IMG/VR virus record: IMGVR_UViG_3300028601_000027
Span: 1 to 64,000 of that record
Length of the DNA: 64,000 nt
Direction: 5' to 3' (one strand)
Source of the DNA: a virus
Lineage: Duplodnaviria > Caudoviricetes
Shown here: in pieces, positions 1 to 64,000 of the stretch
Layout: each line of letters starts with the position of its first letter
How positions within the stretch are numbered: the stretch's first letter is position 1
Notes under the pieces: model-generated
Databases searched by the model: none
Seen by the model: the letters and a program-made list of their open reading frames with translations, nothing else
Told to the model about the DNA's origin: nothing
Translations under genes and position numbers: made by a program

Positions 1-51
1 TATTCGGCTACTTCTTATGGGTGGCGTCCTGTTCTTGAAGTTGTACAGTAG
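1..51 (+). CDS. 3' end of an upstream gene (YSATSYGWRPVLEVVQ*), C-type-lectin/FGE-like C-terminus
   Basis: Frame 1 is open from the window edge to TAG at 49-51; S-x-x-x-G-W-R-P-V-L-E resembles CLec-fold termini of phage adhesins. Confidence 0.45.
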   Translation, partial: YSATSYGWRPVLEVVQ

Positions 52-142
52 GACACTGTACGTATCTAACTTCTACACTCTTGTTCTAGTGGCTGTAGCG
101 AAGGCGAAAGCACTAGAACGATTAGCAAATAGGTAATAACTA

Positions 143-1129
143 ATGTTGAAATCATTTAAACAATACATACAGGAAAAGATAACCCCAATAGTATTTCATA
201 AAACTTCTGTTGTTAACGCTATCAAGATATTAGCTACTAACAAGTTTAGGTTATCCGCAGTAGTAGGAACTAAGTCAGAGGAAGAACAAAATAAGGGTAA
301 GTTCTATTTCCTAAGTACAGCTAGAACTCCTAATTCATCTTTCTTTAACAAGTTTCCTACTACTGGTGACTTGTATTTTGAATTAGATGGTGATAAGTTT
401 AATGAACGCTATAAGGGGTTTCCTATTGACTATTGGGGTGATAGTTTTTCTGATAGGGAAATGGAAGATAGAATAGTATCTGATGACCAAATAATCCCCA
501 ATGCTAAAAGTTATATTAACTCTATTCATGTTTATTATGCTACTACTAAACCAGTAGAGAAATCCCTAATGGCTAGGTTGATGGATGGTGAGAAAGGTAA
601 AGATTTAGGAAGTGAGGAAGTAACTATAGATAGGAACCGATTAAAGTACTTTGAGAAACTATATTCTCTAGCTAAGAAGAACAATATCCCTATCTATTTC
701 TATAATGATGAAAAGGCTTTCTTTAATCGTAATACTAAGAAGACTATTAAACCATTAGAGATATTTAAGAAAGAAGGTACATTTAAGGATGAAGAACCTA
801 AAACTTATCCTAGACCTAGACGTAAGCATTTCTTATCTGAATGGTTAGAATTGATTAAAACTCCAATAGACCAAAGTCAATTTAATAGTCAGGATGAATA
901 TACTGGTTATCTTAAACAAAAATTAGATAAGAGAGCTTATAGATTAGTAAGTGATATTATGTATGGTAGCTACATGGATGACCTTAAGAGGTCGCTAGAC
1001 GCAGATGTACATAATATGAAATCTGATGAGAATATTAGTAAGTTTATAGATGCTATGAAGGAAAACAAATTGCGAACACTAGATGATGTGATAAACTTTC
1101 TTGTAGATAAGTATAAGTGGAAAGAGTAA
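143..1129 (+). CDS. Putative internal head protein with ADP-ribosyltransferase-like motifs
   Basis: N-terminus MLKSFKQYIQE resembles the T4 capsid-targeting sequence; VFHKT / FLSTAR / EMEDR spaced like an ART H-S-ExE triad. Confidence 0.45.
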   Translation: MLKSFKQYIQEKITPIVFHKTSVVNAIKILATNKFRLSAVVGTKSEEEQNKGKFYFLSTARTPNSSFFNKFPTTGDLYFELDGDKFNERYKGFPIDYWGDSFSDREMEDRIVSDDQIIPNAKSYINSIHVYYATTKPVEKSLMARLMDGEKGKDLGSEEVTIDRNRLKYFEKLYSLAKKNNIPIYFYNDEKAFFNRNTKKTIKPLEIFKKEGTFKDEEPKTYPRPRRKHFLSEWLELIKTPIDQSQFNSQDEYTGYLKQKLDKRAYRLVSDIMYGSYMDDLKRSLDADVHNMKSDENISKFIDAMKENKLRTLDDVINFLVDKYKWKE

Positions 1130-1134
1130 AGACT

Positions 1135-1166
1135 AAGGGGATAGTGATTAAGCTATCCCCTTTTGT
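1135..1166. terminator. Rho-independent terminator between convergent genes
   Basis: Stem AAGGGGATAG / CTATCCCCTT followed by a T-run. Confidence 0.85.
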
Positions 1167-1502
1167 TTAGAACAGTTTGGAGAAATGGACTTGGTTATTA
1201 CCTAGTCCTAGTTTAGTTCCCATGAGATAAGCAATCACTTTCCTATGTTTATCGTCAAGAATACCCATCCTATCAGCATCCAAGAAAGTAACCTTTCCCC
1301 GTTTACCAATAGTCACATGTGCAGTTTCATGTAGGTAAATGTGATCCTTACCGTTATTAAATTTAACAAATACCATTCCATGTTCGTTTTCTGTTACTTG
1401 TACGTCATGGAAATTGTCTTGTATTTTGTTCCACATTTTCACTTGACTCTTAGTCATAATCAAAACTCCTGTCTCAATGTTTAAGTTGTTTCCATCACTC
1501 AC
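1167..1502 (-). CDS. Hypothetical early protein (likely start at MTKSQ)
   Basis: ORF between a sigma70-like promoter and a terminator. Confidence 0.7.
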   Translation of the reverse strand: MSDGNNLNIETGVLIMTKSQVKMWNKIQDNFHDVQVTENEHGMVFVKFNNGKDHIYLHETAHVTIGKRGKVTFLDADRMGILDDKHRKVIAYLMGTKLGLGNNQVHFSKLF

Positions 1503-1508
1503 AACTAC

Positions 1509-1547
1509 ATCGTAACAGGTTACTCTTTACTTGTCAATAGATAAATA
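1509..1547. promoter_or_regulatory. Back-to-back early promoter (minus: TTGACA-17-TACGAT) and late promoter motif (plus: GATAAATA)
   Basis: TGTCAA at 1532-1537, GATAAATA at 1540-1547; the T4 late consensus is TATAAATA. Confidence 0.75.
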
Positions 1548-1593
1548 CAACTAGCAATCACTTTTTATTTTTATACTATAGAGGGATACAACT

Positions 1594-2952
1594 ATGGCTA
1601 ATATTCAATTTTTATTCGAGTCAGAATTACTAGTAGAGATAAGTCTACAAGACCACTACGATAAGTTTGGTGATAAGTTTAATGTAGACGATTACGAAAG
1701 ATACCAACAGATAGCCAAATTAGACCCTACATCTAATGATGGTAAGATTAAGGGTAAGTATACTGAATGGCTACTAAAGCAATTTGGTGACATGTCTGAT
1801 AGCGTATTTGAAGCTAATGTTAAAGATAATGATTATAAGAAATGGCTAGAAGGATTAGGTAATATTAAGGGGTTTGATATAAACCAATATAAATCCCTAG
1901 ATGATTTGAAAGATTATTATAATAGCTTAGATGAAGAGGATTTACTTAGTAGTAAGGAAAAGAAAAAGCGTCAGAAAAACATACTACAAAATAGCGAACA
2001 CGTAAAAATCATTTATAAAGATGCTGAATATATAGTAGCTAAACCTATTACTAAGCAGGGTAATATACTATTAGCTAGATATAAGTGTCCTGAATCAGCT
2101 AAATGGTGTACTGCTGATCCTAATAATGATAGTCATTGGGAACGGTATATGGAACGTGGAGAATTATTTAGTGTTATTCCTTTAGCTAATCCTGAAGAGA
2201 AGTTTCATGTATACGTGGAAGATGGATATGTTGACGAGTTAAGAGATTTTGAGGATGATGATTACATGGAAGAAGGATTAGAAATATTAAAGGAACTAGA
2301 TGAGAAAAGTGAAGGACAACTTAGGGAGCAAATGGGAGTAGAGGAATTTGAAAGGTCACAACTAAAATTAGAAATTAGTAACGAAGAATCGGCTATTTAT
2401 TATATTTTTGGTCAACCAGAACTGTTTGATTATTTCAATAGATCACCTAGTGATACTGAAGCGGAAACTGGCGATTATGTAGTAGAATTTATTGCTGATT
2501 TAGATATAAGACCATTAACTCAGAAATTTTTTGGTGGCGTATTTGACTATGGGGTTGAAGGTGATATGCGTGTTGTGAGAAAGTTTGTTGAAGTTTTAGA
2601 GTCAGCAATAGAATCAGAACACATGACTAAGATGGAAATAGAATCGTTTTTTGACTTAGTAGCTGATGAAGAATTTGAAGTAGCAATAGAAAGAATTGGT
2701 GAGGATTTAGCCTATGATTTAGAAAATGAAGAAATAGAAAATCCTAAACAATACGTTATCAACTTTCTTGAAAGAGAAGATTTAAGAAATTACTTAGAAG
2801 AAACTACATCAATGTTAATCCACCAAATAGAATTAAGACTTGATATAACTATTAATAAACCGTGGGAAGATGAAGAAGAAGTACAAGATAGGATATTAGA
2901 CTACTTAAACATAGAAGAATCTAAGAAACCAACTTGGGCTAAGTTTGTATAA
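1594..2952 (+). CDS. Acidic protein with PcfJ-like (WCT..Y...G) domain, possible virion protein
   Basis: KWCTA...WERY..RGELFSVI motif; N-terminus MANIQFLFE shared with the next ORF; follows a late promoter motif. Confidence 0.45.
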   Translation: MANIQFLFESELLVEISLQDHYDKFGDKFNVDDYERYQQIAKLDPTSNDGKIKGKYTEWLLKQFGDMSDSVFEANVKDNDYKKWLEGLGNIKGFDINQYKSLDDLKDYYNSLDEEDLLSSKEKKKRQKNILQNSEHVKIIYKDAEYIVAKPITKQGNILLARYKCPESAKWCTADPNNDSHWERYMERGELFSVIPLANPEEKFHVYVEDGYVDELRDFEDDDYMEEGLEILKELDEKSEGQLREQMGVEEFERSQLKLEISNEESAIYYIFGQPELFDYFNRSPSDTEAETGDYVVEFIADLDIRPLTQKFFGGVFDYGVEGDMRVVRKFVEVLESAIESEHMTKMEIESFFDLVADEEFEVAIERIGEDLAYDLENEEIENPKQYVINFLEREDLRNYLEETTSMLIHQIELRLDITINKPWEDEEEVQDRILDYLNIEESKKPTWAKFV

Positions 2953-2964
2953 AGGATTATCACA

Positions 2965-4719
2965 ATGGCTAATATAGAATTTCTACTAGAAGCAGTTAAT
3001 TATGAACAGATGTTTGAGGGTATGTTTAATGTGTTTGAGGGCGATAACCAAAACAAAGTTAAACAAGCTATCCATAAAGAAATTAAGAAAGCTAAGGCTA
3101 CCTTAAAGAAACAAGATAGAGTTACTTGGTACTTAAAGGTACTTAAGAAAACTATCATTGACGTACTGGACACTGAATTTGATAAGGATAAGAATAGACT
3201 ATACACTACGGGATTAGGAGTATTCGATTTCGATGATGACGAAGAAAGACAAAGAACTAAGGAACGGTTTGAGAAATACTTTAAGAAAGAGATTAAGAAA
3301 CTAAATGATATTAGTATAGAGAACTCTATTCAATCTGTTCAACAAACATTACCTAGATTAGAACATTATCTATCATTGCCTATAGGTGGTATTCAAAACT
3401 ACTCTTGGAAAACCCAATCTATTGATGATGTACTTTCTGAGTTTGAGCGATTAGAAAGAGAATGGAAAAAGGATTCAAAAGAGTTAATACCAGTAGATGA
3501 AGATGATGAGATAATAATGAAAATGGGTGATTATTATTGGGTTGATTTAGAAAAGGCTTATTGTAGTAAAGAAGGTGACGCAATGGGTCACTGTGGTAAT
3601 TCTCCAAGGTCAGGCGAAAATGATACTATTTATAGTCTAAGACAATTAAAAAAGTTTGGTAATAAAAAGTATTGGCATCCACATGTTACTGTTACTCTAG
3701 ATGAAGATTTAATGGTATGGGAAGTTAAGGGTAGAGGGAACGATAAACCTGCTGATAAGTATATCCCTTATGTGGTAGAATTATTTAGTAATGGTAAGTA
3801 TGTTAAAGGACAAAGAACAGGTGTAGGCTACTTACCAGAAAATAACTTATACTTTGAAGATGATTTTACTGAGGAACAACAAGAAAAGGTTAAAACTAAA
3901 AATCCTCAATTTGAGATAGTTGAAAGAGAACCTATTAAAATGGTACTAGATGAATATGATTTACCTGCGTTTGTGTTTTTTGAAGATTTTGATTATGGTC
4001 AGTTTACAAATAGACCAATAGAAAATGGAGAAGACATGGAGGAAGTATTACAAAACGATCCTGAATTAAACATAGCTAATTTTAATAAGCTAATAGATGA
4101 GGGATTAAGTGCTTACCTAGTTTGTGATTATGATTGTGAAGTGAGATTAGAAACGTTTATGAATTACATTAAAGAGTTTATGGAGACTAATAGAAGTGAA
4201 GTAGTACAAGCTATAGCTGATTTATTTGAAGACCAGTACAATGTCTTTATTAACTACTTAGACAATGAAATAGATAAGGAAATAGAAGGCTACATAGATG
4301 AAGAGTTTGATGAGTTTGATTGGACTGAAGATACTCTTGATGCAGAAGATAAAGAAAAAATGTTAGATAAATTAATGAATGATTGGGATTATTTCTTAGA
4401 GGATTATTATAAGAGGCAAGGTACAAAGCTGGGCGATAAGGTTATTGAGTACCTAGAAGAATTGGATTACTTGTTTCCTAATGGTGAAGAGCCATATAAT
4501 CCTAAGCATACGTTTTACGATGTAGTAGATGATGGAGAAGAGTTTATATCAAATAGAATGTTACAAGTGATTAAAGAAAAGAAACGAGAAGCATTAGGTG
4601 ATGATTATGAAGAGGGTGACGAAAAATCACAGGCAGAAATAGATAAAGAACTAGGGCAACTAGAATTTGATTTTGGGGAATCACTAAAACCTAAATGGCG
4701 CAATTTAGTAATTATGTAG
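2965..4719 (+). CDS. Acidic protein with PcfJ-like domain
   Basis: EGDAMGHCG...IYSLR...PHVTV...EVKGRGNDKP motif; N-terminus MANIEFLLE. Confidence 0.55.
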   Translation: MANIEFLLEAVNYEQMFEGMFNVFEGDNQNKVKQAIHKEIKKAKATLKKQDRVTWYLKVLKKTIIDVLDTEFDKDKNRLYTTGLGVFDFDDDEERQRTKERFEKYFKKEIKKLNDISIENSIQSVQQTLPRLEHYLSLPIGGIQNYSWKTQSIDDVLSEFERLEREWKKDSKELIPVDEDDEIIMKMGDYYWVDLEKAYCSKEGDAMGHCGNSPRSGENDTIYSLRQLKKFGNKKYWHPHVTVTLDEDLMVWEVKGRGNDKPADKYIPYVVELFSNGKYVKGQRTGVGYLPENNLYFEDDFTEEQQEKVKTKNPQFEIVEREPIKMVLDEYDLPAFVFFEDFDYGQFTNRPIENGEDMEEVLQNDPELNIANFNKLIDEGLSAYLVCDYDCEVRLETFMNYIKEFMETNRSEVVQAIADLFEDQYNVFINYLDNEIDKEIEGYIDEEFDEFDWTEDTLDAEDKEKMLDKLMNDWDYFLEDYYKRQGTKLGDKVIEYLEELDYLFPNGEEPYNPKHTFYDVVDDGEEFISNRMLQVIKEKKREALGDDYEEGDEKSQAEIDKELGQLEFDFGESLKPKWRNLVIM

Positions 4720-4724
4720 AAGTT

Positions 4725-4757
4725 AAGGTAGGCTATCTATGTGGTAGCCTACCTTTT
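4725..4757. terminator. Rho-independent terminator between convergent genes
   Basis: Stem AAGGTAGGCTA / TAGCCTACCTT plus T-run. Confidence 0.85.
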
Positions 4758-4804
4758 CACTTAAAAGTCCAACACAAGCTAAATTTGGAACCCTCAGCTA
4801 TGGT

Positions 4805-5044
4805 TTAGGGTATGTTAGTGTAATATTTTATCCTAGTGAAATCAGTTTCTTCAAAATCAGGAACATCTTCTTCAGACAAATAACTAAATCCACAATAGTT
4901 ATCAGTTTCACGTAATACTACTTCTGCTAATCTCATTAGCTCTTTTCTGTTTTCCTTTTCACTATCTTGTGAAGTTTGAAGTCTATCATTGATGTATTGG
5001 ATAAGTGTTTTTACTTCCATAGTTTTTCTCATAATCCCCTCCAT
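4805..5044 (-). CDS. Hypothetical early protein
   Basis: ORF downstream of a TTGACA promoter near 5100, ends at the terminator. Confidence 0.7.
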   Translation of the reverse strand: MEGIMRKTMEVKTLIQYINDRLQTSQDSEKENRKELMRLAEVVLRETDNYCGFSYLSEEDVPDFEETDFTRIKYYTNIP

Positions 5045-5091
5045 CTTAAATTGTTTTCCCTCACTAACAACTACATCTTACCACTATTAGA

Positions 5092-5259
5092 TTATTTTGT
5101 CAACCAATATTTTTCAGTAAGTGTTGACACCAAATAACCAATAGCAAACAATGAACCAAAAAATCCTACCATAGACACTAACACTATTCCAACAGTTACC
5201 ACATCATTGTTCTCAAACAAAATCAAAGCATTGTTACAAATAGTTCTAATCGGATTCAT
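5092..5259 (-). CDS. Small hypothetical membrane protein (55 aa)
   Basis: Read manually: MNPIRTIC...VGIVLVSMVGFFGSLFAIGYLV; AGGAGA RBS upstream; not in the ORF track. Confidence 0.55.
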   Translation of the reverse strand: MNPIRTICNNALILFENNDVVTVGIVLVSMVGFFGSLFAIGYLVSTLTEKYWLTK

Positions 5260-5289
5260 AATCAATCTCCTTTCGTTAGCGACAGAAAC

Positions 5290-5328
5290 ACTATATATCT
5301 TTTTGAGTTTATTGTCAAGTGATAAATA
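5290..5328. promoter_or_regulatory. Back-to-back early (minus: TTGACA-17-TATAGT) and late (plus: GATAAATA) promoters
   Basis: TGTCAA 5313-5318, GATAAATA 5321-5328. Confidence 0.75.
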
Positions 5329-5376
5329 CTATTGAGTAAATAGTTGAAATAATTAGAGTTAAAACTGGAGATAAAG

Positions 5377-6897
5377 ATGAGTAACGAGAAAATTAATTAT
5401 TATAGGGGTAATCCTAAGCTACTAACTGGTGGTGAAAAGTTAGATTACACTAAAGAGCAGATAGATGAAATAATAAAATGTAGTGAGGACTACGAGTATT
5501 TCATTTACAATTACGTTTATATTAAAACCCATAAGGGATTAGAAAAACCAGAAGTAAGACAATATCAACAAAGGATGTTAGAAACTATACATAGTGATAA
5601 CAGAGTGTTGATTATGGCTGGAAGACAGTGTGGCAAATCTGCTTCTATTGCTATGTATCTAGCTTGGTATTTATGTTTTCATTCCCATAAGACAGTAGGC
5701 ATAGTAGCTAATAAAGAAAAAGTAGCTAAACTGATGCTAAACACTGTTAAAAACATATTTATTAATTTGCCATTGTTCTTAAAACCGGGAGTAGATCAAT
5801 GGGGGATGACGGAAATAAAATTAGATAATGGTAGCGTAGGGGTAGTTAGTGCTTGTTCTGCTGATGCACTGACGGGGTACTCGTTAAATGTCTGTGTGGT
5901 CGATGAGGTTTCTAAGATTGCAAAGAATAAAGCTAATGATTTCTTTGATTCAGTATTACCTACTGTAGAAGCTGACCCTGATGCTAAGGTAATTTGTTGT
6001 TCTACTCCAAAGGGATTAAACCTTTGGTATAAAATGTGGAAAGAAGCTGAAAGAGGTATATCAGGATATAGTACAGTGTTTGTTGAATGGAATGAAGTTC
6101 CCGGTAGAGATGAGGAATGGCGTGAAAAGAAAATAGCAGAAAAGGGATTAGAGTATTTTAACCAAGAATTTAGCTGCATGTTTCATGGCTCTTCCTCTAC
6201 TCTAGTAGACGGTGCTAAGATAAAATCGTTACCTATACTTAGACCTATTAAACAAGAATATGAAAACAAATTTAACATCTACGAGTTACCGAATAAAGAT
6301 CACCATTATATATTAATATGTGATGTTTGTGAGGGTGTAGGAAAAGATTATAGTGTAATACAAGTAATAGACTACTCAGGAGAAACTTATAAACAAGTAG
6401 CTGTGTTTAGGGATAACACTATAAAGCCATTCAGTTTCCATTTAGTTATAGATAAGATTGGTAGATATTATAACGAAGCCTTAGTAATGATTGAGCGTAA
6501 TAGTTGCGGTGCTGAGGTAGCTGACAATCTAATGTATGATTTGGATTATCCTAATATGTACTATGGTGATGACTTAGGAATCAGAACTACTAAGAAAACA
6601 AAATCACTAGGTTGTAGTAATTTAGCGTTCCTAATAGAAACAGACAAATTACTTATATGTGATTATGAAACTATAAACGAATTAAGTAAGTTCGTATATG
6701 ATGGTAAGACGTTTAAGGCACAAGATTACGATGACCATGATGATTTGATTATGCCACTAGTCTTATTTGCTTGGTTAGCTATGGATAAGGTAGAAGCTGA
6801 CTTATGGTTAGAGTCTACCTATGTAGACGAAATAAATAAAGAAAAACAAGAAGAAGTAGATGAATTTCTAGTGCTAATGGATTATTCGGATTGTTAA
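5377..6897 (+). CDS. terL: Terminase large subunit (gp17-like)
   Basis: YYRGNPKL N-terminus, GRQCGKS Walker A, VVDE Walker B, STPKGLN, DDLIM nuclease motif. Confidence 0.97.
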   Translation: MSNEKINYYRGNPKLLTGGEKLDYTKEQIDEIIKCSEDYEYFIYNYVYIKTHKGLEKPEVRQYQQRMLETIHSDNRVLIMAGRQCGKSASIAMYLAWYLCFHSHKTVGIVANKEKVAKLMLNTVKNIFINLPLFLKPGVDQWGMTEIKLDNGSVGVVSACSADALTGYSLNVCVVDEVSKIAKNKANDFFDSVLPTVEADPDAKVICCSTPKGLNLWYKMWKEAERGISGYSTVFVEWNEVPGRDEEWREKKIAEKGLEYFNQEFSCMFHGSSSTLVDGAKIKSLPILRPIKQEYENKFNIYELPNKDHHYILICDVCEGVGKDYSVIQVIDYSGETYKQVAVFRDNTIKPFSFHLVIDKIGRYYNEALVMIERNSCGAEVADNLMYDLDYPNMYYGDDLGIRTTKKTKSLGCSNLAFLIETDKLLICDYETINELSKFVYDGKTFKAQDYDDHDDLIMPLVLFAWLAMDKVEADLWLESTYVDEINKEKQEEVDEFLVLMDYSDC

Positions 6898-6962
6898 GTA
6901 GATAAATACTATTTGTAAGATAAATAACTATAACAACTTAATACACTACAGGAGTCTAAGAA

Positions 6963-7520
6963 ATGAAAGAATTTGAATTGCTATTACAGGAAGCAGAAGA
7001 AGAGCAAAACGCAGAAGAGCAACAAAAGGAAAATCTACGGGTAATTTTTAATCGCTATCGTAATAACATGATTAGGTTTATTCGTATGCTTAATGGGGTA
7101 GCTTATCCTAATGTTGATGGTCAGAGTGATTTTAAGGCTATCTTTGAGGACTACAAGAAACTACAGCGTTTTGGTTCTGCTAGAACTTGGTGGGTAAAAC
7201 TATCAGAAGAATTAGGCGTAGAACAAAAATTCTGGCGTGTAATTGATAAAAGTGAAAATGGGGTTATGGATTACCGTCTAAACGAATACATCTATGCCCT
7301 AATTGACAAGTTAGGTGAGGAAAAGATTAAGCCTATTGGTAAGCGCGAATTAGTAGCAGCTATCACTTACTTAACTAAGATGATTCGTCCTAGTTTCCGT
7401 ACTAAGATTTTCAATCGTCTAAGTGAACTAGAGCCAGATGCAAACTTAGCTGGTCTTAATAGAGCACGTTCTATTGGTACTCTAGAAGCTGTTGAAAAAC
7501 GTCTAGCCGCTAGGATTTAA
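6963..7520 (+). CDS. Hypothetical late protein, possible head core protein
   Basis: Two GATAAATA motifs upstream (6901, 6919); N-terminus MKEFELLLQEAEE. Confidence 0.55.
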   Translation: MKEFELLLQEAEEEQNAEEQQKENLRVIFNRYRNNMIRFIRMLNGVAYPNVDGQSDFKAIFEDYKKLQRFGSARTWWVKLSEELGVEQKFWRVIDKSENGVMDYRLNEYIYALIDKLGEEKIKPIGKRELVAAITYLTKMIRPSFRTKIFNRLSELEPDANLAGLNRARSIGTLEAVEKRLAARI

Positions 7521-7524
7521 TATT

Positions 7525-7812
7525 ATGAAATCACTAATAGAGTTACTACAAGAAGCAGAAGAAGATAATGAGAAAATGGAAGTTGAGGTAGATACCGAAG
7601 AAGCTAACATTAGAAATCCCTCATACGTATTTGAAATAAACGGCAGATTTGATTTTAATGAGTTAGAAAGACTTCTTAGGAATAATGAAGCAGGTCTAAC
7701 CTTAGATGGCTATGAATTAAAGATTGACACTAAGGGATTAGTAGATGATGCCGCTTATGAAAACTTCATCCAAGAAGTAGAGAAATTAAAATATCTTAAA
7801 TTTCTAAGATAG
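7525..7812 (+). CDS. Small acidic late protein, possible head core protein
   Basis: N-terminus MKSLIELLQEAEE similar to the preceding ORF. Confidence 0.55.
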   Translation: MKSLIELLQEAEEDNEKMEVEVDTEEANIRNPSYVFEINGRFDFNELERLLRNNEAGLTLDGYELKIDTKGLVDDAAYENFIQEVEKLKYLKFLR

Positions 7813-7821
7813 GATTAGACT

Positions 7822-7992
7822 ATGTTGAAACAAAGTATAATGGAAATGGAAAAGGCATTAAACAATGCTAAGAGAAACCGTGACCCCAATGATGGATTAA
7901 AGGTTAAGATGACAGAAAAAAATGGTAGAGATATTTTGGGATACTTAAAAACATTAGAAGAATTACAAAACAAATTTAGAAATATCAGATAG
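7822..7992 (+). CDS. Small hypothetical protein (56 aa)
   Basis: Read manually (MLKQSIMEMEKALN...RNIR*); fills the gap in the plus-strand operon. Confidence 0.55.
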   Translation: MLKQSIMEMEKALNNAKRNRDPNDGLKVKMTEKNGRDILGYLKTLEELQNKFRNIR

Positions 7993-8000
7993 AGGATATT

Positions 8001-8282
8001 ATGCCTAAACAAATATATGGCAAAAAGGTAAAAGAAAAGGATTGGAATAAAGCTAAGACACTAGCTAAGGAACAAGGTTTTAGTGTTAAGGATGATAAGG
8101 AAGCGTTTTATAAGTATGCTATGGGGATATTGAAACAAATGATGAGTGATGAACTAGAAGAAACTACTGTAGCTGGTGATGTAGCTGTTCCGCATGGTGG
8201 AAAAAAGAAAACTAAATATAATAAGAAACCTTATAAATGGTCTGATTTAGTTAAACAAATTAACAATATAGAAAAGGAGTAA
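8001..8282 (+). CDS. Hypothetical late protein
   Basis: ORF with AGAGG RBS, in operon with the sheath gene. Confidence 0.7.
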   Translation: MPKQIYGKKVKEKDWNKAKTLAKEQGFSVKDDKEAFYKYAMGILKQMMSDELEETTVAGDVAVPHGGKKKTKYNKKPYKWSDLVKQINNIEKE

Positions 8283-8286
8283 ACAC

Positions 8287-10002
8287 ATGTCATTGTATCT
8301 ATCCCCTTCAGTCATAGTTAAAGAGACTGATCTTAGTACTAGTATTGCACTACCTGCTAGTTCTATTACTGGTACTGTAGGACAGTTTCATAAAGGTCCA
8401 GCACTAGAACGAAAATTAATCACTAACCCTAGATCACTAGAACAAACTTTTGGTGTTCCTACTAATGAGAATTATTCTGATTGGTTTACCGCATGGAACA
8501 TTCTACAGTATAATCAATTACTATACATTGTTCGTGCTGTAGCAGATGACGCTAAAAATGCTGGTGTTGGTATTAGTGATTCGGCGGTAATTACTACTGA
8601 TGTGTCTGATATTCGCATTAACGATGATGTAGAATTTGATGAGAATAATATCGACTTTGCTGTAGAAATGCAAGATGTAGAAGGAGTACCAACTGAAGTT
8701 CAAATTGAAAACCTTCGTATTTTAGCCAGATATCCCGGTGCTTATGGTAACAACTTAAAAGTATCGGTATGTAATTCTACTGATTTTAGCATTGCTAATG
8801 TTGTAGGAACTACTGTGTTTTCTGATTACTTTGATGTTCCTAGTATCGGAGTAAACGAAATTGCAATTATTGTTCACGATTTAGACCCTACTGACCCTGA
8901 ACAATACATCGTAGTAGAATCATTTATTTGTTCTACTGACCCCAATGCTAAAAACTTTGCTGGTGAAAGTACTTGGGTAGGACAATATATTAACCGTAAT
9001 AGTAAATTAATTTCTGCTTTCACTAATGTATATGAAACCTTTGATGTGTTTACTGTTGCCGAACAATCATTATTTGAAGGCGAAGATGGTACATTAACTC
9101 CATCTAACTTTATGGATGCTTATGACCTGTTTGCTAATTCTGAAGAGTTTGATGTTAACTTACTCGTTGATAACCATAATGCAGTATTTGGTGTAGCTTC
9201 TGAATTATCAACTATTCAACAATACATTGTGGATAACATTCTAGAAACTCGTAAAGATTGTTTTGGTATCTTCACTGTACCTAAATCTACAGTAGTAAGT
9301 AATAAAGGTTCTGAAGCTACAGACATGGTAGAGTATAAGGATACTACACTAAATCGCCCTACCACTTATGGCGCTATTTATGGTAACTGGAAATATCAGT
9401 ATGATAGTTATAATGACAAGTATCGTTGGCTACCAGTTAGCGGTGATGTAGCTGGTATTTTCTCTGCTAGTGATGCCGCTAGAGAAGTATGGTTTGCACC
9501 TGCTGGTCTAACTCGTGGTCAAATGAAAAATGTTGTTAAATTTGGATTTAATCCTGATAAAGCTAATAGGGATATGATTCATAAAAACAATGTTAATATT
9601 GTTACTGCATTTCCCGGTGATGGTCCAGTGGTTTACAGTCAGTTAACACTAACTAATAAATCTAGTGCATTTGCTGATATTGATGTTCGTAGACTTTTCA
9701 TCTACATGGAAAAAGCTATTAGTACTGCTTCTAGGTTCTTCCTATTTGAAAAGAATACACCATTTACTCGTAGACAATTATATAATATGATTTATCCATT
9801 CTTAGAGGATATTGTAGGTAGAGAAGGTATTGACGAATTTGTGGTGATTTGTGACGAGAGCAATAATACTGATGAAGTAATTGGCAGAAATCAGATGATG
9901 TGTGATATCTATGTTAAGCCTACCCGTAGTATCTACTATCTACAGCTTAACTTCATTAATGTTAAGGGAACTGTTTCGTTCAATGAGATTATTCCTCAGT
10001 AA
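8287..10002 (+). CDS. gp18: Tail sheath protein (gp18-like)
   Basis: SPSVIVKETDLS N-terminus, WFAPAGLTRG, DIDVRRLF, IYVKPTRSI motifs. Confidence 0.97.
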   Translation: MSLYLSPSVIVKETDLSTSIALPASSITGTVGQFHKGPALERKLITNPRSLEQTFGVPTNENYSDWFTAWNILQYNQLLYIVRAVADDAKNAGVGISDSAVITTDVSDIRINDDVEFDENNIDFAVEMQDVEGVPTEVQIENLRILARYPGAYGNNLKVSVCNSTDFSIANVVGTTVFSDYFDVPSIGVNEIAIIVHDLDPTDPEQYIVVESFICSTDPNAKNFAGESTWVGQYINRNSKLISAFTNVYETFDVFTVAEQSLFEGEDGTLTPSNFMDAYDLFANSEEFDVNLLVDNHNAVFGVASELSTIQQYIVDNILETRKDCFGIFTVPKSTVVSNKGSEATDMVEYKDTTLNRPTTYGAIYGNWKYQYDSYNDKYRWLPVSGDVAGIFSASDAAREVWFAPAGLTRGQMKNVVKFGFNPDKANRDMIHKNNVNIVTAFPGDGPVVYSQLTLTNKSSAFADIDVRRLFIYMEKAISTASRFFLFEKNTPFTRRQLYNMIYPFLEDIVGREGIDEFVVICDESNNTDEVIGRNQMMCDIYVKPTRSIYYLQLNFINVKGTVSFNEIIPQ

Positions 10003-10024
10003 CATTTCAGGTAAAAGTTAGAGA

Positions 10025-10078
10025 TTGACAAAGCCCTAGTTGTTATGATAGAATAAATATCTTATACAACTAGGGCTT
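10025..10078 (+). promoter_or_regulatory. Promoter (TTGACA plus late-like AATAAATA) enclosed in a 13-bp inverted repeat upstream of the endonuclease
   Basis: TTGACA 10025-10030; AAGCCCTAGTTGT 10031-10043 / ACAACTAGGGCTT 10066-10078. Confidence 0.7.
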
Positions 10079-10096
10079 GTTTTGTGAGGAACAACA

Positions 10097-11842
10097 ATGA
10101 ATTACGTTGAATTTAAACACATATTAGAACAACAAATTTTAACTGTAAAGGGTGGTCTAAAATCTAGCCACACAAAAAATAATTATGCTAAGATTAAAAA
10201 CGAGTTTCCAGAATGGTATGAGTATGTAATTAGTAACACTCAACAATTAGATACAGAGTTAATAAAGGAAAAGATATATTGTTTATATAAGGGGATAGAA
10301 GAAATACCTAAATGTCCTGTATGTGGTAATACAATCCAGTTTCAACACTTTATGATGCCTTATAGGAAAGTTTGTTCACCCCAATGCGCAATTAAAATTA
10401 GAGAATACAATTACTCTAAGTTTTCAGATTCTATAAGTGAGACTAATGAAAAGTATTTAGCTATAGTGAATGAATGGTTAAGTTGTCCTCAAGAAACTAT
10501 AGTAAACGAATATGTTCCTTACACTAATATAATCGGTTTAGGGTATTTACTTAAGAATAAATCTAATTTGTTTTATTTGTTATGGAAAACTAAGGAAGTT
10601 ATCAAGTTGCCTAACAACATACAAAAACCATCAGATTTGGAAATTAAGTTAAGACAATATCATTTGTTAAATGACATAAAAGAAATTCCTAAGTGTAAGT
10701 TTTGTGGTGACAATGCGAGGTTTTATAATGGGAATAAGGGATATTCTGAAACTTGTGATAGTCGTGAATGTGAAAAGAAGCGTACTAGAGAAAGTAGGAG
10801 AAATACTACTAGAAATAAACTTCAGAACAATTTAATAGGATACACTATAATAGAGGGTTACACAGATAGATACACTCCAATCAAAATAAAACATGACGAA
10901 TGTGGTCACGAATTTTATTATAATTGTTGGAATGGTTCTCATGTTAGCCATCATTTCTTGTGTCCTAATTGTTATGGTGGCTCGTCTGAAGAATCACAGG
11001 TTGCTGAATACTTAGACGAACTAGGTGTGGACTATATCACCAATAATAAAAAGATACTAAATGGGTTAGAATTAGATGTAGTTATCCCTAAACATAATCT
11101 AGCTATAGAGTATGATGGTTTATATTGGCATAGTGAAGCGTCAGGTAAGGATAAGAATTATCACCTAAACAAAACTAAAAGGTGCGAAGAACAAGGCATT
11201 CAATTACTACATGTGTTTTCTTATGAGTGGAATGTCAAAAGAGACATAGTTAAATCTATCATAGCTTCTAAATTAGGAATCTATCATAACAAATACTATG
11301 GTAGGAAGTGTGTAGTAAAAGAAATAGACACTAAAACTAAAAACCAGTTTCTTGAGAAGAACCATATACAAGGAGCAGATAAATCTAAGTACAAATTAGG
11401 ATTGTATTATGATGAGGAATTGGTAAGTGTTATGACTTTTGGTAAAAGGAGTTTAGGTAAGGGAGATTCTAAGTTAGAACTAATTAGGTTTTGTAATAAA
11501 CTAAATTGTACAGTGATAGGTGGTGCTAGTAAATTGTTTAAGTATTTTTTGGGTAACTATGAGGTAGAATGTGATATTACTACTTACTGTGATAGAAGGT
11601 ATAGTGTAGGTGGGTTTTATGATAAGTTAGGGTTTACTTATAGTCATACATCTCAACCTAGTTATTATTATTTTAGAAACGATTTGGAAATGATAAATAG
11701 AAATAGGATGATGAAACATAAGATGAGTGCAATATTAGAGAACTTTGATTCTAACTTGACAGAAGTAGAGAACGCTAGAAATAATAAATATAATAGAATA
11801 TGGGATTGTGGAACACATGTTTATAAATATCATATCAGATAA
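10097..11842 (+). CDS. Free-standing homing endonuclease (Hef/Vsr-like, EDxHD-related) with Zn-finger repeats
   Basis: ELDVVIPKHNLAIEYDGLYWHSE nuclease motif, C-terminal GASKL...IWDCG domain, repeated PKCPVCG/PKCKFCG. Confidence 0.85.
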   Translation: MNYVEFKHILEQQILTVKGGLKSSHTKNNYAKIKNEFPEWYEYVISNTQQLDTELIKEKIYCLYKGIEEIPKCPVCGNTIQFQHFMMPYRKVCSPQCAIKIREYNYSKFSDSISETNEKYLAIVNEWLSCPQETIVNEYVPYTNIIGLGYLLKNKSNLFYLLWKTKEVIKLPNNIQKPSDLEIKLRQYHLLNDIKEIPKCKFCGDNARFYNGNKGYSETCDSRECEKKRTRESRRNTTRNKLQNNLIGYTIIEGYTDRYTPIKIKHDECGHEFYYNCWNGSHVSHHFLCPNCYGGSSEESQVAEYLDELGVDYITNNKKILNGLELDVVIPKHNLAIEYDGLYWHSEASGKDKNYHLNKTKRCEEQGIQLLHVFSYEWNVKRDIVKSIIASKLGIYHNKYYGRKCVVKEIDTKTKNQFLEKNHIQGADKSKYKLGLYYDEELVSVMTFGKRSLGKGDSKLELIRFCNKLNCTVIGGASKLFKYFLGNYEVECDITTYCDRRYSVGGFYDKLGFTYSHTSQPSYYYFRNDLEMINRNRMMKHKMSAILENFDSNLTEVENARNNKYNRIWDCGTHVYKYHIR

Positions 11843-11854
11843 GGAGAACCAATA

Positions 11855-12352
11855 ATGAGTTGTATATCAGATTTCGTAGCTAAGTTCCAACATGGGGCTA
11901 GAGCTAACTTATTCAGGGTAGATATTCCCGGTAAGATTAGTGAAGACTCTAAGTTTTATATTAAGTCTGCACAAACCCCAACTAAAACCATTAACAAAAT
12001 AGAAATGCGTTATAGGAATAACATTATCCCTGTAGCTGGTGATACTGCTGTTTATGATGATTGGACAGTAACAATCATTAATGATAATGATCATGTTATC
12101 CGTAAGGAACTTGAGGATTGGATGGAATTAATTAAATCTAATGATTGTACTCAAGGTGCAACTAATCAGTCTCAGTATTTCGCTACTGCACTAGTAACTC
12201 AAATTTTACCAAGTGGTGAAGATGGGGTTGCTTATGAGTTCCGTAATGTGTTCCCTAGTAACCTAGCCGCTGTAGAATTAAGTTTTGATTCACAAGATAC
12301 GGTTCAGGAATACTCAGTAACATTTGCTTATAGTTACTGGAAACGTGTTTAA
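11855..12352 (+). CDS. gp19: Tail tube protein (gp19-like)
   Basis: GARANLFRV...WTVTIIND...EYSVTFAYSYW; TATAAATA at 11822. Confidence 0.92.
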   Translation: MSCISDFVAKFQHGARANLFRVDIPGKISEDSKFYIKSAQTPTKTINKIEMRYRNNIIPVAGDTAVYDDWTVTIINDNDHVIRKELEDWMELIKSNDCTQGATNQSQYFATALVTQILPSGEDGVAYEFRNVFPSNLAAVELSFDSQDTVQEYSVTFAYSYWKRV

Positions 12353-12363
12353 TAGGTAGAACT

Positions 12364-12395
12364 AAGGGTAGGTGTTATTAGCACCTACCCTTTTT
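12364..12395. terminator. Rho-independent terminator between convergent genes
   Basis: Stem AAGGGTAGGTG / CACCTACCCTT plus T-run. Confidence 0.88.
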
Positions 12396-12396
12396 A

Positions 12397-12852
12397 TTAC
12401 TTACCTTCTTCGATTAGAATTTTAATTTGCTCAAAGATAGATGGCAACACTTTATCGTTTATTCGTTTTACTTCTTCCTCGTTCTTAATAGTAATGGCTA
12501 CTGGATTAGTAGTGTAATGTGATCCACCCCTACCTAGCACTTCTGCTGTTTCCTTTAGGGTGTATGCAGTCTTAACTAGTTCACAAAATTTCCACAAGTT
12601 TTTCTCAATGTTAGGGTTAAGGTTATAATCTTCCTTAAGGCAATCGTACATGTTCTTATTACGTTTTTCTGTGATTAGCTTAAAGCTACCATCCTTTAGT
12701 GTAAAGGCATGTGTTTTAGTTTGATAATCATGTAGATGATAATGCTCTTGGCTATTTCCTAGATAACCAAAACCCCAATACCAACCACAATCCCAACTAG
12801 GTTCCTCAAGATAGATTCGTTTATTATCTTCTTTGCGTGTACCGAAAACCAT
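12397..12852 (-). CDS. Hypothetical early protein (SWDCGWYWGFGY motif)
   Basis: ORF downstream of its own TTGACA promoter near 12930. Confidence 0.7.
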   Translation of the reverse strand: MVFGTRKEDNKRIYLEEPSWDCGWYWGFGYLGNSQEHYHLHDYQTKTHAFTLKDGSFKLITEKRNKNMYDCLKEDYNLNPNIEKNLWKFCELVKTAYTLKETAEVLGRGGSHYTTNPVAITIKNEEEVKRINDKVLPSIFEQIKILIEEGK

Positions 12853-12921
12853 TTACCCATAATTACCTCCATGTTTAATTTGTGTTACGTTCACTGTGAT
12901 TACACTGTAACAGGGTTAGGA

Positions 12922-13290
12922 TTACTTGTCAAGCAAAACATAGTCTTTATTCCAGCGACCAACATTGACCTCAACATAATGGCTACAATCAAAATAATCA
13001 ACCATTGCATCACTTTTGTCAAAATAGTGCTCACCAAACAGAAGGGGAACTACTTCTTTGAGAAAGTCTAGTGCTTTACCAGTAAAATGTTTTTCGTAAT
13101 GATAAGGATTGACTTGCATGTTACGTCTTTCTGTGTTCTCACCAAAGAAATCAATAGAACCCTTAGAAATATTCAGACAAATAGTGCTATGGTTTCTAAC
13201 AGAAAGAGTACCAGTTACACCGTACTTCTTAAGGATAGGTTTAACGTTAGCGGCGATTTCTTTTTTGTGATCTTGACTCATGTAAGCCAT
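12922..13290 (-). CDS. Hypothetical early protein
   Basis: ATG with GGAGG RBS; own promoter. Confidence 0.75.
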   Translation of the reverse strand: MAYMSQDHKKEIAANVKPILKKYGVTGTLSVRNHSTICLNISKGSIDFFGENTERRNMQVNPYHYEKHFTGKALDFLKEVVPLLFGEHYFDKSDAMVDYFDCSHYVEVNVGRWNKDYVLLDK

Positions 13291-13334
13291 AATTTACCTC
13301 CATGTAAAATTAACGTTTCGTTCACTGTGATTAC

Positions 13335-13373
13335 AATATAACAGGATACTCTTTATTTGTCAATAGATAAATA
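13335..13373. promoter_or_regulatory. Back-to-back early (minus: TTGACA-17-TATATT) and late (plus: GATAAATA) promoters
   Basis: TGTCAA 13358-13363, GATAAATA 13366-13373. Confidence 0.75.
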
Positions 13374-13410
13374 CATAGAAACGAATACTATCTTACAGGA
13401 AGGTTTAACT

Positions 13411-14148
13411 ATGGAACACTTTTATCACAATATGGTACGTAAGTATGTAATATCTTTTGGTCATTTGTTTTCTGATATCAATGTTATGCACACTGCTAGT
13501 GATGAAGAATCTGACCCCAAGGAGATAAATGTTCCTATTATCTATGCTACTAAGTCTAAAATGTATTATGAAATAAGAAAGAAAACAACAGAACGTGATA
13601 AGGCTATAGTAAACACTTATGTACCACGTATGGGATTTTTTATATCTGGTATGCAATATGACGCTACTAGAAAAAGAAACAATACCCTAAGAATGAAATT
13701 AGATGATGATAGAGAATTAGCTTATCCCGGTGTACCTTATAACTTTAATTTTGAGTTAGCTATTCTCACTAAGAAACAAGATGATTTATTTCAAATACTA
13801 GAACAAATAGGAGTAATGTTCACTCCTGATAGAACAGTTACCATTAAGGAAATAGATGGTATAGATAGAGATGTAAGTATCAATTTAGACACTGTTAGTT
13901 TAAGTTCTATCTTTGAGTATAGTGAAGATGAAAGTAGAACTATTAGTGCTGATTTAACCTTTACTCTTAAGGGTCACTTATATCCAAGAATTGATGGGGA
14001 ATATGATGGAGATGGTGACGGTAATATTATTAAAAGCATTATTAATAATTATGGTATTAACTTAAATGAGAACTTTGGAACTACAGTAGAACAGACACAA
14101 GAAACACCTGATTCTGAGATAATCAAGAATATAACTAACAACTGGTAA
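13411..14148 (+). CDS. gp15: Tail completion / sheath stabiliser (gp15-like)
   Basis: HFYHNMVRKYVISFGHLFSDI...VPRMGF...PYNFNFELAI...QILEQI; start moved from track position 13357 to ATG 13411. Confidence 0.88.
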   Translation: MEHFYHNMVRKYVISFGHLFSDINVMHTASDEESDPKEINVPIIYATKSKMYYEIRKKTTERDKAIVNTYVPRMGFFISGMQYDATRKRNNTLRMKLDDDRELAYPGVPYNFNFELAILTKKQDDLFQILEQIGVMFTPDRTVTIKEIDGIDRDVSINLDTVSLSSIFEYSEDESRTISADLTFTLKGHLYPRIDGEYDGDGDGNIIKSIINNYGINLNENFGTTVEQTQETPDSEIIKNITNNW

Positions 14149-14160
14149 GGGGTAACTTAA

Positions 14161-14652
14161 ATGTCATACAATTTATCTGATTTTATTAGTAGATTTAAGA
14201 TTGGTGCTAGGTCTAACTTGTTTCGTGTTGAGATAGATGCGTTAGGCCAAAATTGCCAGTTTATGTGTAAGGGGGCGCAAATCCCCGGTAGGTCTGTGGG
14301 TAAAATGCCTATAGCTTATCTTGATACCCAATTTTATTTAGGTGGAGATACTACTTATCAAGATTGGACTGTTTCTGTATTAGTAGATACTGATTTTAGT
14401 ATTAGGTTTATGTTAGAAGAGTGGATGAATAAAGTTAAGGGGCAAGGGGCTTCTACAGGCTATTCTGGTTTAGGTTACATGATGAATGGTAGAGTTACAC
14501 AAATGGATGCGCTAGGAAATGATATTGTTACTTATGTGTTATATAATATGTTCCCTATCGATATATCACCTATTGACCTAAATTGGGAAACCCCATCTAC
14601 TATAGAAGAATTTCAAACTATATTCAGTTTTTCTCATTTCGGTAAAGAGTAA
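14161..14652 (+). CDS. Second tail-tube-like protein (gp19 paralog)
   Basis: GARSNLFRV...WTVSVLVD...EEFQTIFSFSHF closely parallels 11855-12352. Confidence 0.8.
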   Translation: MSYNLSDFISRFKIGARSNLFRVEIDALGQNCQFMCKGAQIPGRSVGKMPIAYLDTQFYLGGDTTYQDWTVSVLVDTDFSIRFMLEEWMNKVKGQGASTGYSGLGYMMNGRVTQMDALGNDIVTYVLYNMFPIDISPIDLNWETPSTIEEFQTIFSFSHFGKE

Positions 14653-14725
14653 TAATTACAATGGCTTACAATAAAAGATAAATACTTAATAATTACAAAT
14701 GTTTATCTTTTAAGGAGATGATAAA

Positions 14726-15142
14726 ATGAAAAAGAGAACTGGATTTGAGGAAAAACTAGGAATCGAGGAAGAGGAAGAATCACCAGTAACCTTAGAGGAA
14801 GTAAACGTAGTATCTAGGGGGTCTAAGGATGACTTAGGAGATGACTATAAGAAGATACGTGAAGCTACCATTAAGACAATAATTAGAACTGGTGAGATTA
14901 TAGATGAGTCAGCTATTAACATTAAACAAGGTGCAAACGGTATGATGGTAAAAGCCTATGCCGACTTAGTTAAGAGTATGAAAGATAACACTATGGCATT
15001 GCTTGAAATGCACCGTGAGATTAGAAAACTAGAAGGTGAAAAGAAAGACGAATCCGAAGAACAAAATAGTAACACAGTAAAGACTAGTGTAAATGAAATC
15101 ATAGAGTTAAATAAAGAAAGACGTAAACGTTCCAATTCATAA
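14726..15142 (+). CDS. terS: Terminase small subunit (gp16-like)
   Basis: DDYKKIRE...KAYADLVKSMKD...REIRKL pattern; GATAAATA at 14677. Confidence 0.72.
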   Translation: MKKRTGFEEKLGIEEEEESPVTLEEVNVVSRGSKDDLGDDYKKIREATIKTIIRTGEIIDESAINIKQGANGMMVKAYADLVKSMKDNTMALLEMHREIRKLEGEKKDESEEQNSNTVKTSVNEIIELNKERRKRSNS

Positions 15143-15151
15143 GGAATAATA

Positions 15152-16111
15152 ATGTATACTAATAATATTACACAGTACCTATCTATGATAAAGAAAAGAG
15201 GATTAGCAGTAAACAATCTTTATATGGTAGAGATTAGTTTACCTACTGCCTTAATGTCAATGGGTGCTAAAATGTACATGTCTGGATATTCTAACCAACT
15301 AGACACTAATAAGGAAATAAATAACAATAGTCCTCTAGCTGGTCTTATTAATCCAGAAAAATATTCTACTGGTATGAGGAATATTATTAATAGTTTAGGA
15401 TTAGGGAAAGATGAAAAACCAGCTAGTCCTATCGGTAATAGAATGCACTATAACACTACTGAAAAGGTTTGTGTATTATGTGTAGCGGCTGAGTTGCCAT
15501 TTTATAAACAAAAAGTAAACAACGCTTTCTATAACCACATGACTCATAAGATGGTGACAGGTATAGATACTGACGCTATTAACCTTGTGTTTTATATTGA
15601 TAGAGATAATCTAGTCCTAACCATGTTTGAAGCATGGCAAAATTTGATTAACAACACTCAACAAGAAAATCAAGTTGAGGGTATGTTATCCTATAAGTCA
15701 GAATATGCCGCTAATGAATTATCCATATCTCTTATCAATAAAAGTTATACTGACCCTAGAAATACTTACCAAGATGGAGAATTAGAAAAGTATTATACTA
15801 CGACATTGGTTGGCGCTTTCCCTAGTTTCATTAATCCTATTAGGGTTAACAATGGTACTTCTGAATTATTACAATTACAGGTAACTATAGAGTATGATAA
15901 GATTAGACATAAGGCTATGGACTTGACTAGTGAAGACCCTGTATTTGAAAAGGAAATTGCTACTGGCTTCAATATAATAGACATGAAAAACAAAATGGGT
16001 GATGCTATTAGTGAAGGCAGAAACATGATAAATAACGTTAGAAACGATGTTAAAACTGGCGCTGGTGTTGTAGATGAAGTATCTAGAACCGCTAGAAATA
16101 CTTTAAGATAA
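15152..16111 (+). CDS. Baseplate tail-tube initiator/cap (gp54/gp48-like)
   Basis: Tube-like fold motifs (NLYMVEI...FEAWQNLI...AFPSFI...LQVTIEY). Confidence 0.6.
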   Translation: MYTNNITQYLSMIKKRGLAVNNLYMVEISLPTALMSMGAKMYMSGYSNQLDTNKEINNNSPLAGLINPEKYSTGMRNIINSLGLGKDEKPASPIGNRMHYNTTEKVCVLCVAAELPFYKQKVNNAFYNHMTHKMVTGIDTDAINLVFYIDRDNLVLTMFEAWQNLINNTQQENQVEGMLSYKSEYAANELSISLINKSYTDPRNTYQDGELEKYYTTTLVGAFPSFINPIRVNNGTSELLQLQVTIEYDKIRHKAMDLTSEDPVFEKEIATGFNIIDMKNKMGDAISEGRNMINNVRNDVKTGAGVVDEVSRTARNTLR

Positions 16112-16123
16112 GGGAGAATTAAC

Positions 16124-16834
16124 ATGGCATTGGATTTTGATTTTACACCGCATTATAATTTGGTTTTACCTATTTCTAAGGAGAAAGTAGAATACAGACC
16201 ATACTTAGTAGGGGAAGAAATATCATTCCTCACCCACTTAGAAACTGAAGATGCTACTGACTTAGTAGGAGCAATATTGAACTTAACTAAGAATTGTATT
16301 AAGGATAAGTCTGTATTTGAAAATATGAACATTGTAGATTTCACTTATCTCACAGCTAACATTAGGGCTAAGAGTAAGGGAGAAGAAATAACTATCCCTA
16401 GAACTTGCCCTGAATGTAAATCACAAATAGAAACTGTTTTTGATATTAGTAAGGACTTAAAAATCAAAAATGAAAAGAACACTAAAATAGTAGTTCCTGT
16501 TTCAGATGATATTAGTATTGAGATTGGCGTGTTACCTTATAACCACTTACTAGAAATAGTAGGGGTAGAATCTAAGGATGAGACTGCTAATAGCGAATCC
16601 CTAACAATAGCGTCATGTATAAACAAGGTAGTACATAAGGGTAAGATATATTCTAACCTATCATTAGAAGACATTTATAATGATGTAGTTAAGAGAATGT
16701 CTGCTACACAGTTAGAGAAACTAGTAAAGGAAATGCGTAACTTACCTATTATCTATGGGGTAATAGAATTTAATTGTCAATGTGGATATAAGGAAAGGGT
16801 TGAGGTGGATAACGTGTTGAATTTTTTATCCTAA
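16124..16834 (+). CDS. gp26: Baseplate hub assembly protein (gp26-like)
   Basis: YNLVLPISKEKVEYRPYLVGEE...IRAKSKGEE...CPEC...CQCG. Confidence 0.9.
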   Translation: MALDFDFTPHYNLVLPISKEKVEYRPYLVGEEISFLTHLETEDATDLVGAILNLTKNCIKDKSVFENMNIVDFTYLTANIRAKSKGEEITIPRTCPECKSQIETVFDISKDLKIKNEKNTKIVVPVSDDISIEIGVLPYNHLLEIVGVESKDETANSESLTIASCINKVVHKGKIYSNLSLEDIYNDVVKRMSATQLEKLVKEMRNLPIIYGVIEFNCQCGYKERVEVDNVLNFLS

Positions 16835-17004
16835 TCTTCAGCTACAAGGATGCACAAGCGTGGTATACCGAGTTAGCTGATTTTGTTAGGTATAGCGATT
16901 ATTCCCTCAGCGAAACCAAAAACATGTTACCGTATGAAATTACTATTTTCCAAAGTCTACTAATATCTCAGAAACAAGAAGAACAAAACGCAAGACAACA
17001 ATAA
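16822..17004 (+). CDS. gp51: gp51-like ORF lacking its own start, probably reached by -1 frameshift from gp26
   Basis: ...YSLSETKNMLPYEITIFQSLL motif; frame opens at T-TTT-TTA (16822-16828). Confidence 0.65.
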   Translation, partial: FFILIFSYKDAQAWYTELADFVRYSDYSLSETKNMLPYEITIFQSLLISQKQEEQNARQQ

Positions 17005-17014
17005 GGATTAAGTC

Positions 17015-18913
17015 ATGGAAGAGTTAAAAAACATATTCAACAATACTAATGAACAAGTCACTATAAGTGTAGAGATGCGTGACGAAATTAGGGCATTGAC
17101 TGATATTGTTGATCACTTCAAATCTATGGCTATTTCTCAGCAAGATTCAATTAAGAATACTATTACTGAAACTAATGAAACTATTAAGGAAATTTATAAT
17201 GCTAACTGGTTTATTCATACCGAAAATGATAAGAACCTAAAATCTATCAATAAAAGTATAGATAATTTAGGTAAAATCAATAATAAATTTGTTGAGCAAC
17301 TACAAGCTGATAAGGATATACCTGATTACTTAGAAGAACAACGCGAACACTCTAAATTATATCAAAGCCAAATGACTAATAAATTATTAGGTGAATTGTT
17401 AAAGGAAGTTAAAAAAAGCAAGATTAGTGCTAGAGTTGATGGAGATAAGGGTGGATTGTTTAGTGGTGTAAGTGGTGGCTTAATGGGTATGTTAGGCTTA
17501 GGTGGGGGTGCAGTTGCTACTGGTGGAGTTCGTAAAGGAGTCAAGGGTGTTAGATCACTTAAGATGCTACTGAAGGGCGGAAAGCTGTTGACAGGGATAA
17601 CAGGGGTAGGTTTGCTTGGAGTAGCGGCGGATGAGTTGTTTGGTATTTCTGACATGTTGATTGACGAAGTGACCGAAGCGTACACAGGTCAAGAAGTCAA
17701 AAGAGAAGAAAAAACTGTAACAGATAGACTAAAAAACATTGGAAGGTTAGTTCAAGATGCTAGATATCAAATTGATAAATTTACTCCAAATTTTTTAAAA
17801 GAACACCATTACTTAGTTCAAGCTACTGATTCTCTTTGGGATTGGGTAAATGAAGCTACAGGCTATGAACCTCCTGACAAATCAAATAATACAGGGGTAA
17901 TGAATAAACTAGCCCAATTTGGTGGTTTTTTTCAACAAAATAACCCTATGGATTTGATGAAACAGCTATACACTGACCAAGACGCTTTCAATAAAACATT
18001 AGACAAGTTTACAGGAATAGCTCTAGGAGAAACAATAGATGCTGTTGATGAAGCTAAGAAGGGAGCAGAGAAACAATCTCAACAAAACAAAAAAGACAAA
18101 TTACAAGAAATACAAAATGAGAAGAAGTTAGATACTCAATATCAGCCATCAGCTAATGAACTTAAACCTACACCAGAAATAGACAAACAATTAGCTGACT
18201 ATTTAGCTAACAGAGATGAAAGAATAGAAGAAGCTAAGAAAAACAATGAAGATGGCAAGAGAATTAAGGTTCCACCTAGAAGTTCTGAATACAATCTACA
18301 AGATAAGATTAATGAAGTAGCTAGAAACTATGGTATTGAACCTAGCTTATTCAAAGCAATGATACAATCTGAAAGTAGTTTTAACCCTAATGCAATATCA
18401 GAAGATAATGCTTATGGGTTAGGTCAAGTTAGAGAAATTGCCGCTAAAGATGTAGGCGCTGATTGGGAAAGGGTTAAAACTGATCCGTATTACAATTTAG
18501 AGACTAGTGCTAAGTACCTTAAGAAACAATTAGATGCTTTTGGTGGGAATAAGAGATTAGCCCTAAGTGCATATAATGCTGGTCCTACTGCTACTAGGAG
18601 AGCTGGCGGTGTAGCACAAAATACTGAAACTAAAGCGTATGTCGCTAAAACATTGGCCACACAAGAAAAGTATAAGGCTAGAGAAGAAGCTGTTAGGGCT
18701 AATAGAGAAAAAGAACGTACTACACAATTAAGAAATATGGGTGTTGCAGAAAATACACCACAACCACAAGAACCTAGTACCACTTACATCAATGCACCTA
18801 ACAATAATAACAACATCCAATCTGACGAATCGTTAACTAGAATTAATCCTAGTTCTCCCTTTGATTTGACTTATGCTAAGTTAATGTTTAATCCTAATTA
18901 TAACATAGTTTAA
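17015..18913 (+). CDS. Tape measure/baseplate hub protein with lytic transglycosylase (SLT) domain
   Basis: Coiled/Gly-rich N-terminal half; YGIEPSLFKAMIQSESSFNPNA...GLGQV...AYNAGP. Confidence 0.82.
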   Translation: MEELKNIFNNTNEQVTISVEMRDEIRALTDIVDHFKSMAISQQDSIKNTITETNETIKEIYNANWFIHTENDKNLKSINKSIDNLGKINNKFVEQLQADKDIPDYLEEQREHSKLYQSQMTNKLLGELLKEVKKSKISARVDGDKGGLFSGVSGGLMGMLGLGGGAVATGGVRKGVKGVRSLKMLLKGGKLLTGITGVGLLGVAADELFGISDMLIDEVTEAYTGQEVKREEKTVTDRLKNIGRLVQDARYQIDKFTPNFLKEHHYLVQATDSLWDWVNEATGYEPPDKSNNTGVMNKLAQFGGFFQQNNPMDLMKQLYTDQDAFNKTLDKFTGIALGETIDAVDEAKKGAEKQSQQNKKDKLQEIQNEKKLDTQYQPSANELKPTPEIDKQLADYLANRDERIEEAKKNNEDGKRIKVPPRSSEYNLQDKINEVARNYGIEPSLFKAMIQSESSFNPNAISEDNAYGLGQVREIAAKDVGADWERVKTDPYYNLETSAKYLKKQLDAFGGNKRLALSAYNAGPTATRRAGGVAQNTETKAYVAKTLATQEKYKAREEAVRANREKERTTQLRNMGVAENTPQPQEPSTTYINAPNNNNNIQSDESLTRINPSSPFDLTYAKLMFNPNYNIV

Positions 18914-19173
18914 CCATTAGGAATGATATACACTTCAGGGTCAGGGAATCCCGTAATACTTGGGGTTCCCTTTTCTCTATGCACTAATAATACCCCATCA
19001 GTAGAATAGAAATTACCTTCTAAGATAATATCACCTATATGAACTTTGCGGTGACAATTACAACATAGATAAGTTATGTTTTCTTTCTTATTACTTCCGC
19101 CTTTACTTCTACTTTGTATATGATGTTTATCTAGTGAATTGAACCATTCCTCACATATATTACATTTACGCAT
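18910..19173 (-). CDS. Small HNH endonuclease
   Basis: CNIC...HHIQSRSKGGSN...LCCNCHRKVH; likely ATG at 19173. Confidence 0.85.
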   Translation of the reverse strand: MRKCNICEEWFNSLDKHHIQSRSKGGSNKKENITYLCCNCHRKVHIGDIILEGNFYSTDGVLLVHREKGTPSITGFPDPEVYIIPNG

Positions 19174-19212
19174 AAAAATACCCCTTACAAACACTTAGTC
19201 TATAAGGGGTAT
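19174..19212 (-). terminator. Terminator downstream of gp32
   Basis: Stem ATACCCCTTA / TAAGGGGTAT followed by TTTT on the minus strand. Confidence 0.6.
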
Positions 19213-19236
19213 TTATTCTTACTTAGTTATTACTTG

Positions 19237-20169
19237 TTAATCAAATGGTATATCGTCATCATCTAGTGAAGCAAAGAAATCATCTTCGTCATCATCATCT
19301 CCAAAATCAGGAATGTCATCATCCTTATCGAATGGAGTCTTATCTTCCTCTTCTTTAGCTGGCTTTTCCTCAGCCTTCTCATTAGCTTGTTGTTCACGTA
19401 GTTCATCTAGTACTGACTTAGAACTACCACCACCAAGATAACTAGCTAGTTTTTTCTTTAGTTCTTCTTCAGATTTAAACAGTTTAGGATCAAGAAACTC
19501 ATCTAGGTCATAGATAGAATTATATACTTTCTCCATCTGTTCTTCATCACCATCACAAATTGGATTACCTTCAAATTCGAATCGGCACTTATCATAATCA
19601 TTAACTGGTCGGGTAAATTGAGGGATAGTCTTTTGACTAATGTTTAGACGGAAATTGTGTCCATTCATAATGTTGAAAACACTAATTGGGTCAAGGTCAT
19701 CATCAGGATCACCCTTTACCGCACCCTCAATCTTCTTGAAAATTTCCCTACCAAACTTATAAAGAAAAACCTTACCTTCATTTTCAGGTGCGTTTTCATC
19801 CTTGACTACTAGGATGTTAGCAATATACCATGTTTGTTTAACAGCTTTCCTATTACCCTTATTGTACTCTTCTTGAGCATAGGCACAAATAGGGCAAGGA
19901 ATCTTTAGTGTCCAAGGACATTCCTCAATAAACCAACGCTTAGTTTCAGGGTTCTGGAAACCATGCTTAAACGTTTTCACGTATGGCGCTTTAGTAGGGT
20001 CAGTTTGTGGTAGAAACCTGATAATAGATTTACTATTACCACTAGCATCCTTAGTTGGCATCCAAAAACGATCATCCTTAAATGACTTAGTGTCTTTCTT
20101 TTCTGACTCATCGATAAAACTAGCTTCATCTTGTTTCGCCTGTGCTTTCTTAAATTCTGCAAATCCCAT
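19237..20169 (-). CDS. gp32: Single-stranded DNA-binding protein (gp32-like)
   Basis: DDRFWMP...IIRFLP...HGFQ...WFIEEC...CPIC...GKVFLYKFG; acidic tail. Confidence 0.96.
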   Translation of the reverse strand: MGFAEFKKAQAKQDEASFIDESEKKDTKSFKDDRFWMPTKDASGNSKSIIRFLPQTDPTKAPYVKTFKHGFQNPETKRWFIEECPWTLKIPCPICAYAQEEYNKGNRKAVKQTWYIANILVVKDENAPENEGKVFLYKFGREIFKKIEGAVKGDPDDDLDPISVFNIMNGHNFRLNISQKTIPQFTRPVNDYDKCRFEFEGNPICDGDEEQMEKVYNSIYDLDEFLDPKLFKSEEELKKKLASYLGGGSSKSVLDELREQQANEKAEEKPAKEEEDKTPFDKDDDIPDFGDDDDEDDFFASLDDDDIPFD

Positions 20170-20418
20170 TAGTGTTACTCCTTTTAATGTTGTTAGTTAA
20201 TGATACCACTTATAATCCACTTGTACTACTAGGTTTTCGTCACCAGCTTGCTCCTTTGTTTCAAATACTAATAAACACCCAATGCAACCATCAGTCATAT
20301 CTCCTATACTTGCGCTTTTTGTTTTAATGTTGACGCTAACCACATGTCAATCCTCCATTGTTAATCTGTTATCGAATATAAGTTACATGATAATAGGATA
20401 GTCACCACTTGTCAACAA

Positions 20419-21042
20419 CTATTTTTGGATTAGGTTTTTTCCAATAGTACCAATCATAACCTTTGGTTGTTTCTCACCTTTTAATTCTCTAGCGTAAATG
20501 TAATCTTTATATGGTTCGTTCTTAGGATCATCAGGATCTAAACCTGCTTCTACTAAATCCTCTTCTGGTATTTCGTCTAGTGTATAAATTTTCTTATTAG
20601 GGTTTAGTTCCTTTACCTTATCAACATCTACCATAAAGTCAAGTAAATCTTCTGGTAAAAACAACTTTCTAATAAATCCCCAACTACCCTTAGATACTTC
20701 AAAGAATCCTCTAACTGGTTCTTGTTTCATAGCTAGGGCTAGTAATCGTTTAGCTTCATCAGAACCATCTATACAAGTAGCTACACGCTTTCTACCATTT
20801 TTCTCCTTATAAAATAATCCACCTATTACTTTACCATCACTTTTAATCACTTTCCAAAATGGGATATTGTTAATCATATCTTCCTTAGATTCAAATCCCT
20901 TAGTCTTAAGACCACCTATTTCCTCATAGGTTTTCTCTAACATGTTCCATAATTTATCTACATACTCTTCACGCTTGTCTTCATCTTTTAGAAATAGATT
21001 TTCGTATTTTTCTGTTATAACGTATTGTGAAAACTTAAGCAT
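20419..21042 (-). CDS. Putative internal head protein, GNAT-like fold suspected
   Basis: N-terminus MLKFSQYVITE (capsid-targeting-like). Confidence 0.45.
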   Translation of the reverse strand: MLKFSQYVITEKYENLFLKDEDKREEYVDKLWNMLEKTYEEIGGLKTKGFESKEDMINNIPFWKVIKSDGKVIGGLFYKEKNGRKRVATCIDGSDEAKRLLALAMKQEPVRGFFEVSKGSWGFIRKLFLPEDLLDFMVDVDKVKELNPNKKIYTLDEIPEEDLVEAGLDPDDPKNEPYKDYIYARELKGEKQPKVMIGTIGKNLIQK

Positions 21043-21578
21043 TATTCTATTTCCCCTATAGCGTATCCGTATTTAATTCTATGGTTTATTTTTTCAAATG
21101 CTTGGGCTGTTTTAGTGTAACGGTGATTGCCACCTGCATTTATTACAATGTCATCACACTTCAGTTTAGCTAGACTAGTTTCTACATGGTCAATCTTCTC
21201 ATCACCTAGCTCTAGAAACAGACTACCAGTATAACTAAACTTGTCCTTAATTGGGTCTATGGATTTTAGTGCATCTACATAATCATCACTAACCCAATCA
21301 TAACATTTAGGTAGGAGTTCATAAGGTCTAATGCAAGGGTTTATTAGATGTAGTTCGTCTACCTTAGAGTAAAACAATAGTGCAAAATAACAACCAATAC
21401 TCTTAGCTACAATGTGCTCTATTTTCTCTTCGACAATGATTTTATTTATTTGTTCTATAGTAGCTGGTATATCGTTATAATCTAGTTTAGGAGAAATCCA
21501 ATCTTCATAATTAATCGGTTTTCCTAAGTATCCATGCAAGTACAATGTTTTCATATCAAATCTCCTTAAAGTAAACAA
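21042..21578 (-). CDS. YqiA/UPF0227-like alpha/beta hydrolase
   Basis: LYLHGY...VAKSIGCY...LINP...GGNH. Confidence 0.75.
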   Translation of the reverse strand: MFTLRRFDMKTLYLHGYLGKPINYEDWISPKLDYNDIPATIEQINKIIVEEKIEHIVAKSIGCYFALLFYSKVDELHLINPCIRPYELLPKCYDWVSDDYVDALKSIDPIKDKFSYTGSLFLELGDEKIDHVETSLAKLKCDDIVINAGGNHRYTKTAQAFEKINHRIKYGYAIGEIE

Positions 21579-21633
21579 GACAACCTACATTATTAGTATA
21601 TAAGTTGTCTTGTGTTTTGTCAATAGTTTTTGT

Positions 21634-22194
21634 TTACTTTTTAGAGCGTATTTGTTTTATTCGTCTACCTATCCCGCTATCTTCTACACATGCTTCATGT
21701 AGACTGAATATTTTACCTGCCCCACCACCTCTTAGGATAGTGTAACCATACTCAAACTTATCTCGCTTGAAATCCTTACCATCACTAGCTATCTTGTCTT
21801 TATTACCTTCTTTGTCAATAATGAATACCTCAGTAGAACCTTCTGGTTTAAACATAAACCCATCTTGCTCATACTTCTTAGTGTTCTCTAAGAGAATGTT
21901 ATATAGCTTATCATTATCATTTTCTGAACCAATGACTAAGATAGAATCTTCTTGTACATCTACCTTTTCACCAGTTTCTTCATTAGTTTCTTTCCATGCA
22001 CCATCTACCCAAACATAACCATAACCAGCACTTCTTAGTTTCTGAGCTAGTATTTTGTTATCCCTAAGACCATCTTCTACGGGTTTATCTTTCCTGAAAG
22101 TAGTGATTACTCCCACTGGGATATCAGGATTAGTGAAATGATTAAACACTCGTGATAGTTTTACTTCTGTTAGATATTGTTTATAGTTTTTCAT
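21634..22194 (-). CDS. SAM lyase/hydrolase-like protein (T3 gp0.3-like family) with capsid-targeting-like N-terminus
   Basis: GVITTFR...N..L...LR..GYG...GAWKE...EDS...YEQD matches the T3 SAMase pattern (SAFRS...LR...G.Y.E...EE...WEQD). Confidence 0.6.
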   Translation of the reverse strand: MKNYKQYLTEVKLSRVFNHFTNPDIPVGVITTFRKDKPVEDGLRDNKILAQKLRSAGYGYVWVDGAWKETNEETGEKVDVQEDSILVIGSENDNDKLYNILLENTKKYEQDGFMFKPEGSTEVFIIDKEGNKDKIASDGKDFKRDKFEYGYTILRGGGAGKIFSLHEACVEDSGIGRRIKQIRSKK

Positions 22195-22744
22195 AATCTT
22201 CTCCGTTTAATAGACTTTCTAATTTAGACTTAGCTGTATTAGCGATTACTATAGTCTTATTTCCATAACCATCATTCTTAACTTCAGTTACTTCCCAACT
22301 GTCAGTGTGTTGTAGTAACACCTTATTAATAATCTTCCTATATAGTTCTACTCTATCTGGTCTAGCTGTGATATGTATTGGTCTAGTGTATTGAATAGTT
22401 TCTAGTATGATCTTTGCTATACTGGCGAATACGCTTAATGAAGTTTTACCTAGTGTATTAGTATTTTCGTATTCGTTCTTTTGACTAAGGTTTATGAAAT
22501 GAAATTCGGTATGTTTAGGTTTTTCAATGCTGAACAACAATATATCATCTTTGTCCTCAATCAAGTAACCATACCTAAACCTAGTGTTCTTTAACTTATC
22601 ATCTATCATTTCATGTTCATCAGGGTGTAACTCTTTATACATATCAGATAATAGTTTTCTCACTTCCATAGGGGTTTTCTTCTTATATGGTAGTGCATTG
22701 TTTAGGTCAAATGATTCTACTATATATTGTTTATATGTTCTCAT
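22181..22744 (-). CDS. Putative internal head protein
   Basis: N-terminus MRTYKQYIVE is close to T4 IP MKTYQEFIAE. Confidence 0.5.
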   Translation of the reverse strand: MRTYKQYIVESFDLNNALPYKKKTPMEVRKLLSDMYKELHPDEHEMIDDKLKNTRFRYGYLIEDKDDILLFSIEKPKHTEFHFINLSQKNEYENTNTLGKTSLSVFASIAKIILETIQYTRPIHITARPDRVELYRKIINKVLLQHTDSWEVTEVKNDGYGNKTIVIANTAKSKLESLLNGEDYEKL

Positions 22745-22753
22745 TAATCTTCT

Positions 22754-22930
22754 CTAACCCCTCTTTTTATAATATGATCCGTCTTTTCTTTGCAGCCACG
22801 CCCCTATCGGGGCTTTTTCTTCTGCTTTGCACCGCCAACAAATTTCTTGCGGAGACGAGTAATGAACGTTCGGGGTTTTGTCGTTCTCAATGATCTTTGA
22901 TCCGCATTTTTTACACACTGTTTTTCTCAT
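22754..22930 (-). CDS. Small CxxC/CxxC Zn-binding protein (58 aa) next to an attC half-site
   Basis: Read manually (MRKTVCKKCG...CWRC...KRG*); GAGGAG RBS; GC-richer than the flanks. Confidence 0.6.
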   Translation of the reverse strand: MRKTVCKKCGSKIIENDKTPNVHYSSPQEICWRCKAEEKAPIGAWLQRKDGSYYKKRG

Positions 22931-22956
22931 AGAATTCTCCTCTTCTCAGTAGCGCA

Positions 22957-22980
22957 AACTAACAATTAGTTCAAGCGGAT
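22957..22980 (+). other. attC-like left half-site (R'' AACTAAC, 5-nt spacer, L'' GTTCAAGC)
   Basis: AACTAAC-AATTA-GTTCAAGC-GGAT parallels aadA attC (GTCTAAC-AATTC-ATTCAAGC-CGAC). Confidence 0.65.
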
Positions 22981-23121
22981 GTGCTCTAGTGTGCTTTCGG
23001 CCATAAAAAAGGTGGCGTCGCCCAGCTCTGATGCTATCAGCACTTCACCAACCTCACATTGCCTCGCGAGTCTGTTTTTGGTTGGCTATGGCTCCTCGCA
23101 CGACGCCATAAATCAAAAATC

Positions 23122-23169
23122 ACATAACCATACATTCAAATGGGCAAGCCGGTTAACGCGACGTTATAT
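23122..23169 (+). other. Short attC-like site (48 bp)
   Basis: ACATAAC-5-ATTCAAAT-GGGCAAGCC-GGTTAAC-5-GTTATAT; the stop codon of ORF 23164-23472 lies in the GTTA core. Confidence 0.65.
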
Positions 23170-23472
23170 GTTCTCATTATTCTTCTCTAAACACTCTTTT
23201 AGTATAGCTCCATTTCCAGTATAACCATGATGTGCTAACCATACAGGATCAGCAGTTTTAGTATCTACGATTTTACCATGAACATAGTTATGAGGTAGAG
23301 GAGTACCATAAGGAACCATGTCGAAAAACTTCTTCCAATATTGTACTACCTTGTTTTTATTACCTAGTTTCTCTACTACTGTTTTCAGTCTAATTTTACG
23401 ATTCCATTCTAGAGCTACCTTGAATTCCAGACTATCTTTATCCAATCCACCATGTTGAATAATCATACTCAC
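23164..23472 (-). CDS. Hypothetical protein ending in the attC core
   Basis: ORF track; TAA overlaps GTTATAT. Confidence 0.7.
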   Translation of the reverse strand: MSMIIQHGGLDKDSLEFKVALEWNRKIRLKTVVEKLGNKNKVVQYWKKFFDMVPYGTPLPHNYVHGKIVDTKTADPVWLAHHGYTGNGAILKECLEKNNENI

Positions 23473-23672
23473 TCCTTGTTCGGGTTATTAGGTGTAGTAA
23501 CCATAGCACTAAACGGATTGTCTGTCAACACAAATTCAGACATTTTCTTTTGTCTACATCTAGGACAATCATAATCTAATCGTAATTGGCTAAACACACT
23601 GTTATTTATTAGGTAACGACAAAAAGGACATTTACGATAAGTTTCTTTGTTCATGCTTTCCTCCTGATACAA
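23469..23672 (-). CDS. Small Zn-ribbon protein
   Basis: CPFC...CPRC. Confidence 0.6.
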   Translation of the reverse strand: MYQEESMNKETYRKCPFCRYLINNSVFSQLRLDYDCPRCRQKKMSEFVLTDNPFSAMVTTPNNPNKE

Positions 23673-23801
23673 ATTAACCCCTACAGGATAATCACCACAT
23701 AGGGGCTAATATTGCTACTCTCGCTTCCATTTTAAGCCTGTATTGAAAAGTTTTGAGAAAATGATGCTAGGGTATTAGTAGACACATAAAACCGCTTAGA
23801 A

Positions 23802-24170
23802 TCAATTTTTCTTGATTGCCATACCCAGTAAGTAGATATTGGTATCAAGTAGAGTAAGGATAGAAATTAGCGCATCTTCAACAGATACATTTTCTTCATC
23901 ACTAATAGCTTCAGTAATAGTTTCCCTACATCCAACTAAACAATCAATAATGTCATTATCAGAATAAGAATACTTAATATCTATAGTAGCTTCACCTGAT
24001 AACATGTCAGTATAACTAAGGTGTCTTTCAGCTAAGGTATCAACTAATTCTTGTAGTTCCTCGTAAAGTTCACCCAAGATAGTGTGAACTTGGTGATTAT
24101 CAGTTAACCAATGGCAAATTTGAGATTGCACCATTGTACGAAATATTCTAGTGATTACTTCTTGTGTCAT
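23802..24170 (-). CDS. Ferritin/Dps-like four-helix protein
   Basis: HWLT..HQVH..LGELYEEL.ELVD.LAE pattern. Confidence 0.72.
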   Translation of the reverse strand: MTQEVITRIFRTMVQSQICHWLTDNHQVHTILGELYEELQELVDTLAERHLSYTDMLSGEATIDIKYSYSDNDIIDCLVGCRETITEAISDEENVSVEDALISILTLLDTNIYLLGMAIKKN

Positions 24171-24217
24171 ATAGTAACTCCAGAGTTTAGGTTATTGATT
24201 AATAGTTACTATATTAT

Positions 24218-24916
24218 TTATTCGTTTAGTTTTTTGCGATAATGTTCAAATTCATTCATCATCCAATCTGAAAAATCATCACGTATTGAATGTGGGATTG
24301 GAGCAGATTCAATAACATACTTGTAATAAGGTTGTGCGTTGATTTTTGCTATAGCTACTCCTACCTTCTTAACAAACTTATCATCCTTATGACATAACGA
24401 CCAACCAAACTTCTTGCCATCAGTCCAAAATGTAGCATATGGATGTCTATTTTTATCCCGTAGATATTTTACCTGCATCGTTAATATCCTTTCTATATTA
24501 GCTCAAAAATGTAATCAGGCTCTAGTCCAAAGTGTTCAGCACAAATGTCTTCAGCATATTCCATATCACCCATAGACATAGCTTCTGCTAAATCTCCCTT
24601 AGCTTCAGCAATCCTATCATTAGCTTCTTCCTCAGATAACCCATCACGTTGCATTAGTATCTCTTTAATAGATTTCATCGTTAACCTCCATCTTACTGTT
24701 GTTTTTTTGGTAAAATACACTCAAGAACAATTCTTTACGCATTAGTGAATCTCGAATAGCGGGCTTAGTGTATTCTGTAAATTTATCATATAATTGCCAT
24801 TTAATTTCTTCTATATTGACAATGTCTTGTTCTGCTAGATATTTAGCACAATCTAAACACTTAGCAAATTCTAGCGCATCTTCTTGACTTTCAAAATACT
24901 CGATTACTTTTTCCAT
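24218..24916 (-). CDS. Three small hypothetical ORFs (24218-24478, 24493-about 24678, 24665-24916)
   Basis: Co-oriented, closely packed ORFs. Confidence 0.55.
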
Positions 24917-24919
24917 TAG

Positions 24920-25975
24920 TTAGTTCTCCTGTTGGCTTAAAATTAAGTTACCACATGTTACTAGACTGTCTTCCTCATCAGTAGATGGAACAAATACTAG
25001 CACATTAAATCCAGCTTCCTTTAATTTTTCCTCTACTTCCTTGTAGGGCGTGTAATTGTTGTACCCTTCATTAGTCTGAATCCCATTTTGTCTACAAGCA
25101 GTGTTATTATGTATAGGAGTAATCTTACACATAAAATGATCTGTGTCAAACAATTCACTTAACAATTTAGCATCTACTTCATAACCATCAGCTAAGGCAA
25201 AGTTTAGGCAATACTTCCTACCTACTGGTTCTGGTAAAGTGCTACACATTATAGCTATATCTTCTAAAGAATGAACACCATCATTAAACATTTCATTACG
25301 TTGTTCGTCATTAGTAGAATTGATACTTAGTTGTAATCCAGCTTGACCATTGTACAAGTTATTCTTAATATCACACCATTCTTTTAAATATTTGTGTGTG
25401 TTAATTCTATGAACAGCTTTAGGTAAACAAGTAGTAAACACTGGATGAATAGTTTCTACTCGTAATCCCCAACTTTTTTGGTAAGCTAGTTTATTTTTCT
25501 GAATATCTTTTGCTAGGGAAAACACATTTTCGGTATTAAACATTGGTTCGCCACATCTAGCAAAGTGAATGTTTAGTCTATCAGTGTAACATAAATCAGG
25601 ATTAAATGTAGTATTAAGATCAATAGCACTTTGTATTTGTTGTGCCATATCTCCTATAGTAGCATTACCTCTAAACTTAATCTTAGGGCAATCGCAAAAA
25701 GTGCAATTCATAATGCAACCATACTGAGTACTGATAGTGATTACCCATTTCTCACTAAGTGGTAAACACTCTCCATTCGGCACTCCATTGATTTCATTAT
25801 AGAAACCAAGGAAGTCTGCTTTAATATTCTTAGCTTTACCATAATCACCAATAGTAAGAGTTTCTAGTAAACCCTTTTCATATGTGTCAGTAAATAGAAA
25901 TCCAGTTGGTATTTTTTCTACATTCATATTAATCCTTATGCGAGTTATTGAAAAAATTAAACAAATCTGATGCAA
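24920..25975 (-). CDS. RlmN/Cfr-like radical SAM enzyme (likely start MNVEK)
   Basis: ISTQYGCIMNCTFC (CxxxCxxC), GEP, LQLSINS, C-terminal TCGNL. Confidence 0.8.
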   Translation of the reverse strand: MHQICLIFSITRIRINMNVEKIPTGFLFTDTYEKGLLETLTIGDYGKAKNIKADFLGFYNEINGVPNGECLPLSEKWVITISTQYGCIMNCTFCDCPKIKFRGNATIGDMAQQIQSAIDLNTTFNPDLCYTDRLNIHFARCGEPMFNTENVFSLAKDIQKNKLAYQKSWGLRVETIHPVFTTCLPKAVHRINTHKYLKEWCDIKNNLYNGQAGLQLSINSTNDEQRNEMFNDGVHSLEDIAIMCSTLPEPVGRKYCLNFALADGYEVDAKLLSELFDTDHFMCKITPIHNNTACRQNGIQTNEGYNNYTPYKEVEEKLKEAGFNVLVFVPSTDEEDSLVTCGNLILSQQEN

Positions 25976-26023
25976 TAAAGAAGATAATGACCATTACGAA
26001 TCCGATAGCGTTTTCATCTACAA

Positions 26024-27199
26024 TTACTCGAATACAACAACTCCCTTCAATGCTTCTTCTATTGCTTCATTAAAAGAACAACCACCATTATAAAAACTAA
26101 CTACAAAATCATATGTGCCATCTTTGTTATCAATAGCCTTAAAAATGTCTTCAGTATCATAAAATTCATGGGTTAGTATTTCATATAATTCATCACTAAT
26201 CATAACATATTTCTCGTAAAACTCTTCTAGAAAGAATTCCTCAATAGTTTCTGAATATTTGTTCTTCCTCTCCAGATATTCATTCCACATACTCTTTTCT
26301 TTAATTACAGCTTCCATAAATGACTCAAAAGTACCAATTCCAGTATCCACTTTCTTAATTTTACCAGTATACATTACTTGTTCGCTCATAGTTTCATTTC
26401 TCCTTATTATTTGTAAGCTACACCTGCATGGGTGTAAAAGTTCCAGAACAAATCTTTGATTAGTTGTTTACCATCGTCATCTAACTCTTCTGTTATTTTT
26501 TGTATTTGATAATTGTAACCATCAGTAGAATAACATATTTCATGTAGTTCTCGGTAAATATCACCTAACATTTTAACTTGATTGGAATTATTATCATTAG
26601 CAAACTTCTCTACAACATCATCAGAAGTAATTTCTACTCTTATTGTTTTCTCAGTAATCATTTTAGTTCTCCTTATACTCATCGTATTCTTCTTTATTTT
26701 GTAAATGTACAAAAACATTTGGCATTTCGTATAGTTTCATTCCCATTCTCCGTTTTCAAAAAATTGGTCAGCTTGTTCTTTATTAGTAGTACAAATCAAA
26801 TATGACTTAGTACGCTTACCTTCACTATCTTGTACATACATAGTACCAACAATCCTACCCCTAAATGATTGCCACATTAGTTGTAGTTTTTCTTTTAGTG
26901 TAGTTGGAATAATAAATACGATAGTCTCTAGTGCATCATTTTCTAGTCTCATGTAATCTGCCATTGATTCTCTCCTTATCATATTCATCTATACACACCT
27001 TATTATATGCATCTATACACACCTTATCATATTCATCTATACACACCATATTAAACTCCATTCCTAAAATCTTCTTAGGACAATCATCATAATAGATTAT
27101 TTCGTATCCTACTCCTTCTAGCATTTCAGTGATAGCACTCGAAACATTTCCTACAACGAGTACTTTATTCATAATGTTGCCCCAATGAAAACACATCAT
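26024..27199 (-). CDS. Four small hypothetical ORFs (26024-26389, 26407-26718, 26737-26988, 26936-27199)
   Basis: Co-oriented ORFs in an operon. Confidence 0.55.
26975..27047. repeat. 24-bp tandem repeat x3 (VCIDEYDK units)
   Basis: cttatcatattcatctatacacac repeated three times with minor variants. Confidence 0.9.
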
Positions 27200-27683
27200 C
27201 TAAGTTTACTATATCACCATTTAAGATTTTTGTAAACACTTGTTTTAAAAATAATGTTACCTCTTTCTCGAAGTCACCATTGTTCCTATTACCAGCTACA
27301 TTTAATACTTTGATATTATTAGCTTTTATCCATAATACTATAGGAGTTATAGCTAAGTTGGGATTATTGAAATCAATTATCAAATGGGGTTTACCTTGTT
27401 TCTTACATTCATTAAGGGTTAACTTAGTACCAGCAGAACTAAGATTATAGGCTACTATTAATGTACCGTCACTATCCTTTATGTTTTTCTTAGTTCTAGG
27501 AACATATCTATAACTAGAATCTTCCACTAATCCATACTCAGTTTTAAGTTCGTAGTTACTACCATTTTCTGTACGATAGTTTTTAGGTGCAGTACCACCA
27601 GTAGTAATACCAACTTCTTTAGCGGCTATTAATCCTGCTATATCTGCACCAGTTTGACCACCAGATATTACTTTGGTTAACAT
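27165..27683 (-). CDS. SLOG-superfamily (MoCo-carrier-like) nucleotide-binding protein
   Basis: KVISGGQTGADIAGL...RT..N...SDGTL...VLNVAGNR. Confidence 0.8.
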   Translation of the reverse strand: MLTKVISGGQTGADIAGLIAAKEVGITTGGTAPKNYRTENGSNYELKTEYGLVEDSSYRYVPRTKKNIKDSDGTLIVAYNLSSAGTKLTLNECKKQGKPHLIIDFNNPNLAITPIVLWIKANNIKVLNVAGNRNNGDFEKEVTLFLKQVFTKILNGDIVNLDDVFSLGQHYE

Positions 27684-27687
27684 GTAA

Positions 27688-28745
27688 TTACCTTTCTAAG
27701 CTGGATTCTTCTAGTAATCCACGAAACGTTTTCTTGAACTCACTCATTCTTGTTTCTTTTTCTAAATGATATTCAATCGATTCTATTAGCTCATTGGCAA
27801 AATATAACTGTTCCGATATTGCTTCCAATCTTTTGTCTGTGTCTTCCATCTCTTTTTTTAGTTTAGCAGTATCTTCAATGCTTTCCTCATACGCAATTTT
27901 AGCGTTTTCATCTTGACAGTAATGAGTAAAATATTCTTCAGGTGTGATTCCACTAATATCATCGTGGTTACAAATAGTAATCATTGAGTTCTCCTTTATT
28001 ATTTGTTGTTTATTTCCGTCACTTACAGTTACAATATACACGGTAACTATTATATTGTCAAACAAAAAAGCCACTCTAAATGATTAGAGTGGCTTAATGT
28101 TAGTGTAGTTATTTTAAATATATTTCCAATAAACTATTTCATAATCTTTTGTCATTTAACATTTTTTGTGGTAATCCATCTTTCGTAGATAATCAATGAA
28201 TTTTATATTATCCTCTTTTTGATCTTCTGGTGTTACATGAGTAAACCTAATTCCATTAGTAGCTAGCCTATTGATCAACTCAGCCACAGTTATGTTCTTA
28301 ATTTTATCATAATAGAAACTAGATTCATCACCACCAGCTTTCTTAACAGAATCTAGTAGTGATTGATGCATCTCAATAAAACTTTCTCCTACAAATTGTC
28401 TTTGTTTATCATTCATCTTTAAACTCCTATATGTGTAGCTTCACTAAAATGTAAATTGTAGTCTAACAATTCCTGCATTTGTTGTTCAATCAAATCTTCC
28501 CTACTAATCACTTCTATAATTCCCTCATTTACACCAAAACAATTAGTTCCGTCCAACATCGGTGGATTAAAGTTATGAAGAATCCCTTCTCTAAATGAAC
28601 GATAAAAATGACCATCATGGTAAGCATTTGGACCTAAACTTTCATTTTCAAGTAATTGTATTAATGCTTCGTAACTATCTGCTGTAGCTACTGGTATATA
28701 ACGTTCAGCGTTAGCTGTTACTGGATTTAAATATAGTGCAAACAT
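27688..28745 (-). CDS. Three hypothetical ORFs (27688-about 27985, 28156-28416, 28419-28745)
   Basis: ORF track; terminator plus TTGACA-17-TATATT promoter at about 28033-28096. Confidence 0.55.
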
Positions 28746-28786
28746 AGGTTACTCCTTTTCTCCTACAAATTGTCTTTGTTTATCAT
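28383..28786. repeat. 30-bp exact direct repeat (28383-28412 and 28757-28786)
   Basis: tttctcctacaaattgtctttgtttatcat occurs twice, duplicating a gene 5' end. Confidence 0.9.
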
Positions 28787-28927
28787 CCATTTTAAAGCCC
28801 CATTCGTTTTAGTCTACGCCGTTGTGGGTACAAATAAACCATAATGCATGTTGTCATTCAATAAAAGACTAGCTACATATCATTGATCATCATAATTGTG
28901 AGGATTACGTGCAATCATTCCCATATC

Positions 28928-29377
28928 TTATACAGGGTTATGGTTTTCATCAACCTTCACGTACTCGGTTTTAGGCGTGTACGGAAACTCAACATCTACC
29001 ACGCTATCTGATGACGAAAAGGCTACCCCATTAGGTTCTACAAACGCCTTTCCTCGTATGTCGTAAGTATGTCCTGTCTTCTTATCTTTGAATACACGGG
29101 AGCAACGTTTGTTCTGGTACATATTTTCATCCACGTCCGTCCACTCGTCGTCTGTACCTTGTAGAGGGGTGAGGGGTTCCCACCGGGCTAATTTCTCAAA
29201 CATACTAATACAAAAAGGTGCGCTAAAACCGCTGTGTCCTTGTTTTGCGAATACGTTTAATAGTTCTAGAACGTTTTCCTGTATCCATTTATTAGGACCG
29301 TCTTCCTGCTCTTGATCCAAAGGAATATACCCTGCTGCTTTCAGTTCCTGTTTTGCGAAATCTATATATGCGCTCAT
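28928..29377 (-). CDS. Hypothetical phage protein (HSGFSA...PLTPL.G.DDEW)
   Basis: Clean ORF with RBS, GC-richer codons. Confidence 0.75.
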   Translation of the reverse strand: MSAYIDFAKQELKAAGYIPLDQEQEDGPNKWIQENVLELLNVFAKQGHSGFSAPFCISMFEKLARWEPLTPLQGTDDEWTDVDENMYQNKRCSRVFKDKKTGHTYDIRGKAFVEPNGVAFSSSDSVVDVEFPYTPKTEYVKVDENHNPV

Positions 29378-29695
29378 ATTATTTTGTCTCCTTATTTATT
29401 TACGTTTTTTAATGCTTCTAAAGCCTCAGTTACAATGTCGAGTATGTATTCTTGTACTCGTTTATACTCTGCAATATCACTGGTTTCCATCTTCTACTTG
29501 TGAATAATGATTGCGTCTATCTTTGCTACCTTGTTGTTCACACCCACAATTATGACAATAATAGTACCTATCTTCAACTGTTTTGTAATTAATAATGATT
29601 TTTTGGTGTATTTCTTCAAAAAATCCACTACCACAAATAGGGCAATTTTGTCTCATATTAGACCTCTAATTTTTATTTTGATTAGTTCCATTATT

Positions 29696-32600
29696 TTAAT
29701 TCTCCCAACTAGTGCTATATTTTTCTGCTAGTTCTACTCTTTCTTCGTAGATTTCATCATTAATCACATTCTGTATCCATTCAGGTGCAACGCTAAACGA
29801 ATCATACACCTCAAACTTTTCCTCAGTATCATTTATGTCAGTGTAATTATATTCTATCTTACCAGTAGTGATTTTGTCAATTTCATAATCACCACCTACC
29901 CCAAACACTTTTTCATCTCTAGCACTATAAGTATAATCTAAGTTTATTGCTAAGTTATCAATACTAATAGTGTAATCATCAGTCTCTACATCATAACCAC
30001 CGATGTTCAGTCTCATAATTTCCTCCATCTCAAAAGTTTTATTTCTCTTAACTACAAATACACTATACACTGTTTAGACATACTTGTAAATAGAAAAAGC
30101 ACTAAGAAATAAAATACTTGATAATATCATCCATTACAAAACCTCTTAAGTTGTAATTTTATTGGCTGTCTTTTTGGATTACTAGCTTTAATTTCGTCTA
30201 GTAGTTTCAGTTCGTATTTACACAGTTTCTTATCTAGCCAAGGTTGTTGAGTGCGTTCGTACTTATAACAAACATCGCCATAGACGTATCTAGCACCATA
30301 AGAATCAAATCCACATTTAGGACAATCAATACCATCTCTAAATATCCATTCACAACTAGCACAAACTCTTAGTTTAGCATGTTTGGACATTACTTACCTC
30401 TTATTTGTTGTATAGAATCCTTAACTCTTTTTTTGTTCCTTTTGATATTACACTATACATGATTTTCAAATGTCTTTTCCATCAGGTACACCGTAAAGAA
30501 AACTCTCATAGAAAAACTCGAATATTAACAGAATTACTAATACTACTATTGAAACTGGTAATAATAGCAAATATAATATCGGATGATCGTCAACCAATCA
30601 TGTTGTTTCACATCAAACCCCTAACTTATATATTTCATCTAAGTTTAGTTTAATGTTAAGTTCACTCAATTTTTTAGATATGTGTTCTGCTTGTGCATTA
30701 TCATTAGTCTATCAATTACTTCGTGATAGTGAAACTCATCTAATTCTACTTTAGGCATCTTGTCTTCGCTCATAATCTACTCCACTAAGTATGTTTTCTA
30801 TAACTAAACTCACCAAACACGTTTTCCAGTAAGTCAGTTATAGAGTTGTTTGGCTTAAAATAGTTTATATTAATACAGAATTCCTCTAGTGTTTTATCTT
30901 CTCTAGCTAAAGTGTATTCGTTATATAACACTAATATTGTAACTTGAATCAAGTAGGGTTTAACTGGTTTTAATTCTACTCTGCAATCAGTTCTATATTC
31001 ATAGTAATGGTTCTTATGAAAGTCAATCATTTTATCTATCAAGTACTCAGGAACAGATAAACGTTGATAAGGTAATGGATATGGTACTTTGTAGCTATAG
31101 TTAGTGATAGGCGATTCTACTTTTATAGTGTATTCTTCTAACCATTTGTTATTATTAGTACCATATAGGTTATCACGTTCTACTATACTCACCCATTCTT
31201 TCAGAGTTTTCATAACTCACTCCTATCATGATTAGGTGGCGCTGACCATTCATCAATGTTATCTAATTTCACTGTAATATGAATCTGATTAATAGGTTCT
31301 TTAGGGTAACAAGTCATTTCAACCTGCATTACTCCTTCATCGTCTACACATACTTTTTCACATTTCACTGTGCTAATGTCTATCTCTTCTAACCTAAACT
31401 CTTCCCCACATCTAGTAGACAACAAATCATCCGCTTCATATTCCCCATATGTGTCCATAGCATAATCAAGACATTCAGGACAACAGTATTCCACTAGAGT
31501 GCTTTTTGCGTCTAGTAGATTCATAACAATTTTTTCCCAACTAGGTTCTGTTAATTTAGTTAAAAGGTACATTACTAACTCCTTAATCAAATATTCTCAA
31601 ACAATTTCCTCAGACCAGTAATCTCTTCGCTACTCAATTCAACATATATTTTACTATCATTTCTTTCTATTGTCAAGTCAAACCCTTCCCCATCCCACCA
31701 CTCATTTAACTGAAAATGTGTACTATGGTCATGAAGAATATCCTTTACTGTCAACACTTGTACACTACTTGTACTTTTATCATGGAAAGTAATATTTTCT
31801 GATTCTATATCATCTTCTAAGAAGTCACTTAGTTGTGGGGTTTGAGTTTCATAACGCGATTCACTAACATTTACTCTTAACCCATTATCATAAACTACAG
31901 TCAAATCTTCATCTACAGCTTCTTCCCAATAGATATGATCTACATCACGAGTGTTCAACAACTCTACAGAATAGACATCGTTATTACTACCCAAATCAAA
32001 CACCATTAGATAGTGTTTATCTCCTTTAACACTAATAGCAAACCTATGTTTATCTATCTCTACATTATCAGAAAGATGATCTATTTGATGATATGTTATA
32101 TCAATATCGTTGATAGATTCATAGTCTATATTAAAAGGTATAGATTGCTTCAATTCTAATTTAGATGTATCATATATGCCAATGTGATTTGTGTTATCAG
32201 ATTCATCTTCAAAAGCAAATATTACATCATAATTAAATACTCCTAGAAACACAATATCCTGAGCATGACAACAATCAGTTTCAATCTTATCTTCTATTTG
32301 GTCTTCGTTGATTACAATGATCCCTTCATATAGTACTAACACTTCGGAACCATTACCTAGATTATATCTTTGCATGTTTATTCTCCTTTAAATCCAAACA
32401 TCAAGTATTAATAATATAGCGAACACTGTTATCCATATACCAACAGCGATTTGGCAGATTATCTCATGTATTTTATTCTGTCGTGTTATGGTATAAAACG
32501 AGTAAAACCAAAAAGGTAATAATAATAGCCAAGTACATATTAGTTTAGTCAAAATGTTGTCATTAACTAATTCCATTATGCTTCTCCCTCATAAACATTA

Positions 32601-33166
32601 CCAACTATGTGTAATATAACATATTCAAAACTGCTTGTAAACAAAAAACACTGAGAATAAATCTTCCTGCTATTTAAATAAATTCTTCAATAGGAATACT
32701 AATCCATATATCCATTCTATCATAATCAGAATAGAAAATGATTTCTGTTATCTTTATGGTGTTATAGTCATCTTCGATGTAACCAATATCCCAATCACAA
32801 GGGTAACAACCTAATACCATATCGTATCTTTTCAAGTACAATTCATACACTCTCCACACATGATCGTTTAAACTGTTTCTTAAACTTACCACGGCATAAT
32901 CATATACAGCTAATTTATTCAGTTCTTCTAACACATCGCTCATGTTATCCTCTGTATTGTAGTTCATGATGTTTCTGCATTATCAAATCATCTAACTCAG
33001 ATTGTAATTCCCACATATCATTTTGACTATAAATGTGATTTTTATTCATTAACGGAATTGCTATATTTACATATTTCCTAGCCGTAGATAACTGTTTCAT
33101 ATTCTCACATGACTTTATAACACGAATAGTTTTATTTAGCAACCTTTTTTTCTGTTTCTTATCCAT
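29696..33166 (-). CDS. Cluster of hypothetical ORFs (29696-30070, 30127-30390, 30785-31213, 31210-31590, 31587-32375, 32388-32576, 32674-32967, 32945-33166)
   Basis: Co-oriented, often overlapping stop/start codons; early promoters near 30085 and 32635. Confidence 0.6.
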
Positions 33167-33933
33167 TATATCACCTTTACTGGTTTATAGTTATAATGAC
33201 ATTGATACTTAATACCATCTTTCTCAGTTACAAAGTAATCAATGTGCCAGTGTCCAAAATGCCATTCTTTAGGCTTCAGATCAAATTCGTCAACTAATAC
33301 TTGCATAGCCCTAGCTACCTGACATTCACACTTACTTTCATAATACTCTTTATAAGTACCAGCACTAGTAGCACCAACATACCTCAGAATTTCATAACCT
33401 ATGCTATCAGGACAAGTATGTGCGAACACATATTCTATATCAGGATTAGCTTGTACTTGATCAATAATATATTCTGTTTCGGTATGATTCCAATTTTCTT
33501 GATCCCACCAGCTAACATCAGGTATGCGCCATTGCTTATCTTGACTCTCAGCACCACCTAGCGCCATACATTCATAACCATTGAAGTTATATACTTCACC
33601 TCTAAGTAATTGGTATAATGGTTTATTATTAGTAGGAATAACTCTTACTTTGCCATCAAATCTTTCTTCAATAGGAAATTGTTCTAGTTCATTGAAGTTA
33701 CAATGATTACCTTCAACAAAACAAAAAGTATATGGTTTCTCACCTAACCAATTTCGCCAGTAGCTATTTTGTTTATCGTTTTTACAACCTATCTTATCCC
33801 AAATTAATCCGAAATCACCTAATTGGATTAGGAAATCATCTTCAGTTAGTTTCCTACCTTCAGACCAATTTTTACCACTAATCTTCCTAATGTCCATAGA
33901 GCCATGAAAATCACCTGTTACATATATTGACAT
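33166..33933 (-). CDS. Calcineurin-like metallophosphoesterase
   Basis: GDFHG, LGDFG, GNH, HT, GHWH motifs. Confidence 0.92.
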   Translation of the reverse strand: MSIYVTGDFHGSMDIRKISGKNWSEGRKLTEDDFLIQLGDFGLIWDKIGCKNDKQNSYWRNWLGEKPYTFCFVEGNHCNFNELEQFPIEERFDGKVRVIPTNNKPLYQLLRGEVYNFNGYECMALGGAESQDKQWRIPDVSWWDQENWNHTETEYIIDQVQANPDIEYVFAHTCPDSIGYEILRYVGATSAGTYKEYYESKCECQVARAMQVLVDEFDLKPKEWHFGHWHIDYFVTEKDGIKYQCHYNYKPVKVI

Positions 33934-33936
33934 AAG

Positions 33937-34924
33937 TTATCCTTCTAATTTTTCTAATTCCCTTTTCAATTCATCTATTCTGAGTTTGTTCCTATAATCT
34001 TTAATGTTACTAAGAGCATTATTATACCATTCCACTAGTCTATCTAGCAAAGGGATTATCTGTTCATCAGTAGCATAAAAAGTAGAATTATCTTTATCTA
34101 AGAAAAACACATCAGTGTCATTGACGATATCATATAGACCAAATTTCACGTGCTCACCATATAGTGTAAGAGTGTTAATGTAAACTTTCCATAGATAAAC
34201 ATTATATGATTTGGGGTAGTTGAAGATTACTCTATTCGAATCACTACTAAAATGACTACGATTAATGCCCCAAGGAAAAGGCATACCTTTATATGTTTGA
34301 GTAAACTGAATCCATTCATCATACATAGTGTATTTGTTTGAAAGAATGATGTCAGCAAATTCAGGAACTTTTTCAGCAAACGCTTCTGCTTGATACATTC
34401 TTTCACGTAGTTCTTTTAATTCTTTTTCGTATTTTTCAATCATAATTTACTCCTCACACATTCTTAGATTTAATGTAATGAATAGTAATAGTACCTTCAT
34501 TATGTGGTTGATAATGTAAACTATTATAAGTATAATCAGAAAACTTTTGGGCAATTCTAGTTATCTTAACTTCCTTTAATCGCTCAAATAGAATACTCTT
34601 AATTCCTTCTTGTAGACTATACCCATCATTAGGACAATACTCGACTGAACTACTATAAGTATTACCACATTTTTCACATGTCCATGTTGCAAAAGTATCT
34701 GTTGTTTCCATGTTTAATTCTCCTTAATTGTATTTAGGCTCATCAATCCATTCCCAAATTAATTCATTATCCTCATTTTCAACTTTATGAACTAATACCT
34801 TATCATTAGCGTAATCTATTTGCCCTTGTTGATAACCTCGATTCATAATATTATCAAGAGATACCATGATCAACATAACCCCTATCAATAATCCTATTAA
34901 TACACCAACACCACATTCTCTCAT
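33937..34924 (-). CDS. Three hypothetical ORFs (33937-34443; Zn-ribbon 34454-34711; membrane-anchored 34724-34924)
   Basis: ORF track; WTCEKCG...CPND; hydrophobic N-terminus. Confidence 0.55.
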
Positions 34925-34926
34925 AA

Positions 34927-36123
34927 TTAATTCTCCTTATACTTAGAATATACACTATCAAATACTAGTTTGTCAACCTTTTTCTCAACCTCTTTATTAT
35001 CCAGCATCAAAAACATAAACCCCTTATATACACTAGGAACATTTTCGTTTACATATTGAGCAAATTCTTTCCTAGTACCAATATCTTTACATTGATTAAA
35101 GTAATATTTAATGTCATTCATTACATTAGTCTTAGTATGATTCACTTCATCCCTAAGTTGTTCTATTTCCTTTTGTCTATCCTTAAATCCTAACTGACTA
35201 ACAACTCCAATCATATCATCTACAGTGTTTTCTAATGTAGCTTGAATAACACTCTTAGGATTAAAGTCTGACACTAGTTTATGGTGTTCTAAGTATTCCT
35301 TGGTCTTAGCTTTCACTAGTTTACCACAACCAGTTTGAATTACAAACCCCTCAATCCCCTTCATATCAAACACTTCTTCATAAGTAACATTGTGTACTTT
35401 GTGTTGTTCATTAGCAAAATACTCTCCACTACAATTATCCCTAAATCCTAAGTAAATGAATTGTTCTTCAGGATATTCTAATACTATACGATTATGAGGG
35501 GCTACATATTCAAAAATAGGTGTGAAATTATGGTGAGAACTTTTTAATAAACTTTTCCAATCAAACTCACCTTCATTGTTAATAGCTTTAAACCTATCAT
35601 AGAACGCTTGCGCTTTTTGTGCTACATCGCTATAGAAACTCTTCTTAGTTTTCCAGAATACTTTACCGTTGATAACCACTGGAACTACCATTGATCCATC
35701 ATGTTTAGTATAGTATCCAGCAAAACTCATATCTAGATTATCAATTTGTGTTTCTTCTGTTTCTCCTATATTAAAAAACTTAGTCAATGGTCTAGAAATT
35801 AGTTCCTTTGTATCTAGTCTAAAAGTAGTACCACGAAACTCCTTAGCTAATTCTGAATCAAAGGTATCAGTATATTGTACCATATAACTAAAGATAACTA
35901 CAGGAACACCATCTACTATTTCTTCCTTAGCCCTTAGTTCTTCTTTCTGTTCACATAGTTCTATCATATCATCAAAGTGTAGTTCCATGTCATTCTCCAG
36001 TTTCAGGATCAACTTGTTTTGATTGTCTTTATCTAATAACATTATTAGATTAGGTATAGTAGTAAAATGGTATATTGTACCTACTTGTTTAGCTTCTTCT
36101 AATATACCCTTAAAGGTTATCAA
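34927..36123 (-). CDS. rnlA: RNA ligase 1 (T4 RnlA-like) with an optional 45-aa N-terminal extension
   Basis: EFRG..F...SRPLTKFFNIGE, KHDGS, FEYVAPHNRIV, EGFVI, KAKT; second RBS plus ATG at 35988. Confidence 0.88.
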   Translation of the reverse strand: MITFKGILEEAKQVGTIYHFTTIPNLIMLLDKDNQNKLILKLENDMELHFDDMIELCEQKEELRAKEEIVDGVPVVIFSYMVQYTDTFDSELAKEFRGTTFRLDTKELISRPLTKFFNIGETEETQIDNLDMSFAGYYTKHDGSMVVPVVINGKVFWKTKKSFYSDVAQKAQAFYDRFKAINNEGEFDWKSLLKSSHHNFTPIFEYVAPHNRIVLEYPEEQFIYLGFRDNCSGEYFANEQHKVHNVTYEEVFDMKGIEGFVIQTGCGKLVKAKTKEYLEHHKLVSDFNPKSVIQATLENTVDDMIGVVSQLGFKDRQKEIEQLRDEVNHTKTNVMNDIKYYFNQCKDIGTRKEFAQYVNENVPSVYKGFMFLMLDNKEVEKKVDKLVFDSVYSKYKEN

Positions 36124-36134
36124 TTATGTTCTCC

Positions 36135-37244
36135 CTATAGTAAATACTCTATCTCGTCAAATTCATCATCATACGGCATTGTAAAGCTCTTCATCATATT
36201 TAAGATAACATTATATGGTATAAACTTGTTTTCTCTTAGCGTGTTTCTATTATATATGGTAGATAACTTAGGTAGAAACACCTTATACTTAATCTGATAA
36301 CCCTTTTGTCTAAGTTGGTTTACAAACTTCATCCTACCCTTATAAGTAAGATTAGTCCTATCAATTACCATATCATATTCATTTTTTAAAAGATACTGGA
36401 ATGATTCTCTAAATTCCTTGTCTACTTCTTTCTGATCTACTCGTTTCCACGCATCATCATAGTTATCAGTTCCAGCTAAATCTAATACCATTTGATCCCT
36501 AGATAGAATGTTATTGTAACCTTCCTTAAGGGCATAAGTAGTCTTACCAGAATTAGGCAGACCAATTAGAAACGTAGCAGTAGCATAATCCTTCTTAGGT
36601 GGAGGGCAAGGGTATTTACTGTGTTCAGATATATGATCCAACAATTCAATAATAAAACACCATGAATCAGCAAAAGGATATTTCTTTGAAATATTACCAT
36701 AACAATCTGCTTTTCTCAATGAATACAAATCAATAAGAAAATTTTTACTTTTCTTCCACTTAACCCAATGTTTAGGTTTTGCGTCAAACAAATCACCATG
36801 ATAATTAATTAGCCTTAGTATGTATACTATCTGATCATCAGTTAAAGTTGGGTCTAGTTTCTTAATATCACTGATAGCTTTAAATGTGCTAACTCCAGCG
36901 TGATTCTTAAACATGATGCGATGTTTATCTTCTATCCATTCTCTACAATAAGGTTTACCAATATCATGTAGCAATGAAGCTATGATTAGTTCTTTCCATG
37001 TATTAGGGAAAAAATCATCTTCTATAAAGTTACGCATTACGTGAGAATAAACCATCATAGTGTGAGTTAGCACACTACCTTCAGCATGATATTGTGATTT
37101 AAAGTTTAGTCCAGCTTCATTATGATCTGATTGGTTTAATGCGTAACAAACAGCCATATCATGTAATTTATGAACTAAGTTCCACCCATATTCATGTACA
37201 TCATTAAAATCAGTCACTATAAAATTCCTTTGCTGTGTTATCAA
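36135..37244 (-). CDS. HD-domain phosphohydrolase fused to a polynucleotide-kinase-like P-loop
   Basis: YHAEGSVLTHT...LLHDIGKP; LIGLPNSGKTT...SRD...DRTNL...R. Confidence 0.88.
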   Translation of the reverse strand: MITQQRNFIVTDFNDVHEYGWNLVHKLHDMAVCYALNQSDHNEAGLNFKSQYHAEGSVLTHTMMVYSHVMRNFIEDDFFPNTWKELIIASLLHDIGKPYCREWIEDKHRIMFKNHAGVSTFKAISDIKKLDPTLTDDQIVYILRLINYHGDLFDAKPKHWVKWKKSKNFLIDLYSLRKADCYGNISKKYPFADSWCFIIELLDHISEHSKYPCPPPKKDYATATFLIGLPNSGKTTYALKEGYNNILSRDQMVLDLAGTDNYDDAWKRVDQKEVDKEFRESFQYLLKNEYDMVIDRTNLTYKGRMKFVNQLRQKGYQIKYKVFLPKLSTIYNRNTLRENKFIPYNVILNMMKSFTMPYDDEFDEIEYLL

Positions 37245-37563
37245 TTCTTTTTACCCACTCTATACTGCGAGGTGACAGATTTTTGAGTAGTTCTTTTTCA
37301 TTTTCGTATCTGTGACCGTATACTATTGGGCGATCATTACCATCAAATAAAACATTCCAATAATACTTAGTAACTGTTTTTTTGTACTCTTCCCATGAAT
37401 CCAAATCATAAGAATCAAAATAGTTGATATCACAAACATAACCATCTTCTTCTTTAAATTTCCCATCCTCAAAATCGTAATAAATATATTCGTCTTTGGG
37501 CCAAGCCATATGTCGAACTCGTTTTCCTTTAAGTGCTAGTTCAAGTGCTCCTACTTTAGTCAT
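37210..37563 (-). CDS. Hypothetical protein (G.RVRH..W...YIYY motif)
   Basis: ORF with AGGAG RBS. Confidence 0.65.
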   Translation of the reverse strand: MTKVGALELALKGKRVRHMAWPKDEYIYYDFEDGKFKEEDGYVCDINYFDSYDLDSWEEYKKTVTKYYWNVLFDGNDRPIVYGHRYENEKELLKNLSPRSIEWVKRIDNTAKEFYSD

Positions 37564-37575
37564 TTTTAATCTCCT

Positions 37576-38064
37576 TTAAATAAATTCTTCAATACTAACT
37601 GGTCTATAGTTCCAAACATCCACACCTACATTGTAACGAGTTCCTTCACAATTGTCAACAATATTATCGTGTATGTGTCCATGTAAATGTAAAAACCTAT
37701 GATGCTTACCATTCCAAGATTCAATAGGATAATGAAACAATATAAACTTTAACCCATTATACTTTAATTCCTTATAGTAATCAACACTTTCCCAACCTAG
37801 TTTCTTAACTCTATTATCGTCATGGTTGCCTAAAATTAAGTGTTTCTTACCGTTTAGTCTATTGAATATGTGTTGCATGTGTTCTCTACTACAAAAACCA
37901 AAATCACCTAAGTGGTAAATGGTATCATTTGATTTAACAACTTCATTCCAATTAGTGATTAGTTGTTCGTCCATTTCTGTTGTGTCTGAAAATGGTCTAT
38001 TACAATACTTGATTACATTATTGTGTCCGAAGTGAGTGTCAGCGGTAAAATAGATCATTACCAT
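37576..38064 (-). CDS. Metallophosphoesterase
   Basis: ADTHFGH, LGDF, GNHD, HYP, HGHIH. Confidence 0.92.
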   Translation of the reverse strand: MVMIYFTADTHFGHNNVIKYCNRPFSDTTEMDEQLITNWNEVVKSNDTIYHLGDFGFCSREHMQHIFNRLNGKKHLILGNHDDNRVKKLGWESVDYYKELKYNGLKFILFHYPIESWNGKHHRFLHLHGHIHDNIVDNCEGTRYNVGVDVWNYRPVSIEEFI

Positions 38065-39020
38065 TCTCCATAATAATTTTCAAGAACATTAAATGTGATT
38101 CCATTAACATAATTAGATTTAACACTATCAGGATATTTTGATTGTTCAGCTAGTTTCTCTACTCGTTCAATCCCTTCCTCAAGAGTAGGCAACACTGAGC
38201 CTTTAAAATCTAGTTTCCCTTGTTTCACTAGCTTTAGATATTCAGCATGCTTCAGAGGAAACTTTAAATCGCCAGTAGTGTAAATTTCCTCTAGTTGAAG
38301 AGCAGCCCTAATTGCATGTGACATCGCTTTCCAATCCACATCTTCATTTTTAGCCGCTTTTCTAGCTCTATCTCCATACTTGTCTAAAAAAGATTGAATC
38401 ATATCTTTAGCATAACTTACTTTAACAGTATTTTGTAATTGCTTGCCACAGAAAATAAACTTTCTAATGGTAGAGCCACCAATAAGATATGACATATTTT
38501 TATCTACAGGTAGTTCATTCCAAAAACTAGATAACCTTTGATTGTCATCCTTAGTATTAAGAAAATCTAATAGCTTCTGTGCAGAGTTAATTCTACTCCC
38601 TTTCATCCCATACTTTGCCGCCTGCTTTTTACAGTAGCCCATGAACGCCTTCATGTTTTTAGCATAAAAGAACCTGCGCCTATCATAAATATAATCCCAA
38701 TGAATAGTTTTATGGATCACTTGTTCAGTAGAGTGAATCATATCTAAAGCACATGTTTCACCTTTTCTTAACAACTCTAGGAAGTAGTGTAGTGAATATA
38801 ATTGGCAATCAATATCATCTTTACTATTTTTTTCGTTACTAGTATTACTATCAAATGATACTTGCTTAGGGATATTACCTAACATAATTTGTTCTTTTGT
38901 GGGAATAAACACACCCTTGTAATCAACATCTGATTCTGGAGTATTAGTGCCGTAAAGGTGTGAACCAAATTTAGTCAGAAAGATTACATTATAATTATCA
39001 TATATTTCCTTAAAGTTCAT
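38058..39020 (-). CDS. Nucleotidyltransferase (T4 NrdC.11-like)
   Basis: GSHLYGTNTPESDVDYKGVF...KAMSHAIR. Confidence 0.85.
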   Translation of the reverse strand: MNFKEIYDNYNVIFLTKFGSHLYGTNTPESDVDYKGVFIPTKEQIMLGNIPKQVSFDSNTSNEKNSKDDIDCQLYSLHYFLELLRKGETCALDMIHSTEQVIHKTIHWDYIYDRRRFFYAKNMKAFMGYCKKQAAKYGMKGSRINSAQKLLDFLNTKDDNQRLSSFWNELPVDKNMSYLIGGSTIRKFIFCGKQLQNTVKVSYAKDMIQSFLDKYGDRARKAAKNEDVDWKAMSHAIRAALQLEEIYTTGDLKFPLKHAEYLKLVKQGKLDFKGSVLPTLEEGIERVEKLAEQSKYPDSVKSNYVNGITFNVLENYYGEW

Positions 39021-39394
39021 TATAAATCTTCTCCCATCTCTTCAGTAATGAATTTGTTTTCTAATACTAGAATTTCGGTAGGTGTAAAAATAGTACACCT
39101 GAATTGTTCCATTGCTTGCATAAGGTGTTGTGCAAAATCAAAAGACATGTCAAACACCACAAAATCGTAAACAGGAAATCTAGGATAATTGATAAGCCCT
39201 ACAATATATCCCGGTTCATTACCATTTGGATATACGAAATTAGTTCTAGTTACAGTGACACCAACACAATTCGTATCACAAAACATTTGACAATATTTGA
39301 GGACTTGTTCTTCTGAAATTGTAGTATCAGTATACCCAACCTTTGCGCCAATATGGATTTGCACATCAAATCTCGGTAGTTTTTTGAAGTCCAT
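39020..39394 (-). CDS. Hypothetical protein (GLINYPRFP motif)
   Basis: Coupled ORF. Confidence 0.7.
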   Translation of the reverse strand: MDFKKLPRFDVQIHIGAKVGYTDTTISEEQVLKYCQMFCDTNCVGVTVTRTNFVYPNGNEPGYIVGLINYPRFPVYDFVVFDMSFDFAQHLMQAMEQFRCTIFTPTEILVLENKFITEEMGEDL

Positions 39395-39816
39395 TATCCT
39401 ACTCCATTATCTCTTAGAAGGGAAACAAAATTCTCAAAGAAAATAGTACGATAGATCTTATTTCTGAACAACTCGGAATACTCAGGTTTATTAGCTAATG
39501 TAAGCATTAACTCGTTTGCAGTTTTCACTTTATTAAAACTTATCTCATCATGATAAGATAACACGTTTACGGGCAAATCATTACCAAAGAATATCTTAAC
39601 ACTCTCGATATTGAGTAGTTTGTTTTCGTAACCTTCATTGTCATTAAATGTGTGATTAATTTTGTGTTTGATTATGTTTTTCATCATAATATTAAACACA
39701 TCACCCATAACAATAAAATCAATATCATTAGGTTTAGCATCAGTCCATACAGAAGAACCAATTTGTACTGCACCTCTTTTCAATAACCAATCAATTAGTG
39801 TTTGCTGTTTTGACAT
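39394..39816 (-). CDS. Minimal nucleotidyltransferase-like protein
   Basis: IGSSVW...PNDIDFIV (hGS..DhDh). Confidence 0.5.
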   Translation of the reverse strand: MSKQQTLIDWLLKRGAVQIGSSVWTDAKPNDIDFIVMGDVFNIMMKNIIKHKINHTFNDNEGYENKLLNIESVKIFFGNDLPVNVLSYHDEISFNKVKTANELMLTLANKPEYSELFRNKIYRTIFFENFVSLLRDNGVG

Positions 39817-39819
39817 CTT

Positions 39820-42593
39820 TTAATCTCCTGTGTATACAATTTCAGTTTCAACATCCTGAACTTTTAGTGACACTCCAAATTCTTTTAGAAATCCATAACC
39901 CTCAATAAAAGCATCAGGATAGCATTCTGTAATAGAGTGTTTCGATGCTAAGTGCTTAATATGATCATCAATAGTATTAAACGGATACATGTAATCTTTA
40001 AATTCTTTCATCCATTCATTAGTAAACTTAGTTTCATCATATTCCACTTCTACAAGATACGTAACTTCAACTAGTTTCTTTTTCATAGTATCCTCCACAT
40101 TTAAATTTGTTCCTTTCATTTACTAAACTATACACTATTTGTCACTATTTGTAAACAAAAAAAGCACACTAAGACTAAAATAAACCCTTGTGTGCTAAAA
40201 ACCTCATTCTTACTGTTTATCTTCTACCAATTTTCCAATTCATATTCATTACGTCAGGACAATCCTCAATGATGTGCATCTTACCAGCACTGTTTTCAAC
40301 AATATTACTTAATGCACTCATGGAAAAACTATTTTTAATACCATACGTTTCTTTATGACATTTATAGATAGACCTAGAATAACCGTAAAAGTAATAGTAT
40401 TCACTATCTTCTTCTGCACTAAGGATACCCGAATTTAGTCTCCATCTATCTCCATCCAGATACCCCCCACACCACGAAGCAAATACTCTATAGTGTGGAT
40501 CAGTGCCAGTGATTTCTACTAATATCCAATTATGAGGAGTATGCATTACTTTTTCCTAATCTCTAGTGTGATATTGTCCATGTATTCAGATAACCACCAT
40601 TCGCTACCATCTGCAATGTGTTCATTAATAATGTCTAGCATTTCCTCTTTACGAGTGATTTCATTGCAACTTGAGTTAGGGCATTGTTCTACATTTTTAT
40701 CATACCCATTACCACAAATATGACATACCCAAACATCACTATCACATCCGTTACAATCACAACAACATGATTCAGGTCCTATTTCGTCATACATCCAATC
40801 ATGAAATAGGTAGTCGCCATTAGTGTTATCATCACCTAGTTTAATTATCTGACCCATAAATGGTTTCATATCTTCTAAGAACGCTTCACGGGCTTTCATG
40901 CCATATTCCCACCCATAACGATCATACATGTTTTGTAGCAAATCTTCCATTTGTTTTACTTTAACAATTTTCATAATTAGCTCCTATTTGATTTAAAAGA
41001 TAGCCCGATTCCTATAGCGTACTATAGGCGATACCGTTTATACTCGGACACAAAGTGAGCTTCACTACATAGTAGGATAGTCTTGTTGGGGCATGTTTAA
41101 CTTAAGTACAATATACATTATCTCAATCACCTCGTCAATGTGTTATTTCATAAAATCACAATTACCGTCAGATTGATAATCACTTAGTCCGATAAAATCA
41201 TCTTCATGTGTGTTATCTATAACAACACTACTATCTCTAGCAAACGAATAAACACAACCACAATTATTACATTTTATTATTAATTCGTGGAATGAGTTAG
41301 AATCTAATTGTGAGATTACCTTAGTGTCTAAAGTGTTGCATTGTGGACACCTATCTTTACTGATCATGTTCTTTTAGTCCTTTCATAAACTCTATTGTTT
41401 GTTGTACCTGTTCTTCTGTTAAGTATGCTTCGAATGTTTCTGTTCCATTTTTATAGTGTGTGACTAATGTTGATTTGTAGTGTACAGGGTATTCCTTAAT
41501 TTCATCAAAGAAGTAAACATTCAAGTTGTCCTTACAAACATACCTACCATCATACTCAGCAATAAACACTACTGGTTCCCATTCATGTTTAAACTTAGCG
41601 AGTACTGTTTCGCCCTTCTTAGGAATCCACTCATCAAACATATCTAATGCTTCTTGAATAGTGATAATATGAAATTCACATGTTTCGTAGTAACTAATGC
41701 GATCCCAATTTAATGATGGCAGATTTGATAAATTTATACCTATGTGATTATCTTTGACTCCTAATCTCCTCCTATACAACTCATAAATGATAAATTTATC
41801 ATTCCAACCGTTGGTTTCAGCTAACCATTTGAATTTCTCAATGCTTTCTTCACTGTCAATACGTACTACAATTTTGTCACTCATTTTTAATCTCCTAAGT
41901 CCAAAGACATCCATAGTATTTACCAAATAGTCTTAGCCCGTTTTGTATTCTAGCTCCATGTGCTCGATAACCATCTACATCAAATTCACTAGTATCGTTT
42001 TCTCCACGTTCCATTCTAAACAATGTAGCGTCCACATGTGACACTTCATTGCCATCTTTATCTACTGGTATAAATTTAAAATCGATTTTACCATTATGAT
42101 ATTGATCTTCCCAATCTATATTGTATTGTTCAAAAGCCCAAATAATTTCATCTAACACATAATCAAAACGGTCAAACCAATAATCATCAGTCTCATCTAA
42201 TGTATCATTTTCGATTACAGGTCTTTCCAATTCTTTAGGTACATCTTCATTATCGACTAAGGGTGCTCCTTGTTTGTTTTTTTTGAATTCTTTGAGTAGT
42301 GGCAGGATGATATAAGCTAATGTGGAATCAGCAGAATAAGTATCCCAATCATCAATCTTAACTTTCACTTTTTGTATTGGTTGTTTATCATAGTACCACT
42401 TGTTGATAGTGTTGTTTAGTACAATCTGCCAAGCATCACATACCTTTTCGATAAACTTATCTAATTGGGTATATTCAGATTCTTTAATTTCAAAGTGATA
42501 CTTACCATGCAGTTTAGATAAGCACCAGTTTTCAAAAGGACATGTAACCCATCTACTATTAAAATTTCCTATTTTCACTTTCATAGTATTCAC
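39820..42593 (-). CDS. Cluster of hypothetical ORFs (39820-40119, 40217-40546, 40546-40974, 41143-41367, 41357-41926, 41895-42593)
   Basis: ORF track; early promoters near 40150 and 41135. Confidence 0.6.
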
Positions 42594-42595
42594 CT

Positions 42596-43414
42596 TTAAA
42601 ATAAATTATCTAAATTGTTGTTAGCTTCCTCTATTCTTTTCTTAGCTATTTGAAAATAATCTTTATCTAGTTCAACACCAATAAATTTCCTATTAAGATT
42701 AGCACAAGCTACTCCAGTTGTTCCACTACCCATCGTAAAATCCAAAACTGTTTCACCTTCGTTGGTGTAAGTTTTAATCAGGTATTCCATTAAGGCAACT
42801 GGTTTTTGGGTGGGGTGTACAGTCTTACCCTCACTGGCGAAGTCTAGGACTTGTCTGGGATAGTTTGTCAAGGTCTGTTTGTATGGCTTAAGTTCAATTC
42901 CTCCAGTCACCACACTTGTGGCATCAGTTCCCTTCCCTCGCAAAGAGTGACTCTTTGAGTTGTGCTGCATAATATCCACTTCGATAACCCCTTGAGGGTT
43001 GTACACTGGCTGTTTTCGGTAGAAAACCAACACATCCTCAATATCCTTCATGGGCATCTTTTGAGCGTTTAGGTGTCCAGTAGCCCTTGTCTTTCGCCAA
43101 TACCACTGATACTTCAATATCTTGAGGTTTGAAGCACCAAGTACACTTGTAAACGGTTGGCTAGCCGTCATAACAATAGCTCCGTTAGGTTTGATAACTC
43201 GTTTCAACTGCTCCCACATACGTTCTAGGTCAATCACAGTATCCCATTTACAGGCAGTGGTGCCAAGTCAGCCGTAGGGTGGATCGCATAACACTAGGTC
43301 TATAGAGCCGTCTGGGATATATTTCATAACCTCAAGACAATCTCCATGAACCAACGTGTTAGGCAATACGCACCCTACGGGCTGTACCTCCTTCTCGTTA
43401 GTGATAGTAAACAT
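42596..43414 (-). CDS. N6A/N4C DNA methyltransferase interrupted by an in-frame TGA (pseudogene or recoded)
   Basis: ATG 43414; HGDCLEVM...DPPYG*LGTTACKWD...HPTQKPVAL...VLDFTMGSGTT; TGA at 43270-43268. Confidence 0.85.
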
Positions 43415-44037
43415 TAAACAAAATACTCCTGTATGTTTAGCTTTAAATTATTCCACTCGGATTGACTCATGTTATTTTTACACCTGTTCTCGAACCATGT
43501 TAAAAACTGCAAGTTATCAAGCGAATTATCCCCACCTTTTGATTTTGGTATTATATGGTCTATTGAAGGCTTTTTATATTTCAATTTTCCACTACTCAAC
43601 CATGCTAAGTATATTTTGCTAAACTGCTCGTCATAATAAAACCTGCTTATATAGCTTTTGTACCATTCGGTTGATACGTCCCACCTTCCTGACCTATTGG
43701 TTATAGCATCATTGAGTAGTTTCAACTTGTCGAAATCATTGAACTGCATTAACCAATCTGTTGACACATCAAACCTCAAGTGTGTTGCCATGTTGTTATA
43801 ATTGCGCTCAATATCACAATTAAATTTTTTAACGCCTCTTAGGTTTTTTGGCTCCCTAGTTTTTATTCCATTCTTCTTTAGCACTCTTGATATTAGTTTG
43901 TGATTAGTGCCTAGCTTATCCGCTATAGAGCGCATTGAATCGCCCTTTTTGTACAATTCAACTATTACCATGTCAACACTACCATCCGATATTTTTTTCA
44001 TTTCTTCTAAACAATCACCATTATATAAATCTATCAT
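43414..44037 (-). CDS. HNH endonuclease fused to a methyltransferase-type N-terminal peptide
   Basis: MIDLYNGDCLEEMKKISDGSVDMV, then an HTH-like segment and PSIDHIIPKSKGGDNSLDNLQ...EN. Confidence 0.85.
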   Translation of the reverse strand: MIDLYNGDCLEEMKKISDGSVDMVIVELYKKGDSMRSIADKLGTNHKLISRVLKKNGIKTREPKNLRGVKKFNCDIERNYNNMATHLRFDVSTDWLMQFNDFDKLKLLNDAITNRSGRWDVSTEWYKSYISRFYYDEQFSKIYLAWLSSGKLKYKKPSIDHIIPKSKGGDNSLDNLQFLTWFENRCKNNMSQSEWNNLKLNIQEYFV

Positions 44038-45292
44038 AGTCGCTTTCCTTTTTGTTTAAAGGTAGGACAATCATTATATTCATTAAGGTCTTGCGGTTTA
44101 TTAAAGGTTTCATCTTTTGCACCATACCAATTATAAATAGTTATTATATTAGATGGGTGTTTACAAGCATAACCCTTAGGTTGGTATCCGCCCGGTGGAT
44201 TTTTTGACTCATATAGAAACTCACAATCCTTACAATACACTTTTACTTCATCTGCCATACTAATTCCCCTCTCTCATTTTCTACTTTTTCGACTATAATT
44301 TTATTACCAGATAAGGCATCAATTTGTCCATCTGCATAAGTGTAATTTATAGTATTTAAAATAGCACCCATTATGCACACTCCAAGAGCACATCCAACTA
44401 GCATACCTAACCAAAATCCACCACTAAAAATTTCTAATCTCCACTAGTCAAAAGGTTATACAAATCTTCTATACTCTCTAGAGGTATTTCACTACCATCT
44501 TCATCATGTACTGTTAATGCTCTATCATCATATTTCTCTTTGTTGTTACGCTCACCAAAATCTAATTCCCATAACCAATAATTAATCCACTTAGTATCTT
44601 GGTCATCGAATATGTATTCTAGCAGTTCAATGTTTTGTTGTAAGAGTTGCTCACCAAAATTAATAATACCATCACAACTAATGACATCTTCTAGTCTTCT
44701 AGTGTCTTTGATGTACTTCTCAATAGTCTTAATCTTACTCTCAAATTCAGTGTAGTTCATGTTAATCCTCTTCGTTAGCATAAGACAATATAGTGTTTAA
44801 TTGTTGAGATACTTCTTTCTTACCTAGTTTAATACCTTCACTAAATATGCGTTTGCACATATATTCAATAAACTTGTTTTCGTCTATAGCAGAGAAATCA
44901 ATTACAATCTCTGGAATAGGGAGTGAATTATTAGTATAAAAGAACTCTTCAGGAATAACGAATGTCTGTAAACCAACCCGCTCTAGTCCTAGTTCTTCTA
45001 ACTTACCAAGTTTACATCCCCGTCTATTCCTTTTAGGATTTGCTTCTTCCTCAGAAAACACTTGCTCATACATCCAATGTTCAAAAATCCATCCCTCAAA
45101 AATCCATCCCTCTTCGTGTTTTGTATCATCATATTCACCATAAACTAATTCAATAACTTTCCCACATAGATATTTCATGCTTGGACAAAAAAAATAACTT
45201 ACGTCATCGCCTTTATAAACTAAATGACCATATCTTTCTTCGACCTTATCATTTTCTAGCATTTCTTCCCACGTTTTAACTCTAACTTTCAT
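44034..45292 (-). CDS. Hypothetical ORFs (44034-44258, 44434-44781, 44762-45292)
   Basis: ORF track; promoter near 45355. Confidence 0.6.
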
Positions 45293-45361
45293 TCCAACCT
45301 CCCTCTCAATGGTTGTTTAATTTAAACACAACATAACACAACCAAAGCTAAATGTAAACTA

Positions 45362-46048
45362 TTATTTTCCAATCAATTCATTTACGCCATCTTCTAGCCA
45401 GTTAAATTCTCCAGTATCTAGCATCTCATTCCACATCAACCAAGCAACTAACCTGATCTCTAGGTGAGCACTCTTATCTAATCGCAGTCTAAAGAAATTT
45501 AATAGCGACCTTAAGTTAACAGTCCATACAAAATCGACTCTAAAATTCTCTGGTAACAAGTATTTTAAAACATCATTATCCTTTTTCTTACTATAGAAAT
45601 CCAGATAATTATAATACAACTCTTCAATTTCTAGTAAGTTGCGTCTTACTAATGATTGCATAAAGTATTTTTGTTTATTCTCACTCCAACCAGTTTCAGA
45701 TAGATCAGGAATAACTAAGTAATCACTGGGTTCTATATTGTCTAACCCTACTCGTTTAATTTCCATAAATAGTTTATCTAATACATAGCGAGTGGATTCT
45801 ACTGTAGGACTAGCTATTCTATGTCTAGCATGTTCTTGTAGTTCTAGTCTACTACTACCACTAATATCAAAGGTAAGATTAATATGTTCTAGTACGGAAC
45901 CGTGACGTTCATTTAGCTTATCATTTAGACAAACCTTCTTTAGTAGTTCTTTATTACACTTGCCATAATTAGCATATGGTTTTTCTAATGCCTTCACTGC
46001 TACCCAAATAGGTGTATGATGTAGTAACTTCACTTTAATTTTTTTCAT
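45362..46048 (-). CDS. thyX: Flavin-dependent thymidylate synthase
   Basis: HGSVLEH...SR...QEHARHRIAS..VESTRY...NLRSL.NF..LR....AH.EIR. Confidence 0.9.
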   Translation of the reverse strand: MKKIKVKLLHHTPIWVAVKALEKPYANYGKCNKELLKKVCLNDKLNERHGSVLEHINLTFDISGSSRLELQEHARHRIASPTVESTRYVLDKLFMEIKRVGLDNIEPSDYLVIPDLSETGWSENKQKYFMQSLVRRNLLEIEELYYNYLDFYSKKKDNDVLKYLLPENFRVDFVWTVNLRSLLNFFRLRLDKSAHLEIRLVAWLMWNEMLDTGEFNWLEDGVNELIGK

Positions 46049-46050
46049 AA

Positions 46051-46983
46051 CTATCTCCCAAATTTATCACTATGTAAGAACATTCTTTTGCCGTCTTCTC
46101 TACCTGCTTCCCATATAGATTTAATCTCATCTATAGTAAGTCTATCCTTAATATTACCACGAATACCAAACATAAGAAACCTATCAAATTCATAGTCAGA
46201 CCAACTATCACATTTTCTACACTGGTGTTTACTAGTTAGTTCTACTACGTTTCTTGGAAACCCTTCATAACAATAACTCTTATCGTTTTCTTTATGTAGA
46301 TAAACACAAGTTGGACAATTATAATATTCGTTTACTTTACCGTCCATAGTTACCCCACAGTTTACATTTAGCGCCTTGTCCGAAAATACCAATGAACATT
46401 TCTCCATCATTGTAATATTGATAGTTAGCAGAAGAAAAATGAACACAATCATGACCTATACAATGACGATCTATGATAGGACAACACTTCGACATCATTT
46501 CATTGTCACTCTTTTGGTTGCGTTGTTCTGCTTCTTCTTGTTCAGCTATGACACATAAATCTTGTTCGATTTGTTTTTGTGATTGTCGTTGTTTAATTTT
46601 GTAAATCATCTTTTTTAACATAGTCTCTCCCTAATAATATAGTGATACCCAATAATACACTTATTTTCACTCATTGTCAATAAAAAAAGCGCATAACAAC
46701 TAAAAAGTCATTATGCGCTACAATTACATTACATTAATAGTTACTCTGGGGAATCTTGTTGTACTTGTTGACTACCTTGTGTGTAGATTTTCTGGATTAG
46801 ACCATTTACATCCTTAAACGATGCTTCACCCAAAATCTTAAGAGCTTGATTAACTTCTTCTACTGATAGAGTTAGTGTTACCATTACGGGTTCTTTTTCC
46901 TCTACTTCTTGCTCAGGTACTTCTACGTTTTCTTCAGCCATGTCATACTCCTTTACTTGGTTAAAATTGTAATTCACACTCAT
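46051..46983 (-). CDS. Hypothetical ORFs (46051-about 46347, 46337-46621, 46741-46983)
   Basis: ORF track. Confidence 0.5.
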
Positions 46984-47006
46984 TGTAAATTACTGCGGGT
47001 TAATAA

Positions 47007-47627
47007 TTAGGATAGATCAAGTGTAACCCTCTTTAGCCATCCCCTTGCGAAATGTTCTTGTGTAGGATCATATTTCATTATTTCTAGGTAATATGACCCT
47101 TGTAGTATATTGATTACCTTAACCAACATCTCTTCATCACCATCTATATCTAAGTATCTATTAATAGCACCTTCTGTCATACTACCATAAATACCATCTA
47201 CAATCAAGTCACTATATAATAATCCATTTCTATTTAGTACGTTTAGTGACCTCTGTAAATGTTTGACAGCCCTATTTTTACCTAAGTTAACAGCATTATC
47301 AAACAACTCAATAGCTAGTTGTTTTGGTAAGTTGTCACCATTAAATACATCAAAGTAGTTTTTCTTATAGAACTCTTTTATTCTATATTGTAATAATTGG
47401 TTTTCCTCTAACCTACTTACAAACTCATTTTCAAATTCTACAGAATCTTGATCGTATTCTTTAGCTACTGACCTCTTAGTATCATCTATGATTTGCCAAC
47501 CACCCCAAGTAGGATGATGATTACGTGAAACCCCCCTATAAGTTTCTCCACCTCTATCTAGTCGGTGATTAGAATATGTGCCCTCATGCCCCATTATCTT
47601 ATTATAAGCTATAGTGAATTTACTCAT
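47007..47627 (-). CDS. Endolysin, glycoside hydrolase family 108 with PG-binding domain
   Basis: HEGTYSNH..DRGGETYRGV...FDNAVN.G...LQRSLN..DG.YG...F..GW..RV. Confidence 0.9.
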   Translation of the reverse strand: MSKFTIAYNKIMGHEGTYSNHRLDRGGETYRGVSRNHHPTWGGWQIIDDTKRSVAKEYDQDSVEFENEFVSRLEENQLLQYRIKEFYKKNYFDVFNGDNLPKQLAIELFDNAVNLGKNRAVKHLQRSLNVLNRNGLLYSDLIVDGIYGSMTEGAINRYLDIDGDEEMLVKVINILQGSYYLEIMKYDPTQEHFARGWLKRVTLDLS

Positions 47628-47818
47628 TTTTTACCTATCTTTTTGGATTTACCAACCATTAATGCTAAGAACTCTACAATCTTATAGACTTTGCCTAATT
47701 TAGTATCAGGGTTAGGAGTTTTAGTTCCTACTACAATCAAACTACATAGCACTACTATAGAACCTAACACTGATACTATTTGATCAAAATTTTCAATTAT
47801 GTTGTTTACGATTTCCAT
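47624..47818 (-). CDS. Putative holin
   Basis: Small hydrophobic protein coupled to the endolysin; GATAAATA late motif at 47859-47866. Confidence 0.6.
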   Translation of the reverse strand: MEIVNNIIENFDQIVSVLGSIVVLCSLIVVGTKTPNPDTKLGKVYKIVEFLALMVGKSKKIGKK

Positions 47819-48012
47819 AAGTCATTCTCCTGTTTGACATTGAAATACTATTAATATGTATTTATCAAATAGGAGAATGAAATCACTTACCAATCAACAA
47901 CACAAATCTCCAACAGTAAATGTTAACCGAACCATTAGGAAACTTAATCTTACTAGGCTTATACCCTTTATCCAACACTAGAAAATAAATCTCTCTCCCA
48001 AACAATTTCATC

Positions 48013-48579
48013 TTAATCCTCCATCTTCAATACGATTTCTTTTCTCCAATGTAACACTTTTTCTACATAGTCATTAACATCTACCCCATTACTATTAGCA
48101 CCACGATTATAAGCTAAGATAGCTTTACGCCAGTTATTATCACTTAACTCTAACATCTTAATGAAGTACCATGAACCCACTCTCACATTAAACTTGTAAT
48201 CAGATAGTAAACAGTAAATTAACTCTATATCACTAGGATTAGTTCTACCAAATTTCTCAATAAACACATGAGGATACCAACGTTGCACATCTCTGGCGGC
48301 TGGTAGTTGTACTTGCATCACTCCTAGTGATTTATTACCATTAGTACTATTTCTATCTCCTACTATAACACCATACTTCTGATACTTATGATATCCAGCT
48401 TTAGTTTCCTGAAATACTATTGACGCTATTGTTTCTCCCCACCCTTGTCCTAAGTAGTTAATACTGTTCCCGTAGTTTAAGGCATAACGTAATACCTTAG
48501 TTTGAGTGTGATCTACTTGTACCGCATATCCATTAATAGCTACTAAGCAAAACACAATTAGACTAATTATTACTCTCAT
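48013..48579 (-). CDS. Secreted lysozyme-like/SLT transglycosylase (T4 Vs.1-like)
   Basis: Signal peptide; QET..G...GVMQV...AILAYNRG. Confidence 0.75.
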   Translation of the reverse strand: MRVIISLIVFCLVAINGYAVQVDHTQTKVLRYALNYGNSINYLGQGWGETIASIVFQETKAGYHKYQKYGVIVGDRNSTNGNKSLGVMQVQLPAARDVQRWYPHVFIEKFGRTNPSDIELIYCLLSDYKFNVRVGSWYFIKMLELSDNNWRKAILAYNRGANSNGVDVNDYVEKVLHWRKEIVLKMED

Positions 48580-49181
48580 TTGTTTTTCAACTCCTGTTTA
48601 GTGATTGATTTCCAGTCATGTTTATCTAGCGTAGGATAAAAGATTTTGGTCAGTTTGTCAAGATATAATTTCCTACGTTTCACTAATTTCGATTCTAAGA
48701 GGTTATCACTAGCAAGGTTAAGGGTTATGTCGAATAAAGAATTAAGTATGACTACAGTAGGCATTTTGAGCCTCAGACTAAACAATTTATTGCTATGTAG
48801 TACTTCTTTCAGTTTTACCTTATGTTCTACACAATAAACCTTTAACTTATACAAATCAGTCTTATATGTTTCTACTGGAAACTTGAAATCATGCGACACT
48901 GATTGCCACACCTCAAAGTTATCATTTAACAATTTACTAGGGTGTGGATGTTCTTGATAGTGATAATAATATATAGCAAACATCTTTAGTAACTGACTAG
49001 GTTTATATTTATCGGCTAACACTTGGAACAATTTACCATCAGTGTCAAAACGTTTCTCATTCCAAGCGTCAGCCAATTTGTTTCTAGAAATTAAACTAGT
49101 AGTTACATCGAACTTCTTATTGGTAAAATGAGCAATGACTGAACAATATATCCTGTAACAATAAAAACCGTCATTTGCCAT
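48576..49181 (-). CDS. gp59: Helicase loader (gp59-like)
   Basis: DGFYCYRIY....HF...FDV...W..KR...F..LA.KY resembles the T4 gp59 N-terminus. Confidence 0.7.
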   Translation of the reverse strand: MANDGFYCYRIYCSVIAHFTNKKFDVTTSLISRNKLADAWNEKRFDTDGKLFQVLADKYKPSQLLKMFAIYYYHYQEHPHPSKLLNDNFEVWQSVSHDFKFPVETYKTDLYKLKVYCVEHKVKLKEVLHSNKLFSLRLKMPTVVILNSLFDITLNLASDNLLESKLVKRRKLYLDKLTKIFYPTLDKHDWKSITKQELKNK

Positions 49182-49205
49182 TTAGTTTCACCTATCATTG
49201 AAGTT

Positions 49206-50921
49206 CTACTCCTGAAAGAATTGTTCATAAGATTTAATCTCTACTCCTAGTGACTTTGCTTTCTTAGTCTTACTTGTACCAGAATCAGGGTTATCTGTCA
49301 ACAATAAGTTTGTATCCTTATTTACACTAGACTGAATCTTCCAACCTTGTTCTTCTAGGTGTTGAGTAAGTTGTTTGCGATTATACTTATCACACTTACC
49401 AGTAAACACTATATTACCCTTAGTTTGATTAGTTTTATCTACTGTCTTAATAGTGCAGAAGTAGGATAGTGTTTCAAACATAGCCTTAAACCTATTTCTA
49501 TTTGTAACTATATTAGTAATAGATTTTTCAGCAAATCCCTCTAGTGGGGCTAAACTAGTTTCTAAATCCTCACATGCTAGGAAGTTTTCAATAGAACCAA
49601 AATGGTCAATAAGTTTTTGACATTGTTTATTTCCCATACCTTTAATCATAGCACATTCTAATATTTGTGCTTCAGTTAGTTCTACAGTGTTTAACATGTA
49701 GAAAATATATTCAGCAGTCTTTTTACCAAAACCATCAATAATTTCGATGTCCTCTACTTCAGCTTCAAAGTAATCATCTATTAACTTAAATCCATTTACA
49801 TATAGTTTTTCAATAGTCGAATCACTAATGTAATCAAGATCAAATACTTTAAAAATGTGTTTGAGTAGAGTTAAGTCATTGTGTACACAATTCTTACACA
49901 CTAAGTGTACACCGTTTTCGTCTACTTCAGAGATAGACTTACAGTTAGGACAAAACACAGGCGGTAAAATGTAACTTTGTTCTACTACAGTGTGAACGAA
50001 TGGTATTATATCCCCACTTTTTATTACCTTAACTTGAGCACCAATCCCTAATCCAGCAGTCTTAACTATTCCATAGTTAGAAGCAGATACACGACTAACG
50101 GTAGTACCATCAATATCCACAGGCTCATCCAAAATAATAACAGGATACAAGATTCCATGTTTACCTAAACTCCATTCAATGTTGCCTACTGTAGCTAATT
50201 CACCTTCTTTATTGAACTTTAGGGCAATGATGTTATCTGGTAATAGTTCATTATCATTACTGTAATCCCCATTACCTTCTACTACTAATCCATCAATTTC
50301 ATATTCGTGATTATTTTTGTAGTACCTAAAGTTACTCTCTAGTTCAAGATAATCAGGAGTGCTATAATAGACTACCTTAGCTAAGGTTTCAAATGGTACT
50401 ACATGAATTTTAGCTAGTTCATTTGGTATAGCTTCTTTCCTATTAATCAAACCTGACACTACATTGCGAACATTTTTCTCATAGTCTGCTTGACACACTT
50501 TAGGCATGATAGCTTCACATTTGACACTATTAATATCGCTGGTTAGTTCTAAGAAACCCAATGCACTAGTATCACAATGCTTAATGTTATCAGTAACATC
50601 ATTACCCTCATAACCATTCCCTCTAGTTATTGCCTGAATAATATTACCATTTTTGTTTAGAATGACTTCAATACTATTTCCATCTAGCTTAGGAGTAACA
50701 GAAAATACAGTATTACTCTTAGCCCACTTATAGAAATCATCTTCAGTTTTAACCTTTTTTAAACTACCCATTGGGGAATGATGATTTGCCTTATTCCTGA
50801 AATTACGAGTGTCTAATCCATGATCTGAGATTAGGTTAAACTCTTCATCAGTTAGGATAGGACTATCACCATTATAATATTGTTCGTTTGCTATTTGTTT
50901 TAAGTTAGCCACTATTCTCAC
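49206..50921 (-). CDS. ligA: NAD-dependent DNA ligase
   Basis: YYNG..ILTDEEFN, PKLDG, TRGNG.EG.DVT, EIDGLV, Zn finger, C-terminal BRCT. Confidence 0.93.
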   Translation of the reverse strand: MRIVANLKQIANEQYYNGDSPILTDEEFNLISDHGLDTRNFRNKANHHSPMGSLKKVKTEDDFYKWAKSNTVFSVTPKLDGNSIEVILNKNGNIIQAITRGNGYEGNDVTDNIKHCDTSALGFLELTSDINSVKCEAIMPKVCQADYEKNVRNVVSGLINRKEAIPNELAKIHVVPFETLAKVVYYSTPDYLELESNFRYYKNNHEYEIDGLVVEGNGDYSNDNELLPDNIIALKFNKEGELATVGNIEWSLGKHGILYPVIILDEPVDIDGTTVSRVSASNYGIVKTAGLGIGAQVKVIKSGDIIPFVHTVVEQSYILPPVFCPNCKSISEVDENGVHLVCKNCVHNDLTLLKHIFKVFDLDYISDSTIEKLYVNGFKLIDDYFEAEVEDIEIIDGFGKKTAEYIFYMLNTVELTEAQILECAMIKGMGNKQCQKLIDHFGSIENFLACEDLETSLAPLEGFAEKSITNIVTNRNRFKAMFETLSYFCTIKTVDKTNQTKGNIVFTGKCDKYNRKQLTQHLEEQGWKIQSSVNKDTNLLLTDNPDSGTSKTKKAKSLGVEIKSYEQFFQE

Positions 50922-50948
50922 TCCTTCGCTGCGCGGACAGCGTTATAT
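50921..50948 (+). repeat. 24-bp direct repeat copy 1 / degenerate attC right half (GTTATAT core)
   Basis: CTCCTTCGCTGCGCGGACAGCGTT versus CTCCTTCGCTACACGGACAGCGTT at 52119-52142. Confidence 0.6.
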
Positions 50949-51140
50949 GTTCGCTTCTTTACATTCCTGCTCCGTAACTCCAAGCGCACCCAGCACATCA
51001 TAAAGTGAGGGCCAAGTGTCACTGGCTTCATCGTACAACCCCATGTCGTCCATCATGTCTACCCACCAGTCATCGAACCCCCCATCTCGGTCTGTCAATC
51101 TGGCGACGATCTGTATTGCTTGCTTTTGTGTAATCCTCAT
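50943..51140 (-). CDS. Hypothetical cassette-like protein
   Basis: GC-richer; stop overlaps the GTTA core. Confidence 0.7.
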   Translation of the reverse strand: MRITQKQAIQIVARLTDRDGGFDDWWVDMMDDMGLYDEASDTWPSLYDVLGALGVTEQECKEANI

Positions 51141-51383
51141 CCCTTTATCCTTTCCTCTGCTTGTAACGACAAAGTATTTCCTTTTGGAGGTTAGCTAGAA
51201 AAGAGCGCGAGTCTGCGCCATCATATTTTATAAGGTGCTCGAAACCCCATTGGGTAACATCTTCAGCACACCGCAGCACTTCTTCATTTTTAGCCAACTG
51301 TTCACGGAGTTCGTTTATCTCTGACTTTGATACTCTAACTTCTGGTATTTTAATTCTCCCTATAACGAGCTATGAAGGTCAAT

Positions 51384-51443
51384 ACATAACCAGCGGGTCA
51401 AGCGGACGCGAAACCCCGCGCCGCTTACCCTTATGCGTTAGAA
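51384..51443 (+). other. Complete 60-bp attC-like site
   Basis: ACATAAC-CAGCG-GGTCAAGC-GGACGCG-AAACCC-CGCGCC-GCTTACC-CTTATGC-GTTAGAA; both canonical extrahelical positions present. Confidence 0.85.
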
Positions 51444-51740
51444 AACATCCCGGCGAACGGCGGCAATCATCTGTGCCTTGCCGTCTGCAATGGTCACTTT
51501 GCCAATGCAGTGCGAAAGCCGCTCGGTCAGGCCGCTTGCCATCGGCATGGTCAGCATTACAACCCGGCCCAATAGGTCGGCCAGCGTCACCTGGAAGCCG
51601 TCTCCAAGGTCCACGGTTGCTGATTCGCAAACTTCTTGTGAAAGATCAAAGTATTGGTCTTCGTCGCTCTGGATGTGCTCCGGGTAGATCAGCGCCAGAA
51701 GCTCGTGCATTTCAAGATCGTCAAGTGGTTGTGTTTTCAT
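51438..51740 (-). CDS. Hypothetical cassette-like protein (start MKTQP)
   Basis: GC-rich; stop TAA is the complement of TTA in the attC core. Confidence 0.7.
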   Translation of the reverse strand: MKTQPLDDLEMHELLALIYPEHIQSDEDQYFDLSQEVCESATVDLGDGFQVTLADLLGRVVMLTMPMASGLTERLSHCIGKVTIADGKAQMIAAVRRDVF

Positions 51741-51746
51741 CTTCGT

Positions 51747-51768
51747 CCCCTTAGCTTCGGTGTTAGCC
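51747..51768 (+). other. attC-like right half-site
   Basis: CCCCTTAGC-TTCGGT-GTTAGCC resembles the VCR right arm; the stop of ORF 51763-52113 lies in the core. Confidence 0.6.
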
Positions 51769-52113
51769 TTCCATCGCCAGCTTAATTGCTCGGCGCACTG
51801 GTACAAGTGCTTCCTTATAAAATCTAACCCAATCATCTTCACCGGGCTGTGTGAAATAGTTGTCTACACAGCGCAGCGCCTCCAGCATTTCAGGCGCGGC
51901 GGCAATCAGTTTGGCGTTGGCCTCGTGTTCTTCTTTTGTAATCTCGTATTCTTGATTTTTTGCTATGTTTACCATTGCCACATGCTTTCTTGGGCTGTTC
52001 GCTGCGGCTTTTGAGTTTATTGCTGTCCGGCAATGTGTCGCGTCTGCTTCCCATGGCCCATTTGTGTGAACCGGGTAATCTTTCCCGCTGTAGGCTGTTT
52101 TGTTGTCGTTCAT
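51763..52113 (-). CDS. Hypothetical cassette-like protein (HTNGPW...ANAKLIAAAPEMLEAL)
   Basis: Motif typical of temperate-phage small proteins; AAGGAGG RBS. Confidence 0.78.
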   Translation of the reverse strand: MNDNKTAYSGKDYPVHTNGPWEADATHCRTAINSKAAANSPRKHVAMVNIAKNQEYEITKEEHEANAKLIAAAPEMLEALRCVDNYFTQPGEDDWVRFYKEALVPVRRAIKLAMEG

Positions 52114-52275
52114 CTTACCTCCTTCGCTACACGGACAGCGTTGTCTTTCATTTTACAGCAAACTCTCTTCGCTTATAACTTCACCGTCGAGCAACAACTG
52201 AATATTAATGCAGTCTGAGTACATAGACCCGCTATCATCAAGCCCTCCGGTGTAACTGCTGTTGACCTCTTTGTT

Positions 52276-52518
52276 TTATCTGTTTAAAGAGTTCCACTTT
52301 ATTTCTGCTGACATCATTGCACGTGAAAACTGGCTCTTTTCGATATCGTGCCCGTTTCCTTTATCTAGGTCTCGGTCATTATATGTCTCAACAGACACAC
52401 TAACTCCACACTGACAAAAAATGCTAGCAGTGCTTGTGTGGTAAAAACTACCATCAGACTCATATTTGTTTTTTGTTGGTCTAGACCCGCAACTTTTACA
52501 ATTTGTTAATTCCCACAT
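52276..52518 (-). CDS. Lar-like (restriction alleviation-type) Zn-finger protein
   Basis: LTNCKSCG...IFCQCG...A..KWN. Confidence 0.5.
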   Translation of the reverse strand: MWELTNCKSCGSRPTKNKYESDGSFYHTSTASIFCQCGVSVSVETYNDRDLDKGNGHDIEKSQFSRAMMSAEIKWNSLNR

Positions 52519-52527
52519 ATCGGCCTC

Positions 52528-52578
52528 CAGCTAATCAACCGGACTGCCAACGCAGCCGGTTATCGTTGATCGTTATTT
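52528..52578 (+). other. Near-complete attC-like site lacking the R'' box
   Basis: CAGCT-AATCAACC-GGACTG-CCAACG-CAGCC-GGTTATC-GTTGATC-GTTATTT; R'' is replaced by the RBS of the next gene. Confidence 0.75.
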
Positions 52579-52629
52579 CCACAGCTTGCCGCAACTCAAC
52601 TTACCCTCTGGACATGCTTAAATCTCCTT

Positions 52630-53205
52630 TCACATCACAAACCACTTAACGAAATCCTTAGCTGTAGTGCTAAGTTCTTCTAATCCATCATAATTATGAA
52701 TAACTAAATCCGCAATCTCAAATACGTTTTTAGTTTCATCGTCACTAGCATTACCATATACTTTATCATTATCATTGTCAACATAAATAATTGCTAGTTC
52801 TGGATAGCGTTCTTTTAGTTTAAGTATTTCGCTCTTTTCCCTAACATGTAGAAACAATAGATCATCCCAACCTTTATTTTCAATCACACTAGCGCATTGC
52901 TCAAAAGGGAAGTCATTATAATCAGTAAGTAGTTGTTTAAACCCACTCAGAAACCGCCTATACTTCTCATTCTTATCATTACAATCTAGGTTAAAGAACT
53001 TCTCTGAAACCCATCTAATATAATCTACACTAGAGAAATTAATTGTTTGTGGATAATAAGTCTTCACAAAATTAACAAATGTATCTTTGCCTGCTTGAGG
53101 ACTGCCTGTAATAGCAAACACTCGTGTTTTTTTGTTTACAGTTAAAATATCTGAATCTACATCTACAATAATGTTGTAGTTTAGTACGCCTTGTTCGTTG
53201 TTCAT
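52630..53205 (-). CDS. P-loop nucleotide (dNMP-like) kinase
   Basis: AITGSPQAGKDT...HVRE..E. Confidence 0.7.
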   Translation of the reverse strand: MNNEQGVLNYNIIVDVDSDILTVNKKTRVFAITGSPQAGKDTFVNFVKTYYPQTINFSSVDYIRWVSEKFFNLDCNDKNEKYRRFLSGFKQLLTDYNDFPFEQCASVIENKGWDDLLFLHVREKSEILKLKERYPELAIIYVDNDNDKVYGNASDDETKNVFEIADLVIHNYDGLEELSTTAKDFVKWFVM

Positions 53206-53208
53206 AGT

Positions 53209-54147
53209 TTAATCCTCCAAATCTTTCATTAGTAAGTCACGAATAATACTACCTTGTTTGTAAATAACTTTCAAGTCTTTTTTGTCAAAATCTGATTCGT
53301 CAAATTCCTCTTCAGCTAAAAACGTTTCCTTAGCATCTTCTAATACTAGTTTAATGTACTTGCCAATATCATCATAAGATTCAATCTTACCGTATTTAGA
53401 ATATACGCTCTGTAAACGTTCGGGGTGGATGTACTGACAAAAAACGTCCATCCAATACTTAACATCATCACTTAGTTCTACTTTAGGTTTATTTTTCTTT
53501 TGCTTCTCCTTAAAGTTCTCATTTTTCTTTTTAATAATGAAGTGTTTCCCTTGGTTACTAGTAATGTTTCTATAGTAAGGTCTAATAACTACACCTTCAC
53601 ATAGATTTTCCTTATCGTAACCTTTAGGAGTAAGTTTAGAATTAAACTCAGTGTTATATTCTAATCCTTCTGACAACGAACAATTCCCTAAAATTGGAAC
53701 AATAGGTACATCGTAATCCTCAAAGACCGAATAGGTTATTTCTGGCGGTCTAAATTCTACTATTCCGTTTTCCACTACAGCTAAATCAAAAAATGCTAGG
53801 TTTTTCTCATTGCCATAATATACACCTGACTGAACATTACCACCATATAATTCACCAAATAGAATTACATCTATCTTGTGTCTCATTGAGTAACCAACTA
53901 GTTCAGTATGCTCATTCTCAAAGTGCTTAAATGTTGCTTCAGCATTATAGAAATTAGCGCCAGTGATTTTATTGTTCCTACTATACCAATCTACACTACC
54001 ATTTTTATTAAACCTAATACTTACATTTGCCCCATGAAGTTTCTCAGTTACAACGAAAGTTTCTTCATCGCTAACACAAAACCTATCCAATTCTTTCTCA
54101 CGATAATGATTAATCAAACTCGGATACTTTACCATACTCATACACAA
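53209..54147 (-). CDS. RNA ligase, Rnl2 family
   Basis: VVTEKLHGAN, FGELYG, FFDL, EGVVIRP, IIKKKN..F.E. Confidence 0.88.
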   Translation of the reverse strand: MCMSMVKYPSLINHYREKELDRFCVSDEETFVVTEKLHGANVSIRFNKNGSVDWYSRNNKITGANFYNAEATFKHFENEHTELVGYSMRHKIDVILFGELYGGNVQSGVYYGNEKNLAFFDLAVVENGIVEFRPPEITYSVFEDYDVPIVPILGNCSLSEGLEYNTEFNSKLTPKGYDKENLCEGVVIRPYYRNITSNQGKHFIIKKKNENFKEKQKKNKPKVELSDDVKYWMDVFCQYIHPERLQSVYSKYGKIESYDDIGKYIKLVLEDAKETFLAEEEFDESDFDKKDLKVIYKQGSIIRDLLMKDLED

Positions 54148-54154
54148 TTCTCCT

Positions 54155-54528
54155 GTGAACTACACACTACCCTAAAGGGTAGGTGTTTCTTGGGTAATTA
54201 ATGCTTTTAATAGCCACTAAAATTTACCAAGCTAACTGGGTCATCCCAACCCTTTTTATGTTTATACTTGCATTATAATCTCTGTCTATTTCTAAACTAC
54301 ATTGCTCACAACTATATACTCTCTCTGCTAATAACTGATTATACATAAACCTTGCTGAACCTATTGTCTTATTAATTAGTATTTCTTGTTCCTTATTTGG
54401 ATATAACCTAAACTTATATGCTTTATTTAACTTAATCATATACTATCTCACCACCTTTCTTTATATTTTGTATTTCGCAATTCATCCACTACCCTAAAGG
54501 GTTAGTGGTTTTATTGTGAAGATTAAAT
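54155..54528 (-). mobile_element. Non-autonomous IS200/IS605-family element with internally deleted tnpB (374 bp)
   Basis: TTTAT precedes the left end; right end ...GTAGTTCAC; twin subterminal hairpins CACTACCCTAAAGGG. Confidence 0.82.
54224..54439 (-). pseudogene. tnpB: tnpB remnant (N-terminal HTH joined directly to the C-terminal Zn ribbon)
   Basis: [13 protein letters not shown]...ARFMYN joined to [19 protein letters not shown]. Confidence 0.88.
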
Positions 54529-54762
54529 ATAAAAAGCCCCTACAAGTAATAAAGATTATACTACTTATAGGGGCTATTGTCAAGCAATTTGTTTTGTGAT
54601 TAGAGTAAAACTTCCAATCCTTCCTTAGTTATTACCTTGTTCTCATTTTGTACTTCAAACTCAGTCTTACAGATTTCACACTTTTTCTTATTACTCGAAT
54701 GTGTAATGTTCTCAATCTGTTGACTACCACAATTAGGACATGTAAGCATAACGTGTACTCCT

Positions 54763-55140
54763 TTACTTCTTAACTCCAATTTTGTACTTATGCACTATTT
54801 CATATTTCTCTTTATCTTCGTGAGTAAGTACGTTTAGATATGGGGATTCTTTATCTTGCACTAAGTTAGTCTCATCAATAATCTCTACTAGCCCCCATTT
54901 CTCCATCAGTTTTGCAATAGCAGTTTGCCTAAGATCATCCGTTTCATCAAAGTTGCTAGGTTTACCATCCAACTCAAACAGTTTCTTGAAATGGATAATG
55001 TAGTATTCGCCACGCTTATGAAGCAAATAACAACTAGGATAAAACGTATTAGTCTTAGTGTTAACAAAACCAACACGCTCTAGTGTTTCTCGTACCACAT
55101 TAAAATGGGTACATAGTTCCACCTTGATTCCACCTACCAT
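54763..55140 (-). CDS. regA: Translational repressor RegA
   Basis: VRETLERVG...SCYLLHKRGEYYIIHFK.LF.LDG...IA.L...WGL. Confidence 0.93.
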   Translation of the reverse strand: MVGGIKVELCTHFNVVRETLERVGFVNTKTNTFYPSCYLLHKRGEYYIIHFKKLFELDGKPSNFDETDDLRQTAIAKLMEKWGLVEIIDETNLVQDKESPYLNVLTHEDKEKYEIVHKYKIGVKK

Positions 55141-55192
55141 AATCTTTCTCCTTTAATTCAAAATAAGTTTAATTACAATTCACAAGTATTTA

Positions 55193-55582
55193 TCATTTAC
55201 CATAGTCATAGGTTTTGCTAATGTTTTTAACTTGTTCCTTAGTTAGTAACTCAGCAATAATAGTAGCTTCATCTATTGACACATTATAATAATGAGAAAG
55301 CAACTTAATATCATCTAGGTTTTCGTTTTTCTTTTTAGGATACTTGAAGAACCTAAATTTCTTTTCTATGATGTTATGCCAAAATAGATAATGAGTTTTA
55401 TCATCTACGTTTAAGTTGTTAGCTACTTCTGCTAAGTATATCAAGTCTGGCGCACAAGCTAAAATCCTATTTAGCATATATTGATTATACTGACCCCTAA
55501 ATTCAGGGTCAGTATCAAATCTAGAACTATGGTCAGTTTTATCCTTGCTAATAATGTTAGCTATATCAAACACAGTCATCAT
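55193..55582 (-). CDS. gp62: Clamp loader small subunit (gp62-like)
   Basis: YNQYMLNRILA...D.I.LA...N...HY.F....I.K..RF.KY.K; start moved to ATG 55582. Confidence 0.85.
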   Translation of the reverse strand: MMTVFDIANIISKDKTDHSSRFDTDPEFRGQYNQYMLNRILACAPDLIYLAEVANNLNVDDKTHYLFWHNIIEKKFRFFKYPKKKNENLDDIKLLSHYYNVSIDEATIIAELLTKEQVKNISKTYDYGK

Positions 55583-55941
55583 AGAGTATATCCCATCATG
55601 TAATAGATAGTGTAACCGAAAATAAATATAAACCAGTATATGAGATATATGAGTTGGACTAGATAACCTGTCTTCCAACAAGCTAAGGCACTAACTATAG
55701 TTAATGTCAAGTTTCCAGCTTTAGCATATTTAATTGCACTCATTCCAGCTAACGCTTTTATCACACCAATTGATATGACAGATAATATTATAGCTATAAT
55801 AGTGACTTTGTGTATAACAGTGGCATCACCATAAATATACCAGCTAGACCAAACATCGTAAGCTGTACGCTCAAAGATACCATTAAACGTAGTGTTAAAA
55901 ATCTCATATTGTTCTACATGCAAAAAATCTAAATTCATCAT
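55579..55941 (-). CDS. Hypothetical membrane protein
   Basis: Two hydrophobic segments; inserted between gp44-C and gp62. Confidence 0.6.
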   Translation of the reverse strand: MMNLDFLHVEQYEIFNTTFNGIFERTAYDVWSSWYIYGDATVIHKVTIIAIILSVISIGVIKALAGMSAIKYAKAGNLTLTIVSALACWKTGYLVQLIYLIYWFIFIFGYTIYYMMGYTL

Positions 55942-56139
55942 AAACTCCTTTCGCTATTAACTTACCCACTAATCATTTTATCATACACCTCTTTAACAGC
56001 ATTTCTAATTTCTTCATCAGTTACTTCGCCACCACCGTTTAGTTTCTTAGGTAATTGCTTCTCAAACCAATCTTTATACTCTTGCTCATACTCTTCAATA
56101 GTTGGGATGTATTCTCGTTCTGTCATAATAATTCACTCC

Positions 56140-56865
56140 TTATTTCAGTTTCACATTATTCATTAGTTCACAACTATATGCCATTAGTGGAATTCTCTGA
56201 TCCTTAATAGTGTTAGTCTTGAAGTTGTAATCTGAAGTTAATACTATTGTAGCAGATACATCTTCATTGTCAATATATTTCGGAATAGCATCATACACTT
56301 TAGTGTAAAATACTTGTGCATCTGTAATGTTAGCACAAAACTCCCTAATCTTACCAAAGTCTCTTTCACCAATAATCTTAAAGTATGTATCTAAATCAGT
56401 ATTACCCTTATCTACTACTGACGGATCAGTAAGTCTATCACTAAATTTCTGTAGTTCGTTTAGCGTTTTCCTCATATCAGGAAAATGAGAATTGATAAAA
56501 TAGCTTAGGATTTTCTTATTGTATTCTACATCTTCCTTATCAAGTATACCTAGAACAATCTTAGCAAAATGTTTTTTCATTTCCACTAATTCTTTTTTGT
56601 TATAAGTAAACTCAAACGTCTGTAGTCGTGATTTTAGTGGTTCGATAATCCTATGAATGTTATTAGTTAGGAATATGAATGTTACATTTTTGGAATATTC
56701 TTCAACAAAAGACTTGAGTGAGTCCATTGCGTGAGGACTCATCCTATCACAATTATGAGTTAAAATACCATTTTTAGTTAGAAAGTTGTGATTATTAGTA
56801 ACAGTCAAATTCCTAACATTCTTAGTGCCAACACTACGAATGTGTTTTATTTTCACTCGTTTCAT
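56140..56865 (-). CDS. gp44: Split C-intein (38 aa) plus clamp loader gp44 C-terminal part
   Basis: MKRVKIKHIRSVG..NVRNLTV..NHNF..NGILTHN|CDRMS...LKSFVEE...SRL...FPDMRKTLNELQ. Confidence 0.92.
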   Translation of the reverse strand: MKRVKIKHIRSVGTKNVRNLTVTNNHNFLTKNGILTHNCDRMSPHAMDSLKSFVEEYSKNVTFIFLTNNIHRIIEPLKSRLQTFEFTYNKKELVEMKKHFAKIVLGILDKEDVEYNKKILSYFINSHFPDMRKTLNELQKFSDRLTDPSVVDKGNTDLDTYFKIIGERDFGKIREFCANITDAQVFYTKVYDAIPKYIDNEDVSATIVLTSDYNFKTNTIKDQRIPLMAYSCELMNNVKLK

Positions 56866-58078
56866 TTTTACTATTCTCCTTCATAAAATTAGCCACACTG
56901 TTCACCAGTTTAGGACAAGCATTAACTAGTTCATTGTTAACATAAAAATCCAAATCGTCAAGAAAATAATCCTCAGTTACAACTTCAAACCTATAATCGT
57001 TTTCTCTACACCAATCAACCAAGCTACTTGTTTTATCCTTTACGTTTTGGTTATCAAGGTTTGATTTGGGTTTCACTTCATACACGACATTGTTTAAGTT
57101 ATCTACAAAATCTACCAGATATACTCTTCTTTTCTCTAACTGTGAATCATAATAAGGAATTCTAAGACATTCATATTCTAGTTCTTGATTTTTTATCCAG
57201 AATAAGGCTTCCCATGTAGACCTAAACTTATACTCTGTTCCATCAACCGTAACTTTTGTTCTAGAGTTTGCCCATGAATTAGTCACACACGGAGTAAATT
57301 CGTTGTTCATTATCTTTCTTTTCATCGTTTCACTTTGTTTCTTATTTGATTCTTCAGAAAAATAACACTCTGAATGAGTAGACTTGTGTTCATAATAATG
57401 TTCGTGACAACAAAACCTTTTTTCTGTTCCATTTATTTCTAGATTGAATTTAATCTTAAATGGTTTATCACATAACTTACAACGAATTAAATAATCGGGT
57501 AAATGTTTTTCAAAGTATTCCCACTCGTCAAATCCACATTTACGTAAATGGTTTTTAAGTGCGTTACCTTTACCACCATTTATGTAAATCGTCTTATTAG
57601 TTTCAGGACAAACAAACACTTTAGAATCTGGTTTAGCTATCCCTTCACTTTTAGACTTATGTTCTAAATATTCATTATACTCTTCTATATTGTTGTATTT
57701 TTTATGTCTTCCATTACAACTAGCGGAACAAAACCTAGCATTATCTCTTTGTTTTGGTTTGAAGGGTTTACCGCAAAAAACACAATCTCTGTATTCAAAC
57801 CTATCACTCACCTTTACGTAGTTTTTATACATTTCTGTGCTTCTTTTTGTAGCCGCATCAGAATAGTTTTTGTTTACACATTCAGAAGAATCACAATAAG
57901 GTTTGTATCCTTTGCTTATAGACAAAAATCTAGTAGGTTTGCCACAAAATTTACAAACACCTTTCCCATGTTCTAATTCATACACATGTTCTGTAGAACA
58001 CTTATGAATCCTCAATATGTGGTTTACCAGTCCTCTATTGTTATTGAATTTCTTTTTACACAAAAAACAAGTTACCAA
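56834..58078 (-). CDS. Free-standing endonuclease (TnsA-N-like PD-(D/E)XK) with Zn-finger repeats
   Basis: FRSTWEA...YE..RIPY...YLVDF...YEVKP; multiple CxxC repeats. Confidence 0.8.
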   Translation of the reverse strand: MVTCFLCKKKFNNNRGLVNHILRIHKCSTEHVYELEHGKGVCKFCGKPTRFLSISKGYKPYCDSSECVNKNYSDAATKRSTEMYKNYVKVSDRFEYRDCVFCGKPFKPKQRDNARFCSASCNGRHKKYNNIEEYNEYLEHKSKSEGIAKPDSKVFVCPETNKTIYINGGKGNALKNHLRKCGFDEWEYFEKHLPDYLIRCKLCDKPFKIKFNLEINGTEKRFCCHEHYYEHKSTHSECYFSEESNKKQSETMKRKIMNNEFTPCVTNSWANSRTKVTVDGTEYKFRSTWEALFWIKNQELEYECLRIPYYDSQLEKRRVYLVDFVDNLNNVVYEVKPKSNLDNQNVKDKTSSLVDWCRENDYRFEVVTEDYFLDDLDFYVNNELVNACPKLVNSVANFMKENSKNETSENKTHS

Positions 58079-58771
58079 TTAAACCTCCTTAATGTTATTT
58101 TCCTCAGAAGGTTTACCCGATTCCAATCTATTTTCTTCAAGTGTAACTATCTCATCTCCTTCTTGTAAATCCTTCAGTTTGACTTCTATTATTTCTCCGT
58201 TTCTGTCAACAAAAAACGGGTGATCCATGTTAGCTTTTATGGTTCTGCCATCTTCCAATTCTACCTCAAAAACTTCATCTTGTTTTTCTGAAATGATCTC
58301 TGCTGTATCATTTTCTAATTGATTAGTATCCAAATTATAAGACAACACATCGTATTGCTTGCCTAATTCAAAATCTTTCAGTTTAGTGTATGTTGGGTTA
58401 TCTATAGTGCCTGTCGCAATTATTTCATTTTCTTCTAAACACTCATCCAACAAAACCATCTTCTTACCACCATCAAAACTAACAGTAGTAACAAATTGAG
58501 TTATCTTACCCCTAAGCACATCAATACTAGTCTCAATAGAACCATTAATGTATAGAGTATCACATCCTAATGTGTCTGCTAAGATAGTAGCAATAGTAGT
58601 TTTACCAATTCCCTGTTGTCCATAGAACAACATGTTAGGGATTTTGCCAGAAGACAACATTTTATTAAAGTTATCTTGAACGGTTTTAGGTAGAACTACA
58701 TCGTTGATACTAGTAGGTCTATATTTTAAAGCCCATACATAATCATCATAGAACTTTTTGTTTAAACTCAT
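58079..58771 (-). CDS. gp44: Clamp loader gp44 N-terminal part plus split N-intein (120 aa)
   Basis: WALKYRP...GQQGIGKTT...LLDE|CLEENE...HPFFV..L..GDEIV. Confidence 0.92.
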   Translation of the reverse strand: MSLNKKFYDDYVWALKYRPTSINDVVLPKTVQDNFNKMLSSGKIPNMLFYGQQGIGKTTIATILADTLGCDTLYINGSIETSIDVLRGKITQFVTTVSFDGGKKMVLLDECLEENEIIATGTIDNPTYTKLKDFELGKQYDVLSYNLDTNQLENDTAEIISEKQDEVFEVELEDGRTIKANMDHPFFVDRNGEIIEVKLKDLQEGDEIVTLEENRLESGKPSEENNIKEV

Positions 58772-58781
58772 GATTCACCTC

Positions 58782-59435
58782 TTATAGAGATTTGTTTAGT
58801 AGGATATAACAAATATCGCCCTTAACAAACTTTACATACTTAGGAAACACAAATACATCATAGTCACCCCTAATGAAATTAAATAGTGAAGTGTCTAGAT
58901 TTACGTCACAGCTACCGTTTCCTTCAATCTCTACTCGATACTGATTAGCCGCTGAATTATCTTCATCAAATAATGAAATCTCAGACTTATCTTCATCTAC
59001 ACCAATGTTAAGTGTTTTGAGTGACATTACCTTACTAGCCTTAAGGATACCATTCATTTGTTCTTCAGGTAATTCAAAACTAGCTAGATAGTCACCATTA
59101 GCCATATACTTTTCGTACTCATTACACTTGTTGTAAATGTGGTCTGGATTACAGAAACGATAGTTGACCTTAGTGTTACCTTGATTAATAATTACTTCAT
59201 CTGAGGTAAAAGTAAAGTTTAGTTCCTTGTTAGTATCAAACATCTTGATTACCTGACAAAACTCAGTCAAATCAAAAATAGAAAAGTTAGGGAACTTCTC
59301 TTCAATTTTAGCTAGACCGATTAGGTTCTTAGCTTCACTAATGTTTTTCAGATAGCCCTCTTCATTGATACAGATCGACTTGTTGATAAGACTAAAATTT
59401 TCTAGGATTGCTAGGGTGCGTTGGGAAATTTCCAT
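58782..59435 (-). CDS. gp45: Sliding clamp (gp45-like)
   Basis: MEISQRTLAILENFSLINKSI...FSIFDL.EF; position upstream of gp44. Confidence 0.88.
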   Translation of the reverse strand: MEISQRTLAILENFSLINKSICINEEGYLKNISEAKNLIGLAKIEEKFPNFSIFDLTEFCQVIKMFDTNKELNFTFTSDEVIINQGNTKVNYRFCNPDHIYNKCNEYEKYMANGDYLASFELPEEQMNGILKASKVMSLKTLNIGVDEDKSEISLFDEDNSAANQYRVEIEGNGSCDVNLDTSLFNFIRGDYDVFVFPKYVKFVKGDICYILLNKSL

Positions 59436-59448
59436 GTTGTTTCACTCC

Positions 59449-59706
59449 TTAGTTAATGTTAATTTTTACACAGTTGTCATTGTCTTTACTGCATGTCTCT
59501 AGTGGTCTAAAACAGCTAGGACATACAGCAATACCATTTTCCAATTCAATTTCTAATGCTTTTACCATTCTCACATAAATATCTCTCCTTAGTTTAAATG
59601 ATTCCTCGTTACCATAACACAAATTGTTGTCGATACAAAATTGTTCATGTTCAACACATTTCTTCCAACCAATAATAGCTTCTTCCAATTCTCTAGTAGT
59701 AGCCAT
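59449..59706 (-). CDS. Hypothetical protein
   Basis: ORF downstream of a TTGACA-type promoter near 59765. Confidence 0.6.
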   Translation of the reverse strand: MATTRELEEAIIGWKKCVEHEQFCIDNNLCYGNEESFKLRRDIYVRMVKALEIELENGIAVCPSCFRPLETCSKDNDNCVKININ

Positions 59707-59800
59707 CTCAAATCTCCTTTAGTCATGTTGTTTATCACATAGTACTATATATCATTAGGATTGTCAATGAAATTCTCAAAACCCAATCCCAAAAAACCAT

Positions 59801-59901
59801 TAATAACTAAGTAGTATTATGTAGTACTAAGTTTTTCTTTTTGAAGTGTAGTTATAATTTGTAGTACTAAGTAGTATTAACTTAATAACTAAGTAGTATT
59901 A
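59801..59901. repeat. Non-coding AT-rich repeats (TAATAACTAAGTAGTATTA x2, GTAGTACTAAG x2)
   Basis: Copies at 59801-59819, 59883-59901, 59821-59831, 59861-59871. Confidence 0.8.
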
Positions 59902-59955
59902 AGGGCTTGTTAGAACCATTATAACCATTTTGTGATTTAGTGTCAAGATAAAAAA

Positions 59956-59988
59956 CACCCTCTAGCATTATTTTTTACTAGAGGGTGT
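59956..59988 (-). terminator. Terminator after the tail fibre genes
   Basis: CACCCTCTAG / CTAGAGGGTG stem followed by a T-run on the minus strand. Confidence 0.75.
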
Positions 59989-60010
59989 CATTACTGATAT
60001 GTTACTTAGT

Positions 60011-62041
60011 TTATTGTAGCTTTTGTATCAGTAGTTCTACAACGTTTTCTAATTCTGTTACTCTCTTATTTAACTCCTTGTTTCCTTCAATCAGATAACC
60101 AACCAAACCATTGTAATTAACAGATTTAATACCATCATCATTAGTTGATACTAGGTGAGGTAATATTTGTTCTAGTTCTTGAGCAATAACACCAGCAGAT
60201 TTATGATTGTTTCCAATCCAATTAAACTCTACACCTTCTAATTGGTCAATAGTAGAATTAGCATCGTCTATCCTTAGAATGTTTGTTTTGTAGTTCTCAT
60301 CAGATAGAGAATTAAATTCAGTGGAGTTGAGTGTACCAGTGCTAGGATTGAAATATAATTTAGTACTAGCTGTATATGCTTCTGTCCATGCACCAGTTGT
60401 AGCTCTAGCCATTCCTAAATACTGAGTAGTATCAGTAGAGGCATCGTCAGTAAGTGTAGCACCTGAAGTGATACCTGTCAAGTTAGAACCATCGCCATAA
60501 AAATTAGTAGCATGGAAATTACCATCGTAATTTAATCTAGTGGTATTAGTAGGATCAGTAGTACCGCCATCAAATTGACCCGCTGCCTTAGTAGTACCAT
60601 TATAGTAAACCGCACCAGTAGTAGTATCACCAGCAGTAATACTAGATAACGAAAAAGTAGTACCATTTAAACTAATACCATCACCAGCAGTGTAAGTTTC
60701 ACCAGTACTAATGCCAGTTAGATTAGAACCATCACCATAAAAAGCAGTAGCATGGAAATTACCATCGTAATTTAATCTAGTAGTACTAACAGGATCAGTA
60801 GTGCCACCATATAATTTACCGCTTGACCGTAAAACTCCATTATAACTTAATGCGCCTACATCAGCATCACCAGCAGTATTGTTTATTAAGCTAAACTCAG
60901 CACCACTTAGTGTTAATCCTTCACCAGCAGTATAACTAGAACCAGCAGAATTAATAGTAATACTATCTGTAGTGTCATCAGTAGTAATAGTGATATTTGT
61001 TCCTGCTACTAACGTTAAGCTATCAGAAATGGTATCAGCTACTACATCATTTTGTCCACTAACTGATATTGTATTAAATGTATTTAATGATTGATTTTCC
61101 CATCTTTCATTAGTGCCATTGTAAACAATAAAATCTTTATCGGATAAAGTATCAAACTCTACATTACTGTCAGTATCCCCTAAAACTGAACCTGTACTCA
61201 TTCTAACATAAATCCAACCATTGTTAGTTCCACCTCTAAGAACTAATCCAATAGCGGCTTTAATAGCAGGGGCTTCAGGTTTAACATTAGTCCAACCACC
61301 ATCTACTAATGGGTTATGATACAAAATAGTTCCAACAGTCCATCCATTAGTGTCTACGTTTCTAACTATACCATGAGTTACAATTTTGCCTGTATCAGAA
61401 TTAATAGGAATATCAGCAGTAGCTACACCTAACATGGTATTGGGTGGCACAGTTCCATCAGAAACAGCCTTAGCTATCTCCATTTTGTCACCCTGAACAC
61501 CAGTCATCATTACTAGAGAACCATTTTCAATCAATTCGCCACTTTTATTAATTGTGGGAGGTAAGAAAAACTCTTGTCCTACTTGTTGAACAGAACCATC
61601 AGCATGACTAATATTTAACGTATCGTCTTCTACATTATACCACACTCTACCCTGTAGTGGTGTTACAGCATCACCTAATAAATTAAAATCAATATAGTCT
61701 AATGTTGGGGTATCACTTAAACTAATATCTAATGTTTTACTAACACCATCTGTAGTAATATCTAAGTTGTTATTGGTTGAATATCCGTTAACTTCTATGT
61801 TTAAGGTATCGGTAGATGAAGTAGCAGTAAGAGTTAATTCACCAGTTGAATTAATATACTTGAAGCTATCGCTTATTGTTCCCTCTATCGCATCAAGAGC
61901 AGAAGTCACCCACTTTTCAGTAGTGCCATCATATTTTAAAATATACCCATCTTGTAAAGTACTATCGTCAACATCAGTCATTAATCCTAACTGAGAAGCC
62001 CCACCACCCGTTCCATATCTAGTAGAAATATAATCTATCAT
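60011..62041 (-). CDS. Tail fibre protein with C-terminal peptidase S74 chaperone
   Basis: T/G-rich repeats; SDENYKTNI...GVEFNW...AGVIAQELE...VNYNGL. Confidence 0.9.
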   Translation of the reverse strand: MIDYISTRYGTGGGASQLGLMTDVDDSTLQDGYILKYDGTTEKWVTSALDAIEGTISDSFKYINSTGELTLTATSSTDTLNIEVNGYSTNNNLDITTDGVSKTLDISLSDTPTLDYIDFNLLGDAVTPLQGRVWYNVEDDTLNISHADGSVQQVGQEFFLPPTINKSGELIENGSLVMMTGVQGDKMEIAKAVSDGTVPPNTMLGVATADIPINSDTGKIVTHGIVRNVDTNGWTVGTILYHNPLVDGGWTNVKPEAPAIKAAIGLVLRGGTNNGWIYVRMSTGSVLGDTDSNVEFDTLSDKDFIVYNGTNERWENQSLNTFNTISVSGQNDVVADTISDSLTLVAGTNITITTDDTTDSITINSAGSSYTAGEGLTLSGAEFSLINNTAGDADVGALSYNGVLRSSGKLYGGTTDPVSTTRLNYDGNFHATAFYGDGSNLTGISTGETYTAGDGISLNGTTFSLSSITAGDTTTGAVYYNGTTKAAGQFDGGTTDPTNTTRLNYDGNFHATNFYGDGSNLTGITSGATLTDDASTDTTQYLGMARATTGAWTEAYTASTKLYFNPSTGTLNSTEFNSLSDENYKTNILRIDDANSTIDQLEGVEFNWIGNNHKSAGVIAQELEQILPHLVSTNDDGIKSVNYNGLVGYLIEGNKELNKRVTELENVVELLIQKLQ

Positions 62042-62161
62042 TGTTTTCTCCTTAATGTGTGTAGATAAACCCTTTTACTATTATTTATCTTGACTAACAA
62101 AAAACCCCCTGATAACTAATATAGCTACCAAGGGGTTTAATGTTTGTTATAGGGTTAATGT

Positions 62162-64000
62162 TTATTTATTTTCTAGTTGTTCTACCTTAGCACTAAGTTC
62201 TTTTACTGATTCAATTAAGTAACCAATAATACCATCGTAGTTAACAGATTTAACACCATCATCATTAGTTGATACTAAGTGTGGTAATATTTCTTCTAGC
62301 TGTTGTGCGATAACACCAGCAGATTTAATTCCATTGTCTTTCCAATTAAATTCTACACCTTCGATTTGATTAATAGTATCAGTAGCTTCAGTAATCTGAA
62401 TCACATCAGTTTTAAAGTTAATATCAGATAGAGAATTAAACTCAGTAGAATTGAGTGTACCAGTACTAGGATTAAAGTAAAGTTTAGTACTAGAGGTATA
62501 TGCTTCTGTCCATGCACCAGTAGTAGCTCTAGCCATTCCTAAATACTGAGTAGTATCAGTATCAGTATCATCAGTAAGAGTAGCACCACCACTTACACCA
62601 GTTAGATTAGACCCATCGCCAAAAAAGGCAGTGGCATGGAAATTACCATCGTAATTTAATCTGGCAGTGTTAGTTGGGTCAGTAGTTCCACCATCAAACT
62701 GACCAGCTACCTTAGTAGTACCATTATAACCTACTGCCCCTACTGTAGTATCACCAGCAGTAATATCGGTTAAGGTAAACTCAGTACCAGTTAGAGTTAG
62801 TCCATCACCAGCAGTGTAAGTAGTGTCACTATCAGCAGGTAGAGTTAGTGCTACTGAACCTACACTAGAAATATGACCTTCAGAATCATAAGTAACACTA
62901 GGAACATTAAAACTACCACCATAAGATAGCGTTCTGGTAACTCCACCTTCTTCAGCACTTCCAGCTACAATAGAATTAGTGTGGTTAAATGTAGTACCAT
63001 CTAGGGTTAAACCAGTGCCAGCAGTATAAGGTTCACCAGTACTAATACCAGTTAGATTAGACCCATCGCCATAAAAGGCAGTGGCATGGAAATTACCATC
63101 GTAGTTTAATCTAGTTACATTAGTTGGATCAGTAGTGCCACCATCAAATTGACCAGCTACCTTAGTAGTACCATTATAGTAAACCGCACCAGTAGTAGTA
63201 TCACCAGCAGTAATACTAGTTAGTGAGAAAGTAGTACCAGCTAAACTAATACCATCGCCAGCACTATAAGTAGTGTCATTGTCAGTTGGTAACGTTAGGG
63301 AGATAGTTCCAGTACTAGAAATATGACCTTCAGAATCATAAGTAACACTAGGAACATTAAAACTATCACCGAAGGATAATGTTCTAGTAGTTCCACCTTC
63401 TTCAGCAGTTCCCGCTACAATAGTATTAGTATGATTAAATGTAGTACCATCTAGGGTTAAACCAGTACCAGCAGTATAAGTGATACTTTCTCCCGGTTCC
63501 GCACCAGTAATAGTAATCTCGCCAGTAGTAGCATTAGTAGTTAATGTAATGTTAGCGCCACCTACTAGAGTTAGTGTATCATTATTAGAACCAGCAGTTA
63601 AGGTAGGTTGTCCACTAACAGCTACGTTTTTGTAGATGTTTTGTGTAGAACCCTTATCAGTATTAGTTAATGATATTGTTTCAATAGTTCCCTGATTAGT
63701 AGTAAACGCACCAGTTCCACCTAAACCATCAGTTCCACTAATAGTAATTTCTGTGTCGTTTACTGTGGGGATAGTTGGAACATTAGTGAAATTAGTATAA
63801 TCAAGATAATAACTAGGTAGTTCTCCACCTAATGTGTCTGCATCTCCACCACTAATAACAATGTCACCAGAACCTAACACTGATTCACCATTAATAGTTT
63901 TAATGTTAGTACCAGAAACTAATTGTTCTTGGTAAGTACCAAAATCACTAATCTGAGATTCTGTAATACTAATACCAGTAGACTTATCCCATGCTGTGAA
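62162..64000 (-). CDS. Tail fibre protein with S74 chaperone (5' part outside the window)
   Basis: Frame stays open to the window end (FTAWDKSTGISITESQISD...); same repeats and SDINFKTDV...AQQLE. Confidence 0.88.
   Translation of the reverse strand, partial: FTAWDKSTGISITESQISDFGTYQEQLVSGTNIKTINGESVLGSGDIVISGGDADTLGGELPSYYLDYTNFTNVPTIPTVNDTEITISGTDGLGGTGAFTTNQGTIETISLTNTDKGSTQNIYKNVAVSGQPTLTAGSNNDTLTLVGGANITLTTNATTGEITITGAEPGESITYTAGTGLTLDGTTFNHTNTIVAGTAEEGGTTRTLSFGDSFNVPSVTYDSEGHISSTGTISLTLPTDNDTTYSAGDGISLAGTTFSLTSITAGDTTTGAVYYNGTTKVAGQFDGGTTDPTNVTRLNYDGNFHATAFYGDGSNLTGISTGEPYTAGTGLTLDGTTFNHTNSIVAGSAEEGGVTRTLSYGGSFNVPSVTYDSEGHISSVGSVALTLPADSDTTYTAGDGLTLTGTEFTLTDITAGDTTVGAVGYNGTTKVAGQFDGGTTDPTNTARLNYDGNFHATAFFGDGSNLTGVSGGATLTDDTDTDTTQYLGMARATTGAWTEAYTSSTKLYFNPSTGTLNSTEFNSLSDINFKTDVIQITEATDTINQIEGVEFNWKDNGIKSAGVIAQQLEEILPHLVSTNDDGVKSVNYDGIIGYLIESVKELSAKVEQLENK

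Follow-up and report, generated by a model that had tools for sequence, protein, structure and literature searches.

The stretch of DNA analyzed here (the window) is 64,000 nucleotides long and is part of an 88.9-kb IMG/VR contig from a large lytic phage. On its minus strand, a DNA methyltransferase gene (43414-42596, insert included) is divided by an in-frame stop codon into two reading frames, ORF1 and ORF2 (Table 1). The first-pass annotation had described a stop gap between matched GGC codons in the catalytic motif of a methylase, and the order GGC TGA CTT GGC is indeed present, with a gap of six nucleotides (TGA plus CTT) between the codons that we refer to as take-off and landing. It had also described the flanks as intact and in frame, and they are: ORF1 runs from 43414 to 43271 and ORF2 is open down to a stop at 42598-42596. 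Directly upstream is a gene for an HNH protein, the TAA of which overlaps the ATG of ORF1 (TAATG).

Table 1. Features of the interrupted methyltransferase locus in the window.
Feature	Position	Strand	Remarks
HTH-HNH ORF, putative homing endonuclease, 207 aa	44037-43414	minus	Pfam HTH_38 at residues 25-56; HNH/HNH_4 at residues 151-189; PHROG 1035 and other HNH families
Orphan methyltransferase 5' piece, 25 codons	44037-43963	minus	Extends to just before DPPY; in-frame fusion with the HNH ORF
ORF1	43414-43271	minus	48 codons; unique N-terminal extension of about 20 aa plus a replacement methylase N-terminus ending in DPPYG
Shine-Dalgarno-like element AAGGAGGT	43386-43393	minus	Within ORF1, immediately 5' of the upstream helix arm and about 120 nt upstream of the gap
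Helix 5' arm	43371-43384	minus	Part of the predicted long-range RNA helix
Helix 3' arm	43269-43281	minus	Includes the codons for Pro-Pro-Tyr and the take-off Gly as well as the stop's first two bases
Putative take-off codon GGC	43271-43273	minus	Aligned to G42 of the H101 methylase
In-frame stop TGA	43270-43268	minus	Immediately 3' of the take-off GGC
Spacer CTT	43267-43265	minus	G-free; between the TGA and the landing codon
Putative landing codon GGC	43264-43262	minus	Aligned to G42 of the H101 methylase; followed by TTACKWD
ORF2, methyltransferase body	43264-42596	minus	222 codons from the landing codon plus the stop; TTACKWD; AdoMet-binding motif near the C-terminus

The predicted product of reading through the TGA is a complete beta-class N6/N4 DNA methyltransferase. 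This protein scores 113 bits against the Pfam profile N6_N4_Mtase (PF01555, cut-off 26.7) over profile positions 1-221, and within the match lie DPPY and the C-terminal glycine motif for AdoMet binding. The methylase gene of the Pseudoalteromonas phage H101 has no interruption at the insert position. ORF1 aligns to residues 15-42 of the H101 enzyme with 71% identity, and ORF2, taken from the second GGC, has 58% identity over residues 42-237. The take-off and landing glycines both align to G42 of H101; therefore, nine bases are extra in the window, and a skip from one GGC to the other would restore the typical methylase sequence, as had been claimed. The first in-frame start codon in ORF2 is a GTG nine codons past the landing codon. 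A tandem duplication was considered as the source of the nine bases and rejected, because the insert and the next nine bases match at only 4/9 positions by eye.

TGA terminates 10 of the 74 ORFs of at least 100 aa in the window, and the ORFs cover 82% of it under table 11. An alternative genetic code with TGA as a sense codon was rejected on this ground and because TAG and TAA replace the TGA in relatives. No tRNA genes were found within the window. A sequencing error is unlikely, since locus L341, with an identical insert, and many independent assemblies share the insert. Contigs from the two landfill runs that are the probable source, with 99% of the window's words, leave 43233-43281 uncovered.

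The first-pass annotation lacked the context on the upstream side, where the HNH gene itself begins with an orphan methylase start. Residues 1-57 and 2-28 of the HNH ORF are matched by DNA-methyltransferase families of PHROG. The locus thus has two methylase 5' ends, this orphan at the head of the nuclease and a second, replacement start in ORF1. About 20 relatives likewise have an orphan methylase start upstream, which breaks off or is scrambled at DPP(Y) or directly after it. The HNH protein has homologues in the phages H101 and VnaP (44-48% identity), and a tblastn search against 50,697 phage records found no relatives beyond these two. An HNH motif is encoded upstream in 44 of the 75 loci that have enough upstream DNA, and the commonest ORF1 size across the loci is 48 codons, as in the window.

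Inserts of this kind turn out to be common. DNA pattern scans with the flanking codons fixed (DPPY-Gly on one side and Gly/Ser-Thr-Thr on the other), the insert free and RGN required at the landing position found 4-11 extra bases at this spot of the methylase in about 150 phage, metagenome and MAG loci. The matches are on 30 viral contigs, at least 119 metagenome contigs and 14 MAG contigs from species-representative genomes. Of the 80 closest IMG/VR methylase loci, six have a stop inside the same motif. In all 30 viral loci, which were found with the unconstrained pattern, the first Gly codon is immediately followed by the stop, and so it is in 118 of the 119 metagenome loci among the matches listed (80 TGA, 25 TAG and 13 TAA). 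The only sense codon at this position with the insert kept is one AAT case among these metagenome matches. Where the insert has 4 or 5 bases, overlap with the landing codon creates the stop.

The inserts vary in length as well as in sequence. Among the metagenome matches listed, inserts of 4, 5, 6, 7, 8, 9, 10 and 11 bases are present at 3, 1, 11, 6, 7, 66, 20 and 5 loci, respectively, and 42 of the 119 change the reading frame. Nevertheless, ORF2 counted from the landing codon has at least 200 aa, in any frame, in 72 of the 79 listed metagenome loci whose ORF2 ends inside the contig. The take-off and landing codons are both GGN in 106 of the 119 metagenome matches listed, and the other 13 land on AGC, AGT or AGA; the take-off codon itself is AGC in one relative (L068/L169). 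Strict codon matching is therefore not universal. The spacers after the stop contain only 2 G in 316 nt, compared with 24% G in the flanks, a near absence that would be expected if a tRNA-Gly scans for its codon.

The inverted repeat that the first-pass annotation had pointed out is real, although its label as GTAG-REP-like found no support. The two arms (Table 1) pair through 10 bp, a one-base bulge and 3 bp (duplex z-score -4.2 against shuffles), and the minimum free energy fold of 43414-43250 (-65.1 kcal/mol, z = -5.6) includes this pairing. In nearly all of the insert-bearing loci, the codons for Pro-Pro-Tyr-Gly have a complementary arm 100-120 nt upstream. Pairing of the 10-bp core holds in 96% of the cells of a 25-sequence alignment, compared with 37-45% for slid controls. 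At three pairs both partners change, in step with the synonymous third bases of the two Pro codons and the Tyr codon; covariation scores 0.298 here versus 0.126 in shuffles, and none of 500 shuffles reaches 0.298. This helix alone is returned by RNAalifold, and its U-G pairs indicate that the sense-strand RNA is what folds. The pairing also goes with the insert: a run of at least 8 bp is found in 91% of 100 insert-bearing loci, always 100-120 nt upstream, versus 18% of 76 uninterrupted relatives, in which the positions are scattered (MWU p = 2e-24).

The Shine-Dalgarno-like AAGGAGG is present immediately 5' of the arm in 84% of the insert-bearing loci, in varied reading frames, and in L178 it lies outside ORF1. 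Internal initiation by means of this element across the helix was rejected, because there is no start codon past the stop and the product would be without DPPY.

A helix conserved at the RNA level would also suit a process that removes the insert before translation, whether the RNA were edited or underwent a splicing-like step, or the DNA were heterogeneous. However, 4-11 bases are far smaller than any known self-splicing unit. Furthermore, metatranscriptome contigs from two libraries of one study, which represent relatives with about 90% similarity, run across the site with no gap; this hints that the insert is present in the RNA, with carry-over of DNA possible. A cmscan search of 42300-44400 found no match to Rfam families, including group I introns, at E values up to 10, apart from four chance-level hits, and a group I intron carrying the HNH ORF was rejected for this reason. 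Splicing could not rebuild the gene in any case, as the upstream orphan in the window has no DPPY. Removal of the insert thus seems to us highly improbable.

Readthrough, whereby a near-cognate tRNA (Trp) would decode the TGA to give a low level of enzyme with Trp-Leu-Gly after DPPYG, has to be taken more seriously. The frame in the window is the same on either side of the insert, and so a full-length protein would also result. C or A after UGA is a leaky context, and one of these two bases follows the stop in most members of the family. In addition, the spacer codons of the 9-base class are mostly Ile/Leu codons that differ at the third position, which may reflect coding constraint. Readthrough, however, would be unable to serve the 42 of 119 listed metagenome members with inserts that are not multiples of three, and these have the same stop, the same helix and an intact ORF2. 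The use of all three stop codons, with just the one AAT exception, also speaks against it. Finally, the DPPY..WD loop has 12 residues in 78 of 84 relatives, and three more residues would likely be harmful there. For these reasons we consider readthrough to be rather unlikely.

Another possibility is that the methylase is dead or dying, with the insert a scar of nuclease immunity or simply the end of the cassette, and the intact frames a sign of recent invasions. The cassette is much more alike between loci than the downstream gene is, as expected of a mobile element entering different genes. Compared with the window, the nucleotide identity of the copies is 70-85% in the HNH gene and 92-100% in 150 bases of ORF1, and past the stop it falls to 40-60%. 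Some loci are also clearly decayed. Vibrio phage VnaP has only the orphan piece and the HNH gene, ORF2 is short in L200, L209 and L171, and it is truncated in 7 of the 79 listed metagenome loci whose ORF2 ends inside the contig. Yet 118 of the 119 listed loci have kept a stop, be it TGA, TAG or TAA, next to a spacer that varies. Neither the covarying, insert-specific helix nor the G-free spacer would be expected of a neutral scar, and loci without the HNH gene retain both the insert and an intact ORF2.

The ratio of nonsynonymous to synonymous change also argues against decay. Omega is 0.02-0.25 among insert-bearing pairs, most of which are too divergent for this purpose, while the close pairs belong to the 10-base clade. 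In the ORF2 of that clade, omega is 0.02-0.11 with dS up to 0.4, and an 8-base pair that lacks a start codon gives 0.19 at a saturated dS. An ATG in the ORF2 frame is present at the site in 13 of the 16 loci of the 10-base clade, and so a two-polypeptide enzyme is possible there. Therefore, the downstream dN/dS check that the first-pass annotation had suggested supports a gene that is not dead better than it supports a hop. Because the cassette is mobile, the intact downstream ORFs could also stem in part from recent invasions. Taken together, a dead or dying gene strikes us as unlikely.

The ATG just mentioned would fit a split enzyme, in which ORF1 ends at the stop, ORF2 is reinitiated and a 48-residue peptide assembles with the methylase body. 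Geobacillus phage vB_GthS_PK3.6 (OP341627.1), which has a 7-base variant and no HNH gene, likewise has an ATG in the ORF2 frame that overlaps the end of ORF1, and GenBank lists its methylase as two methylase CDSs, gp63 and gp64. Functional genes split by homing endonucleases have been described, for example nrdA in Aeh1 (cited in bioRxiv 10.1101/2022.08.31.505936). However, no canonical start codon in the ORF2 frame is present near the landing codon in any of the 82 loci of the 6- and 9-base classes, the window included, and in the 5-, 7-, 8- and 11-base classes one is present at only 3 of 18 loci. The GTG that is the first start in the window lies after TTACKWD. We consider a split enzyme very improbable for the window.

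A hop from glycine to glycine over the stop is supported as the only one of the explanations weighed here that would fit the comparative data, namely a conserved stop, inserts in all frames with an intact ORF2 and a covarying helix specific to insert-bearing genes. These same observations favor the proposal of the first-pass annotation that a stem on the take-off site aids the hop. A single model would fit all of the variants: with the stop in the A site, a peptidyl-tRNA-Gly (or Pro) is released from its codon and, once the mRNA has slid, pairs again with the next codon that is similar. Frameshifting would need a separate slip for each insert length. Judged from these comparisons, a Gly-to-Gly hop probably occurs at the window locus.

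The sequence of events at this locus might have been as follows. A cassette would have brought in the HTH-HNH gene, a replacement methylase 5' end (ORF1) and the 9-base insert, located just past the DPPY-Gly codons, where the DNA of the target is most conserved; the old 5' end would have stayed upstream as the orphan. By analogy with T4, the insert presumably disrupts the recognition site of the nuclease so that the carrier genome escapes cutting, and as it would not be translated, no residues would be added to the catalytic loop. The breaks of the orphan copies in the DPP(Y) region lend this protective role indirect support. A ribosome translating ORF1 would arrive at GGC with TGA in the A site, where termination would be slow. 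The peptidyl-tRNA-Gly would then release GGC, the mRNA would slide nine bases, and re-pairing at the second GGC would allow decoding to restart at ACC and to yield a normal DPPYG-TTACKWD enzyme. We infer that the helix is the driver: its arm about 115 nt upstream would zip with the take-off region on ribosome exit and favor forward movement. The first-pass annotation had seen programmed low-level expression as the purpose of the device; protection against the cassette's own nuclease is better supported, again by analogy with T4. We therefore think it fairly probable that 44037-42596 is a homing-endonuclease cassette inside a phage DNA-methyltransferase gene, with an insert that spoils the nuclease target and that ribosomes pass by hopping over the stop from one Gly codon to the other.

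To our knowledge, programmed translational bypassing is among the rarest of decoding events, and in bacteria and phages essentially one element is known, T4 gene 60 with its topoisomerase-gene homologues. The association of the gene 60 bypass with MobA, an HNH homing-endonuclease element, was described by Bonocora et al. (2011, PMC3182709, as cited in PMC5009743). The MobA layout consists of the HNH gene, an N-terminal extension, a homologous replacement region and a bypass opening with a stop; the insert guards against self-cleavage, and cassettes of the gene 60 type have been found only in topoisomerase genes (Manning and Atkins, bioRxiv 10.1101/2022.08.31.505936).

The resemblance between the two systems is extensive. 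In both, an HNH gene sits in a gene for a conserved enzyme and is followed by a new ORF that begins with an N-terminal extension of its own and then supplies anew the target sequence that was displaced (46 codons in T4 gene 60/MobA and 48 in the window). In both, the take-off codon is for Gly, has an in-frame stop directly on its 3' side and is matched by the landing codon. Both families have conserved mRNA pairing 5' of the take-off codon together with a Shine-Dalgarno-like element, and some members of each are without the nuclease and yet have the insert. For gene 60, mRNA pairing on ribosome exit has been proposed to drive forward movement (bioRxiv 10.1101/2024.12.09.627546), and the long-range helix described here could act in a similar way.

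The differences are just as clear. The target is a DNA methyltransferase gene in the window and the topoisomerase large subunit for T4 MobA. The 5' end of the target is duplicated in the window, whereas the T4 gene is split into two functional subunits. The untranslated gap is 1-8 bases in the window family and 20-50 in the gene 60 type, and the 6-nt gap of the window has no room for the take-off stem-loop and the internal Shine-Dalgarno sequence that are features of the T4 gap. The helix is long-range (about 115 nt) in the window and local in T4. The window family also has, unlike gene 60, a second insertion point with Pro codons. Bypassing has been proven experimentally for gene 60, whereas the case for the window comes from sequence comparison. 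The HNH protein of the window has an N-terminal HTH and a C-terminal HNH domain, and with two marine phages as its only relatives in the tblastn search, nothing indicates homology to MobA. The cassette would thus appear to be an analogue of T4 mobA/gene 60 and not a homologue.

The second insertion point defines a sister class of 23 viral loci with exactly six extra bases between DPP and YG, made up of a stop and a pyrimidine-pyrimidine-N codon. These loci have a covarying helix of their own, and the spacer codon could possibly re-pair with the tRNA-Pro anticodon.

Two other phenomena deserve comparison. In the synthetic stop-hops made in E. coli (Weiss, Dunn, Atkins and Gesteland 1987, as described in PMC5009743), a peptidyl-tRNA jumps an adjacent stop to a matching codon, and the 6-base Gly-stop-Gly members have exactly this layout of nine nucleotides for one residue. 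As described there, those hops were engineered and of low efficiency, whereas the layout in the methylase family is natural and conserved, comes with accessory RNA elements and in most cases includes 1-5 additional bases of spacer. The mitochondrial byps of Magnusiomyces capitatus resemble the methylase family in being many short mobile inserts within coding sequence, which bypassing between matched take-off and landing codons makes harmless, but they are 27-55 nt long, have an unused sense codon in the A site and have no linked homing endonuclease (PMC5009743). The 2016 review by Atkins and colleagues knew of no natural in-frame stop-hop (PMC5009743), and in our full-text literature search no methyltransferase gene was described as having a bypass or hop.

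It is quite possible, and we put it forward tentatively, that these loci represent a large natural family of stop-hops with an origin independent of T4 gene 60. The helix, perhaps with the Shine-Dalgarno-like element, would close behind the ribosome and pull the mRNA forward by 4-14 bases, whatever the frame, with take-off at a Gly codon or, in the sister class, at a Pro codon. Homing endonucleases would use this to place an immunity insert that is not translated where their target gene is most conserved. If the hop is true, well over 100 natural variants, with gaps of 1-8 bases, three stops, two tRNA species and a covarying helix, are at hand for testing the rules of take-off, sliding and landing. 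It would also mean that homing endonucleases have evolved at least twice an untranslated insert that spoils their own target and leaves the host protein unchanged.

A hop would also matter for annotation, as the insert-bearing genes are now called pseudogenes or two 'methyltransferase' CDSs, as in phage PK3.6. The genome paper of this phage makes no mention of the methylase split. PK3.6 was the sole match when 43225-43425 was compared with phage records by blastn, and as a cultured phage that carries the device, it makes the claim directly testable.

The interrupted methylase gene and its relatives occur in several arrangements (see table). One is found in phage H101, where the methylase gene is uninterrupted and a homologue of the HNH nuclease (48% identical) lies downstream of it. 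This order may be free-standing and a precursor of the cassette, i.e., the HTH-HNH nuclease gene together with the methylase 5' part (ORF1) and the stop-containing insert. In L097 an HNH gene precedes a methylase gene with the N-terminal extension; this methylase lacks the insert at DPPY and carries a frameshift further downstream. In the Vibrio phage VnaP an orphan methylase start ends at DLP; the HNH gene that comes after it shares 44% identity with that of the window, and the methylase body is missing downstream of this gene.

Other orphans, upstream pieces that are probably the old methylase 5' ends, run past DPPY for about 12 more codons. These codons correspond to a scrambled TTACKW region that has its own small in-frame indels, a pattern consistent with the orphan copy, too, having to be made unusable as a target of the nuclease.

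The insert itself also varies. The Geobacillus phage, a cultured thermophilic carrier, has a 7-base version consisting of a Gly codon, TAA, one base and a second Gly codon; the HNH gene is absent, and the two parts are annotated as two 'DNA-methyltransferase' CDSs that overlap by 8 nt. A 5-base version, in which the stop is formed by overlap with the landing codon, is present in each of the six near-identical Leptolyngbyaceae copies, and the methylase body (ORF2) is 232-238 aa long in every one of them. One would not expect a phage device to occur as a multi-copy element in the genome bin of a cyanobacterium.

The Shine-Dalgarno-like element is located 5-9 nt upstream of the 5' arm of the long-range RNA helix, and it is conserved whatever the reading frame, both in the window and in the alignment of insert-bearing loci (A1). 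Neither contains a start codon at a usable distance after it. In the Geobacillus phage the element is the real ribosome-binding site, and the 5' helix arm overlaps the ORF1 start codon.

Elsewhere in the window, one ORF has the look, from its sequence motif, of a flavin-dependent thymidylate synthase, which would be ordinary gene content for a large lytic phage.

Locations of the methylase-related features and of one other gene
Feature	Position	Strand	Source
Uninterrupted methylase gene and HNH homologue	2868-3653 and 4085-4732		Phage H101 (L001)
HNH gene and methylase without insert at DPPY	1858-3293		L097
Decayed cassette	2289-3233		Vibrio phage VnaP, cultured (L216, ON212104.1)
Orphan upstream methylase copies	about 1740-1800 (L163)		L163; L180; L162/L249
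Methylase gene, 7-base insert	1763-2540		Geobacillus phage vB_GthS_PK3.6 (L215, OP341627.1)
Methylase gene copies, 5-base insert			Six contigs of one Leptolyngbyaceae MAG (L336, L337, L340, L346, L347, L348)
Perfect Shine-Dalgarno-like AAGGAGG(T)	43386-43393		Window; also A1
Thymidylate synthase-like ORF (ThyX-type RHR..S motif)	45362-46048	-	Window

Follow-up and report, generated by a model that had tools for sequence, protein, structure and literature searches.

Integron-type attC sites within GC-richer islands of a T4-like phage

CALINs have been reported in phage genomes, including those of virulent phages and of an unclassified myovirus, with multiple ORFs between sites and with mixed orientations noted; for their route of entry the authors proposed mosaicism and illegitimate recombination (Qi et al. 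2023, PMC9892861). The locus described here is similar in having attC without intI inside a phage genome. However, it has a single intact site per island, its other sites being demonstrably deleted remnants; in addition, an empty site and donor-type arrays could be identified, and the gene polarity is inverted. An isolated attC beside a gene and outside an integron also brings to mind SALINs and attG insertion (Loot et al., bioRxiv 10.1101/2022.09.11.507474). With insertion at GWT, the G of R' would come to lie against the TT of the target, as is the case at 23163|23164 of our sequence, but the edges of the main island (50909 and 52622) lie off the cores, and neither the replacement of 44 nt nor a 27-nt flanking repeat is explained by the attG mechanism. 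Compared with the 60-bp attC sites of the class 1 aadA type, the intact site at 51384-51443 has the same length class, the same R''-spacer-L''(TCAAGCxGAC)...L'-spacer-R' layout and the same bulge positions; yet it scores lower, its R'' and R' pair over 4 bp only, and its gene is on the opposite strand. T4-type phages, for their part, are said to have hyperplastic regions in which modules are shuffled via short repeated regulatory sequences (the PeSL cassettes, reportedly described by Arbiol et al. in 2010). Our locus resembles these regions in being a variable slot between conserved replication genes, with junctions at short repeated expression signals. In contrast, what is repeated here is a ribosome-binding leader of donor type and not an early promoter with a stem-loop, and the cargo comes with integron sites.

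An island in place of a 44-nt spacer

The window, 64,000 nt of an 88.9-kb viral record estimated to be about 50% complete, derives from a T4-like phage found in landfill. The GC-richer island of 1.7 kb that the original prediction placed between ligA and the kinase gene is real: its GC content is 0.42-0.55 against 0.32 in the flanks, and contigs with an empty site set its limits at 50909-52622 (1714 nt). In L116-L118 and in run X5, position 50908 is connected to 52623 via 44 different nucleotides, the kinase-ligA spacer kept by close relatives, so this native spacer was replaced, not interrupted. The region upstream of ligA is different in each relative examined, and of the only close relatives seen, L002 and L116-L118 are without the island and X2 has it in nearly unchanged form. 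The genes and segments in and beside the island are as follows.

49206-50912, minus strand: NAD-dependent DNA ligase (ligA), native flank; Pfam and PHROG matches, 87% identical to the L002 ligase
50943-51140, minus strand: ORF65, small phage protein (phrog_7985, E 2e-6; homologues, 75%, in L018/L019)
51145-51369, minus strand: start-less fragment akin to a 92-102-aa gene of L012/L019; 74-codon open frame with no good start, 85% nucleotide identity to L012 over 62 nt
51352-51383, minus strand: segment common to the T4-like relative L119, 96.9% identical over 32 nt to L119 3340-3371
51438-51762, minus strand: cassette unit with ORF100 (51438-51740), G|TT at each end
51763-52113, minus strand: ORF116, small phage protein (phrog_1273, E 9e-14), stop at G|TTAGCC
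52276-52518, minus strand: ORF80, small Cys-rich protein from the ORF list, no family match in Pfam or PHROG
52573-52614, minus strand: 3' remnant of a thyX-like gene (CPEGKLSCGKLWK*), at the kinase-side island edge
52630-53205, minus strand: dNMP-kinase-like gene, native flank; phrog_139, 95% identical relatives in L116-L118

The outer edges of the island both lie away from attC cores. On the ligA side the edge consists of the Shine-Dalgarno sequence and the first codons of ligA, and on the kinase side it is a Shine-Dalgarno sequence beside the truncated thyX-like gene; AAGGAG motifs occur at these edges. The thyX-like remnant was compared with the C-terminus of a 236-aa ORF in L019 (tblastx, 52586-52618 against L019 1681-1713), a protein which we take to be a putative thyX-like one from reading its sequence. 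GTTAGCC at the start of ligA (50904-50910) was considered as an R' core at the island edge and rejected, since CTAAC is present there in the empty-site relatives too.

An abrupt GC shift in a single source record might also be expected if the metagenome assembly had fused a T4-like phage with GC-rich DNA of unrelated origin. This explanation is hardly credible, as both junctions are bridged by independent assemblies from other runs and studies: record 3 of X2 spans 50062-51431 with 0 differences, and record 20 of X4 spans 52371-52728 with 1 difference (X4 covers the island in parts only, so that its gaps do not signify absence). Moreover, the ribosome-binding site of ligA itself comes from the island.

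When the island DNA was searched against collections of phages, E. coli and plasmids, the only match was 51 nt of Ralstonia phages inside ORF116, and an Rfam scan found no family. Neither the search for ligA in metagenome contigs nor that for the kinase in viral contigs revealed relatives. ORF116 has homologues in L013-L017, and its look-alikes in the Atlas are P22 Y8K6-domain clusters (score 0.93), which we treat as a lead only.

Intact and decayed sites

The sites and site-like motifs discussed below are these.

23122-23169, plus strand: second intact attC (R2 25.8 bits, E 0.002)
50921-50944, minus strand: 24-nt motif, copy 1, now the Shine-Dalgarno sequence of ligA
51384-51443, plus strand (top strand; recombinogenic bottom strand minus): intact attC, R'' ACATAAC, R' G|TTAGAA
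51747-51768, plus strand: right half (L'-spacer-G) of the attC belonging to ORF100, with R' core GTTAGCC, recognized by homology to L003
52119-52142, minus strand: 24-nt motif, copy 2, a donor-gene tail (..NAVRVAKE) and the ORF116 ribosome-binding site
52534-52578, plus strand: degenerate attC with an inner L''/L' hairpin (52534-52563) and an R'-like GTTATTT (52572-52578)

To score the sites we used our own covariance models R1 and R2 (not those of IntegronFinder), trained solely on attC sites of bona fide integron arrays. They were seeded with the aadA1 site (100% in R100) and 13 further class 1 sites, and in the training set 97/97 hits are upstream of intI and on the expected strand. Both models match 51384-51443 over their full length (R1, 22.3 bits; R2, 30.8 bits, E 1e-4), and R2 does so in a strand-specific manner (30.8 bits on the plus strand vs 3.9 on the minus strand), although plasmid sites score 36-78 bits with the same model. 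The sequence forms an imperfect hairpin (DNA fold z = -4.1) with C and A bulged on the plus strand and T and G on the minus strand, 6 bp apart. Its ends, ACATAAC and GTTAGAA, have one mismatch each to R'' RYYYAAC and R' G|TTRRRY. In the model alignment the spacers between the R and L boxes are 5 and 7 nt, whereas the free-energy fold has CATAA paired with TTATG and leaves a one-sided 5-nt loop. By model and by geometry, then, this is an integron-type attC, which bears out the expected full 60-bp site with two extrahelical positions. The site is 93% identical to one in L016, and its hairpin core, searched as an exact pattern, recurs in 7 viral-contig stretches, on 6 contigs other than that of L016. 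X3 contigs have loose ends at 51385, which were set aside as boundary evidence, since they may merely be other elements with the same attC.

Phage sites of this kind also covary. In an alignment of 20 of them, which was fitted to the model, 87.8% of cells are paired (shuffles, 75%) and 47 changes are double-sided; in the L helix of that same model-fitted alignment, pairing reaches 95.8% and 8/11 pairs covary. AAC/GTT is invariant in 20/20.

As predicted, polarity is opposite to that of class 1 and Vibrio cassettes: the attC top strand is plus, and all island ORFs are on the minus strand. The arrangement of canonical cassettes, with the ORF on the top strand upstream of its own attC, is thus not that of the island ORFs. 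An ORF of at least 44 codons ends exactly at the crossover in 13/21 phage sites vs 12/85 integron sites, while 74/85 integron sites have a top-strand ORF. This inverted gene polarity is consistent among phage-borne sites and goes unmentioned in PMC9892861.

Genes on the 'wrong' strand for cassettes might suggest that the hairpins are phage regulatory elements (terminators or RNA processing sites) merely resembling attC. They are intergenic and would be transcribed, and attC sites have been reported as weak terminators (PMC9892861). Nevertheless, this possibility is very improbable given the full-length, strand-specific match to a model trained on integrons. In addition, the AAC/GTT cores, bulge positions and spacers are conserved, homology breaks exactly at G|TT, and no T run follows the stem.

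The other sites of the island have fared worse. The attC of ORF100 has lost its left half and loop through a 42-nt deletion; 15/16 bases of the surviving right half (51747-51762) are identical to the right half of the L003 site 5987-5931, and the remnant AAGGGG is the present Shine-Dalgarno sequence. At 52528-52578 a near-full attC had been proposed. Its inner hairpin stands, R2 giving a local match at 52534-52563 that covers model positions 14-52 only (14 bits, E 0.018 in a 2.1-kb search), but 'near-full' does not, as there is no R'' box and its position is occupied by the ORF80 Shine-Dalgarno sequence. The suggestion that outer arms gave way to ribosome-binding sites holds for two arms, whose trimmed remnants now act as such. 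Among the three right half-sites proposed, the one at 51747-51762 is upheld by its likeness to L003, whereas those at 50928-48 and 52126-46 are copies of the 24-nt motif and were not detected in the R2 search. We rejected this motif as an attC half-site: it is silent in R2, and in donor-type contigs it joins a gene's 3' end to the ribosome-binding site of the gene that follows. It forms direct repeat D1 of the island, corresponds in L012 to the C-terminus of the 92-aa gene and the ribosome-binding site of the next gene, and occurs three times in L019.

Counted strictly, the main island is a single-attC element (SALIN): besides its full site it has a match of 14 bits to the core only and a right half recognized by homology alone. 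No intI or other tyrosine recombinase (TIGR02249, PF00589) was found in the 88.9-kb record, which extends the noted absence of intI from the window to the whole record; within these 88.9 kb the sites have no nearby integron integrase, as in CALINs, and lack the intI of a complete integron. Since the record is only about 50% complete, an integrase could be encoded in the remainder of the genome or by the host.

Donor-type contigs and cassette boundaries

The same cassettes and attC types are found in multi-site arrays of viral contigs with a GC content of about 0.5; at least two of these contigs, L003 and L016, have phage hallmark genes. L003 and L016 have 3-4 attC sites each, scoring 35-47 bits, and in these donor-type contigs the genes are on the attC bottom strand. 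L003, a temperate-phage contig, also encodes a phage integrase, which was tested as an integron integrase and rejected. When the remaining T4-like contigs (L002, L013 and L113-L119) were scanned with R2, none gave an attC.

Four TAA stops coincide exactly with G|TTA (50943, 51438, 51763 and 52573), just as predicted from the complement of TTA after the G|TT crossover. For the unit 51438-51762, whose ORF100 protein is 96% identical to P0001, alignment A8 with L003 shows that homology begins and ends at the two G|TT points, the flanks being unrelated; the proposed unit is therefore real. The boundary 51762|51763 is equally precise: in both the window and L016, ORF116 begins at G|TTAGCC, yet the attC ahead of it differs between the two, and five X2 contigs start matching at 51762, with diverse sequence upstream. 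These comparisons are all with donor-type contigs, not with relatives of the T4-like phage, and integron-type shuffling of the unit would accordingly have taken place in the donor pool. A further proposed unit, 50943-51437, is contradicted by the segment 51352-51383 inside it, which is 97% identical to DNA of the T4-like relative L119. This segment adjoins the outer edge of the intact attC, and the L119 contig ends at 3371, where the match ends.

Taken as a whole, it is unusual to have an empty site together with arrays of donor type and cassette boundaries resolved to the base, and this makes the history of the element readable. A tentative and rather doubtful idea is that phages maintain their own type of cassette (attC, ribosome-binding site, bottom-strand ORF, TAA from the R' core), spread between temperate phages and into lytic T4-like phages via host integron integrases. 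If so, the sense strand would be the bottom strand; transcription would unpair the recombinogenic strand and might favour exchange during infection. The two islands would then represent the lytic end of a phage-wide cassette market, which may bear on cassette origins.

Route of entry and the second island

In our judgement, the island probably arose by bulk capture of donor DNA followed by decay of its attC sites, which would make them relics and not a working cassette system. It would be a mosaic of small accessory genes acquired from viral contigs with a GC content of about 50%. Among such donors, integron-type attC sites delimit individual genes, and integrase-type crossovers at G|TT would have exchanged them; with the genes on the attC bottom strand, each TAA stop is the complement of TTA in the R' core. 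We infer that a block of donor DNA took the place of the 44-nt spacer in the T4-like phage, probably through two or more events. The mechanism was likely illegitimate or short-homology recombination of the ordinary kind, because the junctions are at Shine-Dalgarno sequences, inside the thyX-like gene and at the base of an attC hairpin. The attC sites would have come along as passengers, one staying intact and the others losing arms; with the leftovers serving as spacers and ribosome-binding sites, the imported ORFs could be read within the minus-strand gene series of the phage. Two observations weigh against bulk capture, since random breakpoints seldom fall at such points: T4-like DNA meets the attC precisely at the outer boundary of the site (51383|51384), and the site 23122-23169 abuts a native stop at G|TTA. 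Capture in one piece is also less supported, because no donor contig with the exact gene order of the window was found; nor did a search of metagenome contigs for the junction pattern of the ORF116-ORF100 adjacency find any.

The opposite idea, that IntI of an integron-bearing host inserts cassettes at attC or secondary GWT sites and reshuffles them, with the phage trimming the result, draws on the canonical geometry of the intact attC, on unit boundaries at G|TT and on the presence of an attC in each of two separate islands. It also has experimental precedents, as IntI inserts cassettes at GWT outside integrons (bioRxiv 10.1101/2022.09.11.507474) and attC sites of virulent phages recombine with attI1 (PMC9892861). 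We nonetheless regard such active capture as unlikely. Outer edges off the cores, 44 replaced native nucleotides and a truncated gene at the kinase-side edge are not what it predicts; the G|TT-precise comparisons involve donor-type contigs only, the close relatives are without the island or have it nearly unchanged, and the record encodes no integrase. Together with the T4-like segment inside the island and the single intact site in each, these features speak against the original claim that the phage itself captures and shuffles cassettes; the donor-type viral contigs are the more likely place of shuffling. The case named as fatal to that claim, in which sites fail covariance models and the DNA arrives by bulk capture, comes close in its second part, but the sites do pass the model, and the intact ones could be substrates for a host integrase.

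The locus shows that modules of integron type are in circulation among the accessory genes of phages and can get into lytic ones, in which their sites decay to expression signals. With it, a T4-like phage joins the few virulent phages known to have attC.

Across the 88.9 kb, R2 gave full hits at two places only, 51384-51443 and 23122-23169. The latter lies in a separate GC-richer island of 0.4 kb (22758-23163), where a native gene's TAA directly adjoins the G of R', the join falling precisely at G|TTA and the native sequence starting TTATATG. Such direct joining is what active capture would produce, yet a direct repeat of 27 nt flanks this island, and a conservative recombinase does not generate such a repeat. 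The two islands have the 12-mer CGTTATATGTTC in common (at 23162 and 50941), a sharing that may partly be due to chance; the ORF65 homologue in L019 likewise ends in ATATAA.

attC sites in the phage record

The first covariance model, R1, was seeded with 14 attC sites lying between the cassette genes of four annotated class 1 arrays, and its structure included the R''/R' and L''/L' pairs as well as both bulges; the aadA1 attC query was 100% identical to R100 and thousands of plasmids. In 65 integron loci fetched with IntI1, R1 produced 121 matches at E <=1, almost all of them on the expected strand and upstream of intI, and at E <=0.002 this held for 97 of 97 matches in 64 of those loci. A second model, R2, made from these 97 matches, recovered all plasmid sites at 36-78 bits. 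The 88,897-bp IMG/VR record, whose first 64 kb make up the window, is ~50% complete (CheckV), has an overall GC of 0.337 and is covered throughout by Logan contigs from a landfill metagenome. Over the whole record R2 found exactly two sites, 51384-51443 and 23122-23169, and it found attC in none of the other T4-like relatives examined. The first site lies among T4-like phage genes, all on the minus strand.

Features of the main locus
49206-50912, minus strand: NAD-dependent ligase (ligA)
51384-51443, plus strand: attC 1 (R2 30.8 bits, E 1e-4)
52630-53205, minus strand: dNMP-kinase-like gene
53209-54147, minus strand: RNA ligase 2 (Rnl2)
neighbour of the island, minus strand: gp59-like helicase loader

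The full attC predicted at 51384-51443 is upheld: its opposite strand scores 3.9 bits, its DNA fold has z = -4.1, and both bulges are present, C and A on the plus strand (T and G on the minus strand), 6 bp apart. The loop of this attC contains one more G (51415) in some contigs from two other sequencing runs, X2 and X3. The near-full site proposed at 52528-52578 survives in its inner part, since 52534-52563 matches R2 (14 bits, filters off), but only at model positions 14-52, with the Shine-Dalgarno sequence of ORF80 at the R'' position. Among the three proposed right half-sites, 51747-51762 is a true one (see below), whereas 50928-48 and 52126-46 give no R2 match even with filters off and belong to a 24-nt direct repeat (50921-50944 and 52119-52142). 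In viral contig L012 this motif makes up the end of a 92-aa gene (C-terminus ..NAVRAAKE..) together with the ribosome-binding site of the gene after it, and in contig L019 its core GCAGCGAAGGAGG is repeated ahead of three successive genes. These contexts, together with the lack of an R2 match, rule it out as an attC half-site. The motif is a donor-type gene tail plus ribosome-binding leader; copy 1 now provides ligA's Shine-Dalgarno sequence.

The island and its units

As originally noted, GC climbs between ligA and the kinase, from ~0.32 to 0.55. Relatives of the phage show three locus states. In L002 (ligase 87% identical) ligA directly follows Rnl2; L119 (kinase protein 77% identical; Rnl2-kinase DNA 76%) has other small genes after the kinase; and in L116-L118, three Logan contigs whose kinase is 95% identical, as well as in the contig of run X5, 50908 is joined to 52623 via 44 other bases only. 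Because of these empty-site contigs, the island limits are 50909-52622, and it replaces a 44-nt spacer. An assembly artefact is ruled out, as contigs of other runs and studies span both junctions: an X2 contig covers 50062-51431 with 0 differences and an X4 contig 52371-52728 with 1. In X2, a run of another landfill study, the same island has a 10-nt insertion, CTACAGATAA, at 52526, in the ORF80 start/degenerate attC interval.

ORF100 (51438-51740) has 209 homologues. The best (96% identical protein, 91% DNA) is found in contigs L003-L008, flanked by ERF/SSB genes and by a phage integrase; the latter was tested as an integron integrase and is not one. On the attC top strand, homology between the window and L003 extends from GCG|TTAGAAAAC to CCCCTTAGCTTCGGYG|TTA, the sequences being unrelated beyond both G|TT points. 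The 42 nt absent from the window correspond to R'', L'' and the loop of the ORF100 cassette's own attC in L003; therefore, 51747-51762 is a true attC right half, whose remnant AAGGGG now lies upstream of ORF100's ATG. The ORF116 unit starts with TTAGCCTTCC... behind differing attC sites in the window and L016, and in five X2 contigs the window match begins at 51762, with diverse sequence upstream. The predicted unit boundaries at G|TT are thus borne out for the ORF100 unit and for the start of the ORF116 unit.

ORF116 (51763-52113) has atlas look-alikes among P22 Y8K6-domain proteins. In runs from landfill, groundwater and biofilm its homologues are plentiful and varied (depth ~30 vs 4 for the flanks), and in some contigs 69 and 117 nt have been deleted from their interior. 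One homologue (94% nt over 175 nt), together with a Zn-ribbon ORF, forms a GC island of 0.55 kb that follows an Rnl1-like gene in the low-GC T4-like contig L013 (2800-3400). Its stop lies within GGGTAACCGGTTGCGC, the same sequence as in the left arm of the attC in L015, so L013 holds a further trimmed site, in another slot.

Donor-type contigs and gene polarity

In L003, three R2 sites (47, 41.5 and 35 bits) follow three consecutive genes; L016, with HNH and terminase genes, has four, and more occur in L014, L015, L017 and L106-L111. Arrays of 2-4 strong attC were seen in viral contigs of ~0.5 GC (L003 5611-6347; L016 1588-3408; L106-L111), and in L110 two sites face each other. The window hairpin is 93% identical to one of those in L016, and the exact pattern of its core occurs in seven viral-contig stretches, representing six contigs besides L016's own. 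In an alignment fitted to the model, the 20 phage sites covary in the attC structure, with 87.8% of cells paired compared with 75% in shuffles, and their score, from the same fitted alignment, was equalled in 0 of 500 shuffles.

In donor-type contigs, genes are systematically on the attC bottom strand, with TAA at the crossover. An ORF of 44-187 codons ends exactly there at 13 of 21 sites, whereas bona fide integron sites show this in 12 of 85 cases, roughly as often as by chance, and a top-strand ORF is present at 74 of the 85. The predicted polarity, opposite to that of class 1/Vibrio cassettes, is confirmed. A 2023 paper reported integrons, CALINs and functional attC sites in temperate and virulent phages, with illegitimate recombination as the proposed route (PMC9892861); elements with a single attC (SALIN) have been described as well, as has insertion at GWT sites by IntI (bioRxiv 10.1101/2022.09.11.507474). 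Phage-borne attC elements are therefore already known as a kind, and the present island is a further, well-documented case. The inversion of gene polarity, with R' cores that contain the stop codon, is the newest lead here and is not discussed in PMC9892861.

Route of entry and the second island

The outer edges of the island are not at attC cores. Next to the kinase, native sequence continues through the stop and AAGGAGA, followed by what is left of the 3' end of a thyX-like gene, CPEGKLSCGKLWK*, which corresponds to the C-terminus of an L019 ORF. Towards ligA, the island finishes with GCGAAGGAG, then 8 nt and GTGG, and empty-site relatives have GAAAGGATGAATAAATGA ahead of the common CTAACTTAAAA. 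Both junctions thus lie at Shine-Dalgarno-like sequences. Within the island, the segment directly adjoining attC 1, 51352-51383, matches the end of the T4-like contig L119 at 97% identity, making the island composite. This 32-nt element (ATTGACC..TATAGGGAGAATT; L119 3340-3371) is common to two T4-like relatives whose variable regions otherwise differ, is present once in the 88.9-kb record and may serve as a promoter and ribosome-binding module.

Two or three island ORFs are start-less fragments, in line with the headless ones originally noted, and the lack of intI in the window extends to any tyrosine recombinase in the 88.9-kb, ~50% complete record. Edges off the cores, replacement of 44 native bases, composite structure, start-less ORFs, no recombinase and attC-free relatives together fit a scenario in which already-assembled donor DNA would have been captured in a variable slot through ordinary phage recombination, its attC sites decaying thereafter. 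The original observation of an attC array is confirmed in part, and the interpretation placed on it has partial support.

Features of the second island
22731-22757 and 23164-23190: 27-nt direct repeat flanking the island
22754-22930: Zn-ribbon ORF
22758-23163: GC-richer island
22957-22980: aadA-like attC left half (~20/24 bases as in the model consensus, by eye)
23122-23169, plus strand: attC 2, intact (R2 25.8 bits)

A host integrase may nevertheless have acted on the phage: in the second island, the junction between attC and native sequence falls precisely at G|TTATATG. However, the 27-nt direct repeat on both sides is something such an enzyme would not create. The repeat is the tail of ORF 23164-23472 and also the start of ORF 22181-22744; the similarity around it peters out within ~45 nt, so the C-terminus of ORF58 has the look of a gene tail that was duplicated. 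Elsewhere in the window, a 71-aa ORF (54224-54439) resembles, by eye, an IS200/IS605-type TnpB (OrfB) gene whose ends have been fused, as in a deleted remnant.

Follow-up and report, generated by a model that had tools for sequence, protein, structure and literature searches.

Positions 56140 to 58771 of the window (the whole stretch analysed, 64,000 nucleotides) of IMGVR_UViG_3300028601_000027, an uncultured T4-like phage from landfill, contain the gene for the clamp-loader subunit gp44 in two pieces. According to the ORF listing and the sequence, three ORFs on the minus strand encode gp44-N with an N-intein (IntN), a nuclease, and a C-intein (IntC) with gp44-C, and they lie between the genes for the sliding clamp and a second clamp-loader subunit:

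58782..59435, minus strand: gp45 sliding clamp gene, directly upstream (phrog_223, E 5.3e-42)
58771..58079, minus strand: ORF 1, 230 aa; gp44 N-extein residues 1-110, then Cys111
58078..56834, minus strand: ORF 2, the nuclease gene, 414 aa, with a TTG start right after the TAA of ORF 1 and in the frame of the N ORF
56865..56140, minus strand: ORF 3, 241 aa, with the N-terminus MKRVKIKHIRSVGTKNVRNLTVTNNHNFLTKNGILTHN followed by CDRMSPHAMDSLKSFVEE
55193..55681, minus strand: gene for a gp62-like clamp-loader small subunit, downstream (phrog_225, E 7.3e-24)

The N-extein with IntN, a free-standing endonuclease gene and IntC with the C-extein all being on one strand corresponds to the layout of a fractured gene, and the presence of the intein halves on separate ORFs, each with its own translation start, to that of a naturally split intein. 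Contigs from two independent studies (X2 and X6) span the same junction of the N ORF with the nuclease, which rules out an assembly artefact. The region had no megablast match among INPHARED phages, and no RNA run was listed as containing this stretch.

Within ORFs 1 and 3, the host protein and the intein can be delimited as follows:

58442..58771, minus strand: gp44 N-extein, 110 aa (phrog_168 positions 7-109/314, E 2e-35; Pfam AAA at residues 47-110)
58139..58441, minus strand: N-intein core, 101 aa, C111..L211 (Pfam Intein_splicing)
58079..58138, minus strand: tail of the N-intein ORF, 19 aa EENRLESGKPSEENNIKEV, and the TAA stop at 58081-58079
56876..56881, minus strand: Shine-Dalgarno sequence AAGGAG, 10 nt before the start codon (ATG at 56865) of the C-intein ORF
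56752..56865, minus strand: C-intein, 38 aa, MKRVKIKHIRSVGTKNVRNLTVTNNHNFLTKNGILTHN (Pfam Intein_splicing positions 121-155/155)
56140..56751, minus strand: gp44 C-extein, 203 aa plus stop, whose first residue is the Cys +1 nucleophile (CDRMSPHAMDSL...)

The N-extein, preceded by the Shine-Dalgarno sequence AGAGGTGA upstream of the ATG at 58771, carries the Walker A motif GQQGIGKTT and ends with the Walker B motif VLLDE. The C-extein includes sensor 1, the lid and the collar, and is matched by phrog_168 (PHROG 168, clamp loader) at positions 108-312/314 with E 3.2e-37, by Pfam DNA_pol3_delta2 with 30.7 bits and by Gp44_lid with 26.3 bits, slightly below the cut-off of 27. With positions 7-109 covered by one half and 108-312 by the other, the two exteins are thus contiguous in the profile. 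Walker A and B motifs, phrog_168 matches on both halves and the gp45 and gp62 neighbours identify the host protein as a T4-type gp44 large subunit. Splicing is predicted to yield a gp44 of 313 aa, ...MVLLDE-CDRMSPH..., with the junction peptide MVLLDECDRMSPHAMDSLK. The host protein is interrupted exactly in frame, as judged from the phrog_168 halves and from a gapless alignment with the intein-less allele P0116, which is the behaviour of a class-1 intein.

The intein halves themselves carry Cys1, the block B His, the penultimate His, the terminal Asn and Cys+1, the residues with which a class-1 intein splices. ORF 1 residues 130-213 match Pfam Intein_splicing above the cut-off (E 9.8e-13), and matches in the PDB were obtained with the Pab PolC intein (8.5e-8), PI-PkoII (3.9e-5) and also DnaE inteins. 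Block A reads CLEENE, with Cys111 (TGT codon 58441-58439) as intein position 1, and block B reads ANMDHPF; C111, L112 and the block B histidine H184 are invariant in an alignment of 33 N-halves (A1). The sequence departs from the block B TxxH motif in that its Thr is Asn in this allele (ANMDH), a common change in this family, where T and N alternate. On the other side, ORF 3 residues 4-38 correspond to the last 35 positions of the Intein_splicing profile with E 0.0021, which is below the cut-off, and IntC could be aligned end to end with the IntC part of Npu DnaE (2keq residues 104-139, E 0.002). Blocks F and G are NLTVTNNHNF and GILTHN, and the C-intein end ...NLTVTNNHNFLTKNGILTHN followed by C contains the penultimate His, the terminal Asn, which is invariant in 18 relatives (alignment A3), and Cys+1. 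The two halves have opposite net charges, -17 for the acidic IntN core (-20 for all 120 aa) and +8 for the basic IntC. The original prediction had placed a 110-aa gp44-N, a break at the Walker B LLDE and the Cys1 codon at 58441-39, and these hold base for base; the basic 38-aa C-intein ending in HN before a Cys that resumes CDRMS, and with it the predicted product LLDE-CDRMS, are likewise found in the sequence. Its 120-aa acidic N-intein followed by a stop stands as regards acidity and stop, and its length is amended to a 101-aa core with a 19-aa read-through tail.

Conservation of these residues also bears on a reading in which the gp44 halves join non-covalently, via the intein halves or other contacts, and function without protein splicing. 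The NrdA of phage Aeh1, fragmented by a homing endonuclease gene, is reported to work in pieces without splicing (PMC3045599), and the Asn in place of the block B Thr in this allele would fit such a loss. However, the family has kept all nucleophiles and the HN motif intact, and a requirement for binding alone would not have preserved them. Further, the catalytic Walker B Glu is the last residue before the break, so that an unligated insert of 139 aa would occupy the ATPase site, and those family members having the intein in cis must splice to yield normal gp44. Function of the unligated halves is hence considered improbable.

The 19-aa tail of IntN is missing from nearly all relatives in alignment A1, whose N-intein ORFs end in ...DEIVTI/L followed by a stop and a spacer of 17-66 nt. 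The nuclease Shine-Dalgarno sequence AAGGAGG (58090-58084) lies within this tail region. Judged from the sequence, the tail is the usual spacer, translated by read-through up to the ribosome-binding site of the nuclease. The N ORF and the nuclease ORF share a frame with a single TAA between them, and in a relative (P0132) helicase-N, IntN and the nuclease are fused in one 713-aa ORF; both would suit a recoding model, in which TAA read-through plus a frameshift into the IntC ORF produces one cis-splicing intein with an embedded nuclease. Nevertheless, such a model requires two recoding events. The IntN ORF ends at its TAA and the IntC ORF starts in another frame with its own signals (AAGGAG-N10-ATG); these are located within the 3' end of the nuclease ORF, which overlaps the C-intein ORF by 32 nt in a different frame. 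A strong Shine-Dalgarno sequence is also present 5 nt before the nuclease TTG. Moreover, the relative frames of the ORFs are not constant among loci, and a stop-containing spacer is present in most relatives, making recoding a very improbable explanation.

At the RNA level, removal of the interruption by a group I or group II intron with the nuclease as its ORF was also considered, as group I introns often house phage homing endonucleases. However, an Rfam scan of 55900-59000 revealed no intron family at E<=1, the only match being S15 at chance level, and the interruption is bordered by intein blocks A/B on one side and F/G on the other, which continue the reading frames of the exteins. The probability of an intron is therefore taken to be negligible. 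In the same region, sigma-70-like promoter matches were at shuffle level (17 observed vs 16.9 expected), terminators were not found, and no copy of the T4 late-promoter motif TATAAATA occurs there, the motif being under-represented in the window as a whole.

The TTG start of the nuclease is supported by conservation of its N-terminal motif in relatives. Zinc-binding motifs are arrayed in its N-terminal part, with a C2H2 motif at residues 4-25 and CxxC pairs at 42, 99 and 200, and its C-terminal part, about residues 249-392, constitutes a TnsA-like PD-(D/E)xK domain with the following core:

57071..57211, minus strand: nuclease catalytic core, E290, D323, E334 and K336

E290 is located in STWEA (codon 57211-57209), D323 in LVDFVD (57112-57110), and E334 and K336 in YEVKP (57079-57071). 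Nuclease homologues numbered 45, and across 53 aligned homologues (A2 numbering D322, E333, K335) the D and E positions are invariant and the K nearly so. A 414-aa PD-(D/E)XK endonuclease related to TnsA had been postulated between the intein halves, and this assignment is borne out by Pfam Tn7_TnsA-like_N (PF08722) at residues 303-369, with 30.8 bits vs the cut-off of 26.5, and by VIA-align of an AF2 model (pLDDT 83.8 overall and ~97 in the nuclease domain) with TnsA 1t0f_A, giving Z 9.6 over 140 aa at an rmsd of 3.5. Foldseek retrieved TnsA at E ~1e-2 only, and hence the TnsA relationship rests on VIA-align and Pfam. The protein is also matched by phrog_15427 'endonuclease' (E 7.6e-24). A phmmer search of the PDB returned nothing, a profile search returned only T7 endonuclease I at a non-significant E of 0.24, no GIY-YIG or Vsr Pfam match was present in the nuclease and no invariant catalytic His was found among the 53 homologues. 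The 414-aa protein most likely acts as a homing endonuclease that would cut intein-less gp44, and its family recurs in other ATPase genes fractured by split inteins.

A search of metagenomes, suggested together with the original prediction, established that the arrangement is not rare. The same intein is present at the same gp44 site in ~50 metagenomic gp44N+IntN proteins and in ~20 IMG/VR loci, which at the junction DE/C of gp44 contain either a cis mini-intein, a split intein with a homologous nuclease or a split intein without nuclease. An identical three-gene layout occurs in LR756500.1, an uncultured 462-kb phage, and this unannotated record was the only one retrieved by tblastn with the intein part, none being found in cultured phages. 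CobS-like and helicase genes also carry members of the intein family, likewise after Walker B. An intein tree, built from 142 columns of short sequences and with many open forks, indicates repeated changes between cis and split forms but gives no direction or root.

Empty and nuclease-deleted alleles occur in near-identical phages. The intein-less alleles are P0116 and P0003. Between P0116 (314 aa) and the gp44 expected from splicing there are only 8 substitutions. They all fall in residues 107-136, adjoining the insertion site, and the alignment has no gap at the junction. The junction of the intein-less form, FDEFDRISLN, is present as DNA in run X5, which also contains pieces of the nuclease; a scan of metagenome contigs with P0116 recovered only a 36%-identical relative. 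This clustering of substitutions, seen at the protein level and over 30 nt of DNA only, could be due to co-conversion or to selection for the splicing context. In contrast to these empty alleles, the X4 contig, which is ~97% identical, retains both intein halves, with 4 amino-acid changes in IntN and 3 in IntC, and has lost the nuclease domain by a 473-nt deletion.

These alleles are also relevant to the possibility that the insertion destroyed gp44, leaving a decaying pseudogene, while another gene or the host takes over clamp loading. A relative in which the middle gene has decayed and the room for another copy in a record that is ~50% complete would favour such a scenario, but decay is confined to the nuclease, and amino-acid changes in the extein and intein halves are few and conservative vs a nucleotide divergence of ~3%. 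The split layout additionally persists in many divergent phages, and the 88.9 kb of the record scanned for a second clamp loader contain no second phrog_168 match. The pseudogene explanation can thus be considered quite improbable.

The original proposal, that of a fractured gene with a naturally split intein, remains the best-supported reading, based on profile contiguity, the splicing residues and the relatives. It is very probable that gp44 is fractured by a class-1 intein split into ~101 and 38 aa by a nuclease gene, and trans-splicing and homing are proposed to follow. The class-1 intein interrupts gp44 directly after the Walker B Asp-Glu and is split at the canonical site by the nuclease gene, the proposed process starting from three ORFs inside the gp45-gp44-gp62 block, each with its own Shine-Dalgarno sequence. 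IntN, acidic and attached to gp44-N, would associate with the basic IntC of gp44-C into a HINT domain, after which an N-S acyl shift at Cys111, trans-thioesterification to Cys+1, cyclisation of the terminal Asn and an S-N shift would release the 313-aa gp44, ...MVLLDE-CDRMSPH.... The nuclease, by means of its zinc-finger array and TnsA-like domain, would cut the intein-less gp44 of co-infecting relatives, and repair would copy IntN-nuclease-IntC along with some flanking extein sequence. Homing has indirect support in the empty allele with its substitutions clustered at the site, in the nuclease-deleted allele and in the recurrence of the nuclease in several fractured genes. From the sequence we infer splicing activity, the specificity of the nuclease and homing, and the phage may depend on trans-splicing of this gp44 copy.

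Together with its empty and decayed alleles, the locus is a well-supported addition to a kind of mobile element that is already known. Dassa, London, Stoddard, Schueler-Furman and Pietrokovski (2009; PMC2677866) described fractured genes comprising gp41-1, NrdJ-1, NrdA-2, IMPDH-1 and others. Shared with those are the three-part layout on one strand, hosts that are phage enzymes of replication or nucleotide metabolism, canonical IntN and IntC sizes (ranges of 88-105 and 33-54 aa in that study), an endonuclease bringing its own translation signals and the existence of an endonuclease-less locus (their gp41-7, and L016 here). However, their eight host types do not include gp44, and their nucleases are GIY-YIG or Vsr-like, unlike the TnsA-like enzyme here with its canonical D...ExK core and zinc-finger array. 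Their non-coding spacer of 27-51 nt is here translated as the 19-aa IntN tail, with the nuclease TTG directly after the stop, although relatives of the present locus do have 17-66 nt spacers. A split intein in a phage clamp loader was not known to the original prediction, and the literature search likewise found no paper describing gp44 as a split-intein host or a TnsA-like nuclease in such a layout.

Inteins directly after Walker B of a clamp-loader AAA+ ATPase are known from the class-1 cis-inteins of cyanobacterial DnaX (Novikova et al. 2016, PMC4760082; Spl DnaX mini-intein 7cfv), but these are contiguous and reside in bacterial genes (DnaX being PolIII gamma/tau), and no special relatedness to 7cfv was detected (IntC E 0.017; IntN no match at E<=10). 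Npu and Ssp DnaE share the split position (IntC about 36-38 aa), the acidic IntN and the basic IntC, but the genes for their two halves lie far apart, with no intervening nuclease, and both the host protein and the insertion site are different. TnsA of Tn7 (1t0f, 1f1z) is the best structural match of the nuclease domain and has the PD-(D/E)xK core in common with it. However, a transposon context and TnsB/TnsC partners are absent here, the zinc-finger array replaces the N-terminal architecture of TnsA, and identity is ~13%. I-Bth0305I and Vsr-like (EDxHD) enzymes (PMC3239194) are also phage homing endonucleases of PD-(D/E)xK fold, free-standing or intron-borne, with a structural similarity to the nuclease of Z 7.0 over 81 residues; they differ in that an invariant catalytic His and a Pfam Vsr match are lacking here, and TnsA is the better structural match.

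With a slight leaning in its favour, the zinc-finger and TnsA-like nuclease can be regarded as an undescribed family of homing endonucleases for inteins located after the Walker B 'DE' of AAA+/SF2 ATPases (gp44, CobS-like and a DinG-like helicase), which would have split cis mini-inteins repeatedly. As a TnsA-like PD-(D/E)xK protein with a zinc-finger array, it joins the candidate homing-endonuclease families. Some of the fastest protein-ligation tools are natural split inteins of fractured phage genes (gp41-1, NrdJ-1, IMPDH-1), and a canonically split Cys1/Cys+1 pair with dozens of graded relatives enlarges the pool of split inteins. Near-identical intein-less and nuclease-deleted alleles, along with cis, split and nuclease-free relatives, make the homing cycle and the cis-to-split route directly testable on natural sequences. 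If the proposed family is real, it would span every gene-breaking stage of Dassa et al., namely the cis form, splits with a nuclease, splits whose nuclease has decayed and splits lacking one, and would readily supply related natural split inteins that are possibly orthogonal.

In this T4-like phage of low GC content (~32%), whose source record of 88,897 bp in IMG/VR is ~50% complete, includes the window as a part and derives, according to public runs, from landfill metagenomes, the clamp-loader ATPase gene gp44 is divided between two ORFs that flank a third one, in the following arrangement:

59435..58782, minus strand: gp45 clamp gene, upstream of the three ORFs (phrog_223, 5.3e-42)
58771..58079, minus strand: gp44-N plus N-intein (IntN), 230 aa (phrog_168 profile positions 7-109 of 314)
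58078..56834, minus strand: nuclease, 414 aa (Pfam Tn7_TnsA-like_N; PHROGs 'endonuclease', 7.6e-24)
56865..56140, minus strand: C-intein (IntC) plus gp44-C, 241 aa (phrog_168 profile positions 108-312)
55681..55193, minus strand: gp62-like gene, downstream of the three ORFs (phrog_225, 7.3e-24)

Because of these two phrog_168 matches, the first and the third ORF together represent one complete gp44, interrupted just past Walker B (VLLDE). As proposed in the original prediction, gp44-N ends at LLDE and IntN opens at Cys111 (TGT, 58441-58439) with CLEENEIIATG. Pfam Intein_splicing covers residues 130-213 of this ORF (E 9.8e-13), and the 101-aa IntN core matches in sequence solved inteins such as the Pab PolC intein (8.5e-8) and PI-PkoII (3.9e-5), as well as the CDC21, TFIIB and DnaE inteins. 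The predicted 38-aa IntC, MKRVKIKHIRSVGTKNVRNLTVTNNHNFLTKNGILTHN, is likewise found at the start of the third ORF, followed by CDRMS; its match to the Pfam intein model covers the final 35 positions, and it aligns end-to-end with IntC of the split Npu DnaE intein (E 0.002), and hence the split lies at the canonical position. With net charges of -17 for the IntN core and +8 for IntC, the halves are polarised as in DnaE split inteins. The sequence has Cys1, the His of block B, the penultimate His with the terminal Asn, and Cys at +1; the block B Thr position is occupied by Asn, with T and N alternating within the intein family. In alignments, C111, L112 and H184 are invariant in 33 related N-halves, and the terminal Asn is invariant in 18 related C-halves, most of which also have the penultimate His and Cys at +1. 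Assembly of the gp44 halves non-covalently, without splicing, would leave these conserved nucleophiles unexplained and is considered very improbable, and removal of the interruption as an RNA intron is unsupported, with no Rfam intron match in the region and flanks that are intein blocks. A gp44 fractured by a split intein is confirmed as an observation, and its interpretation is supported.

The original prediction of a 120-aa N-intein describes the ORF portion correctly, but the intein proper comprises the 101-aa core and the remainder is a translated spacer, since related N-inteins end at ...DEIVTI/L, with a stop codon and then 17-66 nt of spacer. In the window, another 19 codons, EENRLESGKPSEENNIKEV, are read before a TAA is reached; AAGGAGG is contained in the last of them, and 5 nt further on, immediately behind this TAA, a TTG opens the nuclease ORF. 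An internal ATG was chosen in the database gene call P0122 (332 aa), by which 82 N-terminal residues (57833-58078) carrying conserved zinc-finger motifs are lost. A start at TTG 58078, 5 nt downstream of AAGGAGG, is more likely, and an N-terminal C2H2-like motif conserved in the nucleases of relatives backs it. An AAGGAG of its own precedes the ATG of the IntC ORF by 10 nt, and this ORF shares 32 nt with the nuclease ORF, read in a different frame. Synthesis of a single recoded polypeptide would require both TAA read-through and a frameshift, and the frame relations of the ORFs vary among relatives, leaving this explanation with hardly any probability at all.

The intervening 414-aa ORF bears out the predicted TnsA-like PD-(D/E)XK endonuclease, with Tn7_TnsA-like_N on residues 303-369 scoring 30.8 bits against a cut-off of 26.5, and with 45 homologues found. 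An alignment of 53 sequences has an invariant or nearly invariant core, S-x-W-(E/D), (I/V)-D-F and E-(I/V)-K-P, whose residues E290, D323, E334 and K336 (full-ORF numbering) form a canonical PD-(D/E)xK signature. The AlphaFold model (pLDDT 83.8, ~97 within the nuclease domain) has TnsA as its best structural match (1t0f_A, Z 9.6, 140 residues, rmsd 3.5), ahead of Vsr (Z 7.5) and the homing endonuclease I-Bth0305I (Z 7.0). The N-terminal 235 residues form a row of zinc-binding motifs, for which the fold search returned similar multi-zinc-finger DNA binders. The layout is that of the 'fractured gene' of Dassa et al. 2009 (PMC2677866), described for gp41, IMPDH, DnaE, NrdA, NrdJ, ligase, terminase and one unknown protein, with GIY-YIG or Vsr-like nucleases. 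Identity with their Vsr-like family was ruled out, because no catalytic His is conserved among the 53 aligned sequences. Neither gp44 as host nor a TnsA-like nuclease is among theirs. No account of a split intein in the clamp loader of a phage came up in the literature search, in agreement with the original prediction. Cyanobacterial DnaX cis-inteins have the same insertion point, immediately after Walker B (PMC4760082).

Approximately 50 metagenomic proteins, 196-222 aa long, are made up of gp44-N and IntN, and almost all read DE|CLEENE; a few (P0017, P0024, P0028, P0030, P0046) carry the same intein five residues downstream, DEADYLN|CLEENE, and P0045 has DEF|CLEENE. In IMG/VR loci, the gp44 DE|C intein takes four forms: contiguous within one ORF of 441-474 aa, as a cis mini-intein (L006, L012, L015, L018, L019, L031), split with a homologous nuclease (L007, L010, L013, L017, L021, L024, L025, and L026 with a frameshifted nuclease), split with a zinc-finger remnant only (L014, L023) and split without a middle gene (L016). 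Among these are decay stages of the middle gene: the zinc-finger-only remnants measure 167 aa (L014:5612-6115) and 63 aa (L023:5601-5792), and the frameshift at L026:5642-7244 divides the nuclease into two ORFs. At L008:5584-6462 (also L009, L011), the halves flank instead a 292-aa ORF with no match in Pfam or PHROG, and at L030:4348-6340 gp44 appears to be in three pieces, with an extra intein at the P-loop (GLGK|CLHEDEE) besides the Walker B intein. The uncultured phage LR756500.1 (462 kb) has an identical three-gene layout.

A CobS-like AAA+ gene (phrog_249, AAA_5 + CbbQ_C) is likewise fractured by the same intein family and nuclease, right after Walker B, LLLDE|C, in split form in L027 (4689-7817), L028, L029, L032 and L034 and in cis in L033 and L035; in these phages, gp44 is uninterrupted. 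A DinG/XPD-like helicase gene (L080:4191-7442) carries a split intein at VVDE|C that fractures it around a 281-aa nuclease of the same family, and the N part of the helicase seems to contain another intein (…SNGISNHN|S). Helicase-N, IntN and the TnsA-like nuclease domain share one ORF in the metagenomic P0132 (713 aa), the state that the window would reach upon loss of its single in-frame TAA. The gp44 and CobS inteins are intermixed in a tree of 26 sequences (142 columns), in which cis and split-with-nuclease forms are supported sisters at least three times; being unrooted and partly unresolved, this tree shows that the state changed repeatedly, not in which direction.

The locus is reproduced by contigs from other studies: run X2, from a different landfill study, is identical over 57191-58900, run X6 (wastewater) covers 57480-58857 at ~97% identity and encodes P0001, an N-half of 230 aa that has this tail as well, and run X4 (wastewater) has both ends of the locus on a single 6,474-nt contig. 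An uninterrupted gp44, P0116 (314 aa), has just 8 substitutions relative to the predicted spliced product (L107I, L108F, C111F, M114I, P116L, H117N, V126I, I136V), all inside a 30-residue stretch around the insertion site, with the remaining 305 residues identical. Such clustering fits co-conversion of flanks and target-site immunity alike. At the DNA level, a contig of run X5 (biogas fermenter) departs from the window at 56730, in the C-extein, and continues directly, in reverse complement, with TTT GAT GAA TTT GAC CGT ATA AGT TTA AAT (FDEFDRISLN), which is the empty site of an intein-less allele; pieces of the nuclease gene are also present in this run. Nucleotide differences from close relatives also bunch at 56674-56719. 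The X4 contig, otherwise 97% identical, lacks 56890-57362, a frame-breaking deletion of 473 nt that removes nuclease residues ~239-397 and with them the whole PD-(D/E)xK domain, while its intein halves are intact, with only 4 (IntN) and 3 (IntC) amino-acid changes. As the gp44 and intein halves are conserved and decay is confined to the nuclease, the locus is unlikely to be a pseudogene. Among near-identical phages, the allele is occupied, empty or nuclease-decayed, as a homing cycle would predict, and this allele series is what the window adds.
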